Shown here: one piece after another, positions 1 to 54,491 of the stretch | How positions within the stretch are numbered: position 1 is the first letter of the stretch | Layout of the letters: each line of letters opens with the position of its first letter | Origin: Eubacteriales bacterium | GTDB lineage: Bacteria; Bacillota; Clostridia; Oscillospirales; CAG-272 | Assembly: GCA_045596925.1 (NCBI GenBank) | Contig: JAZODH010000075.1 | Span: forward strand, 1 to 54,491 | Reading direction: 5' to 3' | DNA length: 54,491 nt | The notes under the pieces: model-generated | The model's input: only the letters and a program-made list of their open reading frames with translations | Database searches by the model: none | What the model was told of the DNA's origin: nothing | Position numbers and translations under genes: made by a program

Positions 1-104
1 ACCAGGCATTCCTCACCGCCGAAGCGCTTAAAAACATCGCCGACGTGACTGTCTCAAATCTTCTCGCCCTCGGGCGAGGCGGTGAATGCGAAAACGAATT
101 ATAA
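1..104 (+). CDS. 3' end of a D-isomer 2-hydroxyacid (D-lactate) dehydrogenase, truncated by window edge
   Basis: Frame 3 reads QAFLTAEALKNIADVTVSNL...ENEL*, matching the HQAFLT-EAL-NIA C-terminal motif of LdhA-type enzymes. Confidence 0.75.
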   Translation, partial: QAFLTAEALKNIADVTVSNLLALGRGGECENEL

Positions 105-140
105 AAATATCGGGGCTCTGCAAAAAGCCCCGATATTTTT
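104..140. terminator. Bidirectional intrinsic terminator
   Basis: AAAATATCGGGGCT...AGCCCCGATATTTT hairpin between convergent genes. Confidence 0.8.
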
Positions 141-142
141 GG

Positions 143-1237
143 TTACACATTGAATCTGAAAAGAACGATGTCTCCGTCGGTGATGACGTATTCCTTTCCT
201 TCGCTTCGCATGAGTCCCTGTTCCTTTGCGGCGTTGACGCTTCCGCATTTCATCATATCGTCAAAGGAAACGATCTCGGCACGGATAAATCCTCTTTCAA
301 AGTCGCTGTGGATCTTTCCTGCCGCCTGGGGTGCTTTGGTGCCCTTGACTATAGTCCATGCACGAACTTCCTTTGGTCCTGCAGTCAGGTAGCTGATAAG
401 TCCCAGCAGGGAATAGCTCTTCTTGATAAGGCGGTCAAGACCGCTCTCGGCGATGCCAAGCTCCTCGAGGAACATAGCTTTTTCGTCGTCCGAAAGCTCT
501 GCGATCTCTGCCTCAATGCCTGCGCAGATGGCAATGACCTCTGCGTTTTCGCTTGCCGCGTGAGTCTTCAGGCTCTGGTACATTATATTGTCAACAGGCT
601 CGCTGCCCGCCTCGTCCTCACTTACGTTTGCAACGTAAATGATAGGCTTCATGGTCAGCAGATTTGCCTCGGAGATCATGGCAAGCTCGTCGGCAGTAAG
701 GTCAAGGGTTCTTGCGCATTTACCTGCTTCAAGAGCTGCGTAAACCCGCTCAAGCACTTCAAGCTCGGTGGCCAGTGACTTGTCGCCTTTCATAGCTTTC
801 TTGACTCTGTCCATTCTTCTCTCAAGGATCTCCATGTCCGAGAAGATAAGCTCAAGATTTATGGTCTCAAGATCGCGCATGGCGTCGATGGAGCCGTCAA
901 CGTGAATGATGTTGTCGTCGGAAAAGCAACGGATAACGTGCAGGATAGCGTCTACCTCGCGAATGTGGGAAAGGAACTTGTTTCCCAGACCCTCACCCTT
1001 GGACGCGCCTTTAACCAGACCCGCGATGTCAACAAATTCGATAACTGCGGGGGTGTACTTTTCGGGGTTATACATTTCTGCCAGAACGTCCATTCTCTTG
1101 TCGGGCACGGCGACCACGCCTACGTTTGGCTCAATGGTGCAGAAGGGGTAGTTTGCAGATTCTGCTCCTGCGTTCGTCAGGGCGTTGAAAAGCGTACTTT
1201 TTCCCACGTTGGGAAGTCCGACTATACCAAGTTTCAT
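143..1237 (-). CDS. ychF: Redox-regulated ribosome-binding ATPase YchF
   Basis: [29 protein letters not shown] motifs and C-terminal TGS domain. Confidence 0.98.
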
Positions 1238-1624
1238 TTTTGTGTCTCCTTTATCGGTCAGGCGCGCTGTGGCGCATAATAATTCATTTTAATTATAACA
1301 CATAATTTCCTTTTTCTCAATAGGAAACGAAAAATTATTTAAAAAAGGCAAATTGTTGAATTTGGGTTTACAAATGACGTGTATAATGTAATAAAATGGA
1401 TAAAATTTCAAGAGTTTTCTCATGATTCTTAAAAATATTTACATTTTTATAAAAAAGTATTTGATTTTTGCGAAAAATGTGATATAATATTAAACACAAT
1501 GTTATGAAAAACACACTATTTTATAAATCATTTGAGAAAATTCGAGAAAAATTCATATTTCAATCACTTGATTTTCCCATAATTAATGTAAAATCAAGGC
1601 GAAAGTAAAAGGAGGATATCACTT

Positions 1625-2317
1625 ATGATGGACACAAAGATTTTGCTTATAGATGACGATCCCAATATATGCGATCTCATAAAGATATACCTTGAAAACG
1701 AGGGCTACGACGTAAAAGTGGCTTCCGACGGCGTGGAGGGTCTTACATATTTCAAGATGTACGAGCCCGACCTGGTCCTGCTTGACATTATGCTCCCCAA
1801 AAAGGACGGTTGGCAGGTCTGCCGCGAGATCCGAGAGCAGTCCTCAAAGCCTATTATCATGGTTACGGCGAAAAACGAGGTCTTTGACAAGGTGTTGGGA
1901 CTTGAGCTTGGTGCGGACGATTTCGTTACAAAGCCCTTTAACATCAAGGAGCTTTCCGCAAGAGTCAAGGCGGTGCTTCGCCGCTGCAATACCCGCAGCA
2001 CTCAGAGCGACGATGACGTGGTGAAATTCCACAACATTGAGATCAGCTTGCAGAAATATGAGCTGAAGCTCTGCGGCAAGTCTGTTGACGTGCCTCCCAA
2101 GGAGCTGGAGCTTCTCTATTTCCTGGCGTCAAACTCCAACCACGTATTTACACGCGATCAGTTGCTCGATAAAGTCTGGGGATTTGACTATCTGGGCGAT
2201 TCCAGAACGGTCGACGTTCACGTAAAGAGGCTCAGAGAAAAGCTTGAGGGGGTTTCAAGTAAGTGGACCCTAAAGACCGTTTGGGGCGTCGGTTACAAGT
2301 TCGAGATCTTAGGATAA
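1625..2317 (+). CDS. OmpR/PhoB-family response regulator
   Basis: Receiver domain (IDDD, LLDIMLP, KPF) plus winged helix (RTVDVHVKRLR, VWGVGY); AGGAGG RBS. Confidence 0.95.
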   Translation: MMDTKILLIDDDPNICDLIKIYLENEGYDVKVASDGVEGLTYFKMYEPDLVLLDIMLPKKDGWQVCREIREQSSKPIIMVTAKNEVFDKVLGLELGADDFVTKPFNIKELSARVKAVLRRCNTRSTQSDDDVVKFHNIEISLQKYELKLCGKSVDVPPKELELLYFLASNSNHVFTRDQLLDKVWGFDYLGDSRTVDVHVKRLREKLEGVSSKWTLKTVWGVGYKFEILG

Positions 2318-2374
2318 TATAGGGTGCCGATGCGGTTCGCTCTGCATTGGCACTTCTTATAGAAGGTATGGAAT

Positions 2375-3619
2375 ATGGAAGAAAATAAGTTTGAAAATAT
2401 TCAGGAGCAGCCGCAAGAGCAGTCTATCGAGACCGCGCCGTCCGAGACGGCAGCTCCCCAAGAGCAAAAGGTGAAATTCAACTGGGATTACAGCGCCCAG
2501 GACGAATACAACAAGAAAAAACAAAGGCGAGAAAGCCGCTGGGGGACTGCTGTTTACGCGTTGACCGCTCTGCTGGTGTTCGCACTGGGCTTTGCGGGTA
2601 TCGGCGCGGTGGCTCTCCTTGACAGCTATACCCACATAACTCAGACCATTGAAAGGGAAAACGTGGTCTACATCAGAGAGACCGACAGCGATATGCTGTC
2701 GGTTGCCGAGATCTCGGGGCTTGTAAAGCCCTCGGTGGTGGTAATTGAGTGTATGGGTGAATCGGACAGCTCGGCAGGTTCGGGATTTATCATCAGCGAG
2801 GACGGGTACATTGCCACTAATTACCACGTTATAGCAAAATCCAAGGTGGTGAAGGTCACCCTGTTCAGCGGTGACGAATATGATGCCACGGTGGTGGGAT
2901 CGGACGCGCTCAGCGATCTGGCACTCCTGAAGATCAAGGCAGACGGACTCACTCCCGTGAAGATCGGAGACTCCGACAATCTGGTGGTGGGAGAATACGT
3001 TATAGCCGTGGGCAATCCCTCCGGCGTGGATTACAAATTTACGGTCACAGACGGCATAATTTCCGCGCTTGGCCGAAAGGTCGAGTTCACCAATGAAAGC
3101 GGAACTCCCGAAAAGGCTATGACCCTCATACAGACCAACGCCGATCTGAACCACGGAAACAGCGGAGGACCGCTGGTAAATTCAAGAGGAGAAGTCATCG
3201 GTGTTAACGTCAGCCGACTTGAGAGCGGTTATACGGGCGTGGGCTTTTCGATTCCAATAAACGAGGCGATGGAGCTTTTGAACGAGATCAAGACCACGGG
3301 AGAGGATATCGTGCGGAATTCCACCCCCGTTGCGGTGCGCAAGGCGGTGCTGGGAATCACGGGAAAGACCGTTTCGTCAAAGGCCGGATATGCCGTTGAC
3401 GGCGTGCTGGTCGATACGACCGACGAGAAATACGATGCCTATGCAAAGGGCGTGCGCTCGGGCGATATTATCGTGGGCATCAACGGCAAGGCCGTGGACG
3501 ATATCATGGACATAAAGAGCGAGATTGAAAAGCTGACGGCGGACGACAGCGTGACGCTGAAGATCTACCGTGACGGCGAGTATATCGAGATCACGGCTCG
3601 GCTGGGATTCACCAAATAA
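2375..3619 (+). CDS. htrA: Membrane-anchored HtrA-type trypsin-like serine protease with PDZ domain
   Basis: N-terminal TM helix, TNYHV, DLALLK and GNSGGPL catalytic motifs, C-terminal PDZ. Confidence 0.92.
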   Translation: MEENKFENIQEQPQEQSIETAPSETAAPQEQKVKFNWDYSAQDEYNKKKQRRESRWGTAVYALTALLVFALGFAGIGAVALLDSYTHITQTIERENVVYIRETDSDMLSVAEISGLVKPSVVVIECMGESDSSAGSGFIISEDGYIATNYHVIAKSKVVKVTLFSGDEYDATVVGSDALSDLALLKIKADGLTPVKIGDSDNLVVGEYVIAVGNPSGVDYKFTVTDGIISALGRKVEFTNESGTPEKAMTLIQTNADLNHGNSGGPLVNSRGEVIGVNVSRLESGYTGVGFSIPINEAMELLNEIKTTGEDIVRNSTPVAVRKAVLGITGKTVSSKAGYAVDGVLVDTTDEKYDAYAKGVRSGDIIVGINGKAVDDIMDIKSEIEKLTADDSVTLKIYRDGEYIEITARLGFTK

Positions 3620-3621
3620 AT

Positions 3622-3649
3622 AAAAGCGATGGTTTCGACCATCGCTTTT
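3622..3649. terminator. Bidirectional intrinsic terminator
   Basis: AAAAGCGATGGT-TTCG-ACCATCGCTTTT. Confidence 0.8.
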
Positions 3650-4170
3650 ATTTATTTGAGTTTCTGAGGGACGCGGGAGTGCAACCGCGCTTTTTCTTGA
3701 AAACGCTGATGAAATAGGACGGGGAAGAGAAGCCGGAGATCCGGGATATTTCCTTTACCGACAGGTCAGACGTCTTCACCAAATTTTCGGCGTAGCTTAT
3801 ACGCTTGTTTTGCAGATATTCCGTAAAGCTCATGCCGGTTTCCGCGGTAAAAAGCGAGCCTAAATAGTTGGGGGAATATCCGATCTCCGTCGCAACCGAG
3901 GCAATGCCGATATTTTGGCCAAAGTCTCGTTGCACTATGTCCATGGCGCGCCTGACCGCGCAGTTGTAGAGTTTGGAATTTTCAAGAGAATCTTTGTTTT
4001 GGCGGATAAGCGCGCGGCAGAAGATGATGAGCACCTTTCCAAAGCATTCAAGCTTTATATCGGACGAAAATCGGTCGTTTGAGTCGGATTCCCCGATTAT
4101 CTTCTCAAGCTCACAGACCACCTGATCGGCTTCCTCCCAAGACAGCGTCACCTCGGCCGGGGCATTGCGT
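3648..4170 (-). pseudogene. 5'-truncated AraC-family regulator
   Basis: Intact AraC HTH (GYSPNYLGSLF, GFSSPSYF) but no N-terminal sensor domain or RBS; the frame hits a stop just upstream at the junction with the GH2 remnant. Confidence 0.75.
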
Positions 4171-5742
4171 TATGACGTTGTTGTTACTCTTAAATATAAG
4201 GGCGATGTGGTGGACGAATACCGCTATCGCATGGGCCTGCGGACGGTGGAGCTTCGTCGCACCGACCTTGCCTCCGACCCTGATGCCCATTTTTATTTTG
4301 TTGTCAATGGCAAGAGGATAATCACCTACGGCACTAACTGGGTACCTGCCGACGCACTCCATTCCTTTGATAAAAAGCGTATCGGGAAGATACTTCCCAT
4401 GCTGTCGGAGCTGGGCTGCAACATTGTGCGTATGTGGGGTGGAAACGTCTACGAGGACCACGAATTCTACGACTACTGCGATGAAAACGGAATCCTGATC
4501 TGGCAGGATTTTTGCATGGCCTGCGGACTTTATCCCCAGGACGAGGATTTTCAAAATCGCCTCTTTGAAGAAGCGTCTGCGGTCGTAAAGAAGCTGAGAA
4601 ACCACGTTTCGATCGCTCTTTGGGCGGGTGACAACGAGTGTGACGAGGCATATTTCTGGGGCGGCAAGCCACTTCAGGGAATGACCCCCTCGGACAATGC
4701 ACTCACTCGTAAGATCATTCCAAAGGTGCTGAGGTTACATGATCCCTCCCGCCCGTTTTTGCCCTCGTCTCCGTATCTGAGCGACGTGCTCTTGAAGACG
4801 GGAAACCGTTGGGACGCCGCCGAGGCGCATCTTTGGGGACCCCGCGATTATTTCAAGGGCGAATACTATCGTGATTCCAAGGCCTGTTACGCAAGTGAGA
4901 TCGGTTATCACGGCTGTCCTTCTCCCGATTCGCTGAAGAAGTTCATTGCCGCCGATCAGCTCTGGCATTGGGCGCGGGATGGCGAAAAAGCGGGCGAGGA
5001 CGGTCAGTGGGAAAAGCAGGGCACGTGGGCAAAGACCGATTGGGTGGCCCACGCAACTGCCTTTGACTTTGACATCCCCGACTGCTGGGAGAAATACCGC
5101 ATACCTCTGATGGCAAATCAGGTTATAATCCTTTTCGGGAAAGAGTCGGACAATCTCGAGGATTTTGCACGCGCAAGTCAGATATCCCAAGCTGAGGCGA
5201 AGAAATATTTTATAGAGCGCTTCCGTTATGACCGTGAAAGCAAGGGAGGTCTGATCTGGTGGAATCTTGTTGACGGCTGGCCGCAGATCTCCGATGCGGT
5301 GGTAGACTATTACGGCGCAAAAAAGCTGGCTTACTATTACATAAAGCGCTCCTAGCAGGCTCTTTGTCTTATGCTGCGCGAGCCCGTGGACGGGGTGCTG
5401 TCCCTTGCCTGTGTGAACGACAGCGGGGAGAAGCACATCACATACCGCATATCCGACGTTGAAAGCGGAGAAATTTTGAAGTGCGGCGAGGCTGTGGTCC
5501 CTTGCGAGAGCGTCACCGAGCTTGGCTCGATCGAAGCAAACGATAAAAAGCGTTTCCTGCTCCTTGAGTGGGAGACTGATGACGACGCAAAATTTGTAAA
5601 CCATTATTTTACGAATATACTTGACATCGACTACGGTTATTATGTAAAATGTATGCAGAAGGCGGGATTCTACGAGGAATTTGAGGGCTTTGAGGATCAG
5701 GCACAGAAAAGCGAGCCTCTGCCTTACGTTTTTGATTTTTGA
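4165..5742 (+). pseudogene. GH2 beta-mannosidase-like glycoside hydrolase, 5'-truncated, with internal TAG at 5353-5355
   Basis: GTNWVPAD, RMWGGN, WQDF, WAGDNE, SEIG motifs; starts mid-protein with no RBS; ORF 5371-5742 is the same reading frame after the TAG. Confidence 0.8.
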
Positions 5743-5748
5743 GGTAAA

Positions 5749-6025
5749 ATGTACTATATAGGAATTGATATAGGCGGCACCAAATGTGCCGCGAGTCTCG
5801 GATTTTCCGAGGGCGGGGATCTGAAGATCCTGCGCCGCGAGGAGTTTAAGACCGAGGGGAAGCCTGAAAGTGTTCTTGACAGATTCGCCGACCTCTGCCA
5901 CAGATTTACGACGGAACACGGCAAAGAAAATTTCGGCGGTATCGGTATCAGTGTCCGCAAGGCTTGGCGAGAATATCGGAGACTACGCGGCGCTTGCCCT
6001 TGCGGTGCAGGCGGGCGATAGATAG
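5749..6025 (+). pseudogene. ROK-family sugar kinase with large internal deletion and frameshift
   Basis: N-terminus IGIDIGGTK...GIGIS is joined out of frame to the ROK C-terminus ARLGENIGDYAALALA. Confidence 0.8.
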
Positions 6026-6038
6026 AAAGGAACTGAAT

Positions 6039-6698
6039 ATGAAAAGAATTTACTCAATGTATAAGGGCGGCGAGACCGACCTTGGCTACTACGTTTACCT
6101 TCCCAAGGATTTTGACATAAACAAAAAATACCCTCTTGTGACCTTCCTTCACGGCGCAGGAGAGCGCGGTGACGGCGGCGAGGAGACGTGCCGTCTTCTC
6201 ACAAAGAACGCACTGCCCCGATACGCACAGGAGGGAAAGGAATATCCGTTCATTCTCCTTTGTCCCCAGTGCCCCGAAAACATTGTTTGGAACAACATTG
6301 TTCTCTCGGTGAAAAAACTGATTGATATGGTGGTTAATGAATATAACGTCGATGCAGATCGGATTTGCTGCACGGGTATCAGCATGGGCGGATACGGAAC
6401 CTGGGAGATGGGAATAACCTATCCCGGATTTTTCTCCGCTATCGCTCCCGTTTGCGGCGGCGGATTCTCCTGGCGCACACCTGCGCTGAAGGATATGCCT
6501 GTATGGGCGTTCCACGGTGATGCGGACAACGTTGTGCCGATTATCAACTCTCAAATAATGGTGGACGGCGTTAACAATGCGGGCGGCAATGCCAAATTCA
6601 CCGTCTTCCCGGGTGTGTTCCACAACTCGTGGGATCCTGCGTATCTTGAAACAAACGTTGTAGAGTGGCTTTTGGAGCAAAAAAGGAAAATGTGTTGA
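6039..6698 (+). CDS. Alpha/beta-hydrolase (predicted esterase/peptidase)
   Basis: FLHGAGERG, GISMGG nucleophile elbow, FHGDAD and HNSW; ATG 6039 after AAGGA. Confidence 0.85.
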   Translation: MKRIYSMYKGGETDLGYYVYLPKDFDINKKYPLVTFLHGAGERGDGGEETCRLLTKNALPRYAQEGKEYPFILLCPQCPENIVWNNIVLSVKKLIDMVVNEYNVDADRICCTGISMGGYGTWEMGITYPGFFSAIAPVCGGGFSWRTPALKDMPVWAFHGDADNVVPIINSQIMVDGVNNAGGNAKFTVFPGVFHNSWDPAYLETNVVEWLLEQKRKMC

Positions 6699-6758
6699 CG
6701 GACGCAGATTCGATGAGGTCTGCTCAAATTCGTGTGTCGACAACATGATTCGGGTAAA

Positions 6759-6790
6759 CGAAAAACGACGGCGTTCAGCCGTCGTTTTCG
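6759..6790. terminator. Bidirectional terminator belonging to the AAAACGACGG repeat family
   Basis: AAAACGACGG-CGTTCAG-CCGTCGTTTT between convergent genes. Confidence 0.75.
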
Positions 6791-7033
6791 TTATATGCTC
6801 TTTATTTGCGCAATGCAAGTGTGACAAACCCTTTTGCCGCCGAAGAAGATCACGTCGTCCGCATTTCCGCAGAATATGCAGGATGGTTGGTATTTCATCA
6901 AAATTATTCTGTCCTCGTCGGTGAAAATCTCAATGGCGTCTTTTTCTTTGATGTCCATGGTCTTTCTGATCTCCATGGGAAGCACGATCCTGCCCAGTTC
7001 ATCTACTTTGCGAACGATTCCGGTTGATTTCAT
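6791..7033 (-). CDS. abrB: AbrB-family transition-state regulator
   Basis: MKSTGIVRKVDELGRIVLP and C-terminal CIFC...VCHTC. Confidence 0.93.
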   Translation of the reverse strand: MKSTGIVRKVDELGRIVLPMEIRKTMDIKEKDAIEIFTDEDRIILMKYQPSCIFCGNADDVIFFGGKRVCHTCIAQIKSI

Positions 7034-7100
7034 TTCCTTTACCTACCTTCCTTGATATTGTAATTATTTTGTGTATCTGTAAATTTCTTCCATTGTGATT

Positions 7101-7129
7101 ATTATATACTTTTTTGTTGTCGTTGTCAA
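7101..7129 (-). promoter_or_regulatory. Sigma-A promoter of abrB
   Basis: TTGACA-17 bp-TATAAT on the minus strand. Confidence 0.8.
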
Positions 7130-7340
7130 GTGTTTTTGCAATAAAAACACAATATTTTGTAAAATAATTTTATCTTTGCACGATATGTTGTGTCGAATTA
7201 TGGCGGAACTTCTGTCAAAAAGTCGGTTTTGACCTATGAAAACGAAATTGGTCGAGAAAAGGGGATTGCTCTTTTTTTCGGTGGCGAATATTCGTGTGAA
7301 AAGAGGTCGAAAATCTATGAAAGAAAAAGGAGGTGAGCAG

Positions 7341-7607
7341 ATGCTAAAGGGCTGTCAGAAGCAGGTGGTGGTCCTGCGAGGGAAGTGCGGAGACATTTTC
7401 GAGGAGGCATATTTTATTTTGCGGTCAGGTACGTCGAAGGCGGGACTGCCCGAAATGCTCTGCGAAGCAAATCGTATAGTGGAGGCTACCAAGCCCTGTC
7501 CCCAAAAGCGAAGAAGCCTGGCGCCTCACGTAAAAAGCTTTATATTTTTTGCGGCAGGACTTGCCGTGGGTGCTTCTCTTGTGCTGCTCTCGGTATCCCT
7601 TGCTTGA
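7341..7607 (+). CDS. Small hypothetical protein with C-terminal TM helix
   Basis: GGAGGTG RBS before ATG 7341; MLKGCQKQVVVL...FEEAYFIL; hydrophobic C-terminus. Confidence 0.7.
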   Translation: MLKGCQKQVVVLRGKCGDIFEEAYFILRSGTSKAGLPEMLCEANRIVEATKPCPQKRRSLAPHVKSFIFFAAGLAVGASLVLLSVSLA

Positions 7608-7632
7608 CAAGATCGGTAAAATGTGGTATAAT
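7604..7632 (+). promoter_or_regulatory. Sigma-A promoter upstream of rnj
   Basis: TTGACA-17 bp-TATAAT with extended TG. Confidence 0.8.
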
Positions 7633-7815
7633 ACCCGAGATGGGTTTATCCCGCTTGACCGTTTGCGCCGTTTCAGGCGCGTTTTCAAATCGAATCTGAA
7701 ACCTTTAGTCCCCTCGTCGGGTCGTGTGACGGGTATGGCAAAGGTTACTTTTTTCACGCTTATTTACATATTGTATTAGAGATGCGGTTGCATCGGAAAG
7801 GAAATTACGGAATAT

Positions 7816-9489
7816 ATGGCAAAAAAGCCTACGGGCAAAATTAAAATCATTCCCCTTGGCGGTCTGAGTGAGATCGGAAAGAACATGACCGTCATCGAGT
7901 ACGAGGAGGACATGATCGTTATCGATTGCGGTCTGGGCTTCCCCGATGAGGAAATGCTGGGCATCGACCTGGTCATTCCCGACATGACTTACCTTGAGAA
8001 GAACGCCGACAGAATAAAGGGCGTTTTCCTGACCCACGGTCACGAGGACCACATAGGAGCTATCCCTTATATGCTCAGAAGTATAAATCCTCCTATTTAC
8101 GGAACGAAGCTGACTCTGGGTATTATCAAAAACAAGCTGGAGGAGTTCCGTCTCCCCGAAAAACCCAAGCTGAAAACGGTCAAGGCAGGGGACACGATCA
8201 AGGCAGGGCAGATGAGCGTTGAGTTTATTCACGTGAATCACTCTATTGCCGACGCTTGCTGTCTTGCTGTCAACACACCGCTGGGAACGCTCCTGCACAC
8301 GGGCGATTTTAAGCTCGATCTTACGCCTATCGACGGGGATATGATGAACCTGACCCGCCTGGGTGAGCTTGGCAAGAAGGGCGTGCTTGCACTTCTGTGC
8401 GAGTCCACCAACGCAGAGCGCCCCGGTATGACGCCCTCCGAGAAAAAGGTTGGCGAGTCCCTTGATTACATCTTCTCTACCAATAGCGACAAGAGACTTG
8501 TTATCGCCACCTTCTCTTCAAACGTTCACCGCGTTCAGCAGATAATCGATATTTCCGCAAAGCACGGACGAAAGGTGGCGATCACGGGACGCAGTATGCT
8601 CAACATCGTGGGCGCTGCCACTGAGCTTGGCTATATGAACGTGCCAAAGGGGCTTCTGATCGATATTGGCGAGCTGAAGCGCTTCAAGCCCGAGGAGATC
8701 ACCCTTATCACCACGGGAAGCCAGGGCGAGCCTATGTCCGCTCTCTATCGAATGGCATTTTCCGACCACGACAAGGTAAAGCTTGGTGCAAAGGATCTTG
8801 TTATCCTGTCCTCCAGCGCGATCCCCGGAAACGAAAAGCTCATTGGCAAGATCATAAACGAGCTGACCAAAAACGGCATCAGCGTTCTTCACGATGCGGT
8901 GGTCGAGGTCCACGTTTCGGGTCACGCCTGCCAGGAGGAGCTGAAGCTCATGCAGGGCTTGACAAGACCCAAGTATTTCATGCCTATCCACGGCGAGCAC
9001 AGACATCTTGCGGCGAACTGTGAGCTGGCAAAGTCTATGGGCATTCCCGCAAACAACATCTTCATTTCGGAGATCGGTAAAGTGCTTGAGATCGACGCCA
9101 AGGGCGCAAGATGGGCGGGCACCGTTCCTGCGGGCAAGGTGCTGGTTGACGGATTTGGCGTAGGTGACGTCGGCAACATCGTTCTCCGCGACCGCAGACA
9201 TCTTTCACAGGACGGCCTTATCGTTGTGGTTGCCACCATCGACGAGGCTGACAGGCTCATTATCTCGGGTCCCGACATCGTCTCCCGCGGTTTCGTTTAC
9301 GTCCGCGAGTCGGAGGCGCTGATGGATGAGATAAAAGAGGTGGCTGTAAGCTCTATCTGCGAGAGTCTGAACGCGCGGCATTACGATAGAATGCAACTCA
9401 AAACCAAGGTCAAGGACGATCTCTCAAAATACCTTTATTCCAAAACCAAGCGCAAGCCCATGGTTCTTCCCATTATAATGAATGTATAA
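7816..9489 (+). CDS. rnj: Ribonuclease J
   Basis: PLGGLSEIGKN, THGHEDHIG, HTGDFK, HVSGHA, PIHGE. Confidence 0.97.
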   Translation: MAKKPTGKIKIIPLGGLSEIGKNMTVIEYEEDMIVIDCGLGFPDEEMLGIDLVIPDMTYLEKNADRIKGVFLTHGHEDHIGAIPYMLRSINPPIYGTKLTLGIIKNKLEEFRLPEKPKLKTVKAGDTIKAGQMSVEFIHVNHSIADACCLAVNTPLGTLLHTGDFKLDLTPIDGDMMNLTRLGELGKKGVLALLCESTNAERPGMTPSEKKVGESLDYIFSTNSDKRLVIATFSSNVHRVQQIIDISAKHGRKVAITGRSMLNIVGAATELGYMNVPKGLLIDIGELKRFKPEEITLITTGSQGEPMSALYRMAFSDHDKVKLGAKDLVILSSSAIPGNEKLIGKIINELTKNGISVLHDAVVEVHVSGHACQEELKLMQGLTRPKYFMPIHGEHRHLAANCELAKSMGIPANNIFISEIGKVLEIDAKGARWAGTVPAGKVLVDGFGVGDVGNIVLRDRRHLSQDGLIVVVATIDEADRLIISGPDIVSRGFVYVRESEALMDEIKEVAVSSICESLNARHYDRMQLKTKVKDDLSKYLYSKTKRKPMVLPIIMNV

Positions 9490-9637
9490 TTTTTGAACGC
9501 ACTGTGTAGAAAATGCGAAAAAATTCAGCGTGTGTTCAAAAACCCTTCATGAAATAATCATGAGTTAAAGGTATAATATATAAGATATATCCTCGACAGG
9601 ACATAAAGAAAATTAAAAAACAAGGCGGTACCCTAAA

Positions 9638-11251
9638 ATGGCTACAAAGACAAAAAAGAAAGTGGACTTGTTTTCCACGATAATGACTATCGTTCTGGTA
9701 CTTATCATCGTTGGCGGAATTGCACTTTTTGCATTCCAGTCTTGTGAGAAGTCCGGAATCGGTCTCCGCTCCAAGATCGTTGTAAAGTCCGATAACTTCG
9801 AAGTTAACGGCGCAATGATGCAGTATGCGGTTATGACCTCTTACAACAACTATCTTTCACAGTACGAGCAGTACGGTCTGCTCGATTATCTGGGCATAGA
9901 CACGTCCAAGAAGCTCTCTGCACAGCAGTACAGCGAAAGCCAGACATGGCTCGATTTCTTCACCGAGCAGGCAAAGTCGACGGTTGAGCAGATGCTCGTT
10001 TACGCAGAGGCTGCAAAGGCTGCAGGCTTCGAGCTGAGCGAGGAGGAGCAGAATACAGTTGATTCCGTTATTTCTTCCTTCGAGCTTATGGCAAGCTACT
10101 ACGGCACTTCTACCGAGGCTTACATCGCTTCTAACTACGGTCAGGGCGTAAAGGCAAAGGATATCCGTGATTTCCTTGCTATCTCTACCCTTGCAGAGCA
10201 GTACAGCGCAAAGGTTGCCGATGATCTTAAGGAAAGCATCAAGGCAGAGGACGTAGAAACCTTCTACGGCGAAAACAAGGTTGATTACACACAGTTTGAT
10301 ACTATTTCCTATTCCGAGAAGATCACTATCGAGACCGCAGGCAAATCCGACGAGGATATTGCAGCAGAAAAGGAAGCACTCAAGAATGCACTTTCAAGAC
10401 TCACAGAGGCAAAGACTGCCGACGAATTCAAGTCTATCCTTGCTGAGATCAAGAACATAACGGTCGAGGACGCAGATAAGACTGAGGACACGACCGAGGA
10501 TACAACTGAGGACGCAACCGAGGATACAACTGAGGACGCAACCGAGGACAAGAAGGATGACGAAAAGAAAGAGGAAGAGAAGTCTCCTCTTGATAATGTC
10601 GTTGAGTCTACGGTTACAAGCGGCGAGGTTTCCGGCGATATCAAGGAGTGGCTCTTTGAGGAAAAGGACGGCGCGTTCCTGCGTGTTGCGGGCGATGCAA
10701 AGGTCTTTGATGAAAACAAGGAAAACAAGGGAACAGGCGAGGAGGCTGACGTGGTCAAGTCTCACGACTATACCGTAACCGTTTACCTCATTCTCAGCGA
10801 CGCTGAGCGTGACGAGACCATCACCAAGAACGTAGGTCATATCCTGTTCCAGAAGGATACACACGGCTCCCAGGAAAAGGCTCTTGAGGCTGCTCAGAAG
10901 GTCCTTTCCGAGTACAACACGGGTGACAGAACAAAGGAAAGCTTCGAGGAACTTGCTAACAAGAACACAGAGGATTCCGGAGTTTTCTATGACAACGTTA
11001 AGAAGGGTGACATGGTAACTTCCTTTGAAAACTGGATCTACGATGAGACTCGCAAGGTTGGTGACGTTGACATCGTTGAGACAGAGTACGGTCAGCACAT
11101 CATGTACTTTGTGGGTGATGGCGAGGCTACCTGGTATGTAAACTGCTTCAACGCTCTGTTCAACAAGATCGCAGAGGATCAGTACGAGGAGTTCAAGGCT
11201 GCTTACACGGTTGAGTACAGCGCAAAGGCTGCAAAGGCTATCAACTGCTAA
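9638..11251 (+). CDS. Membrane-anchored PrsA/SurA-like parvulin peptidyl-prolyl isomerase
   Basis: N-terminal TM, SurA-like helical region, rotamase motifs VGHILF, FEELA, MVTSFENW, VETEYGQHIMY. Confidence 0.8.
   Translation: MATKTKKKVDLFSTIMTIVLVLIIVGGIALFAFQSCEKSGIGLRSKIVVKSDNFEVNGAMMQYAVMTSYNNYLSQYEQYGLLDYLGIDTSKKLSAQQYSESQTWLDFFTEQAKSTVEQMLVYAEAAKAAGFELSEEEQNTVDSVISSFELMASYYGTSTEAYIASNYGQGVKAKDIRDFLAISTLAEQYSAKVADDLKESIKAEDVETFYGENKVDYTQFDTISYSEKITIETAGKSDEDIAAEKEALKNALSRLTEAKTADEFKSILAEIKNITVEDADKTEDTTEDTTEDATEDTTEDATEDKKDDEKKEEEKSPLDNVVESTVTSGEVSGDIKEWLFEEKDGAFLRVAGDAKVFDENKENKGTGEEADVVKSHDYTVTVYLILSDAERDETITKNVGHILFQKDTHGSQEKALEAAQKVLSEYNTGDRTKESFEELANKNTEDSGVFYDNVKKGDMVTSFENWIYDETRKVGDVDIVETEYGQHIMYFVGDGEATWYVNCFNALFNKIAEDQYEEFKAAYTVEYSAKAAKAINC
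10481..10550 (+). repeat. 12/24-bp coding tandem repeat (TEDT/TEDA)
   Basis: ACCGAGGATACAACTGAGGACGCA twice exactly (10493-10540) plus partial flanking units. Confidence 0.9.
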
Positions 11252-11272
11252 AATATTACTTAAAACGGCACT

Positions 11273-11303
11273 TTGGGGAGCACTTTTTTGAAGTGCTCCC
11301 CAA
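11273..11303. terminator. Hairpin after the foldase gene (probable terminator)
   Basis: TTGGGGAGCACTT...AAGTGCTCCCCAA. Confidence 0.6.
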
Positions 11304-11365
11304 TAAAATCTGTAACCTGTGGGTTGCAGATTCCATAGAATGATAGAAAAAAGGGAGGTATCCCA

Positions 11366-12022
11366 ATGGTAATTGAACCTAAAAGCACGACGGTGGCTTA
11401 TCGCTGTCCCCATTGCGGCGGCGGTGTTATGAGCGCCGTGAATCCGTTCGTTATAGGTGCGGATATGATAAAGCTGAAGTGCGAGTGCGGCAAGAGTGAG
11501 CTTCAGATCGTTATGGAAAAGCACGGTCCCGACAAAAAGATCCGTCTCAGCGTTCCTTGTATGCTTTGCCCCAAGCCCCATAATTTCAGCCTGACCCAGT
11601 CGGTGTTTTTTAATCGGGATATTTTTCTGCTTCCGTGTCCGTATTCGGGTGTGAATATCTGCTTTATCGGCGATGGCGATCACGTAAAAGCGGAGATGTC
11701 CAAGACCGAGCTGGAACTCCTTGATATGCTTGAAAAAAGCGGTATCGAGGGCGGTTTTGAGGTGATCCACGCCGCAGATGAGAGCGACCTGCTTCCCGAT
11801 CCGCAGATATACGATATTATCATGTTCGTTATCCGCGACCTGGAAGAGGAAAGGAAGATATTCTGCCGTTGCGAGAGCGGAGAGGGTGAGTACGAGGCCG
11901 AGGTGCTGGACTACGGCATCAAGGTGAGATGCACCAAGTGCGGTGCGTCTCAAACTATCCCAACCGACAGCCTGCTGGCGGCAAACGCTTTCCTCAACGC
12001 AGACAGTTTGCATTTGGAGTAA
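11366..12022 (+). CDS. Cys-rich hypothetical protein, probably Zn-binding
   Basis: GGGAGG RBS; CPHC, CEC, CMLC, CRC and CTKC motifs. Confidence 0.8.
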   Translation: MVIEPKSTTVAYRCPHCGGGVMSAVNPFVIGADMIKLKCECGKSELQIVMEKHGPDKKIRLSVPCMLCPKPHNFSLTQSVFFNRDIFLLPCPYSGVNICFIGDGDHVKAEMSKTELELLDMLEKSGIEGGFEVIHAADESDLLPDPQIYDIIMFVIRDLEEERKIFCRCESGEGEYEAEVLDYGIKVRCTKCGASQTIPTDSLLAANAFLNADSLHLE

Positions 12023-12122
12023 GAGGGAGCGATTATGGGGGCGCCTTTGGAAAGGCGTCCCCATACCCCCGCGAAACCTTCAAATAGGAGATTTAAGACG
12101 GACATATTATTTCGTTAAACCG

Positions 12123-12221
12123 AAAAAACGACGGCTGAACACCGCCAAGCCCCTTTAAAAAGGGGCCTGGACTCCCCAAACTAAACTTTAAAAAAACGAC
12201 GGCTGAACACCGTCGTTTTTT
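12123..12221. repeat. Dispersed intergenic repeat, copy 1, with duplicated AAAAAACGACGGCTGAACACCG
   Basis: 12145-12221 closely matches the reverse complement of 47162-47237. Confidence 0.85.
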
Positions 12222-12262
12222 GATGGGAAATTTTACGTTGATGGAGGATTTGATCTGCGCCC

Positions 12263-12437
12263 GTAGGGGTCGACGTCCTCGGCGACCCGAGAACAAAGTG
12301 GTTAAATGAATTTTGTAGATTCTCTGTATATGAACAAATTACCCTGTAGGGCGGGGGCGGTTTGCCACGCAAATTAAGCCCCGCCGTATAAAAAATTCAT
12401 TCGCGCGGACGCGGGTCGCCGAGGTGCCGATTCCTGC
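12263..12437. repeat. GTAG-type REP cluster / REPIN-like element
   Basis: GTAGGGGTCGACGTCCTCGGCGACCCG (12263-12289), inverted degenerate partner at 12412-12437, and a third GTAG-led hairpin at 12346-12386. Confidence 0.7.
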
Positions 12438-12486
12438 CGGGGCTGCTTTGTCGCAAAATCTCCTCTGCCATTTTTGAAAAAACCTC

Positions 12487-12515
12487 TTGCATATGGTCGG
12501 ATTTTGTTATATAAT
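12487..12515 (+). promoter_or_regulatory. Sigma-A promoter of lepA
   Basis: TTGCAT-17 bp-TATAAT. Confidence 0.7.
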
Positions 12516-12549
12516 ATAAGAGTTAAAATATATCATGGGAGAGTGTTCA

Positions 12550-14367
12550 ATGCAGAGCGAGAAGCAGAAGCATATTCGCAATTTTTCGATAATTGCACAT
12601 ATAGATCACGGCAAGTCTACCTTGGCGGACAGAATCCTTGAATACACAAACGCCGTTTCCAAGCGCGAGATGGAGGACCAGATCCTTGACAACATGGACC
12701 TTGAGCGTGAGCGTGGAATTACTATCAAATCCCGTGCGGTAAAGCTTGATTACACGGATAAAAACGGTGAGCAGTACGTGCTCAACCTCATCGACACCCC
12801 CGGTCACGTTGACTTTAACTACGAGGTCTCCCGTTCCCTCAACGCCTGCGACGGTGCTCTGCTTGTGGTGGACTCCACACAGGGTATTGAGGCGCAGACC
12901 TTGGCGAATGCGTACCTTGCGGTGGATGCGGACCTTGAGATCGTGCCGGTTATAAACAAGATCGACCTGCCTTCTGCCGACGTGGAGAAGGTCAGAGCGG
13001 AGATCGAGGACGTTATCGGCATTCCCGCCGAGGGCTGTCCTGCGGTTTCGGCAAAGACGGGTCTCAATATCGGCGACGTGCTTGACAAGATAATTTCCGA
13101 CATTCCCGCACCCGGCGGTGAGGAGGATGCGCCCCTCAAAGCGCTGATCTTCGATTCCTATTACGACAGCTATCTGGGCGTTGTGGTTTACGTCCGCGTA
13201 ATGGACGGGCGTCTTAGATCCGGTCAGAGAATAAGGCTCATGAACTCGGGCGCGGAATTTGACGTTGTGGACGTAGGCACGATGGAGCCTTTGGGACTTG
13301 CCAAGTGCGACGAGCTGTCCGCAGGCATGGTTGGATATATCACCGCCAGCATCAAGTTCATCGGTGACACCCGTGTGGGCGACACGGTCACTCTTGTGGA
13401 CACCCCCACATCCGAGCCTTGCCCGGGCTTTAAGCAGGCACTTCCCATGGTCTATTCGGGTATCTATCCCGCTGACGGCGCACGGTACAACGACTTGCGC
13501 GAGGCCCTTGAAAAGCTGCAGTTAAACGACGCGGCACTTTGGTTTGAACCCGAGACGTCTATCGCTCTCGGCTTTGGCTTCCGTTGCGGATTCCTCGGAC
13601 TTCTCCACATGGAGATCATCGAGGAGCGACTTGAGCGCGAGTTCAATCTTGACCTGATCACCACCGCCCCCAGCGTTATTTACAAAATAAAGAAGAGAAA
13701 CGGCGAGACCGTGCGTATCGACAACCCCTCAAACTATCCCTCGGCCGACGAGATCGAGGTGGCTTACGAGCCTATGGTCAAGGGCAATATCATCACCCCT
13801 ACCGAGTACGTTGGCGGTCTGATGGACCTTTGCCAGGACAGGCGAGGCGTGTTTATCGACATGAAGTACATTGACACCGAGCGCGTTGAGCTTCACTACG
13901 ACCTGCCCCTGAACGAGATCATTTACGACTTCTTCGATGCGCTCAAAAGCCGTTCCAAGGGCTATGCGTCCCTTGATTATGAGCTGTCCGATTACCGTGA
14001 GAGCAAGCTGGTGAAGCTTGATTTCATGCTCAACGGAGAAACGGTGGACGCGCTGTCCTTTATAGTCCACGAGGAAAAGGCTTACGCCAGGGCGAGAAAG
14101 ATCGCGGAGAAGCTCAAGGAAAATATTCCGAGACAGCTTTTCGAGATCCCGATCCAGGCGGCGGTAGGCTCAAGAATTATCGCGCGCGAAACCGTCAAGG
14201 CTATGAGAAAGGACGTTCTTGCAAAGTGCTACGGCGGCGATATTACCAGAAAGAAAAAGCTGCTTGAAAAGCAGAAGGAAGGTAAGAAGAAGATGCGCCA
14301 GCTGGGCTCGGTACAGGTATCGCCCGAGGCGTTTATGGCTGTCCTCAAGATGGACGACGAGAGCTGA
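12550..14367 (+). CDS. lepA: Translation elongation factor 4
   Basis: [49 protein letters not shown]. Confidence 0.98.
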
Positions 14368-14381
14368 AAGGAGAAGGTGGC

Positions 14382-15560
14382 ATGAAAAAAACAAAAAAGC
14401 CCTTAGGGCTTTACATTCACATTCCTTTTTGTCTGAGAAAGTGCGCGTATTGCGATTTCTACTCCTGCACGGGTGCCGACCCCGAGCTTGTTCATCATTA
14501 TATTTCCTCCTGTATGCTCCAGATGGAGGACATCTCCGAGAGCTGTCGGGGGTACGAGATCGACACGGTCTATATCGGCGGCGGTACGCCGACGACCTTG
14601 CCCATAAAGGAATTTGAAAGACTTTTGTCGGCTGTTGAGCGGAATTTCAAGCTCAGCCGCTACGCCGAGATCACGACTGAGGCAAACCCCGCAACGGCGG
14701 ATAAAAAATACCTCAAAGCCTTGCACAAGTTGGGGGTAAACCGTCTCAGCATCGGTTTCCAAAGTGCAAACATCAGCGAGCTGGAGCTGCTCGGCAGGAT
14801 ACATACGGTCGAGGATTTCGCCAATATGTATAAGGATGCCCGCGCGGCAGGCTTTGACAACATCAGCGTGGACTTGATGTACGGAATCCCCGCACAGTCG
14901 ATGCAAAGCTTCCAGAGCACTCTGGGATACGTTTGCGATATGAACCCCGAACATCTGTCCTTATACTGCCTAAAAATAGAGGAGGGAACACCCTTCTTTG
15001 AGATGCGAGACACGCTGGAATTGCCGGGCGAGGATGCGGAATATGATATGTACATGTGGGCGGTGGATTATCTGAGAAGCCACGGATATAACCGTTATGA
15101 GATAAGCAATTTCGCAAAAGCAGGACTTGAGTCCCGTCACAATCTGAAGTATTGGAACGCTGACGAGTACATCGGCATCGGTACGGCGGCGCACTCCTAC
15201 TTTGGGGGTGAAAGATATTCCATAATTAAGAACATTCACGATTTTATTGACGGAATCGAGATCCCCGAAACGAACATGAAGCTTATTGAGGGAAGTAAGA
15301 CGCTTTCGCTCAGAGAAAAAATGTCTGAGTACGTTATGCTCCGCATGAGGCTTGATGCAGGAGTCAACGCCGAGGATTTTGAAGCTATGTTCGGTACCGA
15401 TTTCCACGCTTTCTGCGGAAAGCATCTTGACGAATACGTAAAGGACGGGTTCGTTATCCGCGAGGGCAGGAATTACCGCTTCTCATCGAAGGGAATGTTC
15501 GTCAGCAATTACATACTTTCAACCGTTCTTGATTTTTCTCCCGAAAACACATTTGCCTGA
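14382..15560 (+). CDS. hemW: Radical SAM heme chaperone HemW
   Basis: YIHIPFCLRKCAYCDF, GGGTP, YEISNF, HNLKYW; directly follows lepA. Confidence 0.93.
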   Translation: MKKTKKPLGLYIHIPFCLRKCAYCDFYSCTGADPELVHHYISSCMLQMEDISESCRGYEIDTVYIGGGTPTTLPIKEFERLLSAVERNFKLSRYAEITTEANPATADKKYLKALHKLGVNRLSIGFQSANISELELLGRIHTVEDFANMYKDARAAGFDNISVDLMYGIPAQSMQSFQSTLGYVCDMNPEHLSLYCLKIEEGTPFFEMRDTLELPGEDAEYDMYMWAVDYLRSHGYNRYEISNFAKAGLESRHNLKYWNADEYIGIGTAAHSYFGGERYSIIKNIHDFIDGIEIPETNMKLIEGSKTLSLREKMSEYVMLRMRLDAGVNAEDFEAMFGTDFHAFCGKHLDEYVKDGFVIREGRNYRFSSKGMFVSNYILSTVLDFSPENTFA

Positions 15561-15575
15561 AATTTCAAAAAACGG

Positions 15576-15604
15576 TTGACATTGACAAGAATATATTATA
15601 CAAT
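15576..15604 (+). promoter_or_regulatory. Sigma-A promoter
   Basis: TTGACA-17 bp-TACAAT. Confidence 0.7.
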
Positions 15605-15641
15605 ATAAACGTAAAATACTAAAGAAGGACAGGTGATAACT

Positions 15642-15965
15642 GTGGCAGATAAGGATATTAAAAACATTGGTGAAGAGATTCCCGATACTTACACGTTGAC
15701 AGACGACGAAGGCAACGAATTTGAGGTTGAGCTTCTGGCTTCCTTTGAATTTGAAGGCAAGCAGTACAGAGCAATTACTCCCGCAGAGGGGGGTCAGGCA
15801 CCCGAAAAGGGCAAGGATCAGCTTATCGAGTACGATATCCTCGAGGTGGTTCTGGACGATGAGGGTGAGGAAATGCTCATCTCTATCGAGGACGACGAGG
15901 AGTTCGACCGCGTGGCGGATTTCTTTGACGACGCGTTCTTTGGCGAGGTCGACTACGATAACTGA
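15642..15965 (+). CDS. Acidic DUF1292-like protein
   Basis: TLTDDEGNEFE...FEGKQY...IEDDEEFDRV pattern; GTG start (15633 also possible). Confidence 0.85.
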   Translation: MADKDIKNIGEEIPDTYTLTDDEGNEFEVELLASFEFEGKQYRAITPAEGGQAPEKGKDQLIEYDILEVVLDDEGEEMLISIEDDEEFDRVADFFDDAFFGEVDYDN

Positions 15966-15990
15966 TCTTATTTAATCGAAAAAGTAAAAA

Positions 15991-16206
15991 TCCCTGCCGT
16001 TCCCGTGATTTCTCGGGTAAATTGGACCCACATCACTTTATAGGAGTCCGGATAAGCTTCCGAAGTGGATTGCAGGCCTCCCGGTATGCGCACCGATTGA
16101 CTTGTCTCGGCGCATATACGGACGTTGGAAGCAGTAAAGCTTCGGAGAGGACACCGCCTTGCACATGCAGGGTCTCCTATTCTCGGCTACACGGCTCGGT
16201 GGGGGA
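15991..16206 (+). ncRNA. ssrS: Probable 6S RNA
   Basis: Termini pair (CCCTGCCG/CGGTGGGG, CCGTG/CACGG); Firmicute 6S-like segments TTGGACCCACATCA...GGAG and GGAGAGGACACCGCCT...GCAGGGTC flank a central bubble; long rod-like fold. Confidence 0.72.
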
Positions 16207-16225
16207 AACGTAGAAAGGAAAAAAC

Positions 16226-17446
16226 ATGAAAAGAATAATTTTGATTTTGCTCGCTTTTACTTTGTTGCTGAGCGCTTGTATGCCGCCCAAAAAGGACGGT
16301 GATGGTCAGACAGACGGTCAAACGGACCCCGAGAACACATCGGGAGTTCAAACGGATAATCAGACAAGCCCGGAGGATAGTTCAATGAATACAACAGAAC
16401 AACCCCCCGATACTCAGGAGCCTGATGTAACCGAAGAAACACCCGTTGATCCTGCGTCCCTTTACCGCGAGATAGATGGCATAAAATATTATGACGTCAG
16501 AGCCGCAGGTGCGCGCGGAAGCGTTTACAGCACCGATGACAGCGCTTATTTTATTGAGGGCGTTGAGGGATATTACATAGACGAGTTGACCTTTATGCTC
16601 GACGAGGAGACCATCTGGCGGATAGTTGACGTGCCCTGTACGGGTACGGGAGCTGTAAAATGGAAGGACTATACGAACAAAAGCCTCAGAGAGTGTGAGG
16701 ACAAGTTTGACGGAATCCTTTACGCAGACAAGATCAACGATCCTATTTATGCTTTTATGTGCCTTCCCAGCCAGCGAGCTACCGTGATGGATCGTGTCAA
16801 TGCAGGAAACCATTATGAATATGACGATAAGTACGTAAAAATAGTGACCATCGGCGCGGTATACAACAATTCGGATATGCCTATCCCCGATGATGCGGAG
16901 TTTACCATCTGCATTGGCCGCACAACTCTGTTGCTGTGCACCGAGGAAAAGGGCTGGTATATGGCATGTGAGCTTGATACCCCTGCAAAGCCGAACAGTA
17001 TTTATTATCTCCCCTGGACTCTGGAGCATACGCTTGGCACCATGAAGCTTGACGCTTCGAGAGTAACTCTTGTTGACGATCACTACGAGATCAAGATGAC
17101 GGGCGCGGAGCTTAATGGCGCGGACGGACGAGATAAGGGCGCAACGGGAAGCGTTCTTCACTTCTGGGGAGAGAACGTAATGCTTGATCCCGATGAAGAG
17201 ATCCTCGGAGTTGTGACCAGCTTTGAATGCTGGATAAAAGAGGAAGAATGGGCGCCTTACGTAGCGGCGGCTATCGGCGCTGACTGGCGTGACAGTCAGA
17301 ACAAGATCTCCCAGACATATTCGGGCTTCAATTATGCTCTCACGACCGAGCCTACCGTTGTCTTCGGACACAACGTTGGACCTATGGCATATGATGACGT
17401 AATGGACAGCGAAAAGGTTCAAGAGCTTCTTGAATTGAATAAATAA
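16226..17446 (+). CDS. Lipoprotein of unknown function
   Basis: Signal peptide with LSAC lipobox, acidic P/T/E linker, globular C-terminal domain. Confidence 0.85.
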   Translation: MKRIILILLAFTLLLSACMPPKKDGDGQTDGQTDPENTSGVQTDNQTSPEDSSMNTTEQPPDTQEPDVTEETPVDPASLYREIDGIKYYDVRAAGARGSVYSTDDSAYFIEGVEGYYIDELTFMLDEETIWRIVDVPCTGTGAVKWKDYTNKSLRECEDKFDGILYADKINDPIYAFMCLPSQRATVMDRVNAGNHYEYDDKYVKIVTIGAVYNNSDMPIPDDAEFTICIGRTTLLLCTEEKGWYMACELDTPAKPNSIYYLPWTLEHTLGTMKLDASRVTLVDDHYEIKMTGAELNGADGRDKGATGSVLHFWGENVMLDPDEEILGVVTSFECWIKEEEWAPYVAAAIGADWRDSQNKISQTYSGFNYALTTEPTVVFGHNVGPMAYDDVMDSEKVQELLELNK

Positions 17447-17487
17447 AAAACAACCGCAGGATCTTTGATCCTGCGGTTGTTTTTTAT
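17443..17487. terminator. Bidirectional intrinsic terminator
   Basis: ATAAAAAACAACCGCAGGATC-TTT-GATCCTGCGGTTGTTTTTTAT. Confidence 0.85.
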
Positions 17488-17498
17488 GTGTCGGGAAA

Positions 17499-20483
17499 TT
17501 ATTTTTCAAGTACAAGGTTCTTTACAGCAAACCATTCAAGGTTGCCCGTGTCCTTGACCATGCCTATCTTGAAGTAGAAGCCTTCGCTGTCAAGCATAGC
17601 TTCGGTTACGTCAAAGGAAATGCTGACCTCTGCCCACCTGGTCTCGGTCTCGGCAGTTTCTTTGACGAGGGACGTTTTTGCCGCCATAGTGTCATAGATT
17701 ACGTCAATGGAAACGTCCGTTTCCGCGGGAGCCTTCATCATAAAGGACAGGGTATAGGTTCCTGCACCGTACATCTTTATGTCGTTCACGATGGATCTTG
17801 CCAGAGCCGCGGTGTAGTACTTTCCGTGGTCGTACATATAGTAGACCTTGGTGCCCTCTTCCTCTTTGACCACAAGGTCAACCGTGTAGCTGGGAGCCTC
17901 GGAGAAGTAGCTAATCTCACCCTCGTCGGGGAGAAGCAGATTTCCGCGGGGGACGACGGGAGTGATGACCACACCCTTGCCGGTTGTGGTAACGTCATCG
18001 ACCGCGGAGCACTTGGCCAGATCCTTGGTGGAAACGTATGCAACGCCGCCTATATCCTTTGTGGTAACGGTCTCGGTGGTTCTCAGGTACTTGAGAAGCG
18101 CATCTGCGGGGATAAGATATTCGTTGCCTTCCTTTACGACGTCGTGTTCAAACTGAACCTGGCGAGTGCCGATGAAGACGGTGTTCTTTGCTATGTATTC
18201 AGCCTCGTGAATGATGCGTTCAACAGGCTCATAGGTGTCGTCGTTTTCTATGGTAAGATACAGCTCGGGAGGTATTGTGCTTATCTGACTTGCGCTGTCG
18301 ATGATCTTGCCGTCAACGTATACGTTGGAGAGGGTGATGTGATAGTTATCCGTGTGTATATATCCGCTGCCGTTGTATACGCGCAGAAGGTAATTGAAGG
18401 TCTTGTCGGTGAAGCTCATAAATCCGTGGGGATCGCTGAGAGCTGTGAGTTTGGGCAGGGAAATGTTCTTGAAAACAAAGGACTTTTCAGCCGAACCCAT
18501 GCCGCGTCCCGAGAAGAAGTGAGGCAAGTGAACGCAGTCGACTGCATCGCAGTTGATAAGGGTACTGTTGTGAGTTCTGTCCTTTTCCTCGGGGTTGTAG
18601 CGGTTGTTCACGAAACCGTCGTCCGATCGCATAACGTGGATATCTTCAAAGAGTACGTTGTTTGTAACGCCCTGAGGATAGAGGGTGGCGCAGGTGGTTC
18701 CGCAGAGAACGTCCTTTACGTGACCGCTCTTGACGGAATATACGATGGTGTTATCAGCAACGTAGAGCATAAGGTGCTCGGCGTAGTTGTCGTTTCCCGA
18801 GAAGATGGAAAGACCGTCGGTGGTCATCATGGTGGAGAACGCCTTATAGTTGTATATCTCGCAGTTGCTGGCGGAAAGGGCCATATTGAAGCAACGGGAA
18901 TCCATGAAGGTAACACCGTTGAAATAAGTGCCGTTTCCGGTAATGGTCATCATCTTCCAGCCCGAGCCTTCGGTACCGCCGTCACGGATATCGCGCTCGT
19001 TGATGTTCTGGAAGGGATCGATGAGAACGCCGCGGCCCGTGACTCTGGAATATTCGCCTGCGATCTTACTTCTGGAGTTGAGGACCGCACCGGGAGCTAT
19101 GTAAAGCTGTGCTCCGGGCTCAGTCAACTCGTAAAGACCCGTTTCAGTCTCGTGCCAGCCTTCGATCCAGTAAACACCGGGATCACCCTTTGTGGGAATG
19201 TCGCCGGGGTACTCGGGATAGTCTGCGGCAATAGAGAGAACGGAGTTGTCGTCCTCGTCAAGACGGATCATGAAATAGTCGGGCTTGTCAAGGTATACCG
19301 AGATGACGCCGTCCTTGTAGGAGGTCTCAAAATTCTTTGCGGAGGGCATGACGGTGTAGTAGGAGAAGTCCTTGCCTACCTTTATGTCAACTCTTGTTTT
19401 TTCTCCCGAGAATGCGAACATGGCAAGGCGCCTGTAGTGGTCGCCGCCGATGCTTCGGCTGTACTCGGAATATTCCATTACGTGGTTGTAAACGGGAATG
19501 GATGCGGTCTTGTCGCCCTGAGTTACGCTTACCTTGTAATCGTAATTGCGGCGAACCTGAGAGGGAAGCTCGGGATAGATAACCAGCTGAGTTTGCTTAA
19601 AGTAATCTTCCTTTGATTGTATCTTGTCGGTTTTGATGATGCCGTCGGCAAGGGAAAGCTCGCCCTTGGCTTCTCGGATAAGCTTTGCCAGGCAGTCGAA
19701 TGCCGCCTTTTGCTCATAATACGTAGAGCCTACAAGATAGACCTTGGTGTCCTTTACAAGGACTGCCCATTCGCCTTCCCTTGCGCCAAGGGAAGCGTCG
19801 TCGGTGATGATTACGTTTGCCTTATCTATCTTTTTGACCTGTTCAACGGGAAGTCCAACCTTCTCGCTCATAAGAGCTGTAAGGTTTGTAGCAAACGCCG
19901 TGTTGTCGATGTCTGTGGAAATGCCTACGGAAAATACGTCTTTTCCGCCGATCTTGAGTGTGGTGACGGTGAATCCGCTTGATGGTATGTAGCTGTAGCC
20001 GTCGGCTAACAGAAGCCCTTTGTCGGAAATAAGGTTTTCCACGAAATATTCAACTCCCTTCGCGGTCTGTTCGTCTGTGCCGCCCATAATGGAGATCGTG
20101 CTACCGACTCTCGTGATCTTAAACTGGTCGAGCATGATACCGTCGGCAGAGCCGCGCTTGGAGGGACCTACCAGGATCTCCTTGTTGGCTTTACCCGTCA
20201 TATCGGTGACGATTTTAACGTCAACGCCTGTCTTTGCCTGGATTCCGTTGCGGAGTGCTGTGGCAGCTTCCTTAACGGTCTTCTTTGCCAGGTCGGCACG
20301 AACTATTACATAGTCCGCAACGCTCAAAGCCTCGTTTGGGTCGAGGGTATCGACAGCGTTCTGATCTGTTTCGTCGTTCTTGTTCTCGTCATTCTTTTTC
20401 GGGGGCATACAGGAAACAGCCGCGAAAATAAGGATCAGAGCAAGTACGCCAAAGAACAGTTTTTTGATCGTGCTTTTTTTCAT
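17499..20483 (-). CDS. Large modular lipoprotein, probable beta-helix (pectin-lyase-fold) glycan-active enzyme with C-terminal CBM-like domain
   Basis: AAGGAG RBS, MKKS...AVSC lipobox; LYIAPGAVL, VTGRGVL and TDGL segments typical of GH28/GH49-like beta-helix proteins. Confidence 0.7.
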   Translation of the reverse strand: MKKSTIKKLFFGVLALILIFAAVSCMPPKKNDENKNDETDQNAVDTLDPNEALSVADYVIVRADLAKKTVKEAATALRNGIQAKTGVDVKIVTDMTGKANKEILVGPSKRGSADGIMLDQFKITRVGSTISIMGGTDEQTAKGVEYFVENLISDKGLLLADGYSYIPSSGFTVTTLKIGGKDVFSVGISTDIDNTAFATNLTALMSEKVGLPVEQVKKIDKANVIITDDASLGAREGEWAVLVKDTKVYLVGSTYYEQKAAFDCLAKLIREAKGELSLADGIIKTDKIQSKEDYFKQTQLVIYPELPSQVRRNYDYKVSVTQGDKTASIPVYNHVMEYSEYSRSIGGDHYRRLAMFAFSGEKTRVDIKVGKDFSYYTVMPSAKNFETSYKDGVISVYLDKPDYFMIRLDEDDNSVLSIAADYPEYPGDIPTKGDPGVYWIEGWHETETGLYELTEPGAQLYIAPGAVLNSRSKIAGEYSRVTGRGVLIDPFQNINERDIRDGGTEGSGWKMMTITGNGTYFNGVTFMDSRCFNMALSASNCEIYNYKAFSTMMTTDGLSIFSGNDNYAEHLMLYVADNTIVYSVKSGHVKDVLCGTTCATLYPQGVTNNVLFEDIHVMRSDDGFVNNRYNPEEKDRTHNSTLINCDAVDCVHLPHFFSGRGMGSAEKSFVFKNISLPKLTALSDPHGFMSFTDKTFNYLLRVYNGSGYIHTDNYHITLSNVYVDGKIIDSASQISTIPPELYLTIENDDTYEPVERIIHEAEYIAKNTVFIGTRQVQFEHDVVKEGNEYLIPADALLKYLRTTETVTTKDIGGVAYVSTKDLAKCSAVDDVTTTGKGVVITPVVPRGNLLLPDEGEISYFSEAPSYTVDLVVKEEEGTKVYYMYDHGKYYTAALARSIVNDIKMYGAGTYTLSFMMKAPAETDVSIDVIYDTMAAKTSLVKETAETETRWAEVSISFDVTEAMLDSEGFYFKIGMVKDTGNLEWFAVKNLVLEK

Positions 20484-20660
20484 CTTTTTCTCCTTGTTGG
20501 GTTTTTGTTTTTTCCTTCTTTGCTTTCCGTTTTCGTGTTTATTGATATTATATATCAATACTCTATTGCCGTCAAGTATTTTTTCTTGCTTTGTTTTTTT
20601 GTGTTCTTGTCATTTTACAAATAAACGGGCGAAGACGTAGACCGTCCTCGCCCCGAAATG

Positions 20661-21992
20661 TTACTGTGTTGCCAGATTTACGATACGTTCCCACGTGAGC
20701 GGTCCCACAACACCGCTGACGGGGATTCCGTTTGAGCTTTGAACTGCGCGAACCGCCGCCTCGGTGGAGGGACCGAAGGCCCCGTCCTCCGTTATTCTCG
20801 GAATATAAGAGTATCGATCGGCTGCCTGGTTTATAAAGCGTTGAAGCACCAGCACCTCCCGACCCTCGCTGCCCTCGCTCAGGACTCTGCCGGGGTATAT
20901 TTCGTCGGCAAGGTCTCCGTACTCGCCACGAATGGAGTTCAGGGCACGCGAATAGGTGTCGGTAATTGCGTTCCAAGTAGCTCTGCCCACGATCCCGTCC
21001 TCCGTCAAGCCCGCCTGCCGCTGAATAGCGCGGACCGCATTTTCGGTCTGTGTTCCGAAAGTGCCGTCCACGGTAACATCGGGTACTTGAGGGTCAAAAA
21101 AAGCGATGACCGACAAAAAATACTGAAGATCCCGCACCGCGTCTCCCGTGTCTCCGACGGCAAGCTGACGGGGGTATATCAGGCGCACGTCACCCGGAGA
21201 GATTCCCTCGCTTTGCACCTCCGCCAAACGCTTCACTGCCGCCCAGATGGATTTTATTCTGTACCAGGTCGCCTTTCCTACCACGCCGTCCTGGGTCAGG
21301 TTAAAGATCCGCTGAAAGGTTCTCACTGCGTTCTCCGTGTCCTGCCCGAAGATACCGTCGGGGTCGTTTATCCGTCCGATGGCCGGGTAATTTTGCCCTA
21401 TTCTGTTAAGCTGTCGCTGAATGGTGAGAACGTCCTGGGAGGAATCTCCTCGCCGTAGAGGCCGCCCGGGATAGGAGGGAAGATTTCTGGCGGTAGGCGC
21501 GTTGAAAATTATGTTTATATCGTCGCCGTAATAATATTGAAGGATTTCGTAAGGGGTCAGTCCCTCCTCGGCCAGAGCCACGCTACCCCACTGGGACAGA
21601 CCGTTGCACACGACGGTCGTTCCGTTGCAGTAGGCGGCAAAAAGCGGCTCTACCGACCCTTGGCGGACAATATAGTCGTTGAACACCTCGTCAACTATCT
21701 CCCCAATGTTGTCGAAAATATCCCTGCCGTAAACAAAGGTCTGGTCAAACTGGGTAGTCGAGGTGATGTCAAAATCATATCCCCGAGAGCGGTAATATTC
21801 GGTGTAGATCCGGTTGAGCGCGTAGGAAATCTGCGCGTAAATATTGGCGCGGAGAGCGGTCTCGGGCCAGGTGGGATAGATCTCCGAGGAGGCTACGTTT
21901 TTTATATAATCAATGAACGGAACGGTCACGTTTGGCACGGAACGATCGCTCGGCAACCCCAGGTGAACGGTAATGTTTTCGGGTATGGTCAT
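20661..21992 (-). CDS. sleC: SleC-type spore cortex-lytic enzyme (catalytic domain plus three PG-binding repeats, no pro-domain)
   Basis: ITVHLG, YIKNVASSEIYPTWP, LNRIYTEYY, YCNG...LSQWGS; three DG.FG..TE.AVR..Q repeats. Confidence 0.88.
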   Translation of the reverse strand: MTIPENITVHLGLPSDRSVPNVTVPFIDYIKNVASSEIYPTWPETALRANIYAQISYALNRIYTEYYRSRGYDFDITSTTQFDQTFVYGRDIFDNIGEIVDEVFNDYIVRQGSVEPLFAAYCNGTTVVCNGLSQWGSVALAEEGLTPYEILQYYYGDDINIIFNAPTARNLPSYPGRPLRRGDSSQDVLTIQRQLNRIGQNYPAIGRINDPDGIFGQDTENAVRTFQRIFNLTQDGVVGKATWYRIKSIWAAVKRLAEVQSEGISPGDVRLIYPRQLAVGDTGDAVRDLQYFLSVIAFFDPQVPDVTVDGTFGTQTENAVRAIQRQAGLTEDGIVGRATWNAITDTYSRALNSIRGEYGDLADEIYPGRVLSEGSEGREVLVLQRFINQAADRYSYIPRITEDGAFGPSTEAAVRAVQSSNGIPVSGVVGPLTWERIVNLATQ

Positions 21993-23107
21993 CTGTCATC
22001 CTCCGCACCGATGATGATGGGCTGTATGCTCTTTATGCCCTCGTAGATCTCCACACTGCTCTTCTGCGGTGCAACGCCATCAAAAAGAGCCGTCATGTCG
22101 TATACGGCGGTCTTGTCGGGGGTGAGGAAGACCAGAGAATTTTCTCTTGGCGGTGCGGGAAGCTCGATGCCGTCGATTATGCCGTCCGGGTCGGTGATCC
22201 CCTCGAAAAAGAGCACCCGTCCGTCGTCGAAATCCTTCGTTACGGCAACCTTCACCCCCTCAATGGGGTAGGACTGCCTGCCCGAGAACGCTTGTATCTT
22301 CAGATATCCCAGACGGGGATTTTCTCGCAGGAAATCCTCGTAGGTGAGGGAAGTCTCGGTGCCATCGGGGATACTTGGCTCGGTGTCGTCGGGAGATCCG
22401 GACTCAATGCCACCGGGCGTGTCGGACACGTTGCCGCCGGGGGTGCTGGGTTTGATGCTGTTGTGAGTGTCGGGCTCAATGTCGGGCGTTTCCTGCACGC
22501 GCTCCCAGACCGCTATTTCCTCCGCGCCCGAAACCGAGGCGGTCTCCACCCGATTTATGTAGTCCACGATACCGTCGGCTACACCTTGGGCAAAGGTTTC
22601 GGGCGCGTCGGCCATGAGGGTTGAATCAACGGGGCTGGTGATAAATCCCAGCTCCACCAGAACTGCGGGCATTTGGGTCCTTCGCAGAACGTAAAGTCCG
22701 GGACGCGCCTGAACACCGCGATTTCTCAGACCGGTGGAAAGGTTGAGCTGTTCGAGTATCGATTGCGCCAGAGGATAGGCGACGGAGTTGAGGCTATAAA
22801 CGTAAGCCTCCGATCCGCTTGCCATGGGATTTACCGAGGCGTTGGTGTGCAGGCTGATAAAATAGTCCGCGCCCCAGGCGTTTGCGTCATTTACGCGGAG
22901 GGCAAGTGAGGATGCGTTGGATGTTCCCAGAATTACGTTGGGGTCTCTCCGTGAGAGCCTGGTCTCATAGCCGTAGTTTTGGAGAATTCTTGCAAGGATC
23001 ACCCCGATATTGTAGACGAGATCCTGCTCACGGTAGCCGTTGCCCTCCGCTCCCGCGTTGGGATTTTGTGGGTTGTGGCCTTGGTCGATGTATATTTTTA
23101 TTGCCAT
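21989..23107 (-). CDS. Amidase_3 N-acetylmuramoyl-L-alanine amidase fused to a SleC pro-domain-like C-terminus
   Basis: IYIDQGH, E, ISLHTNA, LVELGFI Zn-amidase motifs; C-terminal GYLKI...PIEG...TDPDG...IELPAP; ATGA overlap with sleC. Confidence 0.85.
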   Translation of the reverse strand: MAIKIYIDQGHNPQNPNAGAEGNGYREQDLVYNIGVILARILQNYGYETRLSRRDPNVILGTSNASSLALRVNDANAWGADYFISLHTNASVNPMASGSEAYVYSLNSVAYPLAQSILEQLNLSTGLRNRGVQARPGLYVLRRTQMPAVLVELGFITSPVDSTLMADAPETFAQGVADGIVDYINRVETASVSGAEEIAVWERVQETPDIEPDTHNSIKPSTPGGNVSDTPGGIESGSPDDTEPSIPDGTETSLTYEDFLRENPRLGYLKIQAFSGRQSYPIEGVKVAVTKDFDDGRVLFFEGITDPDGIIDGIELPAPPRENSLVFLTPDKTAVYDMTALFDGVAPQKSSVEIYEGIKSIQPIIIGAEDDR

Positions 23108-23153
23108 TTTCGTCGCTTCCTTTCGTCAGATGGGCGTGTTTCGCCCTTGGTAC

Positions 23154-23183
23154 AGAATATGAGCAGACAGGGGCGAATGTGCC
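23154..23183 (-). promoter_or_regulatory. Putative sigma-K promoter of the amidase-sleC operon
   Basis: GGCACA-16 bp-CATATTCT fits the AC(A)-16-CATAnnnT consensus. Confidence 0.6.
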
Positions 23184-23191
23184 AAAAGCCC

Positions 23192-23221
23192 TTGACAAAA
23201 TATGCCTTTTTGGTGTATAAT
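23192..23221 (+). promoter_or_regulatory. Sigma-A promoter of pncB
   Basis: TTGACA-18 bp-TATAAT. Confidence 0.7.
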
Positions 23222-23273
23222 TCATTCCAATGAAGAAGCCCTGTGAGGGCGTACCTTATTGATGGAGGACGAA

Positions 23274-24722
23274 ATGAAGAATATTTCCAGAAATCTCACT
23301 ATGCTCTGCGACTTCTACGAGCTGACTATGGCAAACGGATATTTTAAGACGGGAATGGGCGAGACTATCGCTTATTTTGATGTATTCTACCGCGAAAATC
23401 CCGACAACGCGGGCTTTGCCATTGCCGCAGGTCTTGAGCAGGTGGTGGAGTATATAAACGACCTTAAATTCGACGATGACGACATTGAATATCTGCGCTC
23501 AAAGAAGATATTTGACGAGGAGTTTCTGTCTTATCTGAAGACCTTCCGCTTCACGGGCGATATTTGGGCGGTGACCGAGGGTACGGTGGTCTTCCCGGGC
23601 GAGCCTATTATGGTAGTCCGCGCTCCCGCAATTCAGGCGCAGTTTATCGAGACTTATGTTCTGCTGGTGCTCAACCACCAGTCCATGATCGCAACAAAGG
23701 CAAACAGAATAGTCCGCGCCTCCGAGGGACGCGCGGTAAGCGAGTTCGGCTCCCGCCGTGCACAGGGCGCAGACGCGGCGATCCTGGGCGCAAGAGCTGC
23801 TTACATCGGCGGCTGCGCGGCGACTGCGTGCACCATTGCCGACCAGGTCTACGGCGTTCCCGCCACGGGTACTATGGCTCACTCATGGGTGCAGATGTTC
23901 CCCGATGAGTATACGGCGTTTAAGACCTACTGCGAGGCTTATCCCACAAACGCGACTTTGCTCGTTGACACCTATGACGTGCTGGGAAGCGGAATCCCCA
24001 ACGCCATTCGGGCGTTCAAGGAAGTTCTTTTGCCAAAGGGAATCACAAAATGCGGAATCCGTCTTGATTCGGGCGATATTACTTACCTTTCGAAAAAGGC
24101 GAGAAAGATGCTTGACGAGGCGGGCTTGACCGAATGTAAAATAGTGGTTTCCAACTCCCTTGACGAATACATCATTTCCGACCTTATGCGCCAGGGCGCC
24201 AAGGTTGATGCCTTCGGCGTTGGTGAGAGAATGATAACCTCCAAGAGCAATCCCGTTTTCGGCGGAGTATACAAGCTTTGCGCCGTTGAGGACAGAGACG
24301 GGAATATCATTCCCAAGATAAAGATAAGCGAGAACGCTGCAAAGGTCACCACTCCTCACTTCAAGAAGGTCTACCGCCTTTACAGCAACGATGACAAAAA
24401 AGCGGAGGCAGACCTTATCTGCGTTTACGACGAGATGGTGGACGATACAAAGCCTCTTGAAATTTTTGACCCCGTTCACACCTGGAAGCGCAAGGTGCTC
24501 ACCGACTTTACGGCAAGAGAATTGCTTGTGCCCGTTTTCCGTGACGGCAAGCAGGTCTACACGCTTCCCGATATCCACGAGATAAAAGAGCATTGCAGAC
24601 GAGAGATAGAGTTCGTCTGGGACGAGGTGCTCAGGTTTGAGAACCCTCACAACTACTACGTTGACCTTTCTCAGAAGCTTTGGGATATCAAGAACGAGAT
24701 GCTTCACAAAATGAGAAAATAA
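23274..24722 (+). CDS. pncB: Nicotinate phosphoribosyltransferase
   Basis: DFYELTM, EFGSRRAQG, GTMAHSW, LVDTYD, RLDSGD. Confidence 0.96.
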   Translation: MKNISRNLTMLCDFYELTMANGYFKTGMGETIAYFDVFYRENPDNAGFAIAAGLEQVVEYINDLKFDDDDIEYLRSKKIFDEEFLSYLKTFRFTGDIWAVTEGTVVFPGEPIMVVRAPAIQAQFIETYVLLVLNHQSMIATKANRIVRASEGRAVSEFGSRRAQGADAAILGARAAYIGGCAATACTIADQVYGVPATGTMAHSWVQMFPDEYTAFKTYCEAYPTNATLLVDTYDVLGSGIPNAIRAFKEVLLPKGITKCGIRLDSGDITYLSKKARKMLDEAGLTECKIVVSNSLDEYIISDLMRQGAKVDAFGVGERMITSKSNPVFGGVYKLCAVEDRDGNIIPKIKISENAAKVTTPHFKKVYRLYSNDDKKAEADLICVYDEMVDDTKPLEIFDPVHTWKRKVLTDFTARELLVPVFRDGKQVYTLPDIHEIKEHCRREIEFVWDEVLRFENPHNYYVDLSQKLWDIKNEMLHKMRK

Positions 24723-24730
24723 TAACAAAG

Positions 24731-24757
24731 AAAACGGTGGCATGCGCCACCGTTTTT
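24731..24757 (+). terminator. Intrinsic terminator
   Basis: AAAACGGTGGC-ATGC-GCCACCGTTTTT. Confidence 0.75.
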
Positions 24758-24915
24758 ATTTGTCGGAAACCGAAAGAGAATAGAAAACCCGCCCCGAAAA
24801 TGGCTGTTCGGGGCGGGTGTAAATCGAAAAAGGCGGGAAATTACAAATTCCTGCCTTTTTCTGCATAAATTCTCAAAATATCTGAAAAAAATTTAAAATT
24901 TTTTCATAAAACCCC

Positions 24916-24944
24916 TTGCAATTTTCCCGCGTTTGGACTATAAT
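24916..24944 (+). promoter_or_regulatory. Sigma-A promoter of the dcw cluster
   Basis: TTGCAA-17 bp-TATAAT, followed by degenerate approx. 10-bp-spaced GTGGTG-like units that may be MraZ boxes. Confidence 0.65.
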
Positions 24945-25037
24945 AAGTATACAAGTGGTGCAAAATGTTGAATTTGAGCGAAAAATGGCGCGAAAATACA
25001 CCCATTTTGCAGTAAAAAAGCGAAAGGAGGGCAACTT

Positions 25038-25469
25038 ATGTCACTTTGCGGTGAATTCAGACATTCCCTTGATGCAAAAAACAGACTGTTCATACCTGCA
25101 AAGCACAGAGAAAAGCTGGGCGATACCGTTATGGTAGTCCGCAATCTGGAGCGTAAGTGCCTCATCGTCTATTCGCTTGAGGAGTGGGAGAAGTACAAGG
25201 ATTCCGTTCTTGCAAAGATCCCCGTTTCCAGAAGACAGGATATAAACCGCTTCCTGTTCCGCAGATCCCTTGAGACAGGGTATGATACCCAGGGAAGAAT
25301 TATGCTGACCCCCGAGCTGCTGGCTCACGCCGAGATGGAAAGGGGAACGGCTGTTATCGTAGGTTGCGGATATTACGCCGAGATCTGGAGCGAAAAGAAC
25401 TTCGAAGAGACCATCGCAAACGAGAACGCAGAAGAACTCAACGAGCTTCTCCGCCAGTACGATGTGTGA
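25038..25469 (+). CDS. mraZ: Transcriptional regulator MraZ
   Basis: [27 protein letters not shown]; first gene of the dcw cluster. Confidence 0.93.
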
Positions 25470-26433
25470 TACTTATAAAACGGAGCAGAGTGGCTCCGAG
25501 ATAAATTTCAACCACCGCTCGGTGCTCCTTGACGAGTGCATCGAAGGGCTTGACATAAAGCCCGACGGCATCTACGTTGACGGCACGGCAGGCGGCGGCG
25601 GACATTCCTATCACATAGCAGAGCGCCTGACCACGGGTCGGCTTATCGCCATTGACCAGGACGAAACGGCAATAGCGGCGGCCACAAAAAGACTTGAGCC
25701 GTTTGCGGATCGAGTGACACTGGTTCGCAGCAACTTCTCGAAGATCAAGGAGGTCTGCCGAGAGCTTGGCATCGAAAGGATAGACGGCGTGCTAATGGAC
25801 CTGGGCGTTTCCTCCTATCAGCTTGATACCCCCGAGAGAGGATTTTCCTACAACGCCGACGCACCGCTGGACATGAGAATGGACAACCGAAACCCTCTGA
25901 CGGCACGCAGAGTCGTGAACGAATACAGCGAAGCAGAGCTGAAACGGGTGATATTCGATTTTGGCGAGGAAAAATTCGGCGCGAAGATCGCATCAAATAT
26001 TGTAAAAGCACGGGCAGAGTCGCCCATTGAGACCACCGGTCAGCTGGTGGATATAATCAAAGAATCTATCCCTGCGGCGGCAAGGCGTGACGGACCTCAC
26101 CCCGCAAAACGAACCTTTCAGGCTATACGCATTGAAGTGAATTCCGAGCTTTCGGTGATAGCCCCTGCCATTGAAGGCACCGTGAGACTTCTCTCGGAAG
26201 GCGGAAGGATAGCGATAATCACCTTCCATTCCTTGGAGGACAGGCTGGTAAAGCAGGCTTACGCCGCTCAGGCGCAGGGATGCACCTGCCCACGTGAATT
26301 TCCCGTTTGCGTGTGCGGAAACAAGCCGAAGCTGAAGGTGGTAACGAGAAAACCCATTCTTCCAAGCGACAAGGAGCTTGAAGAAAATCCCCGCTCGCGA
26401 AGCGCGAAGCTCCGCGTGGCTGAGAAGATCTGA
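25462..26433 (+). CDS. rsmH: 16S rRNA m4C1402 methyltransferase
   Basis: [41 protein letters not shown]. Confidence 0.97.
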
Positions 26434-26497
26434 AATTGACCCACTGATATAAAATTTTGAGCGGAAGCTTGCATCCGCGGAGAGGAAGTATTTTGTT

Positions 26498-27268
26498 ATG
26501 AACGATTTTAACCGCTGCACGGCTACATTCAATAACATTATTCTGCAGTACGAGGGCAGAGGATTTTCCCGTGCTACTTCCGCCAAAAAGCAGGCTCAGC
26601 AGTTTTCTGCGAGAACTCTTGAGGAGTTCGACCGCTATTATCAGAACCGTCCCAATTATGCAGGCTATACGCCCCCTGCGGCAAAGGCGCAAAGCAGGCA
26701 TACGGCGTCTGTGCACCAAAACGGCGCACCTGTGACAAAGCGTCCTGCAAAGCCCGTGACCACAGCTCCCGTTGAGCATAAGCGCACGGTACAGCAGGTG
26801 GCAAAGAAGTCTGCACCCGCCAAGCTCCCCTCGCAGATGAAGAACGAGCCGAGCAAGGTGAGACGTGCCGTTGAAAAGATGGCTGATATTTCCGTGGGCG
26901 CAACGAGGCGCAACTTCAGAAGACTCCCTGCGGCAACTCTTGTTACCATTGTTGCCTGCATGATGTCCCTTGTTCTCTTGGTCGGAAGCACGGTGATGAC
27001 AGGCGAAATTACAAACGAGTACTCGGAACTCAAAAGCCAGGTAAATGCTCTTGCAAACGAGGAAAGCAAGCTGGCGACAGAGCTTGACATCAAGAACGAT
27101 CTGAGAGTTATTGAGGATATCGCGATCAACAAGCTGGGAATGGTCAGCCGCGATCTTATAACAAGAAACTACATAAAGCTTGACGAAGAGGATATGATCG
27201 AGAGCTTTGCGGAGCCCGAGACAAACGTGGGACTTTCCACTCTGCTCAGTGCGATCGCGGGCAGATGA
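26498..27268 (+). CDS. ftsL: FtsL-like cell division protein with long N-terminal extension
   Basis: Position after rsmH; TM helix, coiled coil, IEDIAINKLGM motif. Confidence 0.7.
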   Translation: MNDFNRCTATFNNIILQYEGRGFSRATSAKKQAQQFSARTLEEFDRYYQNRPNYAGYTPPAAKAQSRHTASVHQNGAPVTKRPAKPVTTAPVEHKRTVQQVAKKSAPAKLPSQMKNEPSKVRRAVEKMADISVGATRRNFRRLPAATLVTIVACMMSLVLLVGSTVMTGEITNEYSELKSQVNALANEESKLATELDIKNDLRVIEDIAINKLGMVSRDLITRNYIKLDEEDMIESFAEPETNVGLSTLLSAIAGR

Positions 27269-27273
27269 TGTCA

Positions 27274-27303
27274 GTCATAAAAGAAGATTGATACAAATAA
27301 TAT
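27274..27303 (+). promoter_or_regulatory. Possible sigma-E promoter of the PBP gene
   Basis: GTCATA-16 bp-AATAATAT resembles the sigma-E consensus; spoVD is sigma-E controlled in B. subtilis. Confidence 0.4.
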
Positions 27304-27442
27304 GAATATTGAGCTGCGATAGCAGTGTCGGCCATACGGTCGGGACAAACGGCGAGATTTGAGGATTTTTGTTGGCAGGTAAAATGAAAATCGGTCTTGC
27401 CGTTTGATTTTTAATTTTTTTCGGGGAAGGAGAGGATAGACC

Positions 27443-29707
27443 ATGAAGGCTAAACTTAAAGCCGTTTTTACAAGCTCGCTTTGGCGTTCGGGTCTTGCGC
27501 TTGCGGTGTTTATTTTGGCGTTTGCCTATCTTGCACTGCAGATATACATTCTCCAGACCGAAAATTTTGACGAATACCGAAAGGCTGTAATGGAACAGCT
27601 GACGACAAAGACCGAGATTCCCGCGGGCAGAGGCAACATTTACGACCGAAACGGCGTAATGCTTGCCACCGATACCACGGTCTACCGAATCTTCATTTCC
27701 CCCAAGGACATCTCCGAGTGCGAGACGGAAAACGCGGCACAGATCATTGCCAAGGGACTTTCCGAGCTGCTTGAGGGTGTTGAATACGAAAAGGTCATGG
27801 AGCGAGCGGCGCTGACGCACCGACTTGACGAAACCATAAAAAAGGACGTTGAAAAGGAGGATGCGGATCGGGTCCGCGCTTTTATTGAAGAACACGGATT
27901 CGAGGACGAGATCCACGTTCAGCCCACCTCAAAGAGGTATTATTGCTACGATGGGCTGGCGGCGTCGGTGCTCGGCTTTACGGGCGACCAAAATATCGGT
28001 CGCTACGGACTTGAGGTGCAGTATGATGACATCCTGTCCGGTACAAACGGTTTTTACGTGACTGCTCGCGACTCCCACGGTATAGAGATACCCACCGAAT
28101 ATGAGGTCTACATTGAGCCAAAGGACGGTCACAATATAGTTTCCACCATCGACCGATATATTCAGAGCGCTCTGGAGGAACAGCTCAAGGCTACCTACGA
28201 GGAAAACGGGGCAGGTGAGCGTGTTTGCGGAATAGTTATGGACGTAAACAACGGCGAGATTCTTGCCATGGCAGTATATCCTTCATTTAATTGTAACGCG
28301 CCCAACGTGCTCGATCAGTTTTATCTTGACCGCATTGCAAAGTCCGGCTTGGTGGAGGGCACGGACGAATACAACGATTTCAGATATGCCCAGCTGTTAA
28401 ATTCCTGGACGAACAAGACCATTACCGATACATATATGCCCGGATCTACCTTCAAGATCCTGACCACCTCCATGTGTCTTGAAGAAAAGGTGGTTTCCGT
28501 GGGCGAGCATTTCTTCTGCCGTGGAAGCTATCTTGTTCCCGGCTACTCAAGACCCATCAGCTGTCACAAAAAAACGGGACACGGCTCTCAGGATTTTGCC
28601 AGAGCGCTTCAGCAGTCCTGCAACCCCGTTATGATGGAGATCTCGCTCCGCCTTGGCTCGGAGAAGTTCTATAACTATGTGGACGCTCTCGGATACCTTG
28701 ACAAAACGGGCGTTGACCTGCCCGGTGAGCAGAATTCCATTTTCCATGCTCCCGCGAACTTCAACCAGGTCGAGCTTGCGACGGCGGCATTCGGTCAGAA
28801 CTTTAACATCACGGCGCTTCAGCAGATCAGAGGCGTGGCGGCCGTGGCAAACGGAGGTTATCTGGTAACACCTCACGTAGTGAAGGAGATAACCGACTCG
28901 GACGGAAACGTGGTACAGAGCTTTGATTACGGCAAAACAAGACAGGTCATCAGCACCGACGTGTGCAAGACCGTGACTCAGATACTTGAAGAGGGCGTTG
29001 CCACCGACGGCGGTGCGAAAAACGCTTACGTTGCAGGCTACAGAATAGCCGCGAAGACCGGAACTACCGAAAAGATCGGTAAGTTCGACGATCAGGGCAA
29101 CGAATCCTTCAGAATCGGCTCGACCGTGGCTTACGCTCCTGCGGAAAACCCCCAGGTAGCGGTGCTTATCGTTGTCGACGAGCCGCAGAACGGCTCGGTG
29201 TACGGGTCTATCGTAGCCGCTCCTTACGTGGCAAACGTCATGAAGACCATTCTTCCTTACATGGGAGTTGAGGCCGAATACAGCGAGGCCGAGCTTGCAA
29301 AGATATCCAGAAAGGTTCCTTCCTATGTTGGCTGGAGCTTGGCGGATACGGTAGCGAGTCTTGATTACATTTCACTTGATTATGAGGTCATCGGAGAGGG
29401 CGACGTGGTAACGAAGCTCGTTCCCAAAGCGGGCAGCGAGATGAGCCGTGACGGAAAGCTCTACGTTTACACGGGCGATGCACAGCCTGCGTCTACCATA
29501 ACAGTTCCCGACGTTATGGGCAAGAACGCCACCGTTGCCAACGTGATGATAACCAACAGCAATCTGAACATTCTTATAACTGGATCAACAAATTCCCAAA
29601 ACGGAAGCGGCCCTGTGGTCGTATCCCAGTCTCCTGCCGCAGGAGAAAAGGTTCCTGCGGGAACGGTAGTCTCTATCGAACTCAGATACATGGACGGTAC
29701 AGACTGA
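27443..29707 (+). CDS. spoVD: Class B penicillin-binding protein (SpoVD/FtsI type) with two PASTA domains
   Basis: RGNIYDRNG, PGSTFK (SxxK), SCN, KTGT; PASTA repeats. Confidence 0.85.
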   Translation: MKAKLKAVFTSSLWRSGLALAVFILAFAYLALQIYILQTENFDEYRKAVMEQLTTKTEIPAGRGNIYDRNGVMLATDTTVYRIFISPKDISECETENAAQIIAKGLSELLEGVEYEKVMERAALTHRLDETIKKDVEKEDADRVRAFIEEHGFEDEIHVQPTSKRYYCYDGLAASVLGFTGDQNIGRYGLEVQYDDILSGTNGFYVTARDSHGIEIPTEYEVYIEPKDGHNIVSTIDRYIQSALEEQLKATYEENGAGERVCGIVMDVNNGEILAMAVYPSFNCNAPNVLDQFYLDRIAKSGLVEGTDEYNDFRYAQLLNSWTNKTITDTYMPGSTFKILTTSMCLEEKVVSVGEHFFCRGSYLVPGYSRPISCHKKTGHGSQDFARALQQSCNPVMMEISLRLGSEKFYNYVDALGYLDKTGVDLPGEQNSIFHAPANFNQVELATAAFGQNFNITALQQIRGVAAVANGGYLVTPHVVKEITDSDGNVVQSFDYGKTRQVISTDVCKTVTQILEEGVATDGGAKNAYVAGYRIAAKTGTTEKIGKFDDQGNESFRIGSTVAYAPAENPQVAVLIVVDEPQNGSVYGSIVAAPYVANVMKTILPYMGVEAEYSEAELAKISRKVPSYVGWSLADTVASLDYISLDYEVIGEGDVVTKLVPKAGSEMSRDGKLYVYTGDAQPASTITVPDVMGKNATVANVMITNSNLNILITGSTNSQNGSGPVVVSQSPAAGEKVPAGTVVSIELRYMDGTD

Positions 29708-29807
29708 TTTTTAAGTAAAAAACACTGATTTCAGGCGATAAATGCCTTGGATTAGATGGAAGTATTTAAAGAAATATCAAATCTATCTAATTCAAGGAGA
29801 AAAACGC

Positions 29808-31322
29808 TTGAAAATTATCGAACTATTTCGGGATATACACATCGAACAAGATTTGCTGTGCGAGGAGACAGAAATACTCGGTATTTCCTCTTCATCGAGT
29901 GAGACCAAGCCGGGTGACGTCTTCGTCTGCATTAAAGGACTGCATACGGATGGACACAAATTCGCCCGCGAGGCGGCAGAGCGGGGAGCTGTTGCGGTTC
30001 TTTGCCAGGTCGGCAGAGGGGATGAGGTCAGGGCGACCTTGCCCGACGGCGTCCTTTGCTACGAGACCGAAAATACCCGCCGTGCGCTGTCATTTATCTG
30101 GCACAGATTTTGCGGCTGTCCCTCAAAGGGAATGAATTTTATCGGCGTAACGGGAACCAACGGCAAAACGTCGGTTACGTTCATGCTCAAAGCTATACTT
30201 GACTCGGCGGGGGTGAAAACGGGGCTTATCGGCACCGTGAAATGTCTATGCGGGGATAAGGTCATCGACTTGCGCTCGTCCGACAGGAGAGCGAACATGA
30301 CTACCCCCGACCCGGGAGAGCTTTACAGAATACTCGCACAGATGCGCTCGGAGGGTGTGGAGACCGTCATTATGGAGGTCACCTCTCACGCCTTAGCTCT
30401 TGACAAGCTAGCGCCTTTGCATTTTGACTTTGGGCTGTTTACCAACCTCACTCCCGATCATCTTGATTTTCACGGGAGCATGGAGGAATACTTCGATGCA
30501 AAGAAGAAGCTTTTTGAGGCATGTGACACGGCGGTCATAAACTGCTCGGATAAATACGGACACTCAATGGCGCAGTTTGCCGAAGAGCATTGCCATAGAG
30601 TTGTGCGGTGCGGTGTGGGTCGCGACCTTGATTATTCCGCCGACCCCGTAAATGCGCGGGGGGTGGATGGCGTCGAGTACGTTCTGAACTCGATCTCTGC
30701 CATATTCAAGATCTCGAGCTCGATCCCGGGAACCTTCACCGTTTCAAACACGCTTCTGGCGGCAAGCGCGGCACTTGAAATGGGAATTGCTCCGTCGAAT
30801 ATAAGAATAGCCCTGGCCTCTATGCGGGGGATCGACGGACGGCTTCAGCGCGTCAAGATATGCCACGGCGCGGATTTTTCCGTCTTTATCGACTACGCTC
30901 ATACGCCGGACGCCCTGGAGAATCTTTTGCGGACGGCGAGAAATGCGCGTGTAAAAGGGCAAAGGATAGTGCTTCTGTTCGGCTGTGGCGGCGACCGCGA
31001 TAAGTCAAAAAGACCCGTTATGGGAAAAATAGCCTCGTCTATGGCCGACTTGGTCATAGTGACTGCAGACAACAGCCGAAGCGAGCGGACCGAGGACATT
31101 ACGGCTCAGATACTTTCAGGTGTTGACTTTGGCGCGTGCTCCTGCGTGGTGATCTGCGACCGAAAGGAAGCCATTGAATATGCAATATCTAACGCTCTCC
31201 GCGGGGATATAATCCTGCTCGCGGGAAAAGGGCATGAGAAATACGAGATCAACGAAAATGGCGTTTTCCCCTTTGACGAGGAAGCGTTGGCACGAGAATT
31301 TGCCGAAAAATATTACGGGTAA
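29808..31322 (+). CDS. murE: UDP-MurNAc-tripeptide synthetase
   Basis: GVTGTNGKTS, DHLDFH, DYAHTPD, DNSR, AGKGHE; TTG start after AAGGAG. Confidence 0.95.
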   Translation: MKIIELFRDIHIEQDLLCEETEILGISSSSSETKPGDVFVCIKGLHTDGHKFAREAAERGAVAVLCQVGRGDEVRATLPDGVLCYETENTRRALSFIWHRFCGCPSKGMNFIGVTGTNGKTSVTFMLKAILDSAGVKTGLIGTVKCLCGDKVIDLRSSDRRANMTTPDPGELYRILAQMRSEGVETVIMEVTSHALALDKLAPLHFDFGLFTNLTPDHLDFHGSMEEYFDAKKKLFEACDTAVINCSDKYGHSMAQFAEEHCHRVVRCGVGRDLDYSADPVNARGVDGVEYVLNSISAIFKISSSIPGTFTVSNTLLAASAALEMGIAPSNIRIALASMRGIDGRLQRVKICHGADFSVFIDYAHTPDALENLLRTARNARVKGQRIVLLFGCGGDRDKSKRPVMGKIASSMADLVIVTADNSRSERTEDITAQILSGVDFGACSCVVICDRKEAIEYAISNALRGDIILLAGKGHEKYEINENGVFPFDEEALAREFAEKYYG

Positions 31323-31329
31323 AAAGAAT

Positions 31330-31375
31330 CTCTTTATTCGGGATTTTTTCTTTAGAAAAAATCCCGAATAAAGAG
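31330..31375. repeat. Perfect 22-bp inverted repeat between murE and murF
   Basis: CTCTTTATTCGGGATTTTTTCT-TT-AGAAAAAATCCCGAATAAAGAG. Confidence 0.9.
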
Positions 31376-31397
31376 CGATAATTTGGGAGAAACGAAA

Positions 31398-32834
31398 ATG
31401 AGAACGCAGTTGGCAAGAGGGAATTTAAGTTGCGCGGAAGCGGCGACAGCGTGCACCGGCAGGCTGGTGTCGGGTGTGCCCGGACGAGGCTTTGCAAACG
31501 TCTGCACCGATTCGAGAGAGGTTGACAGTCAGTCTCTTTTCATTGCCATTGCAGGAGAGCGGGCGGACGGACACGATTTTATTCCATCTGTGGTCGAGCG
31601 TGGCTGTCGTGCGGTGCTATGTCAACGTATTCCCGACAACTGCGCTGACCTTGACTGCGATTTTATTGTGGTGTCTGACAGCGTGAGGGCTATCGGTGAC
31701 ATTGCGTCCTTTTACCGAAGAGGTTCCGAAATGAAGACCGTGGCGGTGACGGGAAGCGTGGGCAAGACCACCACCAAGGAATTCGTTTCCGCCGTGCTTT
31801 CCCGCCGATTTAAGAACTACAAGACCGAGGGAAATTACAACAGCGTGATCGGTCTTCCCATGAGTCTTTTCGAGGTCACGGGCGATTGTCAGTCCGCTGT
31901 GCTTGAGATGGGCATGAGCGGGTTTGGCGAGATCGGCCACATGAGTCGTGTTGCCCGTCCTTCGGTGGCTCTTGTGACCAACATCGGCACTTCCCACATG
32001 GAGATGCTTGGGTCGAGAGAGAACATCTGCCGCGCCAAAATGGAGATACTTGAAGGTCTGCAAGACGGCGGTACGCTCGTGCTCAACGGCGATGAGCCGC
32101 TGCTCTGCGAATACGATTGTGGTACCGTCAAGCCCTTGTTCGTGGGAATAAGTAACCGCGACGCGGACCTGCGGGCGTTGAATATTCGCTTCGAGGCTTC
32201 AAAGACCACTTTTGACATGATAGCCGACGGCCAAGTCATTCCCAACATCGAGCTTCCCGTCATGGGAAATCACTACGTATACGCCGCGCTTTTTGCATTC
32301 GCGGCGGGTAGGATTTTAGGCATGGACGATGAAAGTATCCGCGCGGGTCTGCTTGATTTCAAGAACGTGGGAATGAGACAGAATATATATGAGCTTGAGG
32401 GGCTGACAATAATTGAAGACTGCTACAACGCAAGTCCCGAATCAATGCGAAGCGGGATCGACGTCCTTTCTCAGCTCGCGGAGCAGAAGGGCGGACGCAT
32501 GGTAGCCGTGCTTGGCGATATGCTTGAGCTGGGCGAAAAGTCTCCCGAGCTTCACCGCTTGGTCGGCTCTTACCTTGCCTCAAAGGGCGGACGGGTGCTA
32601 TTTACTTTTGGTGAGCGTGCGTCCGAGATCGCCGCGGCGGCCCTGAAGAGCGGAGTAGCGCAGGAGAATGTGTACGTAAATCGGGACAAGGATCGTCCCG
32701 AAATTACAGGAGAAATGCTTCTTCACGGACTGAGGGCAGGGGACGTGGTGCTCTTTAAGGCCAGCCGTTCGATGGCGCTGGAGCGGATCATCGCATACCT
32801 GCGTGAAAATACTTCCCGACTGAATAAAGCCTGA
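31398..32834 (+). CDS. murF: UDP-MurNAc-pentapeptide synthetase
   Basis: TDSR, VTGSVGKTTTKE, DCYNASPES, GDMLELG, KASR. Confidence 0.95.
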   Translation: MRTQLARGNLSCAEAATACTGRLVSGVPGRGFANVCTDSREVDSQSLFIAIAGERADGHDFIPSVVERGCRAVLCQRIPDNCADLDCDFIVVSDSVRAIGDIASFYRRGSEMKTVAVTGSVGKTTTKEFVSAVLSRRFKNYKTEGNYNSVIGLPMSLFEVTGDCQSAVLEMGMSGFGEIGHMSRVARPSVALVTNIGTSHMEMLGSRENICRAKMEILEGLQDGGTLVLNGDEPLLCEYDCGTVKPLFVGISNRDADLRALNIRFEASKTTFDMIADGQVIPNIELPVMGNHYVYAALFAFAAGRILGMDDESIRAGLLDFKNVGMRQNIYELEGLTIIEDCYNASPESMRSGIDVLSQLAEQKGGRMVAVLGDMLELGEKSPELHRLVGSYLASKGGRVLFTFGERASEIAAAALKSGVAQENVYVNRDKDRPEITGEMLLHGLRAGDVVLFKASRSMALERIIAYLRENTSRLNKA

Positions 32835-32868
32835 GGTCGGTGCACCCCAAAAAGAATGGAGATCTAAC

Positions 32869-33855
32869 ATGACTTTTGCAATAAATATAGCCGTTTCGAC
32901 GCTTGCTGTGTTCGTTTTGACCGTGGCACTCTGCTCCAAGGTCATTCCCATACTTAAAAGCCACAAGGTTGGACAGAAGATCCTTGACATAGGTCCTCGC
33001 TGGCACAAATCCAAAGAGGGAACGCCCACAATGGGCGGTATATGCTTCATCATGGCTATACTGCTTGTGATGACGGGATTTTTCGTGTACTACGGCATCA
33101 AGGGTAAGGCAAACAGCCTCATTCCCCTGGCGCTGACCCTGGGACTCGCCACCTTCAACGGCATGATCGGCTTTATCGACGATTTCGCAAAGCTGGTAAA
33201 GAAGCAGAACGAGGGACTGCTTGCATGGCAGAAGTTTGCGCTTCAGCTTTTGGCGGCCGTTGTTTACGTGGTCGTCATGAAGCTGACGGGACACATCGAC
33301 ACGTCCCTTTACATCCCTTACTTTGGCGTCGAGCTTGAGCTTGGAGTGTTTTACTATTTCTTTGCGCTCTTTATCGTCACGGGAATCGTTAACAGTGTGA
33401 ACCTGACCGACGGCGTTGACGGTCTTGCAAGCTCGGTGACGCTTGTCATCGGCATGCTTTTGTGTGCTGTTTCCTTCGTTAGCACAGACCTGCCCTTAGG
33501 GCTTGTCTCCGCTTGTATGATCGGCGGCACCCTTGGTTTTTTGATGTATAATTTTTACCCCGCGAGGGCGTTCATGGGCGATACGGGTTCTCTGTTCCTT
33601 GGCGGAATGGTGGTTGGCTCGGCATTTATGCTCAACAATCCTCTGATCGTTCTCGTTTTCGGGCTTGTGTTTGTTCTTGAGACTCTGTCTGTCATCTTGC
33701 AGGTGGCAAGCTTCAAGCTGACGGGCAAGAGAATTTTTAAAATGAGCCCTATCCACCACCACTTTGAAAAGTGCGGTTGGAGCGAGGTGAAGATCGTTTC
33801 GGTCTTCTCTTTTGTGACACTTCTTTGCTGTGTTCTTGCCTGGTTTGGCATTTAA
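32869..33855 (+). CDS. mraY: Phospho-MurNAc-pentapeptide transferase
   Basis: KEGTPTMGG, NLTDGVDGL, FMGDTGS, PIHHHFE. Confidence 0.97.
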   Translation: MTFAINIAVSTLAVFVLTVALCSKVIPILKSHKVGQKILDIGPRWHKSKEGTPTMGGICFIMAILLVMTGFFVYYGIKGKANSLIPLALTLGLATFNGMIGFIDDFAKLVKKQNEGLLAWQKFALQLLAAVVYVVVMKLTGHIDTSLYIPYFGVELELGVFYYFFALFIVTGIVNSVNLTDGVDGLASSVTLVIGMLLCAVSFVSTDLPLGLVSACMIGGTLGFLMYNFYPARAFMGDTGSLFLGGMVVGSAFMLNNPLIVLVFGLVFVLETLSVILQVASFKLTGKRIFKMSPIHHHFEKCGWSEVKIVSVFSFVTLLCCVLAWFGI

Positions 33856-33879
33856 AACGATTTTGAAAGGAGACCCGTA

Positions 33880-35247
33880 ATGGGAAACAACGAAGATTAT
33901 TTTGTAAAACGCCCCGTGTCGGGTGATCCTCAAAACAAACAGCCACGACAAAATCCCGACCGTCGTATAACGGATGAGAGCGAAGTCTCGGCGCGTCGCG
34001 TGCGTCCGCGGAGCGAGGCTCCCCGACCCGAGCGCAGAGAAAAAACGGAGCTTCCCGCCGAGCAGATCGACAAGAAGAGGTCGGTAATAGCGAGGCTTAT
34101 GAACGGAGGCGACTGCGCCAGATTGCCCGAGGGCTACAAGGTGGGCAGCGTCGATATGGTATTCCTGGTGATCCTGGCGATAATAATCGCTCTCGGAACG
34201 GTCATGGTCTTTTCCTCCAGCCATGCTTACGCCGCCACGAAATATGGAGACGGTTACTATTTTTTGAGAAATCAGCTTCTCGTGGTAGCATTTGGCTGCG
34301 TTCTTATTGCACTTGTTGCGCTTTTCCCTCTCAAAACCTACGCATTCGTTACTTGGACCGTTTACGGTGTCGCCGTTGCCTTACTGGTTGCCGTGCTTTT
34401 GTTCGGATCGAGCGAGGGTGAGGCAAAGCGGTGGATATATCTCGGACCTATGTCCTTCCAGCCCTCGGAGCTGGGCAAGACCGCGGTGGTCATGATGCTG
34501 GCGCTGTATATGTCAAAGTACCGCGAAAAGATCGAATCCAAAAAATTGGGCGAATCATTCAGATACGGAATCCTCGCTCCCGCCGCGATCTTTGGCTTGA
34601 TAGTGGGACTGGTCATACTTGAAAACCATTTTTCGGGCGTTATCATCATCTGCGCCATCGCGGCGTGCATGATGTTTTTCGGCGGAACGAAGATTTTGTA
34701 TATCGCCATTATCGGCGCGATAGGTGTTGCGGGAGTTTTAGGTCTTATCACGCTGACTCCTTACGCAAACGCTCGTCTTCAGATCTGGCAAGACCCATGG
34801 AGTGATCTTATGGGCAAGGGTTGGCAGACGGTGCAGGGACTTTATTCTATCGCATCGGGCGGAATTTTCGGCGTGGGACTTGGCAACAGCCACCAGAAAT
34901 ACGGCTACGTATCCGAGCCTCAGAACGACTTCGTTTTTACTATCGCCTGCGAGGAGCTGGGATTTGTCGGCGCGGTGGCGATCATATTCCTTTTCGCACT
35001 TCTGGTCTGGCGGGGATTTTCCATCGCACGCCATTCACCCAATAGATTTACTTACCTGCTTGTACTTGGCATAATATCAAAAATTGCCATTCAGGTCATA
35101 CTCAATATTGCCGTTGTGACAAACACCATACCAAACACGGGTATCCCCCTGCCGTTCTTCAGCTCGGGCGGCTCGTCTCTGCTTGTGCTGATGGCGGAGA
35201 TGGGCGTGGTGCTGTCGGTATCACGGTATTCAAAGCAGAAAAAATAA
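33880..35247 (+). CDS. ftsW: SEDS-family protein FtsW/SpoVE
   Basis: KRWI, FQPSE, EPQNDF, EELGF, PNTGIPLPFFSSGGSS. Confidence 0.92.
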   Translation: MGNNEDYFVKRPVSGDPQNKQPRQNPDRRITDESEVSARRVRPRSEAPRPERREKTELPAEQIDKKRSVIARLMNGGDCARLPEGYKVGSVDMVFLVILAIIIALGTVMVFSSSHAYAATKYGDGYYFLRNQLLVVAFGCVLIALVALFPLKTYAFVTWTVYGVAVALLVAVLLFGSSEGEAKRWIYLGPMSFQPSELGKTAVVMMLALYMSKYREKIESKKLGESFRYGILAPAAIFGLIVGLVILENHFSGVIIICAIAACMMFFGGTKILYIAIIGAIGVAGVLGLITLTPYANARLQIWQDPWSDLMGKGWQTVQGLYSIASGGIFGVGLGNSHQKYGYVSEPQNDFVFTIACEELGFVGAVAIIFLFALLVWRGFSIARHSPNRFTYLLVLGIISKIAIQVILNIAVVTNTIPNTGIPLPFFSSGGSSLLVLMAEMGVVLSVSRYSKQKK

Positions 35248-35263
35248 ACCATAGGAGATTGTC

Positions 35264-36388
35264 TTGAGAGTTATAATGACAGGCGGCGGCACGGGAGGAC
35301 ACGTAAATCCCGCTCTCGCCATAGCCAATACCATTGCAGAAAACGAGCCGGGCTCGGAGATCTTGTTCGTGGGAACAGAGCACGGAATTGAAAATAAGCT
35401 GACCGAGGCGGCGGGATATCCCATTCGACACGTAAAGATCGCGGGATTTAAGCGATCCCTGTCGCTGAAGAATATAAAGGCGGCTTACCTTGCCTTCGTT
35501 TCCCCAATGAAAGCGAAGAAGATAGTCCGCGAGTTCAAACCCGATATCGTTATCGGAACGGGCGGATACGTCTGCTGGCCGGTGCTTGTGGCGGCGTCGA
35601 AGATGGGTATTCCCACGGCGGTCCACGAATCAAACGCTTTTCCGGGCGTTGCCGTGAGAAAATTGCAGCCCTACGTTGACAGGATCTGGCTGAATTTTGC
35701 CGAGAGTGAAAAATATCTGACCGCAAAGGATAAAGTCCTTCGCGTTGGAAATCCCTTGCGAGGTGCTTTTGGCACAGTTGAGCGTGAGGAAGCCCGCAAA
35801 AAGCTGGGAATTGAAGGGAAGTACGAGCATTTCGTGCTCTCCTTTGGCGGAAGCTTAGGCGCGGAAAAGGTCAACGAGGCCTGCCTTGCATTTATGCGTG
35901 ACTACGTAAAAGATCACTCCGAGGTATACCATCTGCACGCCTGCGGCTCTATCGAGCTTGAGGAGGCCACGAAAATGTATAAAGAATACGGACTCGAGGG
36001 CTGTGAGAACGCAAAGCTGGTGGAATATATCTACGATATGCCTGTTCAGATGGAGGCTGCGGACGTGGTAATTTCACGGGCGGGAGCCATGACGGTTTCC
36101 GAGCTTGCCATGAGGAAAAAGGCATCGGTCATGATACCCTCGCCAAACGTTACGGATAACCACCAGTACAAGAACGCAAAGGCACTTGCCGATCGCGGCG
36201 CGACTGTGCTCATCGAGGAAAAAGATCTTTCGTACGGCGTGCTTGAAAGGGCGGTGGAGTCTCTTCTTTCGGACGACGAAAAACGCCGTAAAATGGGAGA
36301 ATCGGTCTACACCTTCTCCTGCACCGACGCGAACAAGGTCATCTATGAAGAGGTGAAAAAGCTCGTTCGGAACGGGAGGAAAAAGTAA
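35264..36388 (+). CDS. murG: Lipid II GlcNAc transferase
   Basis: GGGTGGHVNPA, GGYV, HESN, GGSLGA, SRAGA, HQYKNA. Confidence 0.97.
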   Translation: MRVIMTGGGTGGHVNPALAIANTIAENEPGSEILFVGTEHGIENKLTEAAGYPIRHVKIAGFKRSLSLKNIKAAYLAFVSPMKAKKIVREFKPDIVIGTGGYVCWPVLVAASKMGIPTAVHESNAFPGVAVRKLQPYVDRIWLNFAESEKYLTAKDKVLRVGNPLRGAFGTVEREEARKKLGIEGKYEHFVLSFGGSLGAEKVNEACLAFMRDYVKDHSEVYHLHACGSIELEEATKMYKEYGLEGCENAKLVEYIYDMPVQMEAADVVISRAGAMTVSELAMRKKASVMIPSPNVTDNHQYKNAKALADRGATVLIEEKDLSYGVLERAVESLLSDDEKRRKMGESVYTFSCTDANKVIYEEVKKLVRNGRKK

Positions 36389-37218
36389 TGGGCGGCCGTG
36401 ACCCTCGCAGGTCGGGGAACAGACCCGCATCAAACGCGGGCCGCAGACGCAAAGGCGGATCACGCGTTGGCTCGTACCTGACGGTGGCAGGGCTGATATT
36501 GGCTCTGATCCTGGTGGGTGCGCTTATAGTCTGCTTTCTCACTTCGATCTTGAATATTTCCGAGTTCGCAACCGCAAACGAGGGACGGTACAGTCCTCAG
36601 GAGTTAGCGGAGGCGGCGGGAATAAAAATGGGCGAAAAGATCTGGTCGGTGGACGTCAAAAAAGCCGAGCGGGGCATACTTGAGACCTACACAGAGATCG
36701 GAAGCGTAAAGGTGACACGTGAGCTCCCCGACAGAATAATCTTTGAGCCGGTTTACGCGTCGGCAAAATATTACGTTGCCTTGTACGGCGAATATTACAC
36801 CCTGTCCGACAGCCTTCGGGTGCTTGAAAGGGTGGATAGTCGAAGCTATTGTGCGGATCTGCGACTTGTATGTCTGGAGCTTCCCGAGATACGGCGCGCG
36901 GTGACGGGTGAGGTGCTGACCTTTGCCGAGGACAGCTCTGCAGGATACGTTGGACGAATGCTTTCGGCCGTGTCGGGGTCGGACCTTTATTCAATGATAG
37001 ACAAGCTCTCGATCAAGAGCAAATTTGAATCCTACGCACAGAAGACCGACTGCTTCAAGATCACCTTCGGGGAAGTGAAGGACGAAAATCTAAAGATAAA
37101 AATGGCTCTTCGGGTCATGGAGGACGGCGGTTATTACACTCAAACCGGCGTGTTCGTTGACGCAACGGACGCCTCGGAAGTGGTGGTTGCCGTGAGAAAA
37201 AATGAAAAAATCGGGTAA
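36388..37218 (+). CDS. ftsQ: FtsQ/DivIB-like protein (TM plus POTRA)
   Basis: Basic N-terminus, TM helix, POTRA-like VKVTRELPDRI; between murG and ftsZ. Confidence 0.75.
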   Translation: MGGRDPRRSGNRPASNAGRRRKGGSRVGSYLTVAGLILALILVGALIVCFLTSILNISEFATANEGRYSPQELAEAAGIKMGEKIWSVDVKKAERGILETYTEIGSVKVTRELPDRIIFEPVYASAKYYVALYGEYYTLSDSLRVLERVDSRSYCADLRLVCLELPEIRRAVTGEVLTFAEDSSAGYVGRMLSAVSGSDLYSMIDKLSIKSKFESYAQKTDCFKITFGEVKDENLKIKMALRVMEDGGYYTQTGVFVDATDASEVVVAVRKNEKIG

Positions 37219-37380
37219 TATTACCCGATTTTCCGAAAAATACAGTCATTTCCGTGTATTTTTTTCGTAAAAACTATTGCAAAATCTTAAAAAATATATT
37301 ATTATATAATAAGAGAAACTATATAGTTTCCTTATATAGAAGAAAAACAATTCACATACAAGAAAACGGAGGATATTAAA

Positions 37381-38694
37381 ATGCCATTTGAACACGACGT
37401 ATCTTATGACAGCGGTGTAAGTATTAAAGTCATCGGTGTCGGAGGCGGCGGAAATAACGCCGTTAATCGCATGATTTCCGAAAATATCAAGGGTGTTGAG
37501 TTCATCGCGGTGAACACAGACCGTCAGGCTCTGAGAAATTCAAACACTCCTAACCAGGTAGTTATCGGCGAGAAGATCACAAAGGGATTCGGCGCGGGTG
37601 CCAACCCCGAGATCGGCGCAAGAGCGGCTGAAGAGAGCCTGGACGACATCAAGGCTGCCCTCAGCGGTGCCGACATGGTGTTCATCACCAGCGGTATGGG
37701 CGGCGGTACGGGTACGGGTGCGGCTCCTATCGTCGCAAGAGCGGCAAGAGAACTTGACATTCTGACCGTCGGTATCGTTACAAAGCCCTTCGCGTTCGAG
37801 GGAAGAAGAAGAATGGCGTTTGCCGAAGAGGGTATCGCTAATCTTTCCGACTACGTAGACGCTCTTGTTGTAATTCCCAATGAAAGACTCAAGCAGGTCT
37901 CCGAGACCCGCATCACTCTGGCAAACGCTTTTGAGATCGCTGACGACACTCTCCGTCACGGTGTACAGAGCATTTCCGAGCTTATCAACGTTTCCGGTTT
38001 CATCAATCTGGACTTTGCTGACGTTACTTCCGTTATGAAGGACGCAGGCTACGCTCACATGGGCGTCGGCTCCGCAACGGGTAAGGACAAGGCTGAGCTT
38101 GCCGCAAAGGCTGCTATCTCCAGTCCTCTGCTCGAGACCTCTATCGGCGGCGCTACCGGTATCCTTATCAGCATCACGGCTTCTCCCGACATCGGACTTG
38201 AGGACGTTGATCTGGCATGTAACAAGATCTCCGGCGAGGCTCATCCCGACGCTAACGTCATCTTCGGCGTTGCCTTTGACGAGGACCTTGAGGACGAGAT
38301 GAGAATCACTATCATCGCTACCGGCTTTGAAAAGAAGGAAGAGGACAAGAATACAGTTGCCGCTCCCGTGGTTACAGAGCCTGTAAAGCGCCCCGCATCG
38401 GCAGAAAAGAGCGAGGACGAGTCTCCCGAGGTTCCTACCTTTGAGGCGCCCGCAGCTCCCGCACCTGCTCCTGCGGCAAGACCCCAGTATGCACCCCAGG
38501 CTCCCGCATACGACGTTCCCGGCTACTACGATGCTCCCGCAGCTCCTACATACGCTCCTGCAGAGGGTGCTCCCGCACGTGCTGAGGGCGGTATCATGGC
38601 AGGCGAGACCGTTGGTGACGAGGAATTTGACGAAATGATCAAGATGCTCAGAAACGGAAGTCGCCGCCGCGACGACTTCAGAGGCAGAAGATAA
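37381..38694 (+). CDS. ftsZ: Cell division protein FtsZ
   Basis: VIGVGGGGNNA, GMGGGTGTG, INLDFADV. Confidence 0.98.
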   Translation: MPFEHDVSYDSGVSIKVIGVGGGGNNAVNRMISENIKGVEFIAVNTDRQALRNSNTPNQVVIGEKITKGFGAGANPEIGARAAEESLDDIKAALSGADMVFITSGMGGGTGTGAAPIVARAARELDILTVGIVTKPFAFEGRRRMAFAEEGIANLSDYVDALVVIPNERLKQVSETRITLANAFEIADDTLRHGVQSISELINVSGFINLDFADVTSVMKDAGYAHMGVGSATGKDKAELAAKAAISSPLLETSIGGATGILISITASPDIGLEDVDLACNKISGEAHPDANVIFGVAFDEDLEDEMRITIIATGFEKKEEDKNTVAAPVVTEPVKRPASAEKSEDESPEVPTFEAPAAPAPAPAARPQYAPQAPAYDVPGYYDAPAAPTYAPAEGAPARAEGGIMAGETVGDEEFDEMIKMLRNGSRRRDDFRGRR

Positions 38695-38713
38695 TCTGTC
38701 GTATCTGACAAAT

Positions 38714-38746
38714 AAAGAGTGTTGCCGTGCGCGGCAACACTCTTTT
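38714..38746 (+). terminator. Intrinsic terminator after ftsZ
   Basis: AAAGAGTGTTGCCG-TGCG-CGGCAACACTCTTTT. Confidence 0.8.
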
Positions 38747-38767
38747 GAACTTTTCGGAAATATTAAG

Positions 38768-39484
38768 GTGAACAAAATGAACTTTTCATTGCTCGGTGCA
38801 TTGGTGAACACAGGCACCGTTATCGCAGGAAGTCTGATCGGACTTCTTTTGCGAAAGGGGATATCAAAGAGAATAGCCGATTCAGTGATGCTGGCTATGT
38901 CGTTGTGCGTTGCATGGATAGGATTTACAGGCGCGATCAAGGGGACGAATACTATCGTCATAATTTTGTCGACCCTCATCGGTGCCTTGATCGGAGAGGC
39001 GATAGATATCGACCGACACGTGAATAATCTGGGTAAAAAGCTGGAAAACAAGGTGGGCGAGGGACACGGAAACGTGGCTCAGGGCTTCGTTTCGGCAACG
39101 CTTCTTTTCTGTGTAGGCTCCATGACTGTCCTGGGCGCGCTCGAGAGCGGTCTGACGGGAAATCATTCGACACAATATGCCAAATCCCTGCTTGACTTCG
39201 TTTCGTCCATGATCTATGCCTCGACCTTCGGCATCGGAGTTATTTTTGCCGCAGGCTCGGTGCTTCTGATACAGGGAAGCATAACTCTTATGGCCACTTG
39301 GCTCGAGCCGTTGCTGTCGGCGTCGGTCATCACCGAAATGACCGCGGTAGGCTCAATATTTATTATCGGACTTGCGCTCAACATGATGGGCGTTACGAAA
39401 TTTAAGTTGATGAACTATATTCCGGCAATTTTCTTGCCGATACTGCTTTGTCCGCTTTACGATTACATAACAGGACTTTTTTGA
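38768..39484 (+). CDS. DUF554-family membrane protein
   Basis: GALVN, LFCVGSM, KSLLD, QGSI motifs; multiple TM helices. Confidence 0.88.
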   Translation: MNKMNFSLLGALVNTGTVIAGSLIGLLLRKGISKRIADSVMLAMSLCVAWIGFTGAIKGTNTIVIILSTLIGALIGEAIDIDRHVNNLGKKLENKVGEGHGNVAQGFVSATLLFCVGSMTVLGALESGLTGNHSTQYAKSLLDFVSSMIYASTFGIGVIFAAGSVLLIQGSITLMATWLEPLLSASVITEMTAVGSIFIIGLALNMMGVTKFKLMNYIPAIFLPILLCPLYDYITGLF

Positions 39485-39493
39485 GGAATAAAC

Positions 39494-40453
39494 ATGAAAG
39501 ATCTTTATCCTATGCGGCTTTCACCCCTTCCCATGGAAAGACTTTGGGGTGGTGACAAGCTGGGGAAATTTTATAATAAAAAATGTGCGGAGGGCACGGG
39601 TGAGACCTGGGAGCTTTCGGTGCGTCAAAAAGAAAAAAGCGTAGTTGCAAACGGAATTTTTGAGGGCAAAACCCTTTTTGAGCTGATTGACGGGGACAAG
39701 TCCTTGATGGGAACACGCTTTGCAGGCGGCGAATTTCCACTCCTGATCAAATTTATTGACGCGGCAGATGATCTGTCCGTTCAGGTTCACCCCGACGACG
39801 AGTACGCTGCGAGAGTTGAAAACGACGTGGGCAAGACCGAGATGTGGCACATCGTTGAGGCGGAACCCGGGGCAAAGTTGGTTTACGGCCTTGGTGACGG
39901 CGTGACTCCCGAGGATTTTGCTCGCGCCGTGCGCGAGGGAAAAACTCAGAGCGCGCTCAAGCAAGTGGAGGTCCACACGGGAGAGTCCTATTTTATCCCC
40001 GCAGGACTTGTCCACGCTATCGGCGGTGGAATCCTGCTTGCCGAGGTCCAGCAGAACTGCGATCTGACCTACCGTGTATACGATTTTGACCGTCTTGACA
40101 AGAACGGAAAACCTCGGGAACTTCATACGGAAAAGGCTATCGAGTGCGTAAAATGCTTTTCCGACGAGGACATTGATGCCATTCGTTTTGAATGTTGCAC
40201 CGACGGTCGCGACGGCGAGATTTTGGCGGACTGCCGATATTTCAAGGTCAGAAGGCTTGAGGTGAGCGGTGAACGTCACGTGGACGTGACAAAAGAGAGT
40301 TTTATTCACTTGCTTTGCGTCAAGGGCGACGGCAAGCTGATCTGCGGTGGTGAGGAACACGAGATAAAGCGCGGCGACAGCTATTTTTTGCCCGCAAGAC
40401 TTGGAAATGCGACACTCACGGGAGACATGACGGTTATTTTGTCACAGATCTGA
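39494..40453 (+). CDS. manA: Type I mannose-6-phosphate isomerase
   Basis: WGG, GETWE, FPLLIK, LSVQVHP, GKTEMW, HAIG, TYRVYD. Confidence 0.92.
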   Translation: MKDLYPMRLSPLPMERLWGGDKLGKFYNKKCAEGTGETWELSVRQKEKSVVANGIFEGKTLFELIDGDKSLMGTRFAGGEFPLLIKFIDAADDLSVQVHPDDEYAARVENDVGKTEMWHIVEAEPGAKLVYGLGDGVTPEDFARAVREGKTQSALKQVEVHTGESYFIPAGLVHAIGGGILLAEVQQNCDLTYRVYDFDRLDKNGKPRELHTEKAIECVKCFSDEDIDAIRFECCTDGRDGEILADCRYFKVRRLEVSGERHVDVTKESFIHLLCVKGDGKLICGGEEHEIKRGDSYFLPARLGNATLTGDMTVILSQI

Positions 40454-40469
40454 CAGGAAAGGTAAAAAA

Positions 40470-42473
40470 TTGAGAAACAAAGAAGAAAAACAAAAGAAAA
40501 ATACCACTCCTTTATCCCAAAGAATAAAAAACAAGGTCAGATCTGATCTTGAGGCTGTGAAAAATATCCCCCGGGACGTAAAGACCTATTTCTCCGAGCT
40601 TCCCGGGCGCATGAAGACCTGGGACGCGGCCGACTGGATTTTGGCTGTTATAAAGGTCCTGCGAATCGTTGTGACGTTGGCGGCGCTGGTGGGCTTCCCA
40701 TACGTTGCCTACACTATGCAGGAGTCCTTTTATTACAGCGTTGAGGACATGAATGAGGGTATGTTCGAATACAATCTGCTGTTCGTGTACCTGGTGGAGC
40801 TGTTTATTATGGCTCTTACCTGGTCACCCAGATGGGCGGTCTTTGGCACGACCCTTATGTGCGGATTTCTGGGCGTGACCCAGTATGCGGTAATGCTTTT
40901 CCGCTTCACTCCCATAATGCCTTGGGACGTTTTGTCGCTGGGAGTGGGGCTGTCCGTGGTAGGAAATTACGAGTTCGTCTGGAACGACAAGATAAAGATA
41001 TGGGTGGCTCTTTACATAGCCATGCTGATAATCTCGCTGATTTTGCTTGCAAAGCCCAAAAAGCCCAGGATCGGAAAGTGGCCCGTGCGGATCTTATGCG
41101 CGGTGCTCTGCATTCTAATGATGGGCGGATACGTTGATCAGTCAAGCGACGAGAAGTTCCAGACCAAGATGGGATATTACCCTTATTTGTTTACCCCTAC
41201 GGTAGTTTACCGTCGAAACGGATTTTATTTCAGCTTTACTTCGCTTCTCAAATATCTGAATATTGAGGAGCCTCGGGGATACGACCCCGACAAGCTTATG
41301 GAGGAAGCCCATACGCTGATCGAAGCGGAGCGCAAAAAGGGACAGGCAAGCATAGACGAAGAAAATAAAATGCCCAATATTATCGTCATCATGAACGAGG
41401 CGTTTTCGGATATTGAGGTTCACGGCGACATAGACACGGATGACGTGGAGATCATGCCCTTTATAAATTCCCTCACCGAAAACACCGTCAAGGGCTGGGC
41501 TTATTCCTCGGTCAAGGGCGGAAATACCCCCAACTCCGAGTTTGAATTTCTCACGGGCGACACCATGGCGTTTCTGCCTGCGGGAAGTATCCCCTATCAG
41601 CAGTATCTGAAGGGCGAGACCCCCAACTTCTTCTCTCAACTTGCAAATCTGGGCTACAAGACCTACGGCGTTCACCCATACAACGCATCGGGCTGGCAAC
41701 GGGATACGGTCTACCCAATGCTTGGCATTTCCGAGAGCTTTTTCAACCGTGATTTCCTCTATCCCAAGCGGGTCAGAGACTATATTTCGGACGAATCGGT
41801 CTATGATATGATAAAGGAACTGACAAGTCAAAACAGGGGCACGGGCAAGCCTTGCGCGGTATTTGCCGTTACCATGCAGAACCACGGCGGATATACCAAC
41901 GGTCACACCTACGGGAATTTTACGCAGGATGTGGAAATTTACAATATCCGTTCGACCTCGGCAGGTCAAGTGTCCACCTATCTGTCGCTTATAAAGCTGT
42001 CGGACAAGGCCTTTGAAGGGCTTGTGCAGTCCTATGAGAAGGACAGCACGCCTACCATAATCCTCATGTTCGGCGACCACCAGCCAAACGGTACGGTTAC
42101 AACTCCCGTTCTCAATGCCTTCGGAAAATCCAGCGTTCCCGCGAACATGGAGGAGCTTGCGGCGCAGTACGTTGTGCCTTTCGTCATGTGGGCGAATTAC
42201 GACATTGAAGAGCAGACCGAGGTGGTCACGAGTCTTAATTATCTGAATATTCTTCTGACCGAATCTGCGGGAATTGAGCTTAGTGACTATCAGCTTTTCC
42301 GCCGCGGACTTATGGAAGAATACCCCGTCATGACCGCCAATTTTGCCATTGACGCCGACGGAAATATCATTACCGTCGATGCTATGCAGAGCGATAACGT
42401 GGAGACCTACAAAAAGCTCCAGTACGCGCATCTTTTTGACCGCAAAAGAATACTTACCAATTTCTACGAATAA
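40470..42473 (+). CDS. LTA synthase / sulfatase-family membrane protein
   Basis: N-terminal TM block; PNIIVIMNEAF, GGNTPNSEFE, TMQNHG, FGDHQP. Confidence 0.88.
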   Translation: MRNKEEKQKKNTTPLSQRIKNKVRSDLEAVKNIPRDVKTYFSELPGRMKTWDAADWILAVIKVLRIVVTLAALVGFPYVAYTMQESFYYSVEDMNEGMFEYNLLFVYLVELFIMALTWSPRWAVFGTTLMCGFLGVTQYAVMLFRFTPIMPWDVLSLGVGLSVVGNYEFVWNDKIKIWVALYIAMLIISLILLAKPKKPRIGKWPVRILCAVLCILMMGGYVDQSSDEKFQTKMGYYPYLFTPTVVYRRNGFYFSFTSLLKYLNIEEPRGYDPDKLMEEAHTLIEAERKKGQASIDEENKMPNIIVIMNEAFSDIEVHGDIDTDDVEIMPFINSLTENTVKGWAYSSVKGGNTPNSEFEFLTGDTMAFLPAGSIPYQQYLKGETPNFFSQLANLGYKTYGVHPYNASGWQRDTVYPMLGISESFFNRDFLYPKRVRDYISDESVYDMIKELTSQNRGTGKPCAVFAVTMQNHGGYTNGHTYGNFTQDVEIYNIRSTSAGQVSTYLSLIKLSDKAFEGLVQSYEKDSTPTIILMFGDHQPNGTVTTPVLNAFGKSSVPANMEELAAQYVVPFVMWANYDIEEQTEVVTSLNYLNILLTESAGIELSDYQLFRRGLMEEYPVMTANFAIDADGNIITVDAMQSDNVETYKKLQYAHLFDRKRILTNFYE

Positions 42474-42500
42474 AAAAAGACGGCTATGCCGTCTTTTTTT
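42472..42500. terminator. Bidirectional terminator
   Basis: AAAAAAAGACGGC-TAT-GCCGTCTTTTTTT. Confidence 0.8.
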
Positions 42501-42990
42501 ATGTGCGCTCCTTTATTTTATCCGCCAGCCGTCCGATCTCCTCGGTGTAGATGGTGGGCATGACGAAATCTTCGTTTTCGCGGTTTGATTCAATGAATGC
42601 TTTCAGGAGAAATCTGTCAAATGCGCTCTGCCGGTCTGGCTTCAGCTCTCCCCCAAGGGAAGTGTAGGCAAGCGACGATTCAAGGAGTGGTGCAGGGAAG
42701 TTTTTCTTGAAATATTCCTGCGTGTTGCCGTCCAGACCGCAGCAGATGAAAAATGCGTATCTTAACGGCTCAAAGGTATTGGACTCAATAAACTTTTTGG
42801 CCGCTTTATGAAGTTTTCCCATGCGGATAGGCCCGCCCACCACCGTGAAATCAAAGTCGGCAGGGCGCAGGTCGCTCACCTTTGATAGGTCAGCTACCGT
42901 CACGTCGTGCTGCGGCAGGAGCTGAGCCAATTTCTCGGCGCAGATGCGCGTCGTGCCGCTTTTCGTTGCGTATGCTATAAGAATTTTCAT
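42499..42990 (-). CDS. Flavodoxin-domain protein (HemG-like)
   Basis: ILIAYATKSGTT FMN-binding loop, VVGGPIRMG. Confidence 0.85.
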   Translation of the reverse strand: MKILIAYATKSGTTRICAEKLAQLLPQHDVTVADLSKVSDLRPADFDFTVVGGPIRMGKLHKAAKKFIESNTFEPLRYAFFICCGLDGNTQEYFKKNFPAPLLESSLAYTSLGGELKPDRQSAFDRFLLKAFIESNRENEDFVMPTIYTEEIGRLADKIKERT

Positions 42991-43050
42991 TTTATGTGTC
43001 TCCGAGCTAAATTGTTGTTGACTAATTTACCTTTGAATGGTAAAATATAA

Positions 43051-45970
<2,920 letters not shown>

Positions 45971-46069
45971 CAAAAAAATTATGCAATTATTATATTGAAA
46001 TATTATTCATCTTGATGTATAATATTCACAATATTACAATCGAAATTTATTTTTTAAGGAGATATAACC

Positions 46070-47146
46070 GTGAAAAAGCTTAACGTTGGCGTTATCGGCG
46101 CCACAGGTATGGTCGGTCAGAGATTTCTGACACTTCTTGATAATCACCCCTATTTTAAGGTAACGGCCCTCGCCGCATCCTCCCGTTCCGCGGGCAAGAC
46201 CTACGAGGAGGCTCTTGGCGGCAGATGGAAGCTGAAGGCTCCCATTCCTGAGTTTGCAAAGAAGATGGTAGTTATCGACGCATCCAAGGTCGAGGAGATG
46301 AAGCCCCTGGTCGACTTCGTTTTCTGCGCCGTTGACATGAAGAAGGACGAGGTCCTGGCACTTGAAGAGATGTACGCAAAGGCTGAGATCCCCGTGGTTT
46401 CAAACAACTCCGCAAACAGAAAGACTCCCGACGTTCCCATGGTGATTCCGGAGATCAACGACGAGCATCTTGAGATCATTGCGGCACAGAAGAAGAGACT
46501 GGGCACCGAAAAGGGCTTTATTGCTGTTAAGCCCAACTGCTCTATCCAGAGCTACGTTCCCATGCTTACGCCTCTGCGCAAGTACGGCATCAAGCAGGTG
46601 GTTGCAACTACATACCAGGCGATCTCAGGCGCGGGCAAGACATTTAACGAGTGGCCCGAGATGGTGGATAACGTGATCCCCTTCATCGGCGGCGAGGAAG
46701 AGAAGAGTGAGCAGGAGCCTCTGCGCATTTGGGGTAAGGTCGAGGACGGCAAGATCGTACCCGCTGACGACACGCTCATCACAACTCAGTGCATTCGCGT
46801 TCCCGTAACCGACGGCCACACGGCGGCAGTTTTCGTAAACTTTGAGAACAAGCCCACAAAGGAGGAGATCCTTCAGGCTTGGGCATCTTTTAAGGGCAAG
46901 CCCCAGGAGCTGGAACTTCCCCATGCACCCGCACAGTTCGTGACTTACTTTGAGGAAGACAACCGTCCCCAGGCGGCTCTGGACCGCGACATTTACGGCG
47001 GTATGGGCGTTACCTGCGGCAGACTCCGCGAGGACGCAATGTTCGACTATAAGTTTGTGGGGCTTTCCCACAACACGTTGCGTGGTGCGGCAGGCGGCGC
47101 GGTGCTTATCGCAGAGCTTCTCTACAAGCTTGGTTATCTGTATTAA
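46070..47146 (+). CDS. asd: Aspartate-semialdehyde dehydrogenase
   Basis: GATGMVGQR, PNCS, YQAISGAG, RVPVTDGH, HNTLRGAAG. Confidence 0.97.
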   Translation: MKKLNVGVIGATGMVGQRFLTLLDNHPYFKVTALAASSRSAGKTYEEALGGRWKLKAPIPEFAKKMVVIDASKVEEMKPLVDFVFCAVDMKKDEVLALEEMYAKAEIPVVSNNSANRKTPDVPMVIPEINDEHLEIIAAQKKRLGTEKGFIAVKPNCSIQSYVPMLTPLRKYGIKQVVATTYQAISGAGKTFNEWPEMVDNVIPFIGGEEEKSEQEPLRIWGKVEDGKIVPADDTLITTQCIRVPVTDGHTAAVFVNFENKPTKEEILQAWASFKGKPQELELPHAPAQFVTYFEEDNRPQAALDRDIYGGMGVTCGRLREDAMFDYKFVGLSHNTLRGAAGGAVLIAELLYKLGYLY

Positions 47147-47161
47147 TTTCTTGATTCGTAT

Positions 47162-47237
47162 AAAAAAACGACGGTGTTTAGCCGTCGTTTTTTCTCTTTA
47201 GTTTGGGGAGTCCAGACCCCTTTTCAAAGGAGCTTGG
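47162..47237. repeat. Dispersed intergenic repeat, copy 2 (includes bidirectional terminator hairpin)
   Basis: Reverse complement closely matches 12145-12221. Confidence 0.85.
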
Positions 47238-48098
47238 TCAATACACCCATTTGCTTGGGATGAAATGGTCGGTATAGATACCGTGGAGACCGAATTTTCT
47301 CCAATTTTCAAAGGTTGAAAGGTCGTTTACCGTGTGGGTGTAGACCACGACGCCAACGTCGGAAACCCGCGCGAGCAGTTCCTCGTTGAGTACCGTTTCG
47401 GGTATAGTCACCGCATATGGCTTTTGCTCACATATAAAGCTCACTATCTCTCTGACGGGACTGTTCATGGCGTAAAGAGTGAGTATAACGTCATTGAATC
47501 CCAGCTCTCGTGCCGTTATGTATTCCTCATAGGAATAAGTCTGGGGAATGAAGCGGTCTTTTCCCGCCAGGGTTGACAGATGGGTGAGGAATGGCAGATT
47601 TTCGCACTTTGCATCTGTGACAATTCTGCAATCAGGGTGATCTTCAAGCCACTCGACCAGCATATCCAGATCGAGCAGGGTGAGATCGGCAAAGACGTCG
47701 GAAGCCAAAAACTCGCTGTGCGTCAGTTGACCCTGCGAAAAGAGCATTCGCTCTGCCATAGACTCCCAATCGTGCAGGAGGACATACGCCCCGTCCGAGG
47801 TGATCTGGAAATCAAGCTCGATGAGACGAAAACCGTTTGCGTAGGCGTTGTTTATTGCTTCGAGAGAGTTTGAGAGACGGTAGCCGTAGATCGAACCGCC
47901 CGCGTGCGCAATAAGGGCAGGGTAGTCTGCCTTGTTCCAGGCGTCGGATACGTCGGGTAGAGGCTCTGTGTCGGGTGGAGAAGTTTTGGGGGTGTCAGCA
48001 GGATCTGTGTCGATAGGGTTGACCGAGCCGTTTGCTGTGCAAGCGCACAGGATCAGTACTGCCGCCGCCATTATTAAGATCAAACGCCAAAAACGCAC
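47238..48098 (-). CDS. Glycerophosphodiester phosphodiesterase-family lipoprotein
   Basis: GGAGG RBS and GTG start, LCAC lipobox, IAHAGG, IELD, LLHDW. Confidence 0.85.
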   Translation of the reverse strand: MRFWRLILIMAAAVLILCACTANGSVNPIDTDPADTPKTSPPDTEPLPDVSDAWNKADYPALIAHAGGSIYGYRLSNSLEAINNAYANGFRLIELDFQITSDGAYVLLHDWESMAERMLFSQGQLTHSEFLASDVFADLTLLDLDMLVEWLEDHPDCRIVTDAKCENLPFLTHLSTLAGKDRFIPQTYSYEEYITARELGFNDVILTLYAMNSPVREIVSFICEQKPYAVTIPETVLNEELLARVSDVGVVVYTHTVNDLSTFENWRKFGLHGIYTDHFIPSKWVY

Positions 48099-48179
48099 CT
48101 TTCTCCCTCCTTTGCTTGTCTGATATTGTCTCATTATAGCACGATTTTTCTGTTTCGTCAAGACCGGGCAGGGAAACGT

Positions 48180-48228
48180 GACCGCAGCAGAAAACGACGG
48201 CAACAAGCCGTCGTTTTCTGCTGCGGTC
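48180..48228. terminator. 22-bp-stem hairpin downstream of spoVT
   Basis: GACCGCAGCAGAAAACGACGGC-AACAA-GCCGTCGTTTTCTGCTGCGGTC. Confidence 0.75.
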
Positions 48229-48254
48229 TGTTTTTTGTGTTAGCTTCGGCTGGC

Positions 48255-48722
48255 TCAGGTCTCCAGCTGACGTCCCAGAAATGAGGCGGCAGTTTGTATG
48301 AGCTTTGCTTCGATCTCGCCGTTGCTCATCTGATTTTTAGAGTCACCGTCGCTCATGACTGAAGCAACGCAACCAATGATGTCCCCCTCGGAGAGGATGG
48401 GCATGGCACAGCTGACGTAATGAGGTGCGCCGTCGGCGGTGACGGGGATCTTTTCCGCGCCGTCGCGCCAGGTGTAGAGACTTCTGTTTTCGATCAGGGA
48501 TTCAAGCTCGCCGGAGAGCGGCTTTTCCGAGTATTCTTTTTTGGGCACGCCCGCGCAAGCGATAACTGCGTCGCGGTCGCAGATGACTACGGACAGAGAG
48601 CAGGTCTTGTGCAGGGTCTCGGCATACTGACCCGCAAATTCGGTAAGCTCACCTATGGGTGAGTATTTTTTGAAGATGACCTCCCCCTCGCGGTCGGTGA
48701 AAATTTCCAACGGGTCGCCCTC
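48255..48722 (-). pseudogene. spoVT: 3' portion of interrupted stage V sporulation protein T gene
   Basis: EGDPLEIFTDREGEVIFKKYSPIGEL...ICDRD...PILSEGDIIG...TAASFLGRQLE corresponds to SpoVT from about residue 30; the MKATGIVRRIDDLGR N-terminus is not in the window. Confidence 0.9.
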
Positions 48723-50465
48723 GCTGATAACATTGACAGTATAAGCCTTAGTCGGCTGATTTACCGACTTATGGGTGTACTTGGTACTAAATGCGCTACC
48801 TATACTGTCATAATTAAAATTTACGTTTTCCTCTCGGCAGGGAAGTGTACCTGTTTTGAGCAGTTGTTCAATATCCGTTTTCAGCTGAATATCGACTGTG
48901 TTGCTGTCGAAAACCGAAATTTTGTCAACGATAAGGGAGATGTCCGACTTGCTCAATTTTTCTTTGGCTAAAATATCGTCAAAGACATCGAACACGGTCT
49001 TTGCTACTCTCGCGATCTCAACGATAGAGCTTCGTTTTTCTATGCAGTCCTGTAACTGTGCCTGGCACCCATAGATTTTGTGGGTTACTTCTTCTTCCAA
49101 TTCTCTGTAGGTCTCCTCGATTAAATCCTCGTCGTCGGGGTTTTTGCATATATCCTTGATCTTTTGCTTTTTCAGCGCCTTGAGCTCCTCTTTTGCGCTG
49201 TCAAGCTGTTTTTCTAAGATTTTGATGATCTTGTCGCTGTCCTTTACGGACTCTCCCTCGACGGCGATGGTTTTCTCAAGCTCGGAGATTATGCTTTGAC
49301 AGTTCTGCTTTATCAGGCGAACGTAATCCTTCAGAACCGAGTCGAGAAAATCAATTCTTGTGTTGTGCGAAGAACAGGCTTTGGAACCGCGCTTGTGATA
49401 GGTTCCGCAAATATATGACGAGGGCAGGTCGGGTCGGCTTCGGCTGAACATCGGGCTCTGGCAATCTCCGCAGAACAAATATCCCGTATAGGGAGTTTCG
49501 TATTTTTTTGTGCCGCGATAGTGTGATGTTGACCTTTTTGCTAACAGCTCTTGAGTGTATAAAAATGTCTTGTCGTCGATTATGGCTTCGTGGTGCTTCT
49601 CAATCACGATGTGTTCGCTTTTGTCCAGCCGCTTGTCTGCTCCTTTGATGCTTTTTCTTGTGTACTTGTGTCCTCTGAAGGTGCCGATGTAGTAATCGTT
49701 TTCGAGAATTGATTGAACGGTTATTATGCTCCATTCATTCTTGACAGTTCGGTTGTAGCTTTTGTCCTCCGCTTCGGCGCGTTCCTTTTCCTTCATTCTT
49801 GGGGTGGGGATATTCTTGTCGGTGAGATGGTTTGCGATTTTTTTGTATCCCATACCCTTCTCCGAATAAAGACGGTAGATCTCCTTTATAACCTCTGCCT
49901 CGTCGGGAACAACGGCAACTTCGTTTTTCTTCTGATTTTTGATGACGTAACCGTACGGAACGGCGCAAAGCCATTCGCCTGCCTGTTGCATACTTGCGAT
50001 ACTTTTTCTCACGCTTTCGCTGGTGGTGGTTACGGGCATTTCGTTGAATACGAAATGCATTGCGATCAGCTGCCAGTTGTTGTCGGTGGGATAGTCTACA
50101 CTGTCCATTATGCTGATGATGCGGATCCCCTTGTCACGCATCTGCTCAAGTTCCCAAAGACCGAGGCTGGTTCGTCTTGAAAAACGGGAGAAGTTTTTGA
50201 CTATGATTATTTTTGACTTGCCGCTGAGCAGGTTTTTCTTCATAGTCATGTAATTTTCTCGTTCCTCGAAGGTGTAACCCGATCTGTCGCGGTCAACGTA
50301 TTCCTTTACGGTGCAGTTGGGGAAGTGTTGCTTGACGAACGTATTTATAATTCTCAACTGGTTTTCGATTGAGGTGTTAGAATCGCTTTCTTTTTCGGTG
50401 TCTACGGAAATTCTCGCGTATGCGGAGATCTCCTCTCTCAATTCATAATCGGGAGTCGTTACCAT
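48255..50465 (-). CDS. Large serine recombinase fused in frame to the C-terminal part of SpoVT
   Basis: YARIS catalytic Ser, DRDRSG, VKNFSRFSR, VPYGY, Zn ribbon CGDC...C...C and coiled coil (residues 1-581), followed by the SpoVT sequence. Confidence 0.93.
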   Translation of the reverse strand: MVTTPDYELREEISAYARISVDTEKESDSNTSIENQLRIINTFVKQHFPNCTVKEYVDRDRSGYTFEERENYMTMKKNLLSGKSKIIIVKNFSRFSRRTSLGLWELEQMRDKGIRIISIMDSVDYPTDNNWQLIAMHFVFNEMPVTTTSESVRKSIASMQQAGEWLCAVPYGYVIKNQKKNEVAVVPDEAEVIKEIYRLYSEKGMGYKKIANHLTDKNIPTPRMKEKERAEAEDKSYNRTVKNEWSIITVQSILENDYYIGTFRGHKYTRKSIKGADKRLDKSEHIVIEKHHEAIIDDKTFLYTQELLAKRSTSHYRGTKKYETPYTGYLFCGDCQSPMFSRSRPDLPSSYICGTYHKRGSKACSSHNTRIDFLDSVLKDYVRLIKQNCQSIISELEKTIAVEGESVKDSDKIIKILEKQLDSAKEELKALKKQKIKDICKNPDDEDLIEETYRELEEEVTHKIYGCQAQLQDCIEKRSSIVEIARVAKTVFDVFDDILAKEKLSKSDISLIVDKISVFDSNTVDIQLKTDIEQLLKTGTLPCREENVNFNYDSIGSAFSTKYTHKSVNQPTKAYTVNVISEGDPLEIFTDREGEVIFKKYSPIGELTEFAGQYAETLHKTCSLSVVICDRDAVIACAGVPKKEYSEKPLSGELESLIENRSLYTWRDGAEKIPVTADGAPHYVSCAMPILSEGDIIGCVASVMSDGDSKNQMSNGEIEAKLIQTAASFLGRQLET

Positions 50466-50498
50466 GTTATATATTTCCTTTCGGTATCATCTTGCAAT

Positions 50499-50527
50499 AT
50501 TGTAACACAAAATTTCAAAAAAATCAA
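50499..50527 (-). promoter_or_regulatory. Sigma-A-type promoter of the serine recombinase
   Basis: TTGATT-17 bp-TACAAT with extended TG; AAGGA RBS downstream. Confidence 0.65.
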
Positions 50528-50607
50528 GTACCTTATAAAAAATATGCGGCACAATTTGTACCGCATTGGTGTATGTTATGTCTTTAGAGTAGGATCTTTT
50601 TTTCAAT

Positions 50608-50838
50608 TTATGCCGCAGAGTGGGCGTGTGTGTTTCGGCGGAGCAATTCCGACGTGGCGGACATCAAGTCGCCGTTGCCTGAACGGTAGATGACCTTTTT
50701 GAATTTGTCGTTCGGTGCTACTTTCGTGAATATTTCATTGATCTTGTTCATAAAATTGGGCGCTTCGGTGTCCTCTTTGTTGCACCAAAACTGCACGACC
50801 TTGATTTCATCGTTTATTGTTATTCTGATATTTCTCAC
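50608..50838 (-). CDS. Small hypothetical protein upstream of the recombinase
   Basis: AAGGAG RBS, GTG start, 76 aa, hairpin downstream. Confidence 0.7.
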   Translation of the reverse strand: MRNIRITINDEIKVVQFWCNKEDTEAPNFMNKINEIFTKVAPNDKFKKVIYRSGNGDLMSATSELLRRNTHAHSAA

Positions 50839-50991
50839 TCCTTTCTTCTTAATTATTTGGTTAATAAAATTTGTTTTATTCGCTTTGGAAAAGCGTTTGA
50901 GTACCGTATTGTTTTTTAAAAAATCGTATCCTTAACTCCTGTTTTGTGTGTTTCTATTAACAGTATGTTGGATAATCTGTATTCTCAATTT

Positions 50992-51942
50992 TTAAGTTAG
51001 CAAATAGCTCGCCACAGTCACGTCGCAACGAAAATGTGCGAGATGAAAGACACTGACCGCCATAAGGCAAAGCTTATTATATTTAGTCGGCAAGCCCCTT
51101 GATTTTGCCAATTTTCTGTTCTCGCCACGCAAGTGATAGTTGCCTTGTATTAGATGCTCCTTGAACAGTGCCGGCTTACCGGTTTTCTTGTTTATTTTTG
51201 TTGTTTCGTATCGTAGCCGAACCTCTTGTTCCAGTTGTTCCCTACCTTCCTTTGTTTGACACAGGAACGCATAATAGTCATATGCCCTTTGCGCTTGCAA
51301 AGCGCGAAGATGATGGTAGTCTATCTTATTTTTAAATTCCTCGGGTGAAAAAATCAGCTCGTCGGGACCTTTGTCGCGGAAATAGGATTTTACGAATTCC
51401 ACGTCCTCAGGCAATAATCTCTGTTCCTGTCGGCGTCCTCCTTTTCCTTTTTCAACTATTACTACGGGGGACCCACTCCCGTCGTAGCCAAAGTCTCGGC
51501 CCTTCAATCGTTTAAGCTCTGCCCGTCTGATTCCGACGCACATCTGGAACCCCACCGTTCTTGCGTACTTAGGATTAGAAATATCATTATCGCTGTGTTG
51601 AGCCTTGCCGTTATCACCGCGACTGCGCTTGTACTGTGCGGTGACGCGCTTCGGCTTCTTTATCCCATCCAGTGGGACGCTATGAAACAGTCCCACCGGA
51701 GCGAGGTATGAATGTACGGTCGATGCGGACAAGCCTCGGCCTACCAGGTGGTCAGCATATTCCTGGATATGCCGACCACATTCGTCTTTGGTTCTGCAAT
51801 CGAACTCCGATCTGCAGAAATCTATGAACCGTTTATAATTGGAAACGAATGCTCGGCGAGTGACGTTATTGTCGTATTTATCGAAGAACCTGCGTGCATC
51901 GTCGAGCATCTGACGGGTAACCGTCTTTTTTCTTTGCTTCAT
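50992..51942 (-). CDS. Tyrosine recombinase / integrase-family protein
   Basis: STVHSYL, GIRRAEL (R), KGKGG (K), HHLR (HxxR), LAH and C-terminal Y; AAGGAG RBS before ATG 51942. Confidence 0.88.
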   Translation of the reverse strand: MKQRKKTVTRQMLDDARRFFDKYDNNVTRRAFVSNYKRFIDFCRSEFDCRTKDECGRHIQEYADHLVGRGLSASTVHSYLAPVGLFHSVPLDGIKKPKRVTAQYKRSRGDNGKAQHSDNDISNPKYARTVGFQMCVGIRRAELKRLKGRDFGYDGSGSPVVIVEKGKGGRRQEQRLLPEDVEFVKSYFRDKGPDELIFSPEEFKNKIDYHHLRALQAQRAYDYYAFLCQTKEGREQLEQEVRLRYETTKINKKTGKPALFKEHLIQGNYHLRGENRKLAKSRGLPTKYNKLCLMAVSVFHLAHFRCDVTVASYLLT

Positions 51943-51962
51943 ATCTGTCAACTCCTTTCGAT

Positions 51963-52009
51963 AGGAGTATGAAAGATATAAAAAATAAAAAACGGCTTTT
52001 GAATGAGTA
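51963..52009. repeat. Outer inverted repeat, left copy
   Basis: 39 of 47 nt identical, ungapped, to the reverse complement of 53965-54011. Confidence 0.85.
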
Positions 52010-52118
52010 TTTTTTGGCATTTTTAAGGTAACGAGGATTTCCGGTAAAATTACACTTCGATTTCTTCTCTTTATGTGAATGAAAAATGACCTCCGTCAAT
52101 GGCAGAGGTCGGTTTTGC

Positions 52119-52547
52119 TTATTGGGTTTTCGGTTTCTTGATCTTAAGTTTCAGCTCCGGCGGAATTTGAATGGTGTACAACGTATAGAAATCCGTGTTG
52201 TTCTTTATGTTCATAGCCAAAACCACAAAATCGTCCAGAGTATTTTTGGGACCGAAACGATGATCCGCCCAAAATCCGAAGCGTGTTCTTTGGTCTGCGC
52301 TGAAATCAAAGAACATACTGCCCAGATAATTCATCTTGGACAGAAATTTCGGTTGGCCTCGGCTGTTGAAGATGGCCTCTGACAGTCGGAAGCTGTTGCA
52401 GACCACCTTTTGAATTTCAAATTCTTGCGGGGGTATTCCCTTGTCCTTCGTCAGCCTGTCCAGTTCTTTTTGGGTGATCGGAAACGGTATCCAGACCCCC
52501 TTGGATTTTTCCTCTTTTGCAATTAAGATCTTGATTTGTTGCTTCAT
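52119..52547 (-). CDS. Hypothetical protein with ArdA N-terminal-like pattern
   Basis: GGAGG RBS; GVWIPFP...EL...GI...MNYL pattern; own terminator hairpin at about 52083-52115. Confidence 0.6.
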   Translation of the reverse strand: MKQQIKILIAKEEKSKGVWIPFPITQKELDRLTKDKGIPPQEFEIQKVVCNSFRLSEAIFNSRGQPKFLSKMNYLGSMFFDFSADQRTRFGFWADHRFGPKNTLDDFVVLAMNIKNNTDFYTLYTIQIPPELKLKIKKPKTQ

Positions 52548-52608
52548 TTTTTCCTCCGTGAATTTTATTTGTTAAACATCACGCTCCTGCTGTGTTTAAC
52601 CTTCAACA

Positions 52609-52628
52609 TAAATATGTCAGAAAACGGA
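52609..52628. repeat. Inner inverted repeat, left copy
   Basis: TAAATATGTCAGAAAACGGA, exact reverse complement of 53082-53101. Confidence 0.92.
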
Positions 52629-52733
52629 ACCCGTTAATTTTATATTCTTACGTTTTCTTTCATACTGTTTTTAGACGGAAAACACTTGTTGGAGTACAAG
52701 ATCATTTCCGAACAAAATTTTGGAGGAGTACCA

Positions 52734-53030
52734 ATGAAAAACAACAAATATTTCGAATTAAAATGCACTATCGATCACGGTGAACAGCTGTCAATACGCA
52801 TCCCCGACTCTTGTCGAGAAAATTTCCATTACACGATTTCCGGCAGAGACGAAAGCGCAATGGCATGTTTGACCGAGCTGTTTGGCGAATATGCCAAGCT
52901 GGACACAGTCAAACGCAAGACGTTTCAGGCATTGATTGACGAGCGTGCAGACCAGGTATCCACGTTGGACGATCTGCTGGTGTTGCTCAAGGTAGTGCGT
53001 CTTTGTGACGTATACGTACCAAAGAGATGA
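52734..53030 (+). CDS. Hypothetical protein, weak ArdA-like pattern
   Basis: GGAGGAG RBS; KLD...TFQALI...TLDDLL; terminator at about 53036-53064. Confidence 0.6.
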   Translation: MKNNKYFELKCTIDHGEQLSIRIPDSCRENFHYTISGRDESAMACLTELFGEYAKLDTVKRKTFQALIDERADQVSTLDDLLVLLKVVRLCDVYVPKR

Positions 53031-53081
53031 TCGGGAAAGGGCGAGATAAAAATCTCGCCCTTTTGTTACTTTTTATGAGTC

Positions 53082-53101
53082 TCCGTTTTCTGACATATTT
53101 A
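53082..53101. repeat. Inner inverted repeat, right copy
   Basis: TCCGTTTTCTGACATATTTA. Confidence 0.92.
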
Positions 53102-53162
53102 AGGCAAGATGGAATACAAGTTTTGAGTAATTCATCAAAAACATAAAATGGAGGACAGACAA

Positions 53163-53660
53163 ATGTCAAAAACCAAAAGGCAAAAGCAAGAACCGGTGTA
53201 CATGCAGATTGAAAAGTTTGCAAACGAGAAACCGCTGTTTCTGCGGGTTCCAAATCATTTCCAAACGATAATGGACAGATTGATACAGCAAGATGACATA
53301 AAGGATTACCGCAATTCAAAAATCGTTCTGAAGATTTTTTGCGAGGAATTTACAAAACTGAATACAGAGGAACGAGATAAGGTAAAAACGTTGATCAACT
53401 GCAAGATCGCTCCGGCGGAAACTTTTTTCGATCTTATCACGATTATGCAGCAAAGAGACCGCTACTATATTCTTGATGGGGTCGACACGAACCAAAAACT
53501 CGGAGAATTCCATATCTTCGCGGCCAGAAATCAGGCGATGGATAATTGGGCGGCCAAAGAAGACTACGCAAATTCCAAGCTGGTCGGTAAAAAAATCAAA
53601 AATGCTGAGAAAGGCGTGTTTTATCAGAACAGTTACGTAGGAAAATATGGTTGTTTTTGA
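53163..53660 (+). CDS. Hypothetical protein with ArdA C-terminal-like pattern
   Basis: GGAGG RBS; DLI...YYILDGV...LGEF...DY...G...EKGVF...YV; terminator at about 53670-53700. Confidence 0.65.
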   Translation: MSKTKRQKQEPVYMQIEKFANEKPLFLRVPNHFQTIMDRLIQQDDIKDYRNSKIVLKIFCEEFTKLNTEERDKVKTLINCKIAPAETFFDLITIMQQRDRYYILDGVDTNQKLGEFHIFAARNQAMDNWAAKEDYANSKLVGKKIKNAEKGVFYQNSYVGKYGCF

Positions 53661-53964
53661 ATGAAAAGAAGCGGCGAGATCTTATGATCTCGCCGTTTTT
53701 CCGTAACATTTTGAATGTAAAAATCTTTACAAGCCTTGAAAATAAAGGATTCTTACATTGCACAAGCACGTCCAGCTTTGATTTTGGTTTTGAAAGAGAA
53801 ATTGGCATTGGAGGTAGGATTGTTGACGTTTGGTTTGGCTTTATTTGAATATTTATTTTGCATGATTGATTGAAAAACATTAAAAGAGATTCGACCTTGT
53901 TAGAAAGGGAAATAAAAAATCAACTATGAAGTGTCTGTTTTAGGAGAATGTTTTTTATAAAAAT

Positions 53965-54011
53965 TACTTATTCAAAAGCAACTTTTTATTTTTGCTTTCT
54001 ATCATACTCCT
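53965..54011. repeat. Outer inverted repeat, right copy
   Basis: TACTTATTCAAAAGCAACTTTTTATTTTTGCTTTCTATCATACTCCT. Confidence 0.85.
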
Positions 54012-54065
54012 TTTCGCAGGGCAGGGGAACTGTTGTGATCAAATCATTATAAAGGAGTATAGAAA

Positions 54066-54491
54066 ATGGCAAATTACACACGCGCTATCAAAACCGACGT
54101 CTGGATCAATAAGGATTTCAGGAAAATGACACCTCAAGAGAAAATCTTCTGGTTTTACCTACACACAGGCTATCATTCCTCCGAGACGGCACTATATGCG
54201 TGTCCAGTTGAAGACATCGCATTGTTTTGCGGCATTTCAAAGAAGAAAGCCAAAGAGATGATCGATAAATTCTGTGAGCAGGGAAGTATCTCATACGATT
54301 TTATGACGGACGAGCTTCTTGTCAAGGATTACTTTGATTATCACCCGCCCATCGGCGGCCTGTACTACAGAATGTACTCAAACGATCTTGCGAAAATCAA
54401 ATCTCAACTACTGATCGACGAGCTGGTGGAGATGTCAAAGAAGTACAAGATTTCACTTGCATTCTTTGCCGCTCTCCGTGACCTCCGTCCC
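54066..54491 (+). CDS. Phage-type replication initiator N-terminal domain, truncated by window edge
   Basis: Not in the ORF track. AAGGAG RBS; MANYTRAIKTDVW...MTPQEKIFWFYLHT...IALFCG...ISYD...ELLVKDY, open to the window end. Confidence 0.65.
   Translation, partial: MANYTRAIKTDVWINKDFRKMTPQEKIFWFYLHTGYHSSETALYACPVEDIALFCGISKKKAKEMIDKFCEQGSISYDFMTDELLVKDYFDYHPPIGGLYYRMYSNDLAKIKSQLLIDELVEMSKKYKISLAFFAALRDLRP

What the first reader, a model, noticed from the sequence alone, without database searches (positions are those of the whole stretch)
48255..54491. Integrative element interrupting spoVT, a forespore (germ-line) regulator
Seen: SpoVT from about residue 30 onward is intact with its terminator, but its first approx. 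29 codons are replaced at about 48723 by element DNA (NVI-S-EGDPLEI where SpoVT has RI-R-EGDPLEI). Known: skin in sigK, SPbeta in spsM and the elements in gerE, spoVFB and spoVR are excised by serine recombinases from mother-cell genes, in a cell that dies. SpoVT is a sigma-G-dependent forespore regulator. Inference: restoring spoVT would need excision in the heritable spore chromosome, followed by maintenance or re-integration of the circle. Alternatively the far end of the element supplies a replacement 3' spoVT. Either would differ from the described skin-type systems.
Basis: partly seen in the sequence, partly recalled or inferred. Interest (0 to 1): 0.92.

Follow-up and report, generated by a model that had tools for sequence, protein, structure and literature searches.

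The report
Mobile element splitting forespore gene spoVT
A mobile DNA island that carries its own cut-and-paste enzyme sits inside spoVT, a regulator that the developing spore itself needs, and the same insertion recurs in more than a hundred species of gut Clostridia, which runs against the rule that such islands interrupt only genes of the disposable mother cell.

Summary
One 736-aa ORF (48255-50465, minus strand) is a large serine recombinase (LSR) that reads in frame across an attachment site (core GGCGACCC, 48712-48719) into SpoVT residues 31 to the end. GC content falls at the junction.

The contig ends inside the element. The spoVT 5' piece and any second spoVT are absent from this 95%-complete assembly.

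The same junction occurs in 120 or more species records, in 5 of 16 genus relatives and in 19 of 150 listed family matches. Seven genomes hold both ends on one contig, in direct orientation, flanking 8-34 kb islands. These islands are not phages. They carry variable cargo (polysaccharide, restriction-modification, defence, transporters), and one carries a relaxase.

Recombinases are up to 97% identical between hosts whose SpoVT parts are only 62% identical, so the element moves horizontally. A conserved 76-aa neighbour is modelled to bind the recombinase where excision factors bind. Carrier genomes keep SpoIVA, SpoVAC and SASP genes.

My best reading is a mobilizable island that splits spoVT reversibly. 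Whether it excises in the forespore, before septation, or never is untested. I found no published report of it.

The parts
48182..48226 (-). Hairpin terminator downstream of the spoVT stop codon (20-bp stem)
   Evidence: sequence read
48255..48719 (-). spoVT 3' part: SpoVT residues G31 to the end (154 aa) plus the stop codon. It has no start codon of its own and is read as the C-terminus of the recombinase ORF.
   Evidence: Pfam SpoVT_C 6.1e-39; NCBIfam spore_V_T positions 27-180; 91% identical to the intact SpoVT of G004 and G009
48690..48738 (-). attR. Element arm TGTCAA (48738-48733) plus 13 nt, core GGCGACCC (48719-48712), then the spoVT arm. The crossover is probably at the central GA (48716-48715); this is inferred from the symmetry.
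   Evidence: Alignment of 16 attR and 18 attL junctions; attP form in metagenome contig L064
48720..50465 (-). Recombinase-specific part (residues 1-582) of the 736-aa fused ORF: a large serine recombinase
   Evidence: Pfam. Invariant Y16 R18 S20 and C332 C335 C353 C364 in 17 homologues. 28-30% identical to TndX-type recombinases on plasmids.
50499..50527 (-). Sigma-A-type promoter-like site for the recombinase (TTGATT-17-TACAAT with TG)
   Evidence: the same type of site occurs in 10 of 12 upstream regions printed
50544..50566 (-). Terminator-like hairpin between the small gene and the recombinase promoter
50608..50838 (-). 76-aa conserved partner of the recombinase; candidate recombination directionality factor (RDF)
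   Evidence: Homologues next to the recombinase in 14 of 19 elements searched; alignment A2; complex model score 0.80 against a best control of 0.00; no Pfam, NCBIfam or PHROG family
50992..52020 (-). 342-aa element protein with weak likeness to tyrosine integrases
   Evidence: phrog_1 at 4.6e-5, no Pfam family; homologues in G010, G012 and G329 and a paralogue on G000:C51
52119..52547 (-). 142-aa element protein of unknown function
   Evidence: homologues in G010 and on G000:C51
52686..53030 (+). 114-aa element ORF of unknown function
   Evidence: no family found
53148..53660 (+). 170-aa element ORF of unknown function
   Evidence: weak homologue in G010
54066..54491 (+). DnaD-like replisome organizer, cut off by the contig end
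   Evidence: phrog_1701 at 6.2e-17; 71% identical to the 202-aa protein in the G010 element

Best explanation
A member of a widespread family of non-phage integrative islands has inserted by site-specific recombination into codons 31-33 (G-D-P) of spoVT. At least some members are mobilizable. They are driven by a large serine recombinase (LSR).

The attP site lies inside the 3' end of the recombinase gene. Integration therefore cuts off the recombinase's own roughly 25-45-aa tail and fuses the enzyme in frame to SpoVT residues 31 to the end. At the far end it leaves the spoVT promoter, codons 1-33 and that tail as a short ORF.

In this state the cell has no intact spoVT. The gene can return only by precise attL x attR excision. 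That reaction needs the recombinase plus a directionality factor, for which the adjacent 76-aa protein is the candidate.

I think it most likely (about 0.6) that this excision does occur in nature and makes the split reversible. Shown here: the element, its att sites, its recurrence, its horizontal movement, the direct orientation of its ends, and intact sporulation genes in carriers. Inferred: that excision happens, and when. My sub-odds are:
- coupled to sporulation or forespore-specific, with the circle kept: about 0.25-0.3
- stochastic, giving cured spores: about 0.3
- never: about 0.3
For: Anatomy:
- Recombinase domains and SpoVT_C lie in one frame.
- The junction is at the shared core GGCGACCC.
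- The reconstructed attP, TGTCAA-N13-GGCGACCC-N13-TTGACA, has dyad symmetry.
- That attP exists uninterrupted in one metagenome contig, directly after a 576-aa homologous recombinase.

Recurrence:
- 5 of 16 genus genomes with a spoVT match carry the fusion.
- 19 of the 150 listed family matches do; 251 matches in all, 101 not listed.
- All 16 fusions read in detail are in frame.

Both ends:
- The 5' fragment was found in 18 of 25 carrier genomes.
- In 7 genomes both ends are on one contig and one strand, 8.0-33.6 kb apart.

The islands are not phages:
- Cargo is glycosyltransferase clusters, type I restriction-modification, HipA/Fic, ABC or other transporters (ORF lists).
- One carries a MobA/VirD2 relaxase (5.4e-33) and NikA/MobC.
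- No attP was found in viral contigs.

The element is mobile now: the G240 and G045 recombinases are 97% identical while their SpoVT parts are 62% identical; overall r = 0.34.

The fragments are kept:
- 108 of 109 attR loci with a downstream stop hold a 147-156-aa SpoVT part.
- 75 of 80 with an upstream stop in view hold an in-frame recombinase of 568 aa or more.

Candidate RDF: the complex model scores 0.80 against a best of 3 controls of 0.00.
- That mark was reached by 58 of 80 solved complexes and 2 of 110 mismatched pairs.
- Runs agree in at least 64% of contacts, and the partner's pLDDT is at least 77.
- The interface is recombinase residues 373-392 and 491-548, with a strand added by partner residues 46-59.
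- This is the junction of the zinc domain and the coiled coil, where verified RDFs bind (PMC12286644 passages).

Hosts still look like spore formers: SpoIVA is uninterrupted in 25 of 27 carriers, SpoVAC in 5 of 5 and SASP in 5 of 5.

SpoVT is needed: a C. difficile spoVT mutant gives no heat-resistant spores (PMC3789822 passages), and B. cereus has a severe sporulation defect (PMC5061766 abstract).
Against: - No direct sign of excision was seen. The runs that hold related sequence are assembled contigs only, with small shares (0.18 or less), and they show no attB or attP joint.
- No carrier assembly holds an intact spoVT beside the split one, the three cultured isolates included.
- The recombinase promoter is of the vegetative sigma-A type.
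- A post-hoc sigma-F/G-like regex hits upstream of the candidate RDF in only 3 of 14 elements (0.24 expected, A-rich sequence).
- Frequent horizontal transfer means many insertions may be young. Intact fragments and intact sporulation genes are then weak evidence that the gene is restored.
- In G000 itself the far end was not found, so excision competence of this copy is unproven.
- In 5 of 80 loci the recombinase frame is broken or gone.
- The in-frame fusion traces to one ancestral arrangement (1 chance in 3), so it is not by itself evidence of function.
Confidence: 0.6

Rival explanations
1. Dead-end knock-out. The island inactivates spoVT for good. Carriers are asporogenous or make immature spores. 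The family persists by vegetative growth and frequent horizontal transfer. Intact fragments only reflect the youth of each insertion.
For: Horizontal transfer is recent and frequent (97% against 62% identity). No excision product was seen in any assembly or contig set. The recombinase promoter is vegetative. Decayed copies exist (5 of 80).
Against: The insertion is found in 120 or more species records. Carriers keep SpoIVA (25 of 27), SpoVAC and SASP (5 of 5 each) uninterrupted. 108 of 109 3' parts are intact. The elements keep a recombinase, a predicted-binding partner and direct att sites, which is the full kit for excision. Where the recombinase has been lost (G334, G335), an intact spoVT is present.
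Confidence: 0.3
2. The element supplies a replacement, so an intact spoVT persists, or an unlinked second spoVT exists.
For: G334 and G335 hold an intact spoVT plus, about 15 kb downstream, an attR arm with a second 3' copy (94.9% nt identity, 1 aa difference). The G000 assembly is only 95% complete.
Against: G000 has one SpoVT_C domain and no SpoVT N-terminus. None of the 25 carriers of the recombinase fusion has a second full-length spoVT. The far-end ORFs stop 20-43 aa after the core.
Confidence: 0.03
3. The recombinase-SpoVT(GAF) fusion is itself the selected product, for example a ligand-sensing or state-sensing recombinase, and not a by-product of where attP lies.
For: All 16 fusions read are in frame. 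75 of 80 loci keep the long frame. The fusion is driven by a strong promoter-like site.
Against: The frame follows from one ancestral attP position. The two parts have different histories. The excised form has its own conserved tail, xxTLTxxxRFxxAMxDLxKRxG, so the native enzyme ends differently.
Confidence: 0.05
4. Assembly or binning artefact: a chimeric contig joins a mobile element to spoVT.
For: The genome is a fragmented assembly of 99 contigs, and the contig ends inside the element.
Against: The same junction, to the base, occurs in 120 or more other species records. A contig of an independent run also holds it. Matching 5' junctions are found elsewhere.
Confidence: 0.01

Closest known systems
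Sporulation gene-intervening elements excised by large serine recombinases: skin in sigK (SpoIVCA), SPbeta in spsM (SprA/SprB), vfbin in spoVFB, vrin in spoVR, gin in gerE
   Same: An island sits inside the coding sequence of a sporulation gene. An LSR gene lies next to one att site, and the att sites are short and partly symmetric. As with gin, the element is not a prophage (PMC5595907 abstract and passages). Excision would rejoin the reading frame exactly.
   Different: All described cases interrupt mother-cell genes and excise only in the mother cell, so the spore keeps the element (PMC4191935 and PMC6957869 passages). spoVT is a forespore gene. Here attP lies inside the recombinase ORF. 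The family is horizontally mobile between genera and carries variable cargo. No developmental excision has been shown.
Mobilizable or integrative elements of Clostridia and enterococci with large serine recombinases (TndX of Tn5397; TnpX of Tn4451, recalled)
   Same: They combine an LSR with a Mob-type relaxase module and cargo. TndX is among the closest named plasmid-borne relatives, at 28% identity over 71% of the query.
   Different: The sequence relation is distant, and these elements are not known to target spoVT. The Tn4451 comparison is from memory and was not tested.
Prophages and islands that act as reversible gene switches (phage in comK of Listeria; SpyCIM1 in mutL of Streptococcus pyogenes), recalled
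   Same: The element sits in a host gene and would have to leave, and possibly return, for the gene to work.
   Different: Those are phage-like, and the host cell is not a germ-line compartment. No test was made here.
Elements whose attP lies inside their integrase gene, so that integration changes the integrase C-terminus (Mx8 of Myxococcus, SSV1 of Sulfolobus), recalled
   Same: Integration replaces the 3' end of the recombinase ORF, giving two protein forms that depend on the state of the element.
   Different: Those are tyrosine recombinases. Here the new C-terminus is a folded host domain (SpoVT GAF-like, 154 aa).
XisF, the fdxN-element excision recombinase of Anabaena heterocysts; Ccr recombinases of SCCmec
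   Same: Both share the LSR architecture (NCBIfam XisF 6.6e-19, CcrB 5.2e-29, all far below the family cut-offs). XisF acts in a developmental excision.
   Different: XisF acts in a terminally differentiated cell. The relation is distant.

Membership tests
Large serine recombinase (integrase type) | N-terminal resolvase catalytic domain with the nucleophile serine | tested here: met
   PF00239 at 1.1e-16; Y16, R18 and S20 invariant in 17 homologues
Large serine recombinase (integrase type) | Recombinase domain (DBD1) and zinc-ribbon domain (DBD2) with four Cys | tested here: met
   PF07508 at 1.4e-23 and PF13408 at 4.4e-11; C332, C335, C353 and C364 invariant
Large serine recombinase (integrase type) | Coiled coil inserted in DBD2 | tested here: inconclusive
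   Only implied: the modelled partner interface flanks residues 393-490. No structure of the recombinase alone was made.
Large serine recombinase (integrase type) | Short att sites (about 40-50 bp) with dyad symmetry around a central dinucleotide | tested here: met
   TGTCAA-N13-GGCGACCC-N13-TTGACA, reconstructed from attL and attR and found intact in L064
Large serine recombinase (integrase type) | Catalyses attP x attB, and attL x attR with an RDF | not testable with these tools
   Needs recombination assays
Developmentally excised sporulation gene-intervening element (skin/SPbeta/gin type) | Inserted within the coding sequence of a sporulation gene, flanked by direct att sites, with an LSR gene at one end | tested here: met
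   (7 complete copies in relatives; in the window only the attR end is present)
Developmentally excised sporulation gene-intervening element (skin/SPbeta/gin type) | The interrupted gene is mother-cell specific | tested here: not met
   spoVT is sigma-F/sigma-G dependent in C. difficile (PMC3789822 passages). G(N)ATA-17-xAxAxTA motifs lie upstream of several 5' fragments (the consensus is recalled).
Developmentally excised sporulation gene-intervening element (skin/SPbeta/gin type) | RDF under sporulation-specific control | tested here: inconclusive
   The candidate RDF is modelled to bind. A promoter regex hits 3 of 14 upstream regions against 0.24 expected. There are no expression data.
Developmentally excised sporulation gene-intervening element (skin/SPbeta/gin type) | Excision during sporulation rebuilds the gene | not testable with these tools
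   Only assembled contigs were available
SpoVT (TIGR02851) | N-terminal AbrB-type DNA-binding domain | tested here: not met
   Residues 1-30 are absent from the window and from the assembly
SpoVT (TIGR02851) | C-terminal SpoVT_C (GAF-like) domain | tested here: met
   PF15714 at 6.1e-39. The TIGR02851 score of 161.3 is below the 235.9 cut-off because the gene is truncated.
Integrative mobilizable element | Relaxase and accessory mobilization protein | tested here: inconclusive
   Met in the G240 element (PF03432 at 5.4e-33, NikA/MobC), and by eye in G333 and G312. Absent in the 8-kb G076 copy. Not visible in the window, which ends after 5.8 kb of element.
Prophage | Phage structural and lysis genes; attP on viral contigs | tested here: not met
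   None in the ORF lists of 7 complete copies, which were inspected by eye with only part scanned by HMM. PHROGs on 6 window ORFs gave only integrase-like and DnaD-like hits. There were 0 attP matches in viral contigs.

The most novel reading that the evidence does not exclude
The island is excised on schedule in the forespore, or just before septation. spoVT is thereby rebuilt in the germ-line chromosome. The circle rides along in the spore and re-integrates after germination. The two forms of the recombinase would mark the state of the element and bias the direction of the reaction: the native tail is made from the circle, and the SpoVT-GAF fusion is made from the integrated copy. This would be the first programmed, reversible DNA rearrangement in the heritable compartment of a sporulating bacterium.
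Probability: 0.25. Interest if true: 0.95.

Novelty: new variant of a known kind. Interest (0 to 1): 0.82.

Why it matters
Every described element that interrupts a sporulation gene sits in a mother-cell gene. This is explained by the mother cell being disposable (PMC4191935, PMC6957869). A family that targets a forespore regulator in 120 or more species of gut Clostridia breaks that pattern, and either outcome is informative.

- If spoVT is rebuilt, bacteria carry out a germ-line DNA rearrangement, with loss or re-entry of the element.
- If spoVT is not rebuilt, a common mobile element switches off spore maturation, and with it transmission and persistence of abundant gut anaerobes, while delivering defence, surface-polysaccharide and transport genes.

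The question is directly testable, because the records of three cultured isolates carry the insertion. The recombinase, its 46-bp attP and its candidate RDF also form a compact new recombination unit.

Tried and rejected
- **Far end in G000.** tblastn with the SpoVT of G004 and an attL regex found nothing. The 10 kb upstream of spoVT in G009 has no DNA match in G000, and its proteins match only paralogues. The low-GC contig C51 holds a different, related module and not the missing part.
- **Phage origin.** This is rejected.
- **Reads.** The look-up of sequencing runs gave only runs kept as contigs, with shares of 0.18 or less. Laying 4 of the 22 listed runs showed one contig across attR and no attB or attP joint. 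The 48743-50359 joint has a 21-letter side and is not trusted. Parts without cover say nothing.
- **Sporulation promoters.** No sigma-E, sigma-K or sigma-A regex hit lies upstream of the small gene. The sigma-F/G-like regex was derived post hoc and hits 3 of 14. I do not count this as support.
- **Family names.** The 76-, 114-, 142-, 170- and 342-aa proteins have no Pfam or NCBIfam family. PHROGs gave only a weak integrase hit for the 342-aa protein.
- **Selection on the fragments.** I dropped a dN/dS test once one search showed recent horizontal transfer.
- **5-bp shift.** A shift of the outer motif between attP and attB (ACACAG at +28 against +23) was seen by eye in two sequences only. It is not used as evidence.
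- **Carrier spore formation in print.** (2 papers) gave nothing relevant.
- **Reports of an element in spoVT.**
  - 'spoVT, intervening, serine recombinase': 99 papers hold 2 or more terms, 20 were listed, and none of the listed holds spoVT.
  - 'spoVT, prophage, interrupted, excision': the only listed paper with spoVT does not link them.
  - 'spoVT, integrase, attB': 0 papers.
  - 'gene-intervening element, forespore, sporulation' from 2017: 15 of 644 listed, none on spoVT.
  - 'SpoVT' alone: 164 papers, 12 listed.
  - Supplements were not opened. Target-site tables of large recombinase surveys could list this site.

Full report
**What is in the window**

The window is a whole contig (C75) of a 99-contig, 1.98-Mb assembly rated 95% complete. 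On the minus strand, 48255-50465 is one 736-aa ORF.

Pfam places four domains in this single frame:
- Resolvase, residues 15-165
- Recombinase, residues 187-311
- Zn_ribbon_recom, residues 325-383
- SpoVT_C, residues 606-735

NCBIfam's SpoVT model matches from its position 27 to its end.

The sequence changes character at ...YTVNVIS-E|G-D-P-LEIFTDREGE. Intact relatives read ...RTMRIR-E-G-D-P-LEIFTDREGE at the same place. A 20-bp-stem hairpin follows the stop codon. GC falls from 0.52-0.55 to 0.36-0.46 across the junction. Synteny with the element-free relative G004 stops at 48728.

Upstream of the recombinase lie the following features:
- a sigma-A-type promoter-like site
- a hairpin
- a 76-aa gene
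- a 342-aa gene with weak likeness to integrases
- three small ORFs
- a DnaD-like gene cut off by the contig end

**What is missing**

No SpoVT N-terminus, no attL-like site and no second SpoVT_C domain exist in the assembly. The other AbrB-type hits are an AbrB-like gene at 6884-7033 and an unrelated family member on C36.

**The same insertion elsewhere**

I searched relatives with a probe of 13 recombinase-tail residues plus the SpoVT part.
- In the genus, 5 of 16 genomes with a match carry the fusion; the others have an ordinary spoVT.
- In a sample of 301 family genomes, 249 have a match. Of the 150 matches listed, 19 begin inside the recombinase tail. Where the contig allows, their open frames are 713-822 aa.
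Their labels include Acutalibacteraceae, Oscillospiraceae, Ruminococcus, Faecousia, Lachnospiraceae and Pseudoflavonifractor. Three are records of cultured isolates.
- All 16 fusions that I read in detail are in frame...DKVFxVNVIS-x-GDPLEIYTDREGEVIFKKYSPI.
- Of 109 junction loci with a downstream stop in view, 108 keep a 147-156-aa SpoVT part. Of 80 with an upstream stop in view, 75 keep an in-frame recombinase of 568 aa or more.
- An independent metagenome run holds a 12.9-kb contig across the junction.

**The other end and the att sites**

A 5' fragment was found in 18 of 25 carrier genomes. It consists of the promoter, codons 1-33 and then a 20-43-aa foreign tail before a stop. None of the 25 has a second full-length spoVT.

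In seven genomes both ends lie on one contig and one strand:

| Genome | Distance between ends |
|---|---|
| G076 | 8.0 kb |
| G330 | 12.4 kb |
| G329 | 15.9 kb |
| G332 | 16.2 kb |
| G333 | 18.2 kb |
| G240 | 31.6 kb |
| G312 | 33.6 kb |

The ends are thus direct repeats, as excision requires.

attL and attR share the core GGCGACCC. The element arms give an attP of TGTCAA-N13-GGCGACCC-N13-TTGACA, which has dyad symmetry. By symmetry the crossover should be at the central GA; this is an inference.

That exact attP occurs once in metagenome contigs, directly at the end of a 576-aa homologous recombinase. The usual tail follows a TGA codon, and the small conserved gene lies next door. It occurs nowhere in viral contigs.

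So attP lies inside the recombinase gene. The free element encodes a recombinase ending in a conserved tail (xxTLTxxxRFxxAMxDLxKRxG). The integrated element encodes the SpoVT fusion instead. The in-frame state goes back to one ancestral arrangement and is not in itself evidence of function.

**What kind of element**

The complete copies carry the following cargo (ORF lists; Pfam on 9 ORFs):
- G240 and G312: polysaccharide-synthesis clusters
- G332: a type I restriction-modification system with HipA and Fic
- G333: defence-like genes
- G329: a two-component system and a large surface protein
- G076 and G330: transporters

G240 has a MobA/VirD2 relaxase, NikA/MobC, an HTH_36 protein and an AAA/DUF4143 ATPase. 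I saw no phage structural genes. These are genomic islands, and some are mobilizable.

They are moving now. The G240 and G045 recombinases are 97% identical while the attached SpoVT parts are 62% identical. Across 17 fusions the two parts correlate poorly, r = 0.34. The recombinase is only 28-30% identical to named plasmid-borne relatives such as TndX.

**A candidate excision factor**

A 76-111-aa protein with no Pfam family (two members scanned) or NCBIfam family (three scanned), and no PHROG family (G000's only), sits beside the recombinase in 14 of 19 elements searched.

I modelled it with recombinase residues 170-600, both as alignments.
- The score is 0.80 (runs 0.80, 0.83, 0.79) against a best of 3 controls of 0.00.
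- That mark was reached by 58 of 80 solved complexes and 2 of 110 mismatched pairs.
- The runs agree in at least 64% of contacts, and the partner's pLDDT is at least 77.
- The tool notes that its counts hold only roughly with my own alignments.

The contacts are recombinase residues 373-392 and 491-548, with a strand added by partner residues 46-59. This is the junction of the zinc domain and the coiled coil, where verified directionality factors bind, often by adding a strand (PMC12286644 passages).

A model is not a measurement. Excision is also needed for transfer, so an excision factor does not by itself point to sporulation.

**Does the host still need spoVT?**

Carriers keep other sporulation genes uninterrupted:
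- SpoIVA in 25 of 27. The two misses are a 90%-complete genome and a 1.2-Mb record.
- SpoVAC/SpoVAEB in 5 of 5.
- SASP in 5 of 5.

[quoted passage not shown] In B. cereus the deletion causes a severe sporulation defect (PMC5061766 abstract). Several 5' fragments are preceded by G(N)ATA-17-xAxAxTA, which fits the forespore consensus as I recall it.

All described gene-intervening elements sit in mother-cell genes and are excised only there (PMC4191935, PMC5595907 and PMC6957869 passages).

**What I could not show**

Nothing here shows excision, its timing or its compartment.
- The runs were contigs only.
- No carrier assembly holds an intact spoVT beside the split one.
- The recombinase promoter is of the vegetative type in 10 of 12 printed upstream regions.
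- A post-hoc sigma-F/G regex upstream of the small gene hits 3 of 14, with 0.24 expected, in A-rich DNA.

Because transfer is frequent, intact fragments may only mean young insertions.

**Reading**

The solid part (at least 0.95) is a site-specific, LSR-driven, horizontally mobile island family whose attB is codons 31-33 of spoVT. The window shows its attR end.

I put about 0.6 on the split being reversed in nature by precise excision. Within that, the odds are roughly even between excision coupled to sporulation with the circle kept, and stochastic excision that yields cured spores. I put about 0.3 on a dead-end knock-out.

**Comparison and novelty**

The element works like skin, SPbeta and gin in its anatomy. 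It fails one defining feature of that class, the mother-cell host gene. It also adds an attP inside the recombinase ORF, horizontal mobility and variable cargo.

My searches found no report of an element in spoVT. Supplements were not seen. I rate it a new variant of a known kind, of high interest, and directly testable in cultured carriers.

Noticed in passing
G012:C51:5200-5349 and 20525-20644 (L034/L035); G333:C11:288498-288608 and 300397-300495 (L186/L187): Two genomes have two copies of 'spoVT promoter + codons 1-33 + element arm', 12-15 kb apart on one strand. Each copy is followed by a different element tail. Host-like carbohydrate genes and no recombinase lie between them. In G333 the two promoters are identical over about 62 nt. 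In G012 the distal core is mutated. A possible origin, which is inference only: an older element piece entered by homologous recombination in the spoVT 5' region, and a new element then integrated into the intact copy that was left.
   Followed up: partly
G334:C10:43000-62500 (L190); G335 (L127, L191): These are mirror-image fossils. An intact spoVT is followed about 15 kb downstream by a 20-nt attR arm and a second spoVT 3' copy, with no recombinase. The two 3' copies are 94.9% identical in DNA (22 mismatches in 490 nt) but differ in only 1 amino acid.
   Followed up: partly
L064:10722-10767 (metagenome contig): This is the unintegrated attP form. The recombinase frame meets a TGA codon right after ...GDPTQITLT, and the usual tail (WEKFYIAMEGLAGRLG) continues in frame behind it. 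The contig also holds a second serine recombinase and a transposase.
   Followed up: no
G003:C18:9352-9879 (L015): The spoVT of this genus relative has an in-frame TAA near codon 8-9. It is otherwise intact and carries no element.
   Followed up: no
G000:C51:3368-11735: A second, related module lies next to ffh on another contig of the same genome. It holds homologues of the window's 342-, 142- and 114-aa proteins plus a tyrosine-integrase-like gene.
   Followed up: partly
window 48695 and 48706: Contigs of two unrelated runs (X1 and X5) begin 6-17 nt beyond the att core on the spoVT side. This could reflect a branch in their assembly graphs at the att site, or it could be chance.
   Followed up: no
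L130, L101, L081: These are decayed copies. L130 has a nonsense codon in the recombinase (...ILSK*TLERN...). L101 has a stop 105 codons upstream of the core. L081 has only the arm left.
   Followed up: partly
window 6884-7033 (-): An 80-aa AbrB-like protein with a C-terminal Cys-rich tail (CIFCG...CHTC). It is the only other close SpoVT/AbrB-type N-domain on the contig.
   Followed up: no

Follow-up and report, generated by a model that had tools for sequence, protein, structure and literature searches.

An attL allele of a large serine recombinase fused in frame to spoVT, with a predicted attachment site inside its own reading frame

Results

The window analysed here, a 54,491-nucleotide stretch of DNA, contains on its minus strand a hybrid gene of 736 aa (48255..50465) that appears in the ORF listing as a single frame with an ATG start and no internal stop, and that represents a large serine recombinase (LSR) in its attL form, with the frame running on into codons 32-184 of spoVT. 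The hybrid, of ~83 kDa as a protein, comprises, in order, a complete LSR, a predicted disordered linker and SpoVT beginning at codon 32 and ending at the gene's own stop. The element-derived part (amino acids 1-583; 48717..50465, minus strand) was delimited from Pfam matches, residue conservation and an AF2 model, and contains a catalytic domain (Resolvase, PF00239, residues 15-165 of the hybrid), a Recombinase domain (PF07508, 187-311) and a zinc ribbon (Zn_ribbon_recom, PF13408, 325-383), with Y16, R18, S20 and D22 invariant across 65 sequences. In the AF2 model these domains form a folded LSR that reaches approximately residue 538, the zinc ribbon carrying a coiled coil at about 371-500 with long helices at 371-441 and 443-500. 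The linker at 538-585 is predicted to be disordered (pLDDT <50) and contains two conserved motifs, NFxFDSI and K-x-Y-T-V-N-V.

The remainder of the hybrid, D584-T736 plus the stop codon (48255..48716, minus strand), is the 3' part of spoVT; it takes in the GAF domain (SpoVT_C) and, from the AbrB-type domain, the beta3-beta4 hairpin, and is 92% identical to the intact SpoVT of two other genomes (G004 and G009). Pfam places SpoVT_C (PF15714) at 606-735 with a match to the full profile (1-128; E 6e-39, 133.5 bits), and in the AF2 model the second beta-hairpin of the AbrB-type domain lies at 586-600 and the whole GAF domain at 603-735, the latter complete and confidently folded (pLDDT 77-89). The swapped-hairpin DNA-binding domain is incomplete, as SpoVT residues 1-31 are absent and only the second hairpin is present; PF04014 scores 13 bits on the hybrid, below its cut-off. 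BLAST extensions to SpoVT residues 4-21 hinted that the LSR tail might stand in for the first half of the AbrB fold, absent here; we rejected this, the identities being trivial and residues 538-585 unstructured in the AF2 model. From the symmetry of the site, the crossover is placed in the codon of D584, equivalent to SpoVT D32, giving approximately 583 aa of element and 153 aa of SpoVT. The first-pass annotation had described an LSR joined in frame and without a stop to half of an AbrB-type fold plus a GAF domain, and the reading frame, the Pfam domains, the AF2 model and a break in synteny all bear this out; its division into 581 and 155 residues differs from ours by two residues, both identical in the two parents.

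Synteny with two same-genus genomes in which spoVT is uninterrupted (L002 and L003) stops at 48728/48729. Comparison across genomes indicates that the junction is not an assembly artefact, because the same in-frame fusion occurs at the identical site in 78 of 80 loci from other species' genomes, the 80 being the best of 573 confirmed genome hits in a ranking whose query included SpoVT and which is thus biased to fusions. An assembly chimera or a chance read-through peculiar to this contig, to which a 99-contig draft and the truncation of the element by a contig end might lend themselves, has next to no probability, as the recurrent junctions include cultured isolates and single-contig genomes, a check for the same architecture among the 120 best-matching protein clusters of LSR relatives found SpoVT_C in 97, and contigs of two public sequencing runs bridge the junction in close relatives.

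Just past the spoVT stop lies a strong hairpin terminator of 20 pairs (48182..48226), shared by spoVT and a convergent GDPD-family gene (47238..48206). Upstream of the hybrid, 34 nt before the LSR ATG, a sigma-70-like match with an extended -10 (TTGATT-17-TACAAT with TG, 9/12; 50499..50527, minus strand) accounts for a sigma-A-like promoter proposed earlier; the match is present, but such sites are no commoner here than in shuffles (5 found against 4.1 +/- 2.3 expected), so a promoter before the LSR is plausible, no more. A terminator-like hairpin (50544..50566, minus strand) separates this match from a 76-aa gene directly upstream (50608..50838, minus strand), which has no Pfam or PHROG match and for which 15 of the 95 loci searched have a relative upstream of the LSR. 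This conserved neighbour is a candidate accessory or directionality factor. A complex prediction of LSR residues 160-540 with the 76-aa protein scored 0.80, with one control at 0.61, and carries no weight in this assignment. Farther into the element are a 342-aa gene (50992..52020, minus strand) with a weak tyrosine-integrase-like PHROG match (E 4.6e-5) and relatives of 45-64% identity in 4 of the 95 loci searched (locus L188 covering the same place as L163), and the start of a gene for a DnaD-like helicase loader or replisome organiser (54066..54491, plus strand), which is cut by the contig end.

The window holds the left 5.8 kb of the integrated element (48716..54491), which runs off the contig. 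The far end of the element, an attR carrying codons 1-33 of spoVT, is missing from the assembly as searched by profile, tblastn, blastn-short (with a relative's 5' exon) or whole-protein searches, which returned only AbrB paralogues; a 764-aa frame on contig C83 flagged by the AbrB profile proved to be an unrelated regulator/acyl-CoA-synthetase-like frame. Searches for a second SpoVT_C copy found none in this genome (G000) or in five other carrier genomes. The host retains Spo0A, SpoIVA and SASP genes.

The architecture of the attachment sites emerged from four complete relative elements of 15,962, 17,895, 20,379 and 41,016 bp, in which the 8-nt core GG(C/T)GACCC is all that attL and attR have in common. 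Positions 3 and 9 of the core differ on one side only, which puts the exchange within GACCC. In the window, attL occupies 48690..48745, with the core CGGGTCGCC (plus strand) at 48711-48719 and a central dinucleotide, GA on the gene strand, at 48715-48716, an assignment drawn from symmetry and one-sided differences rather than cleavage data. The element-side outer motif ACATTGACAG (plus strand; 48730-48739) encodes T-V-N-V, and the attP deduced from these sites is almost perfectly palindromic about GA, with inverted repeat arms CTGTCAATGT ... ACATTGACAG. In the four complete elements attR reads MKATG...RIREGDP followed by 24-57 element-encoded aa, and in the same-genus genomes G012 and G016 the attR tail is 5-43 aa. 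HMMER matches to residue ~50 had suggested that this tail completes the AbrB fold, which the sequences themselves rule out. The 5' exon and 3' part of spoVT share the core in one frame in all four elements, and spoVT can be rebuilt in silico. This comparison of attL with attR indicates that the attachment site is inside the LSR reading frame, as had been claimed from the window alone.

In its excised form the recombinase would carry a different C-terminus, and natural proteins of this type were identified. Between 13 and 15 proteins without SpoVT_C end in a homologous tail of 29-45 aa after the core, which, compared as protein only, is alignable almost without gaps in 14 sequences whose LSRs are 53-64% identical. 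Contigs encoding four such proteins (P0015, P0025, P0029 and P0050) measure 41-122 kb. The tail of P0015 is predicted to be helical at 592-616 (pLDDT 52-64), and no contact between tail and LSR core is seen in AF2 models (pTM 0.32 and 0.37). The frame stays open between the folded part and the core, with no stop in the 45-codon linker in 120 of the 120 best relatives; the open linker and the conserved excised-type tail together thus suggest that the C-terminal region is under selection, and exchanging the tail may well affect recombinase activity. With the attL and attR sequences of the four elements, the proteins without SpoVT_C uphold the earlier claim of different C-termini in integrated and excised forms and indicate that the LSR ends differently according to its integration state.

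The hybrid gene belongs to a large, apparently undescribed element family of gut Clostridia in which the recombinase-SpoVT fusion is the regular outcome. Fusion hosts include Oscillospiraceae, Acutalibacteraceae, Lachnospiraceae, Flavonifractor, Lawsonibacter and others, and of 150 SpoVT_C matches listed from a sample of 301 genomes of the order, 13 belong to frames of 721-808 aa. Each of the 78 fused spoVT parts extends to the natural stop, and all 5' exons seen are intact. Preservation of frame across insertions, proposed as a check, held for 78 of 78 sense-oriented fusions; their independence did not, and the agreement is weak evidence because the insertions share one homologous attP x attB geometry and were ranked with a query that included SpoVT. 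Overall, 103 of 120 rows are sense and 12 antisense, and on a family tree built with FastTree orientation has flipped at least six times, scored by GSPS, which is what the core encodes when the EGDP codons are read in reverse complement. Antisense integrants either read through for about 35-53 aa without a SpoVT tail (P0007, P0019-21 and L117) or stop immediately (L181 and P0068), and a close relative, P0080, is fused to MutS_V, a MutS-type C-terminus.

The LSR evolves at a dN/dS of 0.03-0.06 and the fused spoVT part at 0.02-0.08, the latter value being undatable relative to insertion with many pairs saturated; for these reasons dN/dS was set aside as a test for selection after insertion. Small elements carry ordinary island cargo and no phage genes, and cargo differs among related LSR elements across many species, which indicates that the LSR module is mobile. 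A search of cultured phages yielded no close relative, the best matches being 47-50% identical fragments from faecal viromes. Six family members occur in IMG/VR (L028, L029-L034); each lies at a contig end, and two have the SpoVT fusion. The public runs listed include no RNA data, and four DNA sequencing runs (Logan contigs) contain only fragments of 90-95% relatives. Loose ends at 48724-48738 in public runs were considered as a sign of excision and rejected, as they belong to other family members or to the intact spoVT of others.

Discussion

The sequence comparisons establish the anatomy of the hybrid, the structure of the attachment sites, the swap of tails and the family-wide occurrence of the arrangement. 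We consider it likely that the hybrid is the attL allele of an LSR inserted in spoVT codon 32 with attP in its own frame, and that the fusion is a by-product of an insertion whose main effect is interruption of spoVT, probably reversible. In this family the attP crossover, GA within GGC-GA-CCC, falls inside the recombinase's own frame, approximately 45 codons past the last folded LSR domain and within the predicted disordered tail, and attB sits in spoVT in the same frame. Because of this arrangement, every sense integration would yield an in-frame LSR::SpoVT(32-end) hybrid at attL and a SpoVT(1-33)::short-tail stub at attR, and the excised circle would re-create an LSR with its own conserved, predicted helical tail of 24-57 aa. 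We infer that the SpoVT/GAF tail is a passenger rather than a selected module, a reading favoured by the repeated orientation flips, the tail-less antisense integrants, the MutS_V fusion and the placement of the junction where pLDDT is below 50. Any functionally relevant change for the recombinase would be the loss of its native tail on integration. Against the passenger reading, the sense orientation predominates, which might be due to selection favouring the fusion and not to shared descent.

A built-in state switch, in which the swap of C-termini would itself change recombinase behaviour, has a small but appreciable chance of being correct. On this view the native amphipathic tail would make the excised form competent for integration or short-lived, and the attL form with a dimerisable GAF domain would be stabilised, silenced or excision-biased, a pair of effects to which we give the same small chance and which would recall the int alleles of phage Mx8, where, in the accessible part of PMC6070905, integration gives int a new 3' end and altered specificity. 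The tail swap is real and family-wide, and the near gap-free conservation and predicted helicity of the excised-type tail, the stop-free linker and the prevailing sense orientation all agree with a switch. Against it, integrants without a SpoVT tail recur at least six times in the tree, and because L181 ends right after the core, the SpoVT part is not generally required. The conserved YTVNV and xLT motifs by the core coincide with the attP inverted DNA repeat, so part of the apparent protein conservation is conservation of a DNA site. In addition, tails of 24-57 codons are no longer than chance would give, the probability of no stop in 24 codons being an estimated ~0.3 at 3/64 stops, and the low-pTM AF2 models place no tail against the LSR core. 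The specific proposal of the first-pass annotation, that the GAF domain could control the recombinase, finds no support in these analyses, and the flips, the flipped integrants lacking SpoVT and the MutS-type fusion count against it.

The insertion could also be a dead end, with spoVT permanently knocked out, the hybrid ORF inert and carriers defective in late spore maturation; we regard this as unlikely. The single SpoVT_C of this genome and five other carriers, the small elements with island cargo and no phage genes, and the unassembled attR of G000 are compatible with such decay. What speaks for the preferred reading of a reversible interruption is that all 78 fused spoVT parts and every 5' exon seen are intact, that the LSR is under purifying selection with its catalytic residues kept, that the module is mobile across many species with varied cargo, and that the host retains core sporulation genes. 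Since both halves share the core in one frame, precise excision would restore spoVT. The absence of a second SpoVT_C in the genomes searched also counts towards reversibility, and on these sequence features the interruption is probably reversible.

Reversal would nonetheless have to occur in the right cell. The portion of PMC3738446 available to us describes C. difficile spoVT as expressed in the forespore under sigma-F/G dependence, and for a forespore gene excision limited to the mother cell, as with skin, would leave the function missing in the compartment that requires it. A reversible switch is therefore less straightforward for spoVT than for known cases. One rather improbable resolution is that the tail swap acts as a state sensor for a forespore-gene switch, the native-tailed LSR of the circle being integration-competent and the GAF-tailed LSR at attL excision-poised or inert. 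Were this true, the element would vacate spoVT once SpoVT is required in the forespore, travel in the spore in circular form and insert again during germination. The skin principle of the mother cell would then have a germ-line equivalent, and the two Mx8 int alleles a first counterpart among serine integrases.

It is very improbable that the hybrid protein acts on sporulation through its GAF domain, whether SpoVT-like or dominant-negative: the GAF domain is complete and confidently folded, but the DNA-binding domain lacks residues 1-31, searches of G000 and the five other carriers turned up no intact SpoVT partner, and the BLAST similarity of SpoVT into the LSR tail is weak and falls in a stretch that AF2 shows as unstructured.

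The family is common: such long frames contain approximately one in twelve of the spoVT genes listed from gut and rumen Clostridia sampled across the order. Automatic annotation labels the hybrids as sporulation or recombinase proteins; given how common they are, sporulation gene censuses of gut anaerobes will misread these genomes. The well-studied gene-intervening elements all reside in mother-cell genes, where excision carries no cost to the element, and a family dedicated to the gene of a forespore regulator raises the question of how host and element both persist. Cultured carriers include Lawsonibacter celer NSJ-47 (with an element of 20.4 kb), Pseudoflavonifractor phocaeensis An858 (16.0 kb), Eubacterium sp. 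MSJ-21 (17.9 kb) and Flavonifractor isolates. For serine-integrase engineering, the family offers a natural series in which one core and the same linker either end without a tail or continue into the native tail or a folded domain of 153 aa. Its attP is nearly a perfect palindrome, and the central dinucleotide alone resets the orientation.

Among known systems, the element resembles the gene-intervening elements skin/sigK, SPbeta/spsM, vfbin/spoVFB, vrin/spoVR and gin/gerE, some of which are non-phage islands (accessible parts of PMC4191935, PMC5595907 and PMC5499854), in placing an LSR-bearing element inside a sporulation coding sequence, with a short core that allows precise excision, in a host with sporulation genes. 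As the available text of PMC4191935 describes, skin-type targets are mother-cell genes, and excision is confined to the mother cell while the spore keeps the element; spoVT, by homology with C. difficile (PMC3738446, part available), is a forespore gene, which would argue against simple skin-type membership. The available text of PMC4191935 contains no occurrence of spoVT, and the corresponding parts of PMC4191935, PMC5595907 and PMC5499854 describe no LSR frame crossing attP. Listeria phage A118 and its relatives in comK, and the LSRs surveyed for their targets by Durrant et al. [quoted passage not shown] The main texts of both, as far as available, mention neither spoVT nor an LSR frame crossing attP, and the supplementary lists of PMC10083194 may include spoVT; supplements aside, our literature search found no paper on an element in spoVT or on a serine integrase frame crossing attP. 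Archaeal SSV-type integrases also have attP inside int, and the part of PMC7253208 available describes their integration as "suicidal", splitting the gene into two inactive parts. Set beside that description, our element shares a recombination site within the integrase ORF but exchanges a tail past the folded enzyme, and the recombinase class and domain of life differ.

In mycobacteriophages with integration-dependent immunity, attP lies inside the repressor gene and the C-terminal tail is a degradation tag. The likeness to these phages drawn by the first-pass annotation holds loosely: here too attP lies inside a gene and integration changes the C-terminus of an element protein, but that gene is the recombinase itself rather than a repressor, and the new tail is not known to act as a degradation tag. 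Myxophage Mx8 is a closer precedent, since its attP lies inside int and integration makes a recombinant gene with another C-terminus without destroying the enzyme (PMC6070905, in the part available). As in Mx8, the crossover here falls inside the integrase ORF and the integrated and excised alleles differ at their 3' ends; unlike Mx8, which has a tyrosine recombinase and non-sporulation targets, the enzyme here is a serine recombinase and the tail that it acquires is a folded host domain.

Results

The large serine recombinase (LSR) of the window reads in frame into spoVT from codon 32, forming a single uninterrupted ORF of 736 aa (48255..50465, minus strand) that carries the Pfam domains Resolvase (aa 15-165), Recombinase (aa 187-311), Zn_ribbon_recom (aa 325-383) and a full-length SpoVT_C (aa 606-735, E 6e-39). 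Our assembly, G000, is a 99-contig draft of 1.98 Mb of which the window is all of contig C75. The same-genus genomes G004 and G009 hold an uninterrupted spoVT (~184 aa), and their synteny with the window runs through the downstream genes to 48728/48729 and ends there. The one-frame LSR-SpoVT fusion described in the first-pass annotation is therefore confirmed. The sigma-A-like promoter proposed with it fares less well: a sigma-70-like site does lie 34 nt 5' of the ATG, but such matches are no commoner than in shuffled sequence (5 observed, 4.1 expected). In an AF2 model of the hybrid (pTM 0.32) the LSR fold stops at about residue 538, residues 538-585 have pLDDT <50, and an orphan hairpin (586-600) precedes a well-predicted GAF domain (pLDDT 77-89), the parts having no defined contact with each other. 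Within the window's portion, the element also has a gene weakly resembling tyrosine integrases and one for a DnaD-like loader.

Aligning natural attL, attR and attB stretches located the junction. The sole sequence common to both element ends is GG(C/T)GACCC, encoding G-D-P at SpoVT 31-33 (att core, window 48711-48719), and among carriers with complete elements one-sided differences at position 3 (G041) and position 9 (G042, G043, G044) confine the exchange to GACCC. On the element side the arms mirror each other, with CTGTCAATGT on the left and ACATTGACAG on the right (left outer motif, window 48730-48739); this inverted repeat is centred on GA within the Asp codon, which is what one expects of a serine-integrase attP whose crossover spans 2 bp. 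The predicted location of the attachment site within the recombinase ORF holds, since the LSR frame runs uninterrupted across core and outer motif. The peptides flanking the core (YTVNV before, xLT after) are the translated attP inverted repeat, and LLxTLT also arises from the left arm read backwards (loci L117 and L181).

The spoVT 5' exon was not found in the G000 assembly, and the window's element is therefore incomplete. An 83-aa AbrB-type gene (window 6881-7033, minus strand; 67% identity to the SpoVT N-terminal 39 residues) is G000's only strong match to the missing part. Four other carriers hold both ends on one contig (elements of 15,962, 17,895, 20,379 and 41,016 bp), and in these attR consists of spoVT codons 1-33 followed by 24-57 element-encoded residues; two same-genus genomes have attR tails of 28, 43 and 5 residues, the last in a mutated copy. 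Given this attR structure, the excised LSR allele would end in the element-encoded tail. Alleles of this type are present in public databases. When relatives were scored with the LSR part alone (aa 1-590), 23 of the best 120 lacked SpoVT_C. Of these 23, 13 have 29-45 aa of homologous tail beyond the core, which is sense in six and antisense in seven, and two others have a divergent core. The tails of fourteen of them align almost gap-free, though enzyme identity is 53-64%, and in protein cluster P0015 the tail is predicted by AF2 as a terminal helix (592-616, pLDDT 52-64, shallow alignment). The attR tails and the natural proteins with homologous tails thus support the proposal that integrated and excised states encode different C-termini. 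A same-genus contig (G012:C51) has two spoVT 5' exon copies (L022 and L026, at about 5.3 kb and 20.6 kb) on the same strand, 15 kb apart and with the same upstream residues, the second with a mutated core (GGCGACTCT) and the 5-aa tail. A second 5' exon there is more than simple tandem integration can account for.

The fusion is a family trait and not a peculiarity of one genome. In the LSR-only ranking, 97 of the best 120 protein clusters have SpoVT_C. Of 599 pattern hits in species-representative genomes, 573 encode relatives. Preservation of frame across insertions, a point raised in the first-pass annotation, receives weak support from the best 80 loci: 78 of them join LSR and spoVT in frame at one and the same position (...K-[VA]-[FY]-x-V-N-V-I-x | x-G-D-P-L-E-I...), but these insertions share one homologous attP x attB geometry and the count is biased because the ranking query contained the SpoVT part. 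They lie in Oscillospiraceae, Acutalibacteraceae, Lachnospiraceae, Flavonifractor, Lawsonibacter, Pseudoflavonifractor, Intestinimonas and others, and the hosts include cultured isolates. In a less biased sample of 301 genomes drawn evenly from the order, 262 have SpoVT_C. Among the 150 SpoVT_C matches listed, out of 272, at least 13 belong to open frames 721-808 aa long, judged by frame length and with G000 counted. Within the genus, 5 of 16 genomes having a SpoVT match (G000 included) carry the insertion. The LSRs of the other four share only ~60% identity with that of the window, which means that the genus was entered by at least two element lineages. The LSR-spoVT family is common in gut Clostridia.

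G000 retains Spo0A, SpoIVA and SASP genes, and no second SpoVT_C was found in G000 or five other carriers. All 78 fused spoVT 3' parts reach the natural stop and the 5' exons observed are intact; the LSR keeps its catalytic residues (dN/dS 0.03-0.06), and the fused spoVT part has a dN/dS of 0.02-0.08, similar to uninterrupted copies and not datable relative to insertion. Since the core stands in the same frame in both parts of spoVT, precise excision would rebuild the gene. We therefore read the element as an interruption of spoVT, probably a reversible one.

The cargo of the complete small elements is of the island type: an SLH surface protein, histidine kinase, Fic, STAND NTPase, a type I restriction system with tyrosine recombinase, and an AbiE-like pair identified by eye. 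A small number of family members also occur in IMG/VR, where they form putative prophage ends. The 17.9-kb element of Eubacterium sp. MSJ-21 (L191, G044:C12:58500-77800) is a defence island. It holds R and M genes for type I restriction, a shufflon-like arrangement of two S genes around a tyrosine recombinase, Fic and a gene weakly matching STAND NTPase. Just upstream of the window's LSR lies a small-protein gene (50608-50838, minus strand; motif W..T..E ... K-Y ... V-F-x-S-G-x-G-D-L ... L-L-x-x-N), with relatives so placed in 15 of 95 loci searched (e.g. L111:1759-1983) and no match in Pfam or PHROG; its product is a candidate accessory or directionality factor. A ~70-nt dispersed repeat (window 12150-12221 and 47162-47193) recurs on 20 or more G000 contigs at 75-93% identity and adjoins spoVT in a relative (L002 2960-3036). 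A crude motif scan found further long frames with the serine-recombinase RF[SA]R motif on G000 contigs C40, C53 and C90 (and C85), a single one reaching 1192 aa and the rest 501-579 aa, and G000 may hold several LSR elements. A 764-aa frame at G000:C83:11999-14290 (plus strand), by eye with XRE-type HTH, cupin-like and acyl-CoA-synthetase-like parts, is unrelated to the fusion.

Discussion

The exchange of C-terminal tails is genuine and may have consequences for the enzyme. A general role for the SpoVT tail is opposed by the antisense integrants. The core is readable both ways, and LSRs in which the E-G-D-P codons appear as their reverse complement, G-S-P-S, insert in the opposite orientation, running ~35-53 residues antisense through the spoVT 5' exon (P0007, P0019-21, L117) or stopping immediately (L181, P0068). 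When all 120 LSRs are placed on a FastTree phylogeny, the 12 antisense rows adjoin sense rows and their label must have changed at least 6 times, and P0080 (728 aa), which lies near sense-type relatives, has an in-frame MutS-type (MutS_V) C-terminus; these observations also count against such a role, as do the derivation of the core-flanking peptide motifs from the attP repeat and the contact-free AF2 prediction. Clusters P0080, P0083 and P0064, close relatives of spoVT-targeting LSRs, differ after the same core, with an in-frame MutS_V-type C-terminus, a stop after 2-3 codons or an unrelated 40-aa tail, possibly reflecting secondary target sites. Importance of the C-terminal region is favored by the linker of ~45 codons, stop-free in all 120 relatives, its near-invariant residues (N549, F550, D553, S554, Y575-N578), the conserved excised-type tail and the predominant sense orientation. 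Control of the recombinase by the GAF domain, as earlier suggested, finds no support so far, the antisense integrants ending without a SpoVT part. The original observation is thus confirmed and its interpretation supported in part.

Our literature search turned up neither a description of an element in spoVT nor one of a serine integrase with a reading frame that spans attP; spoVT is unmentioned in the main text of a large LSR survey, whose supplements may list it as a target. Cultured carriers make the LSR-spoVT element open to test. As an interruption of a sporulation gene it is similar to skin, SPbeta, vfbin, vrin and gin, which lie in mother-cell genes and are excised only in the mother cell, the spore retaining them (PMC4191935). 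It differs from them in its host gene, as spoVT of C. difficile is sigma-F and sigma-G dependent (PMC3738446). For the tyrosine integrase of Mx8, attP is described as lying inside int, so that in the prophage allele the 3' end is new and the specificity altered (PMC6070905), and SSV-type archaeal integrases likewise carry attP inside int (PMC7253208). The spoVT element combines an LSR gene-intervening element with an attP inside the integrase gene.
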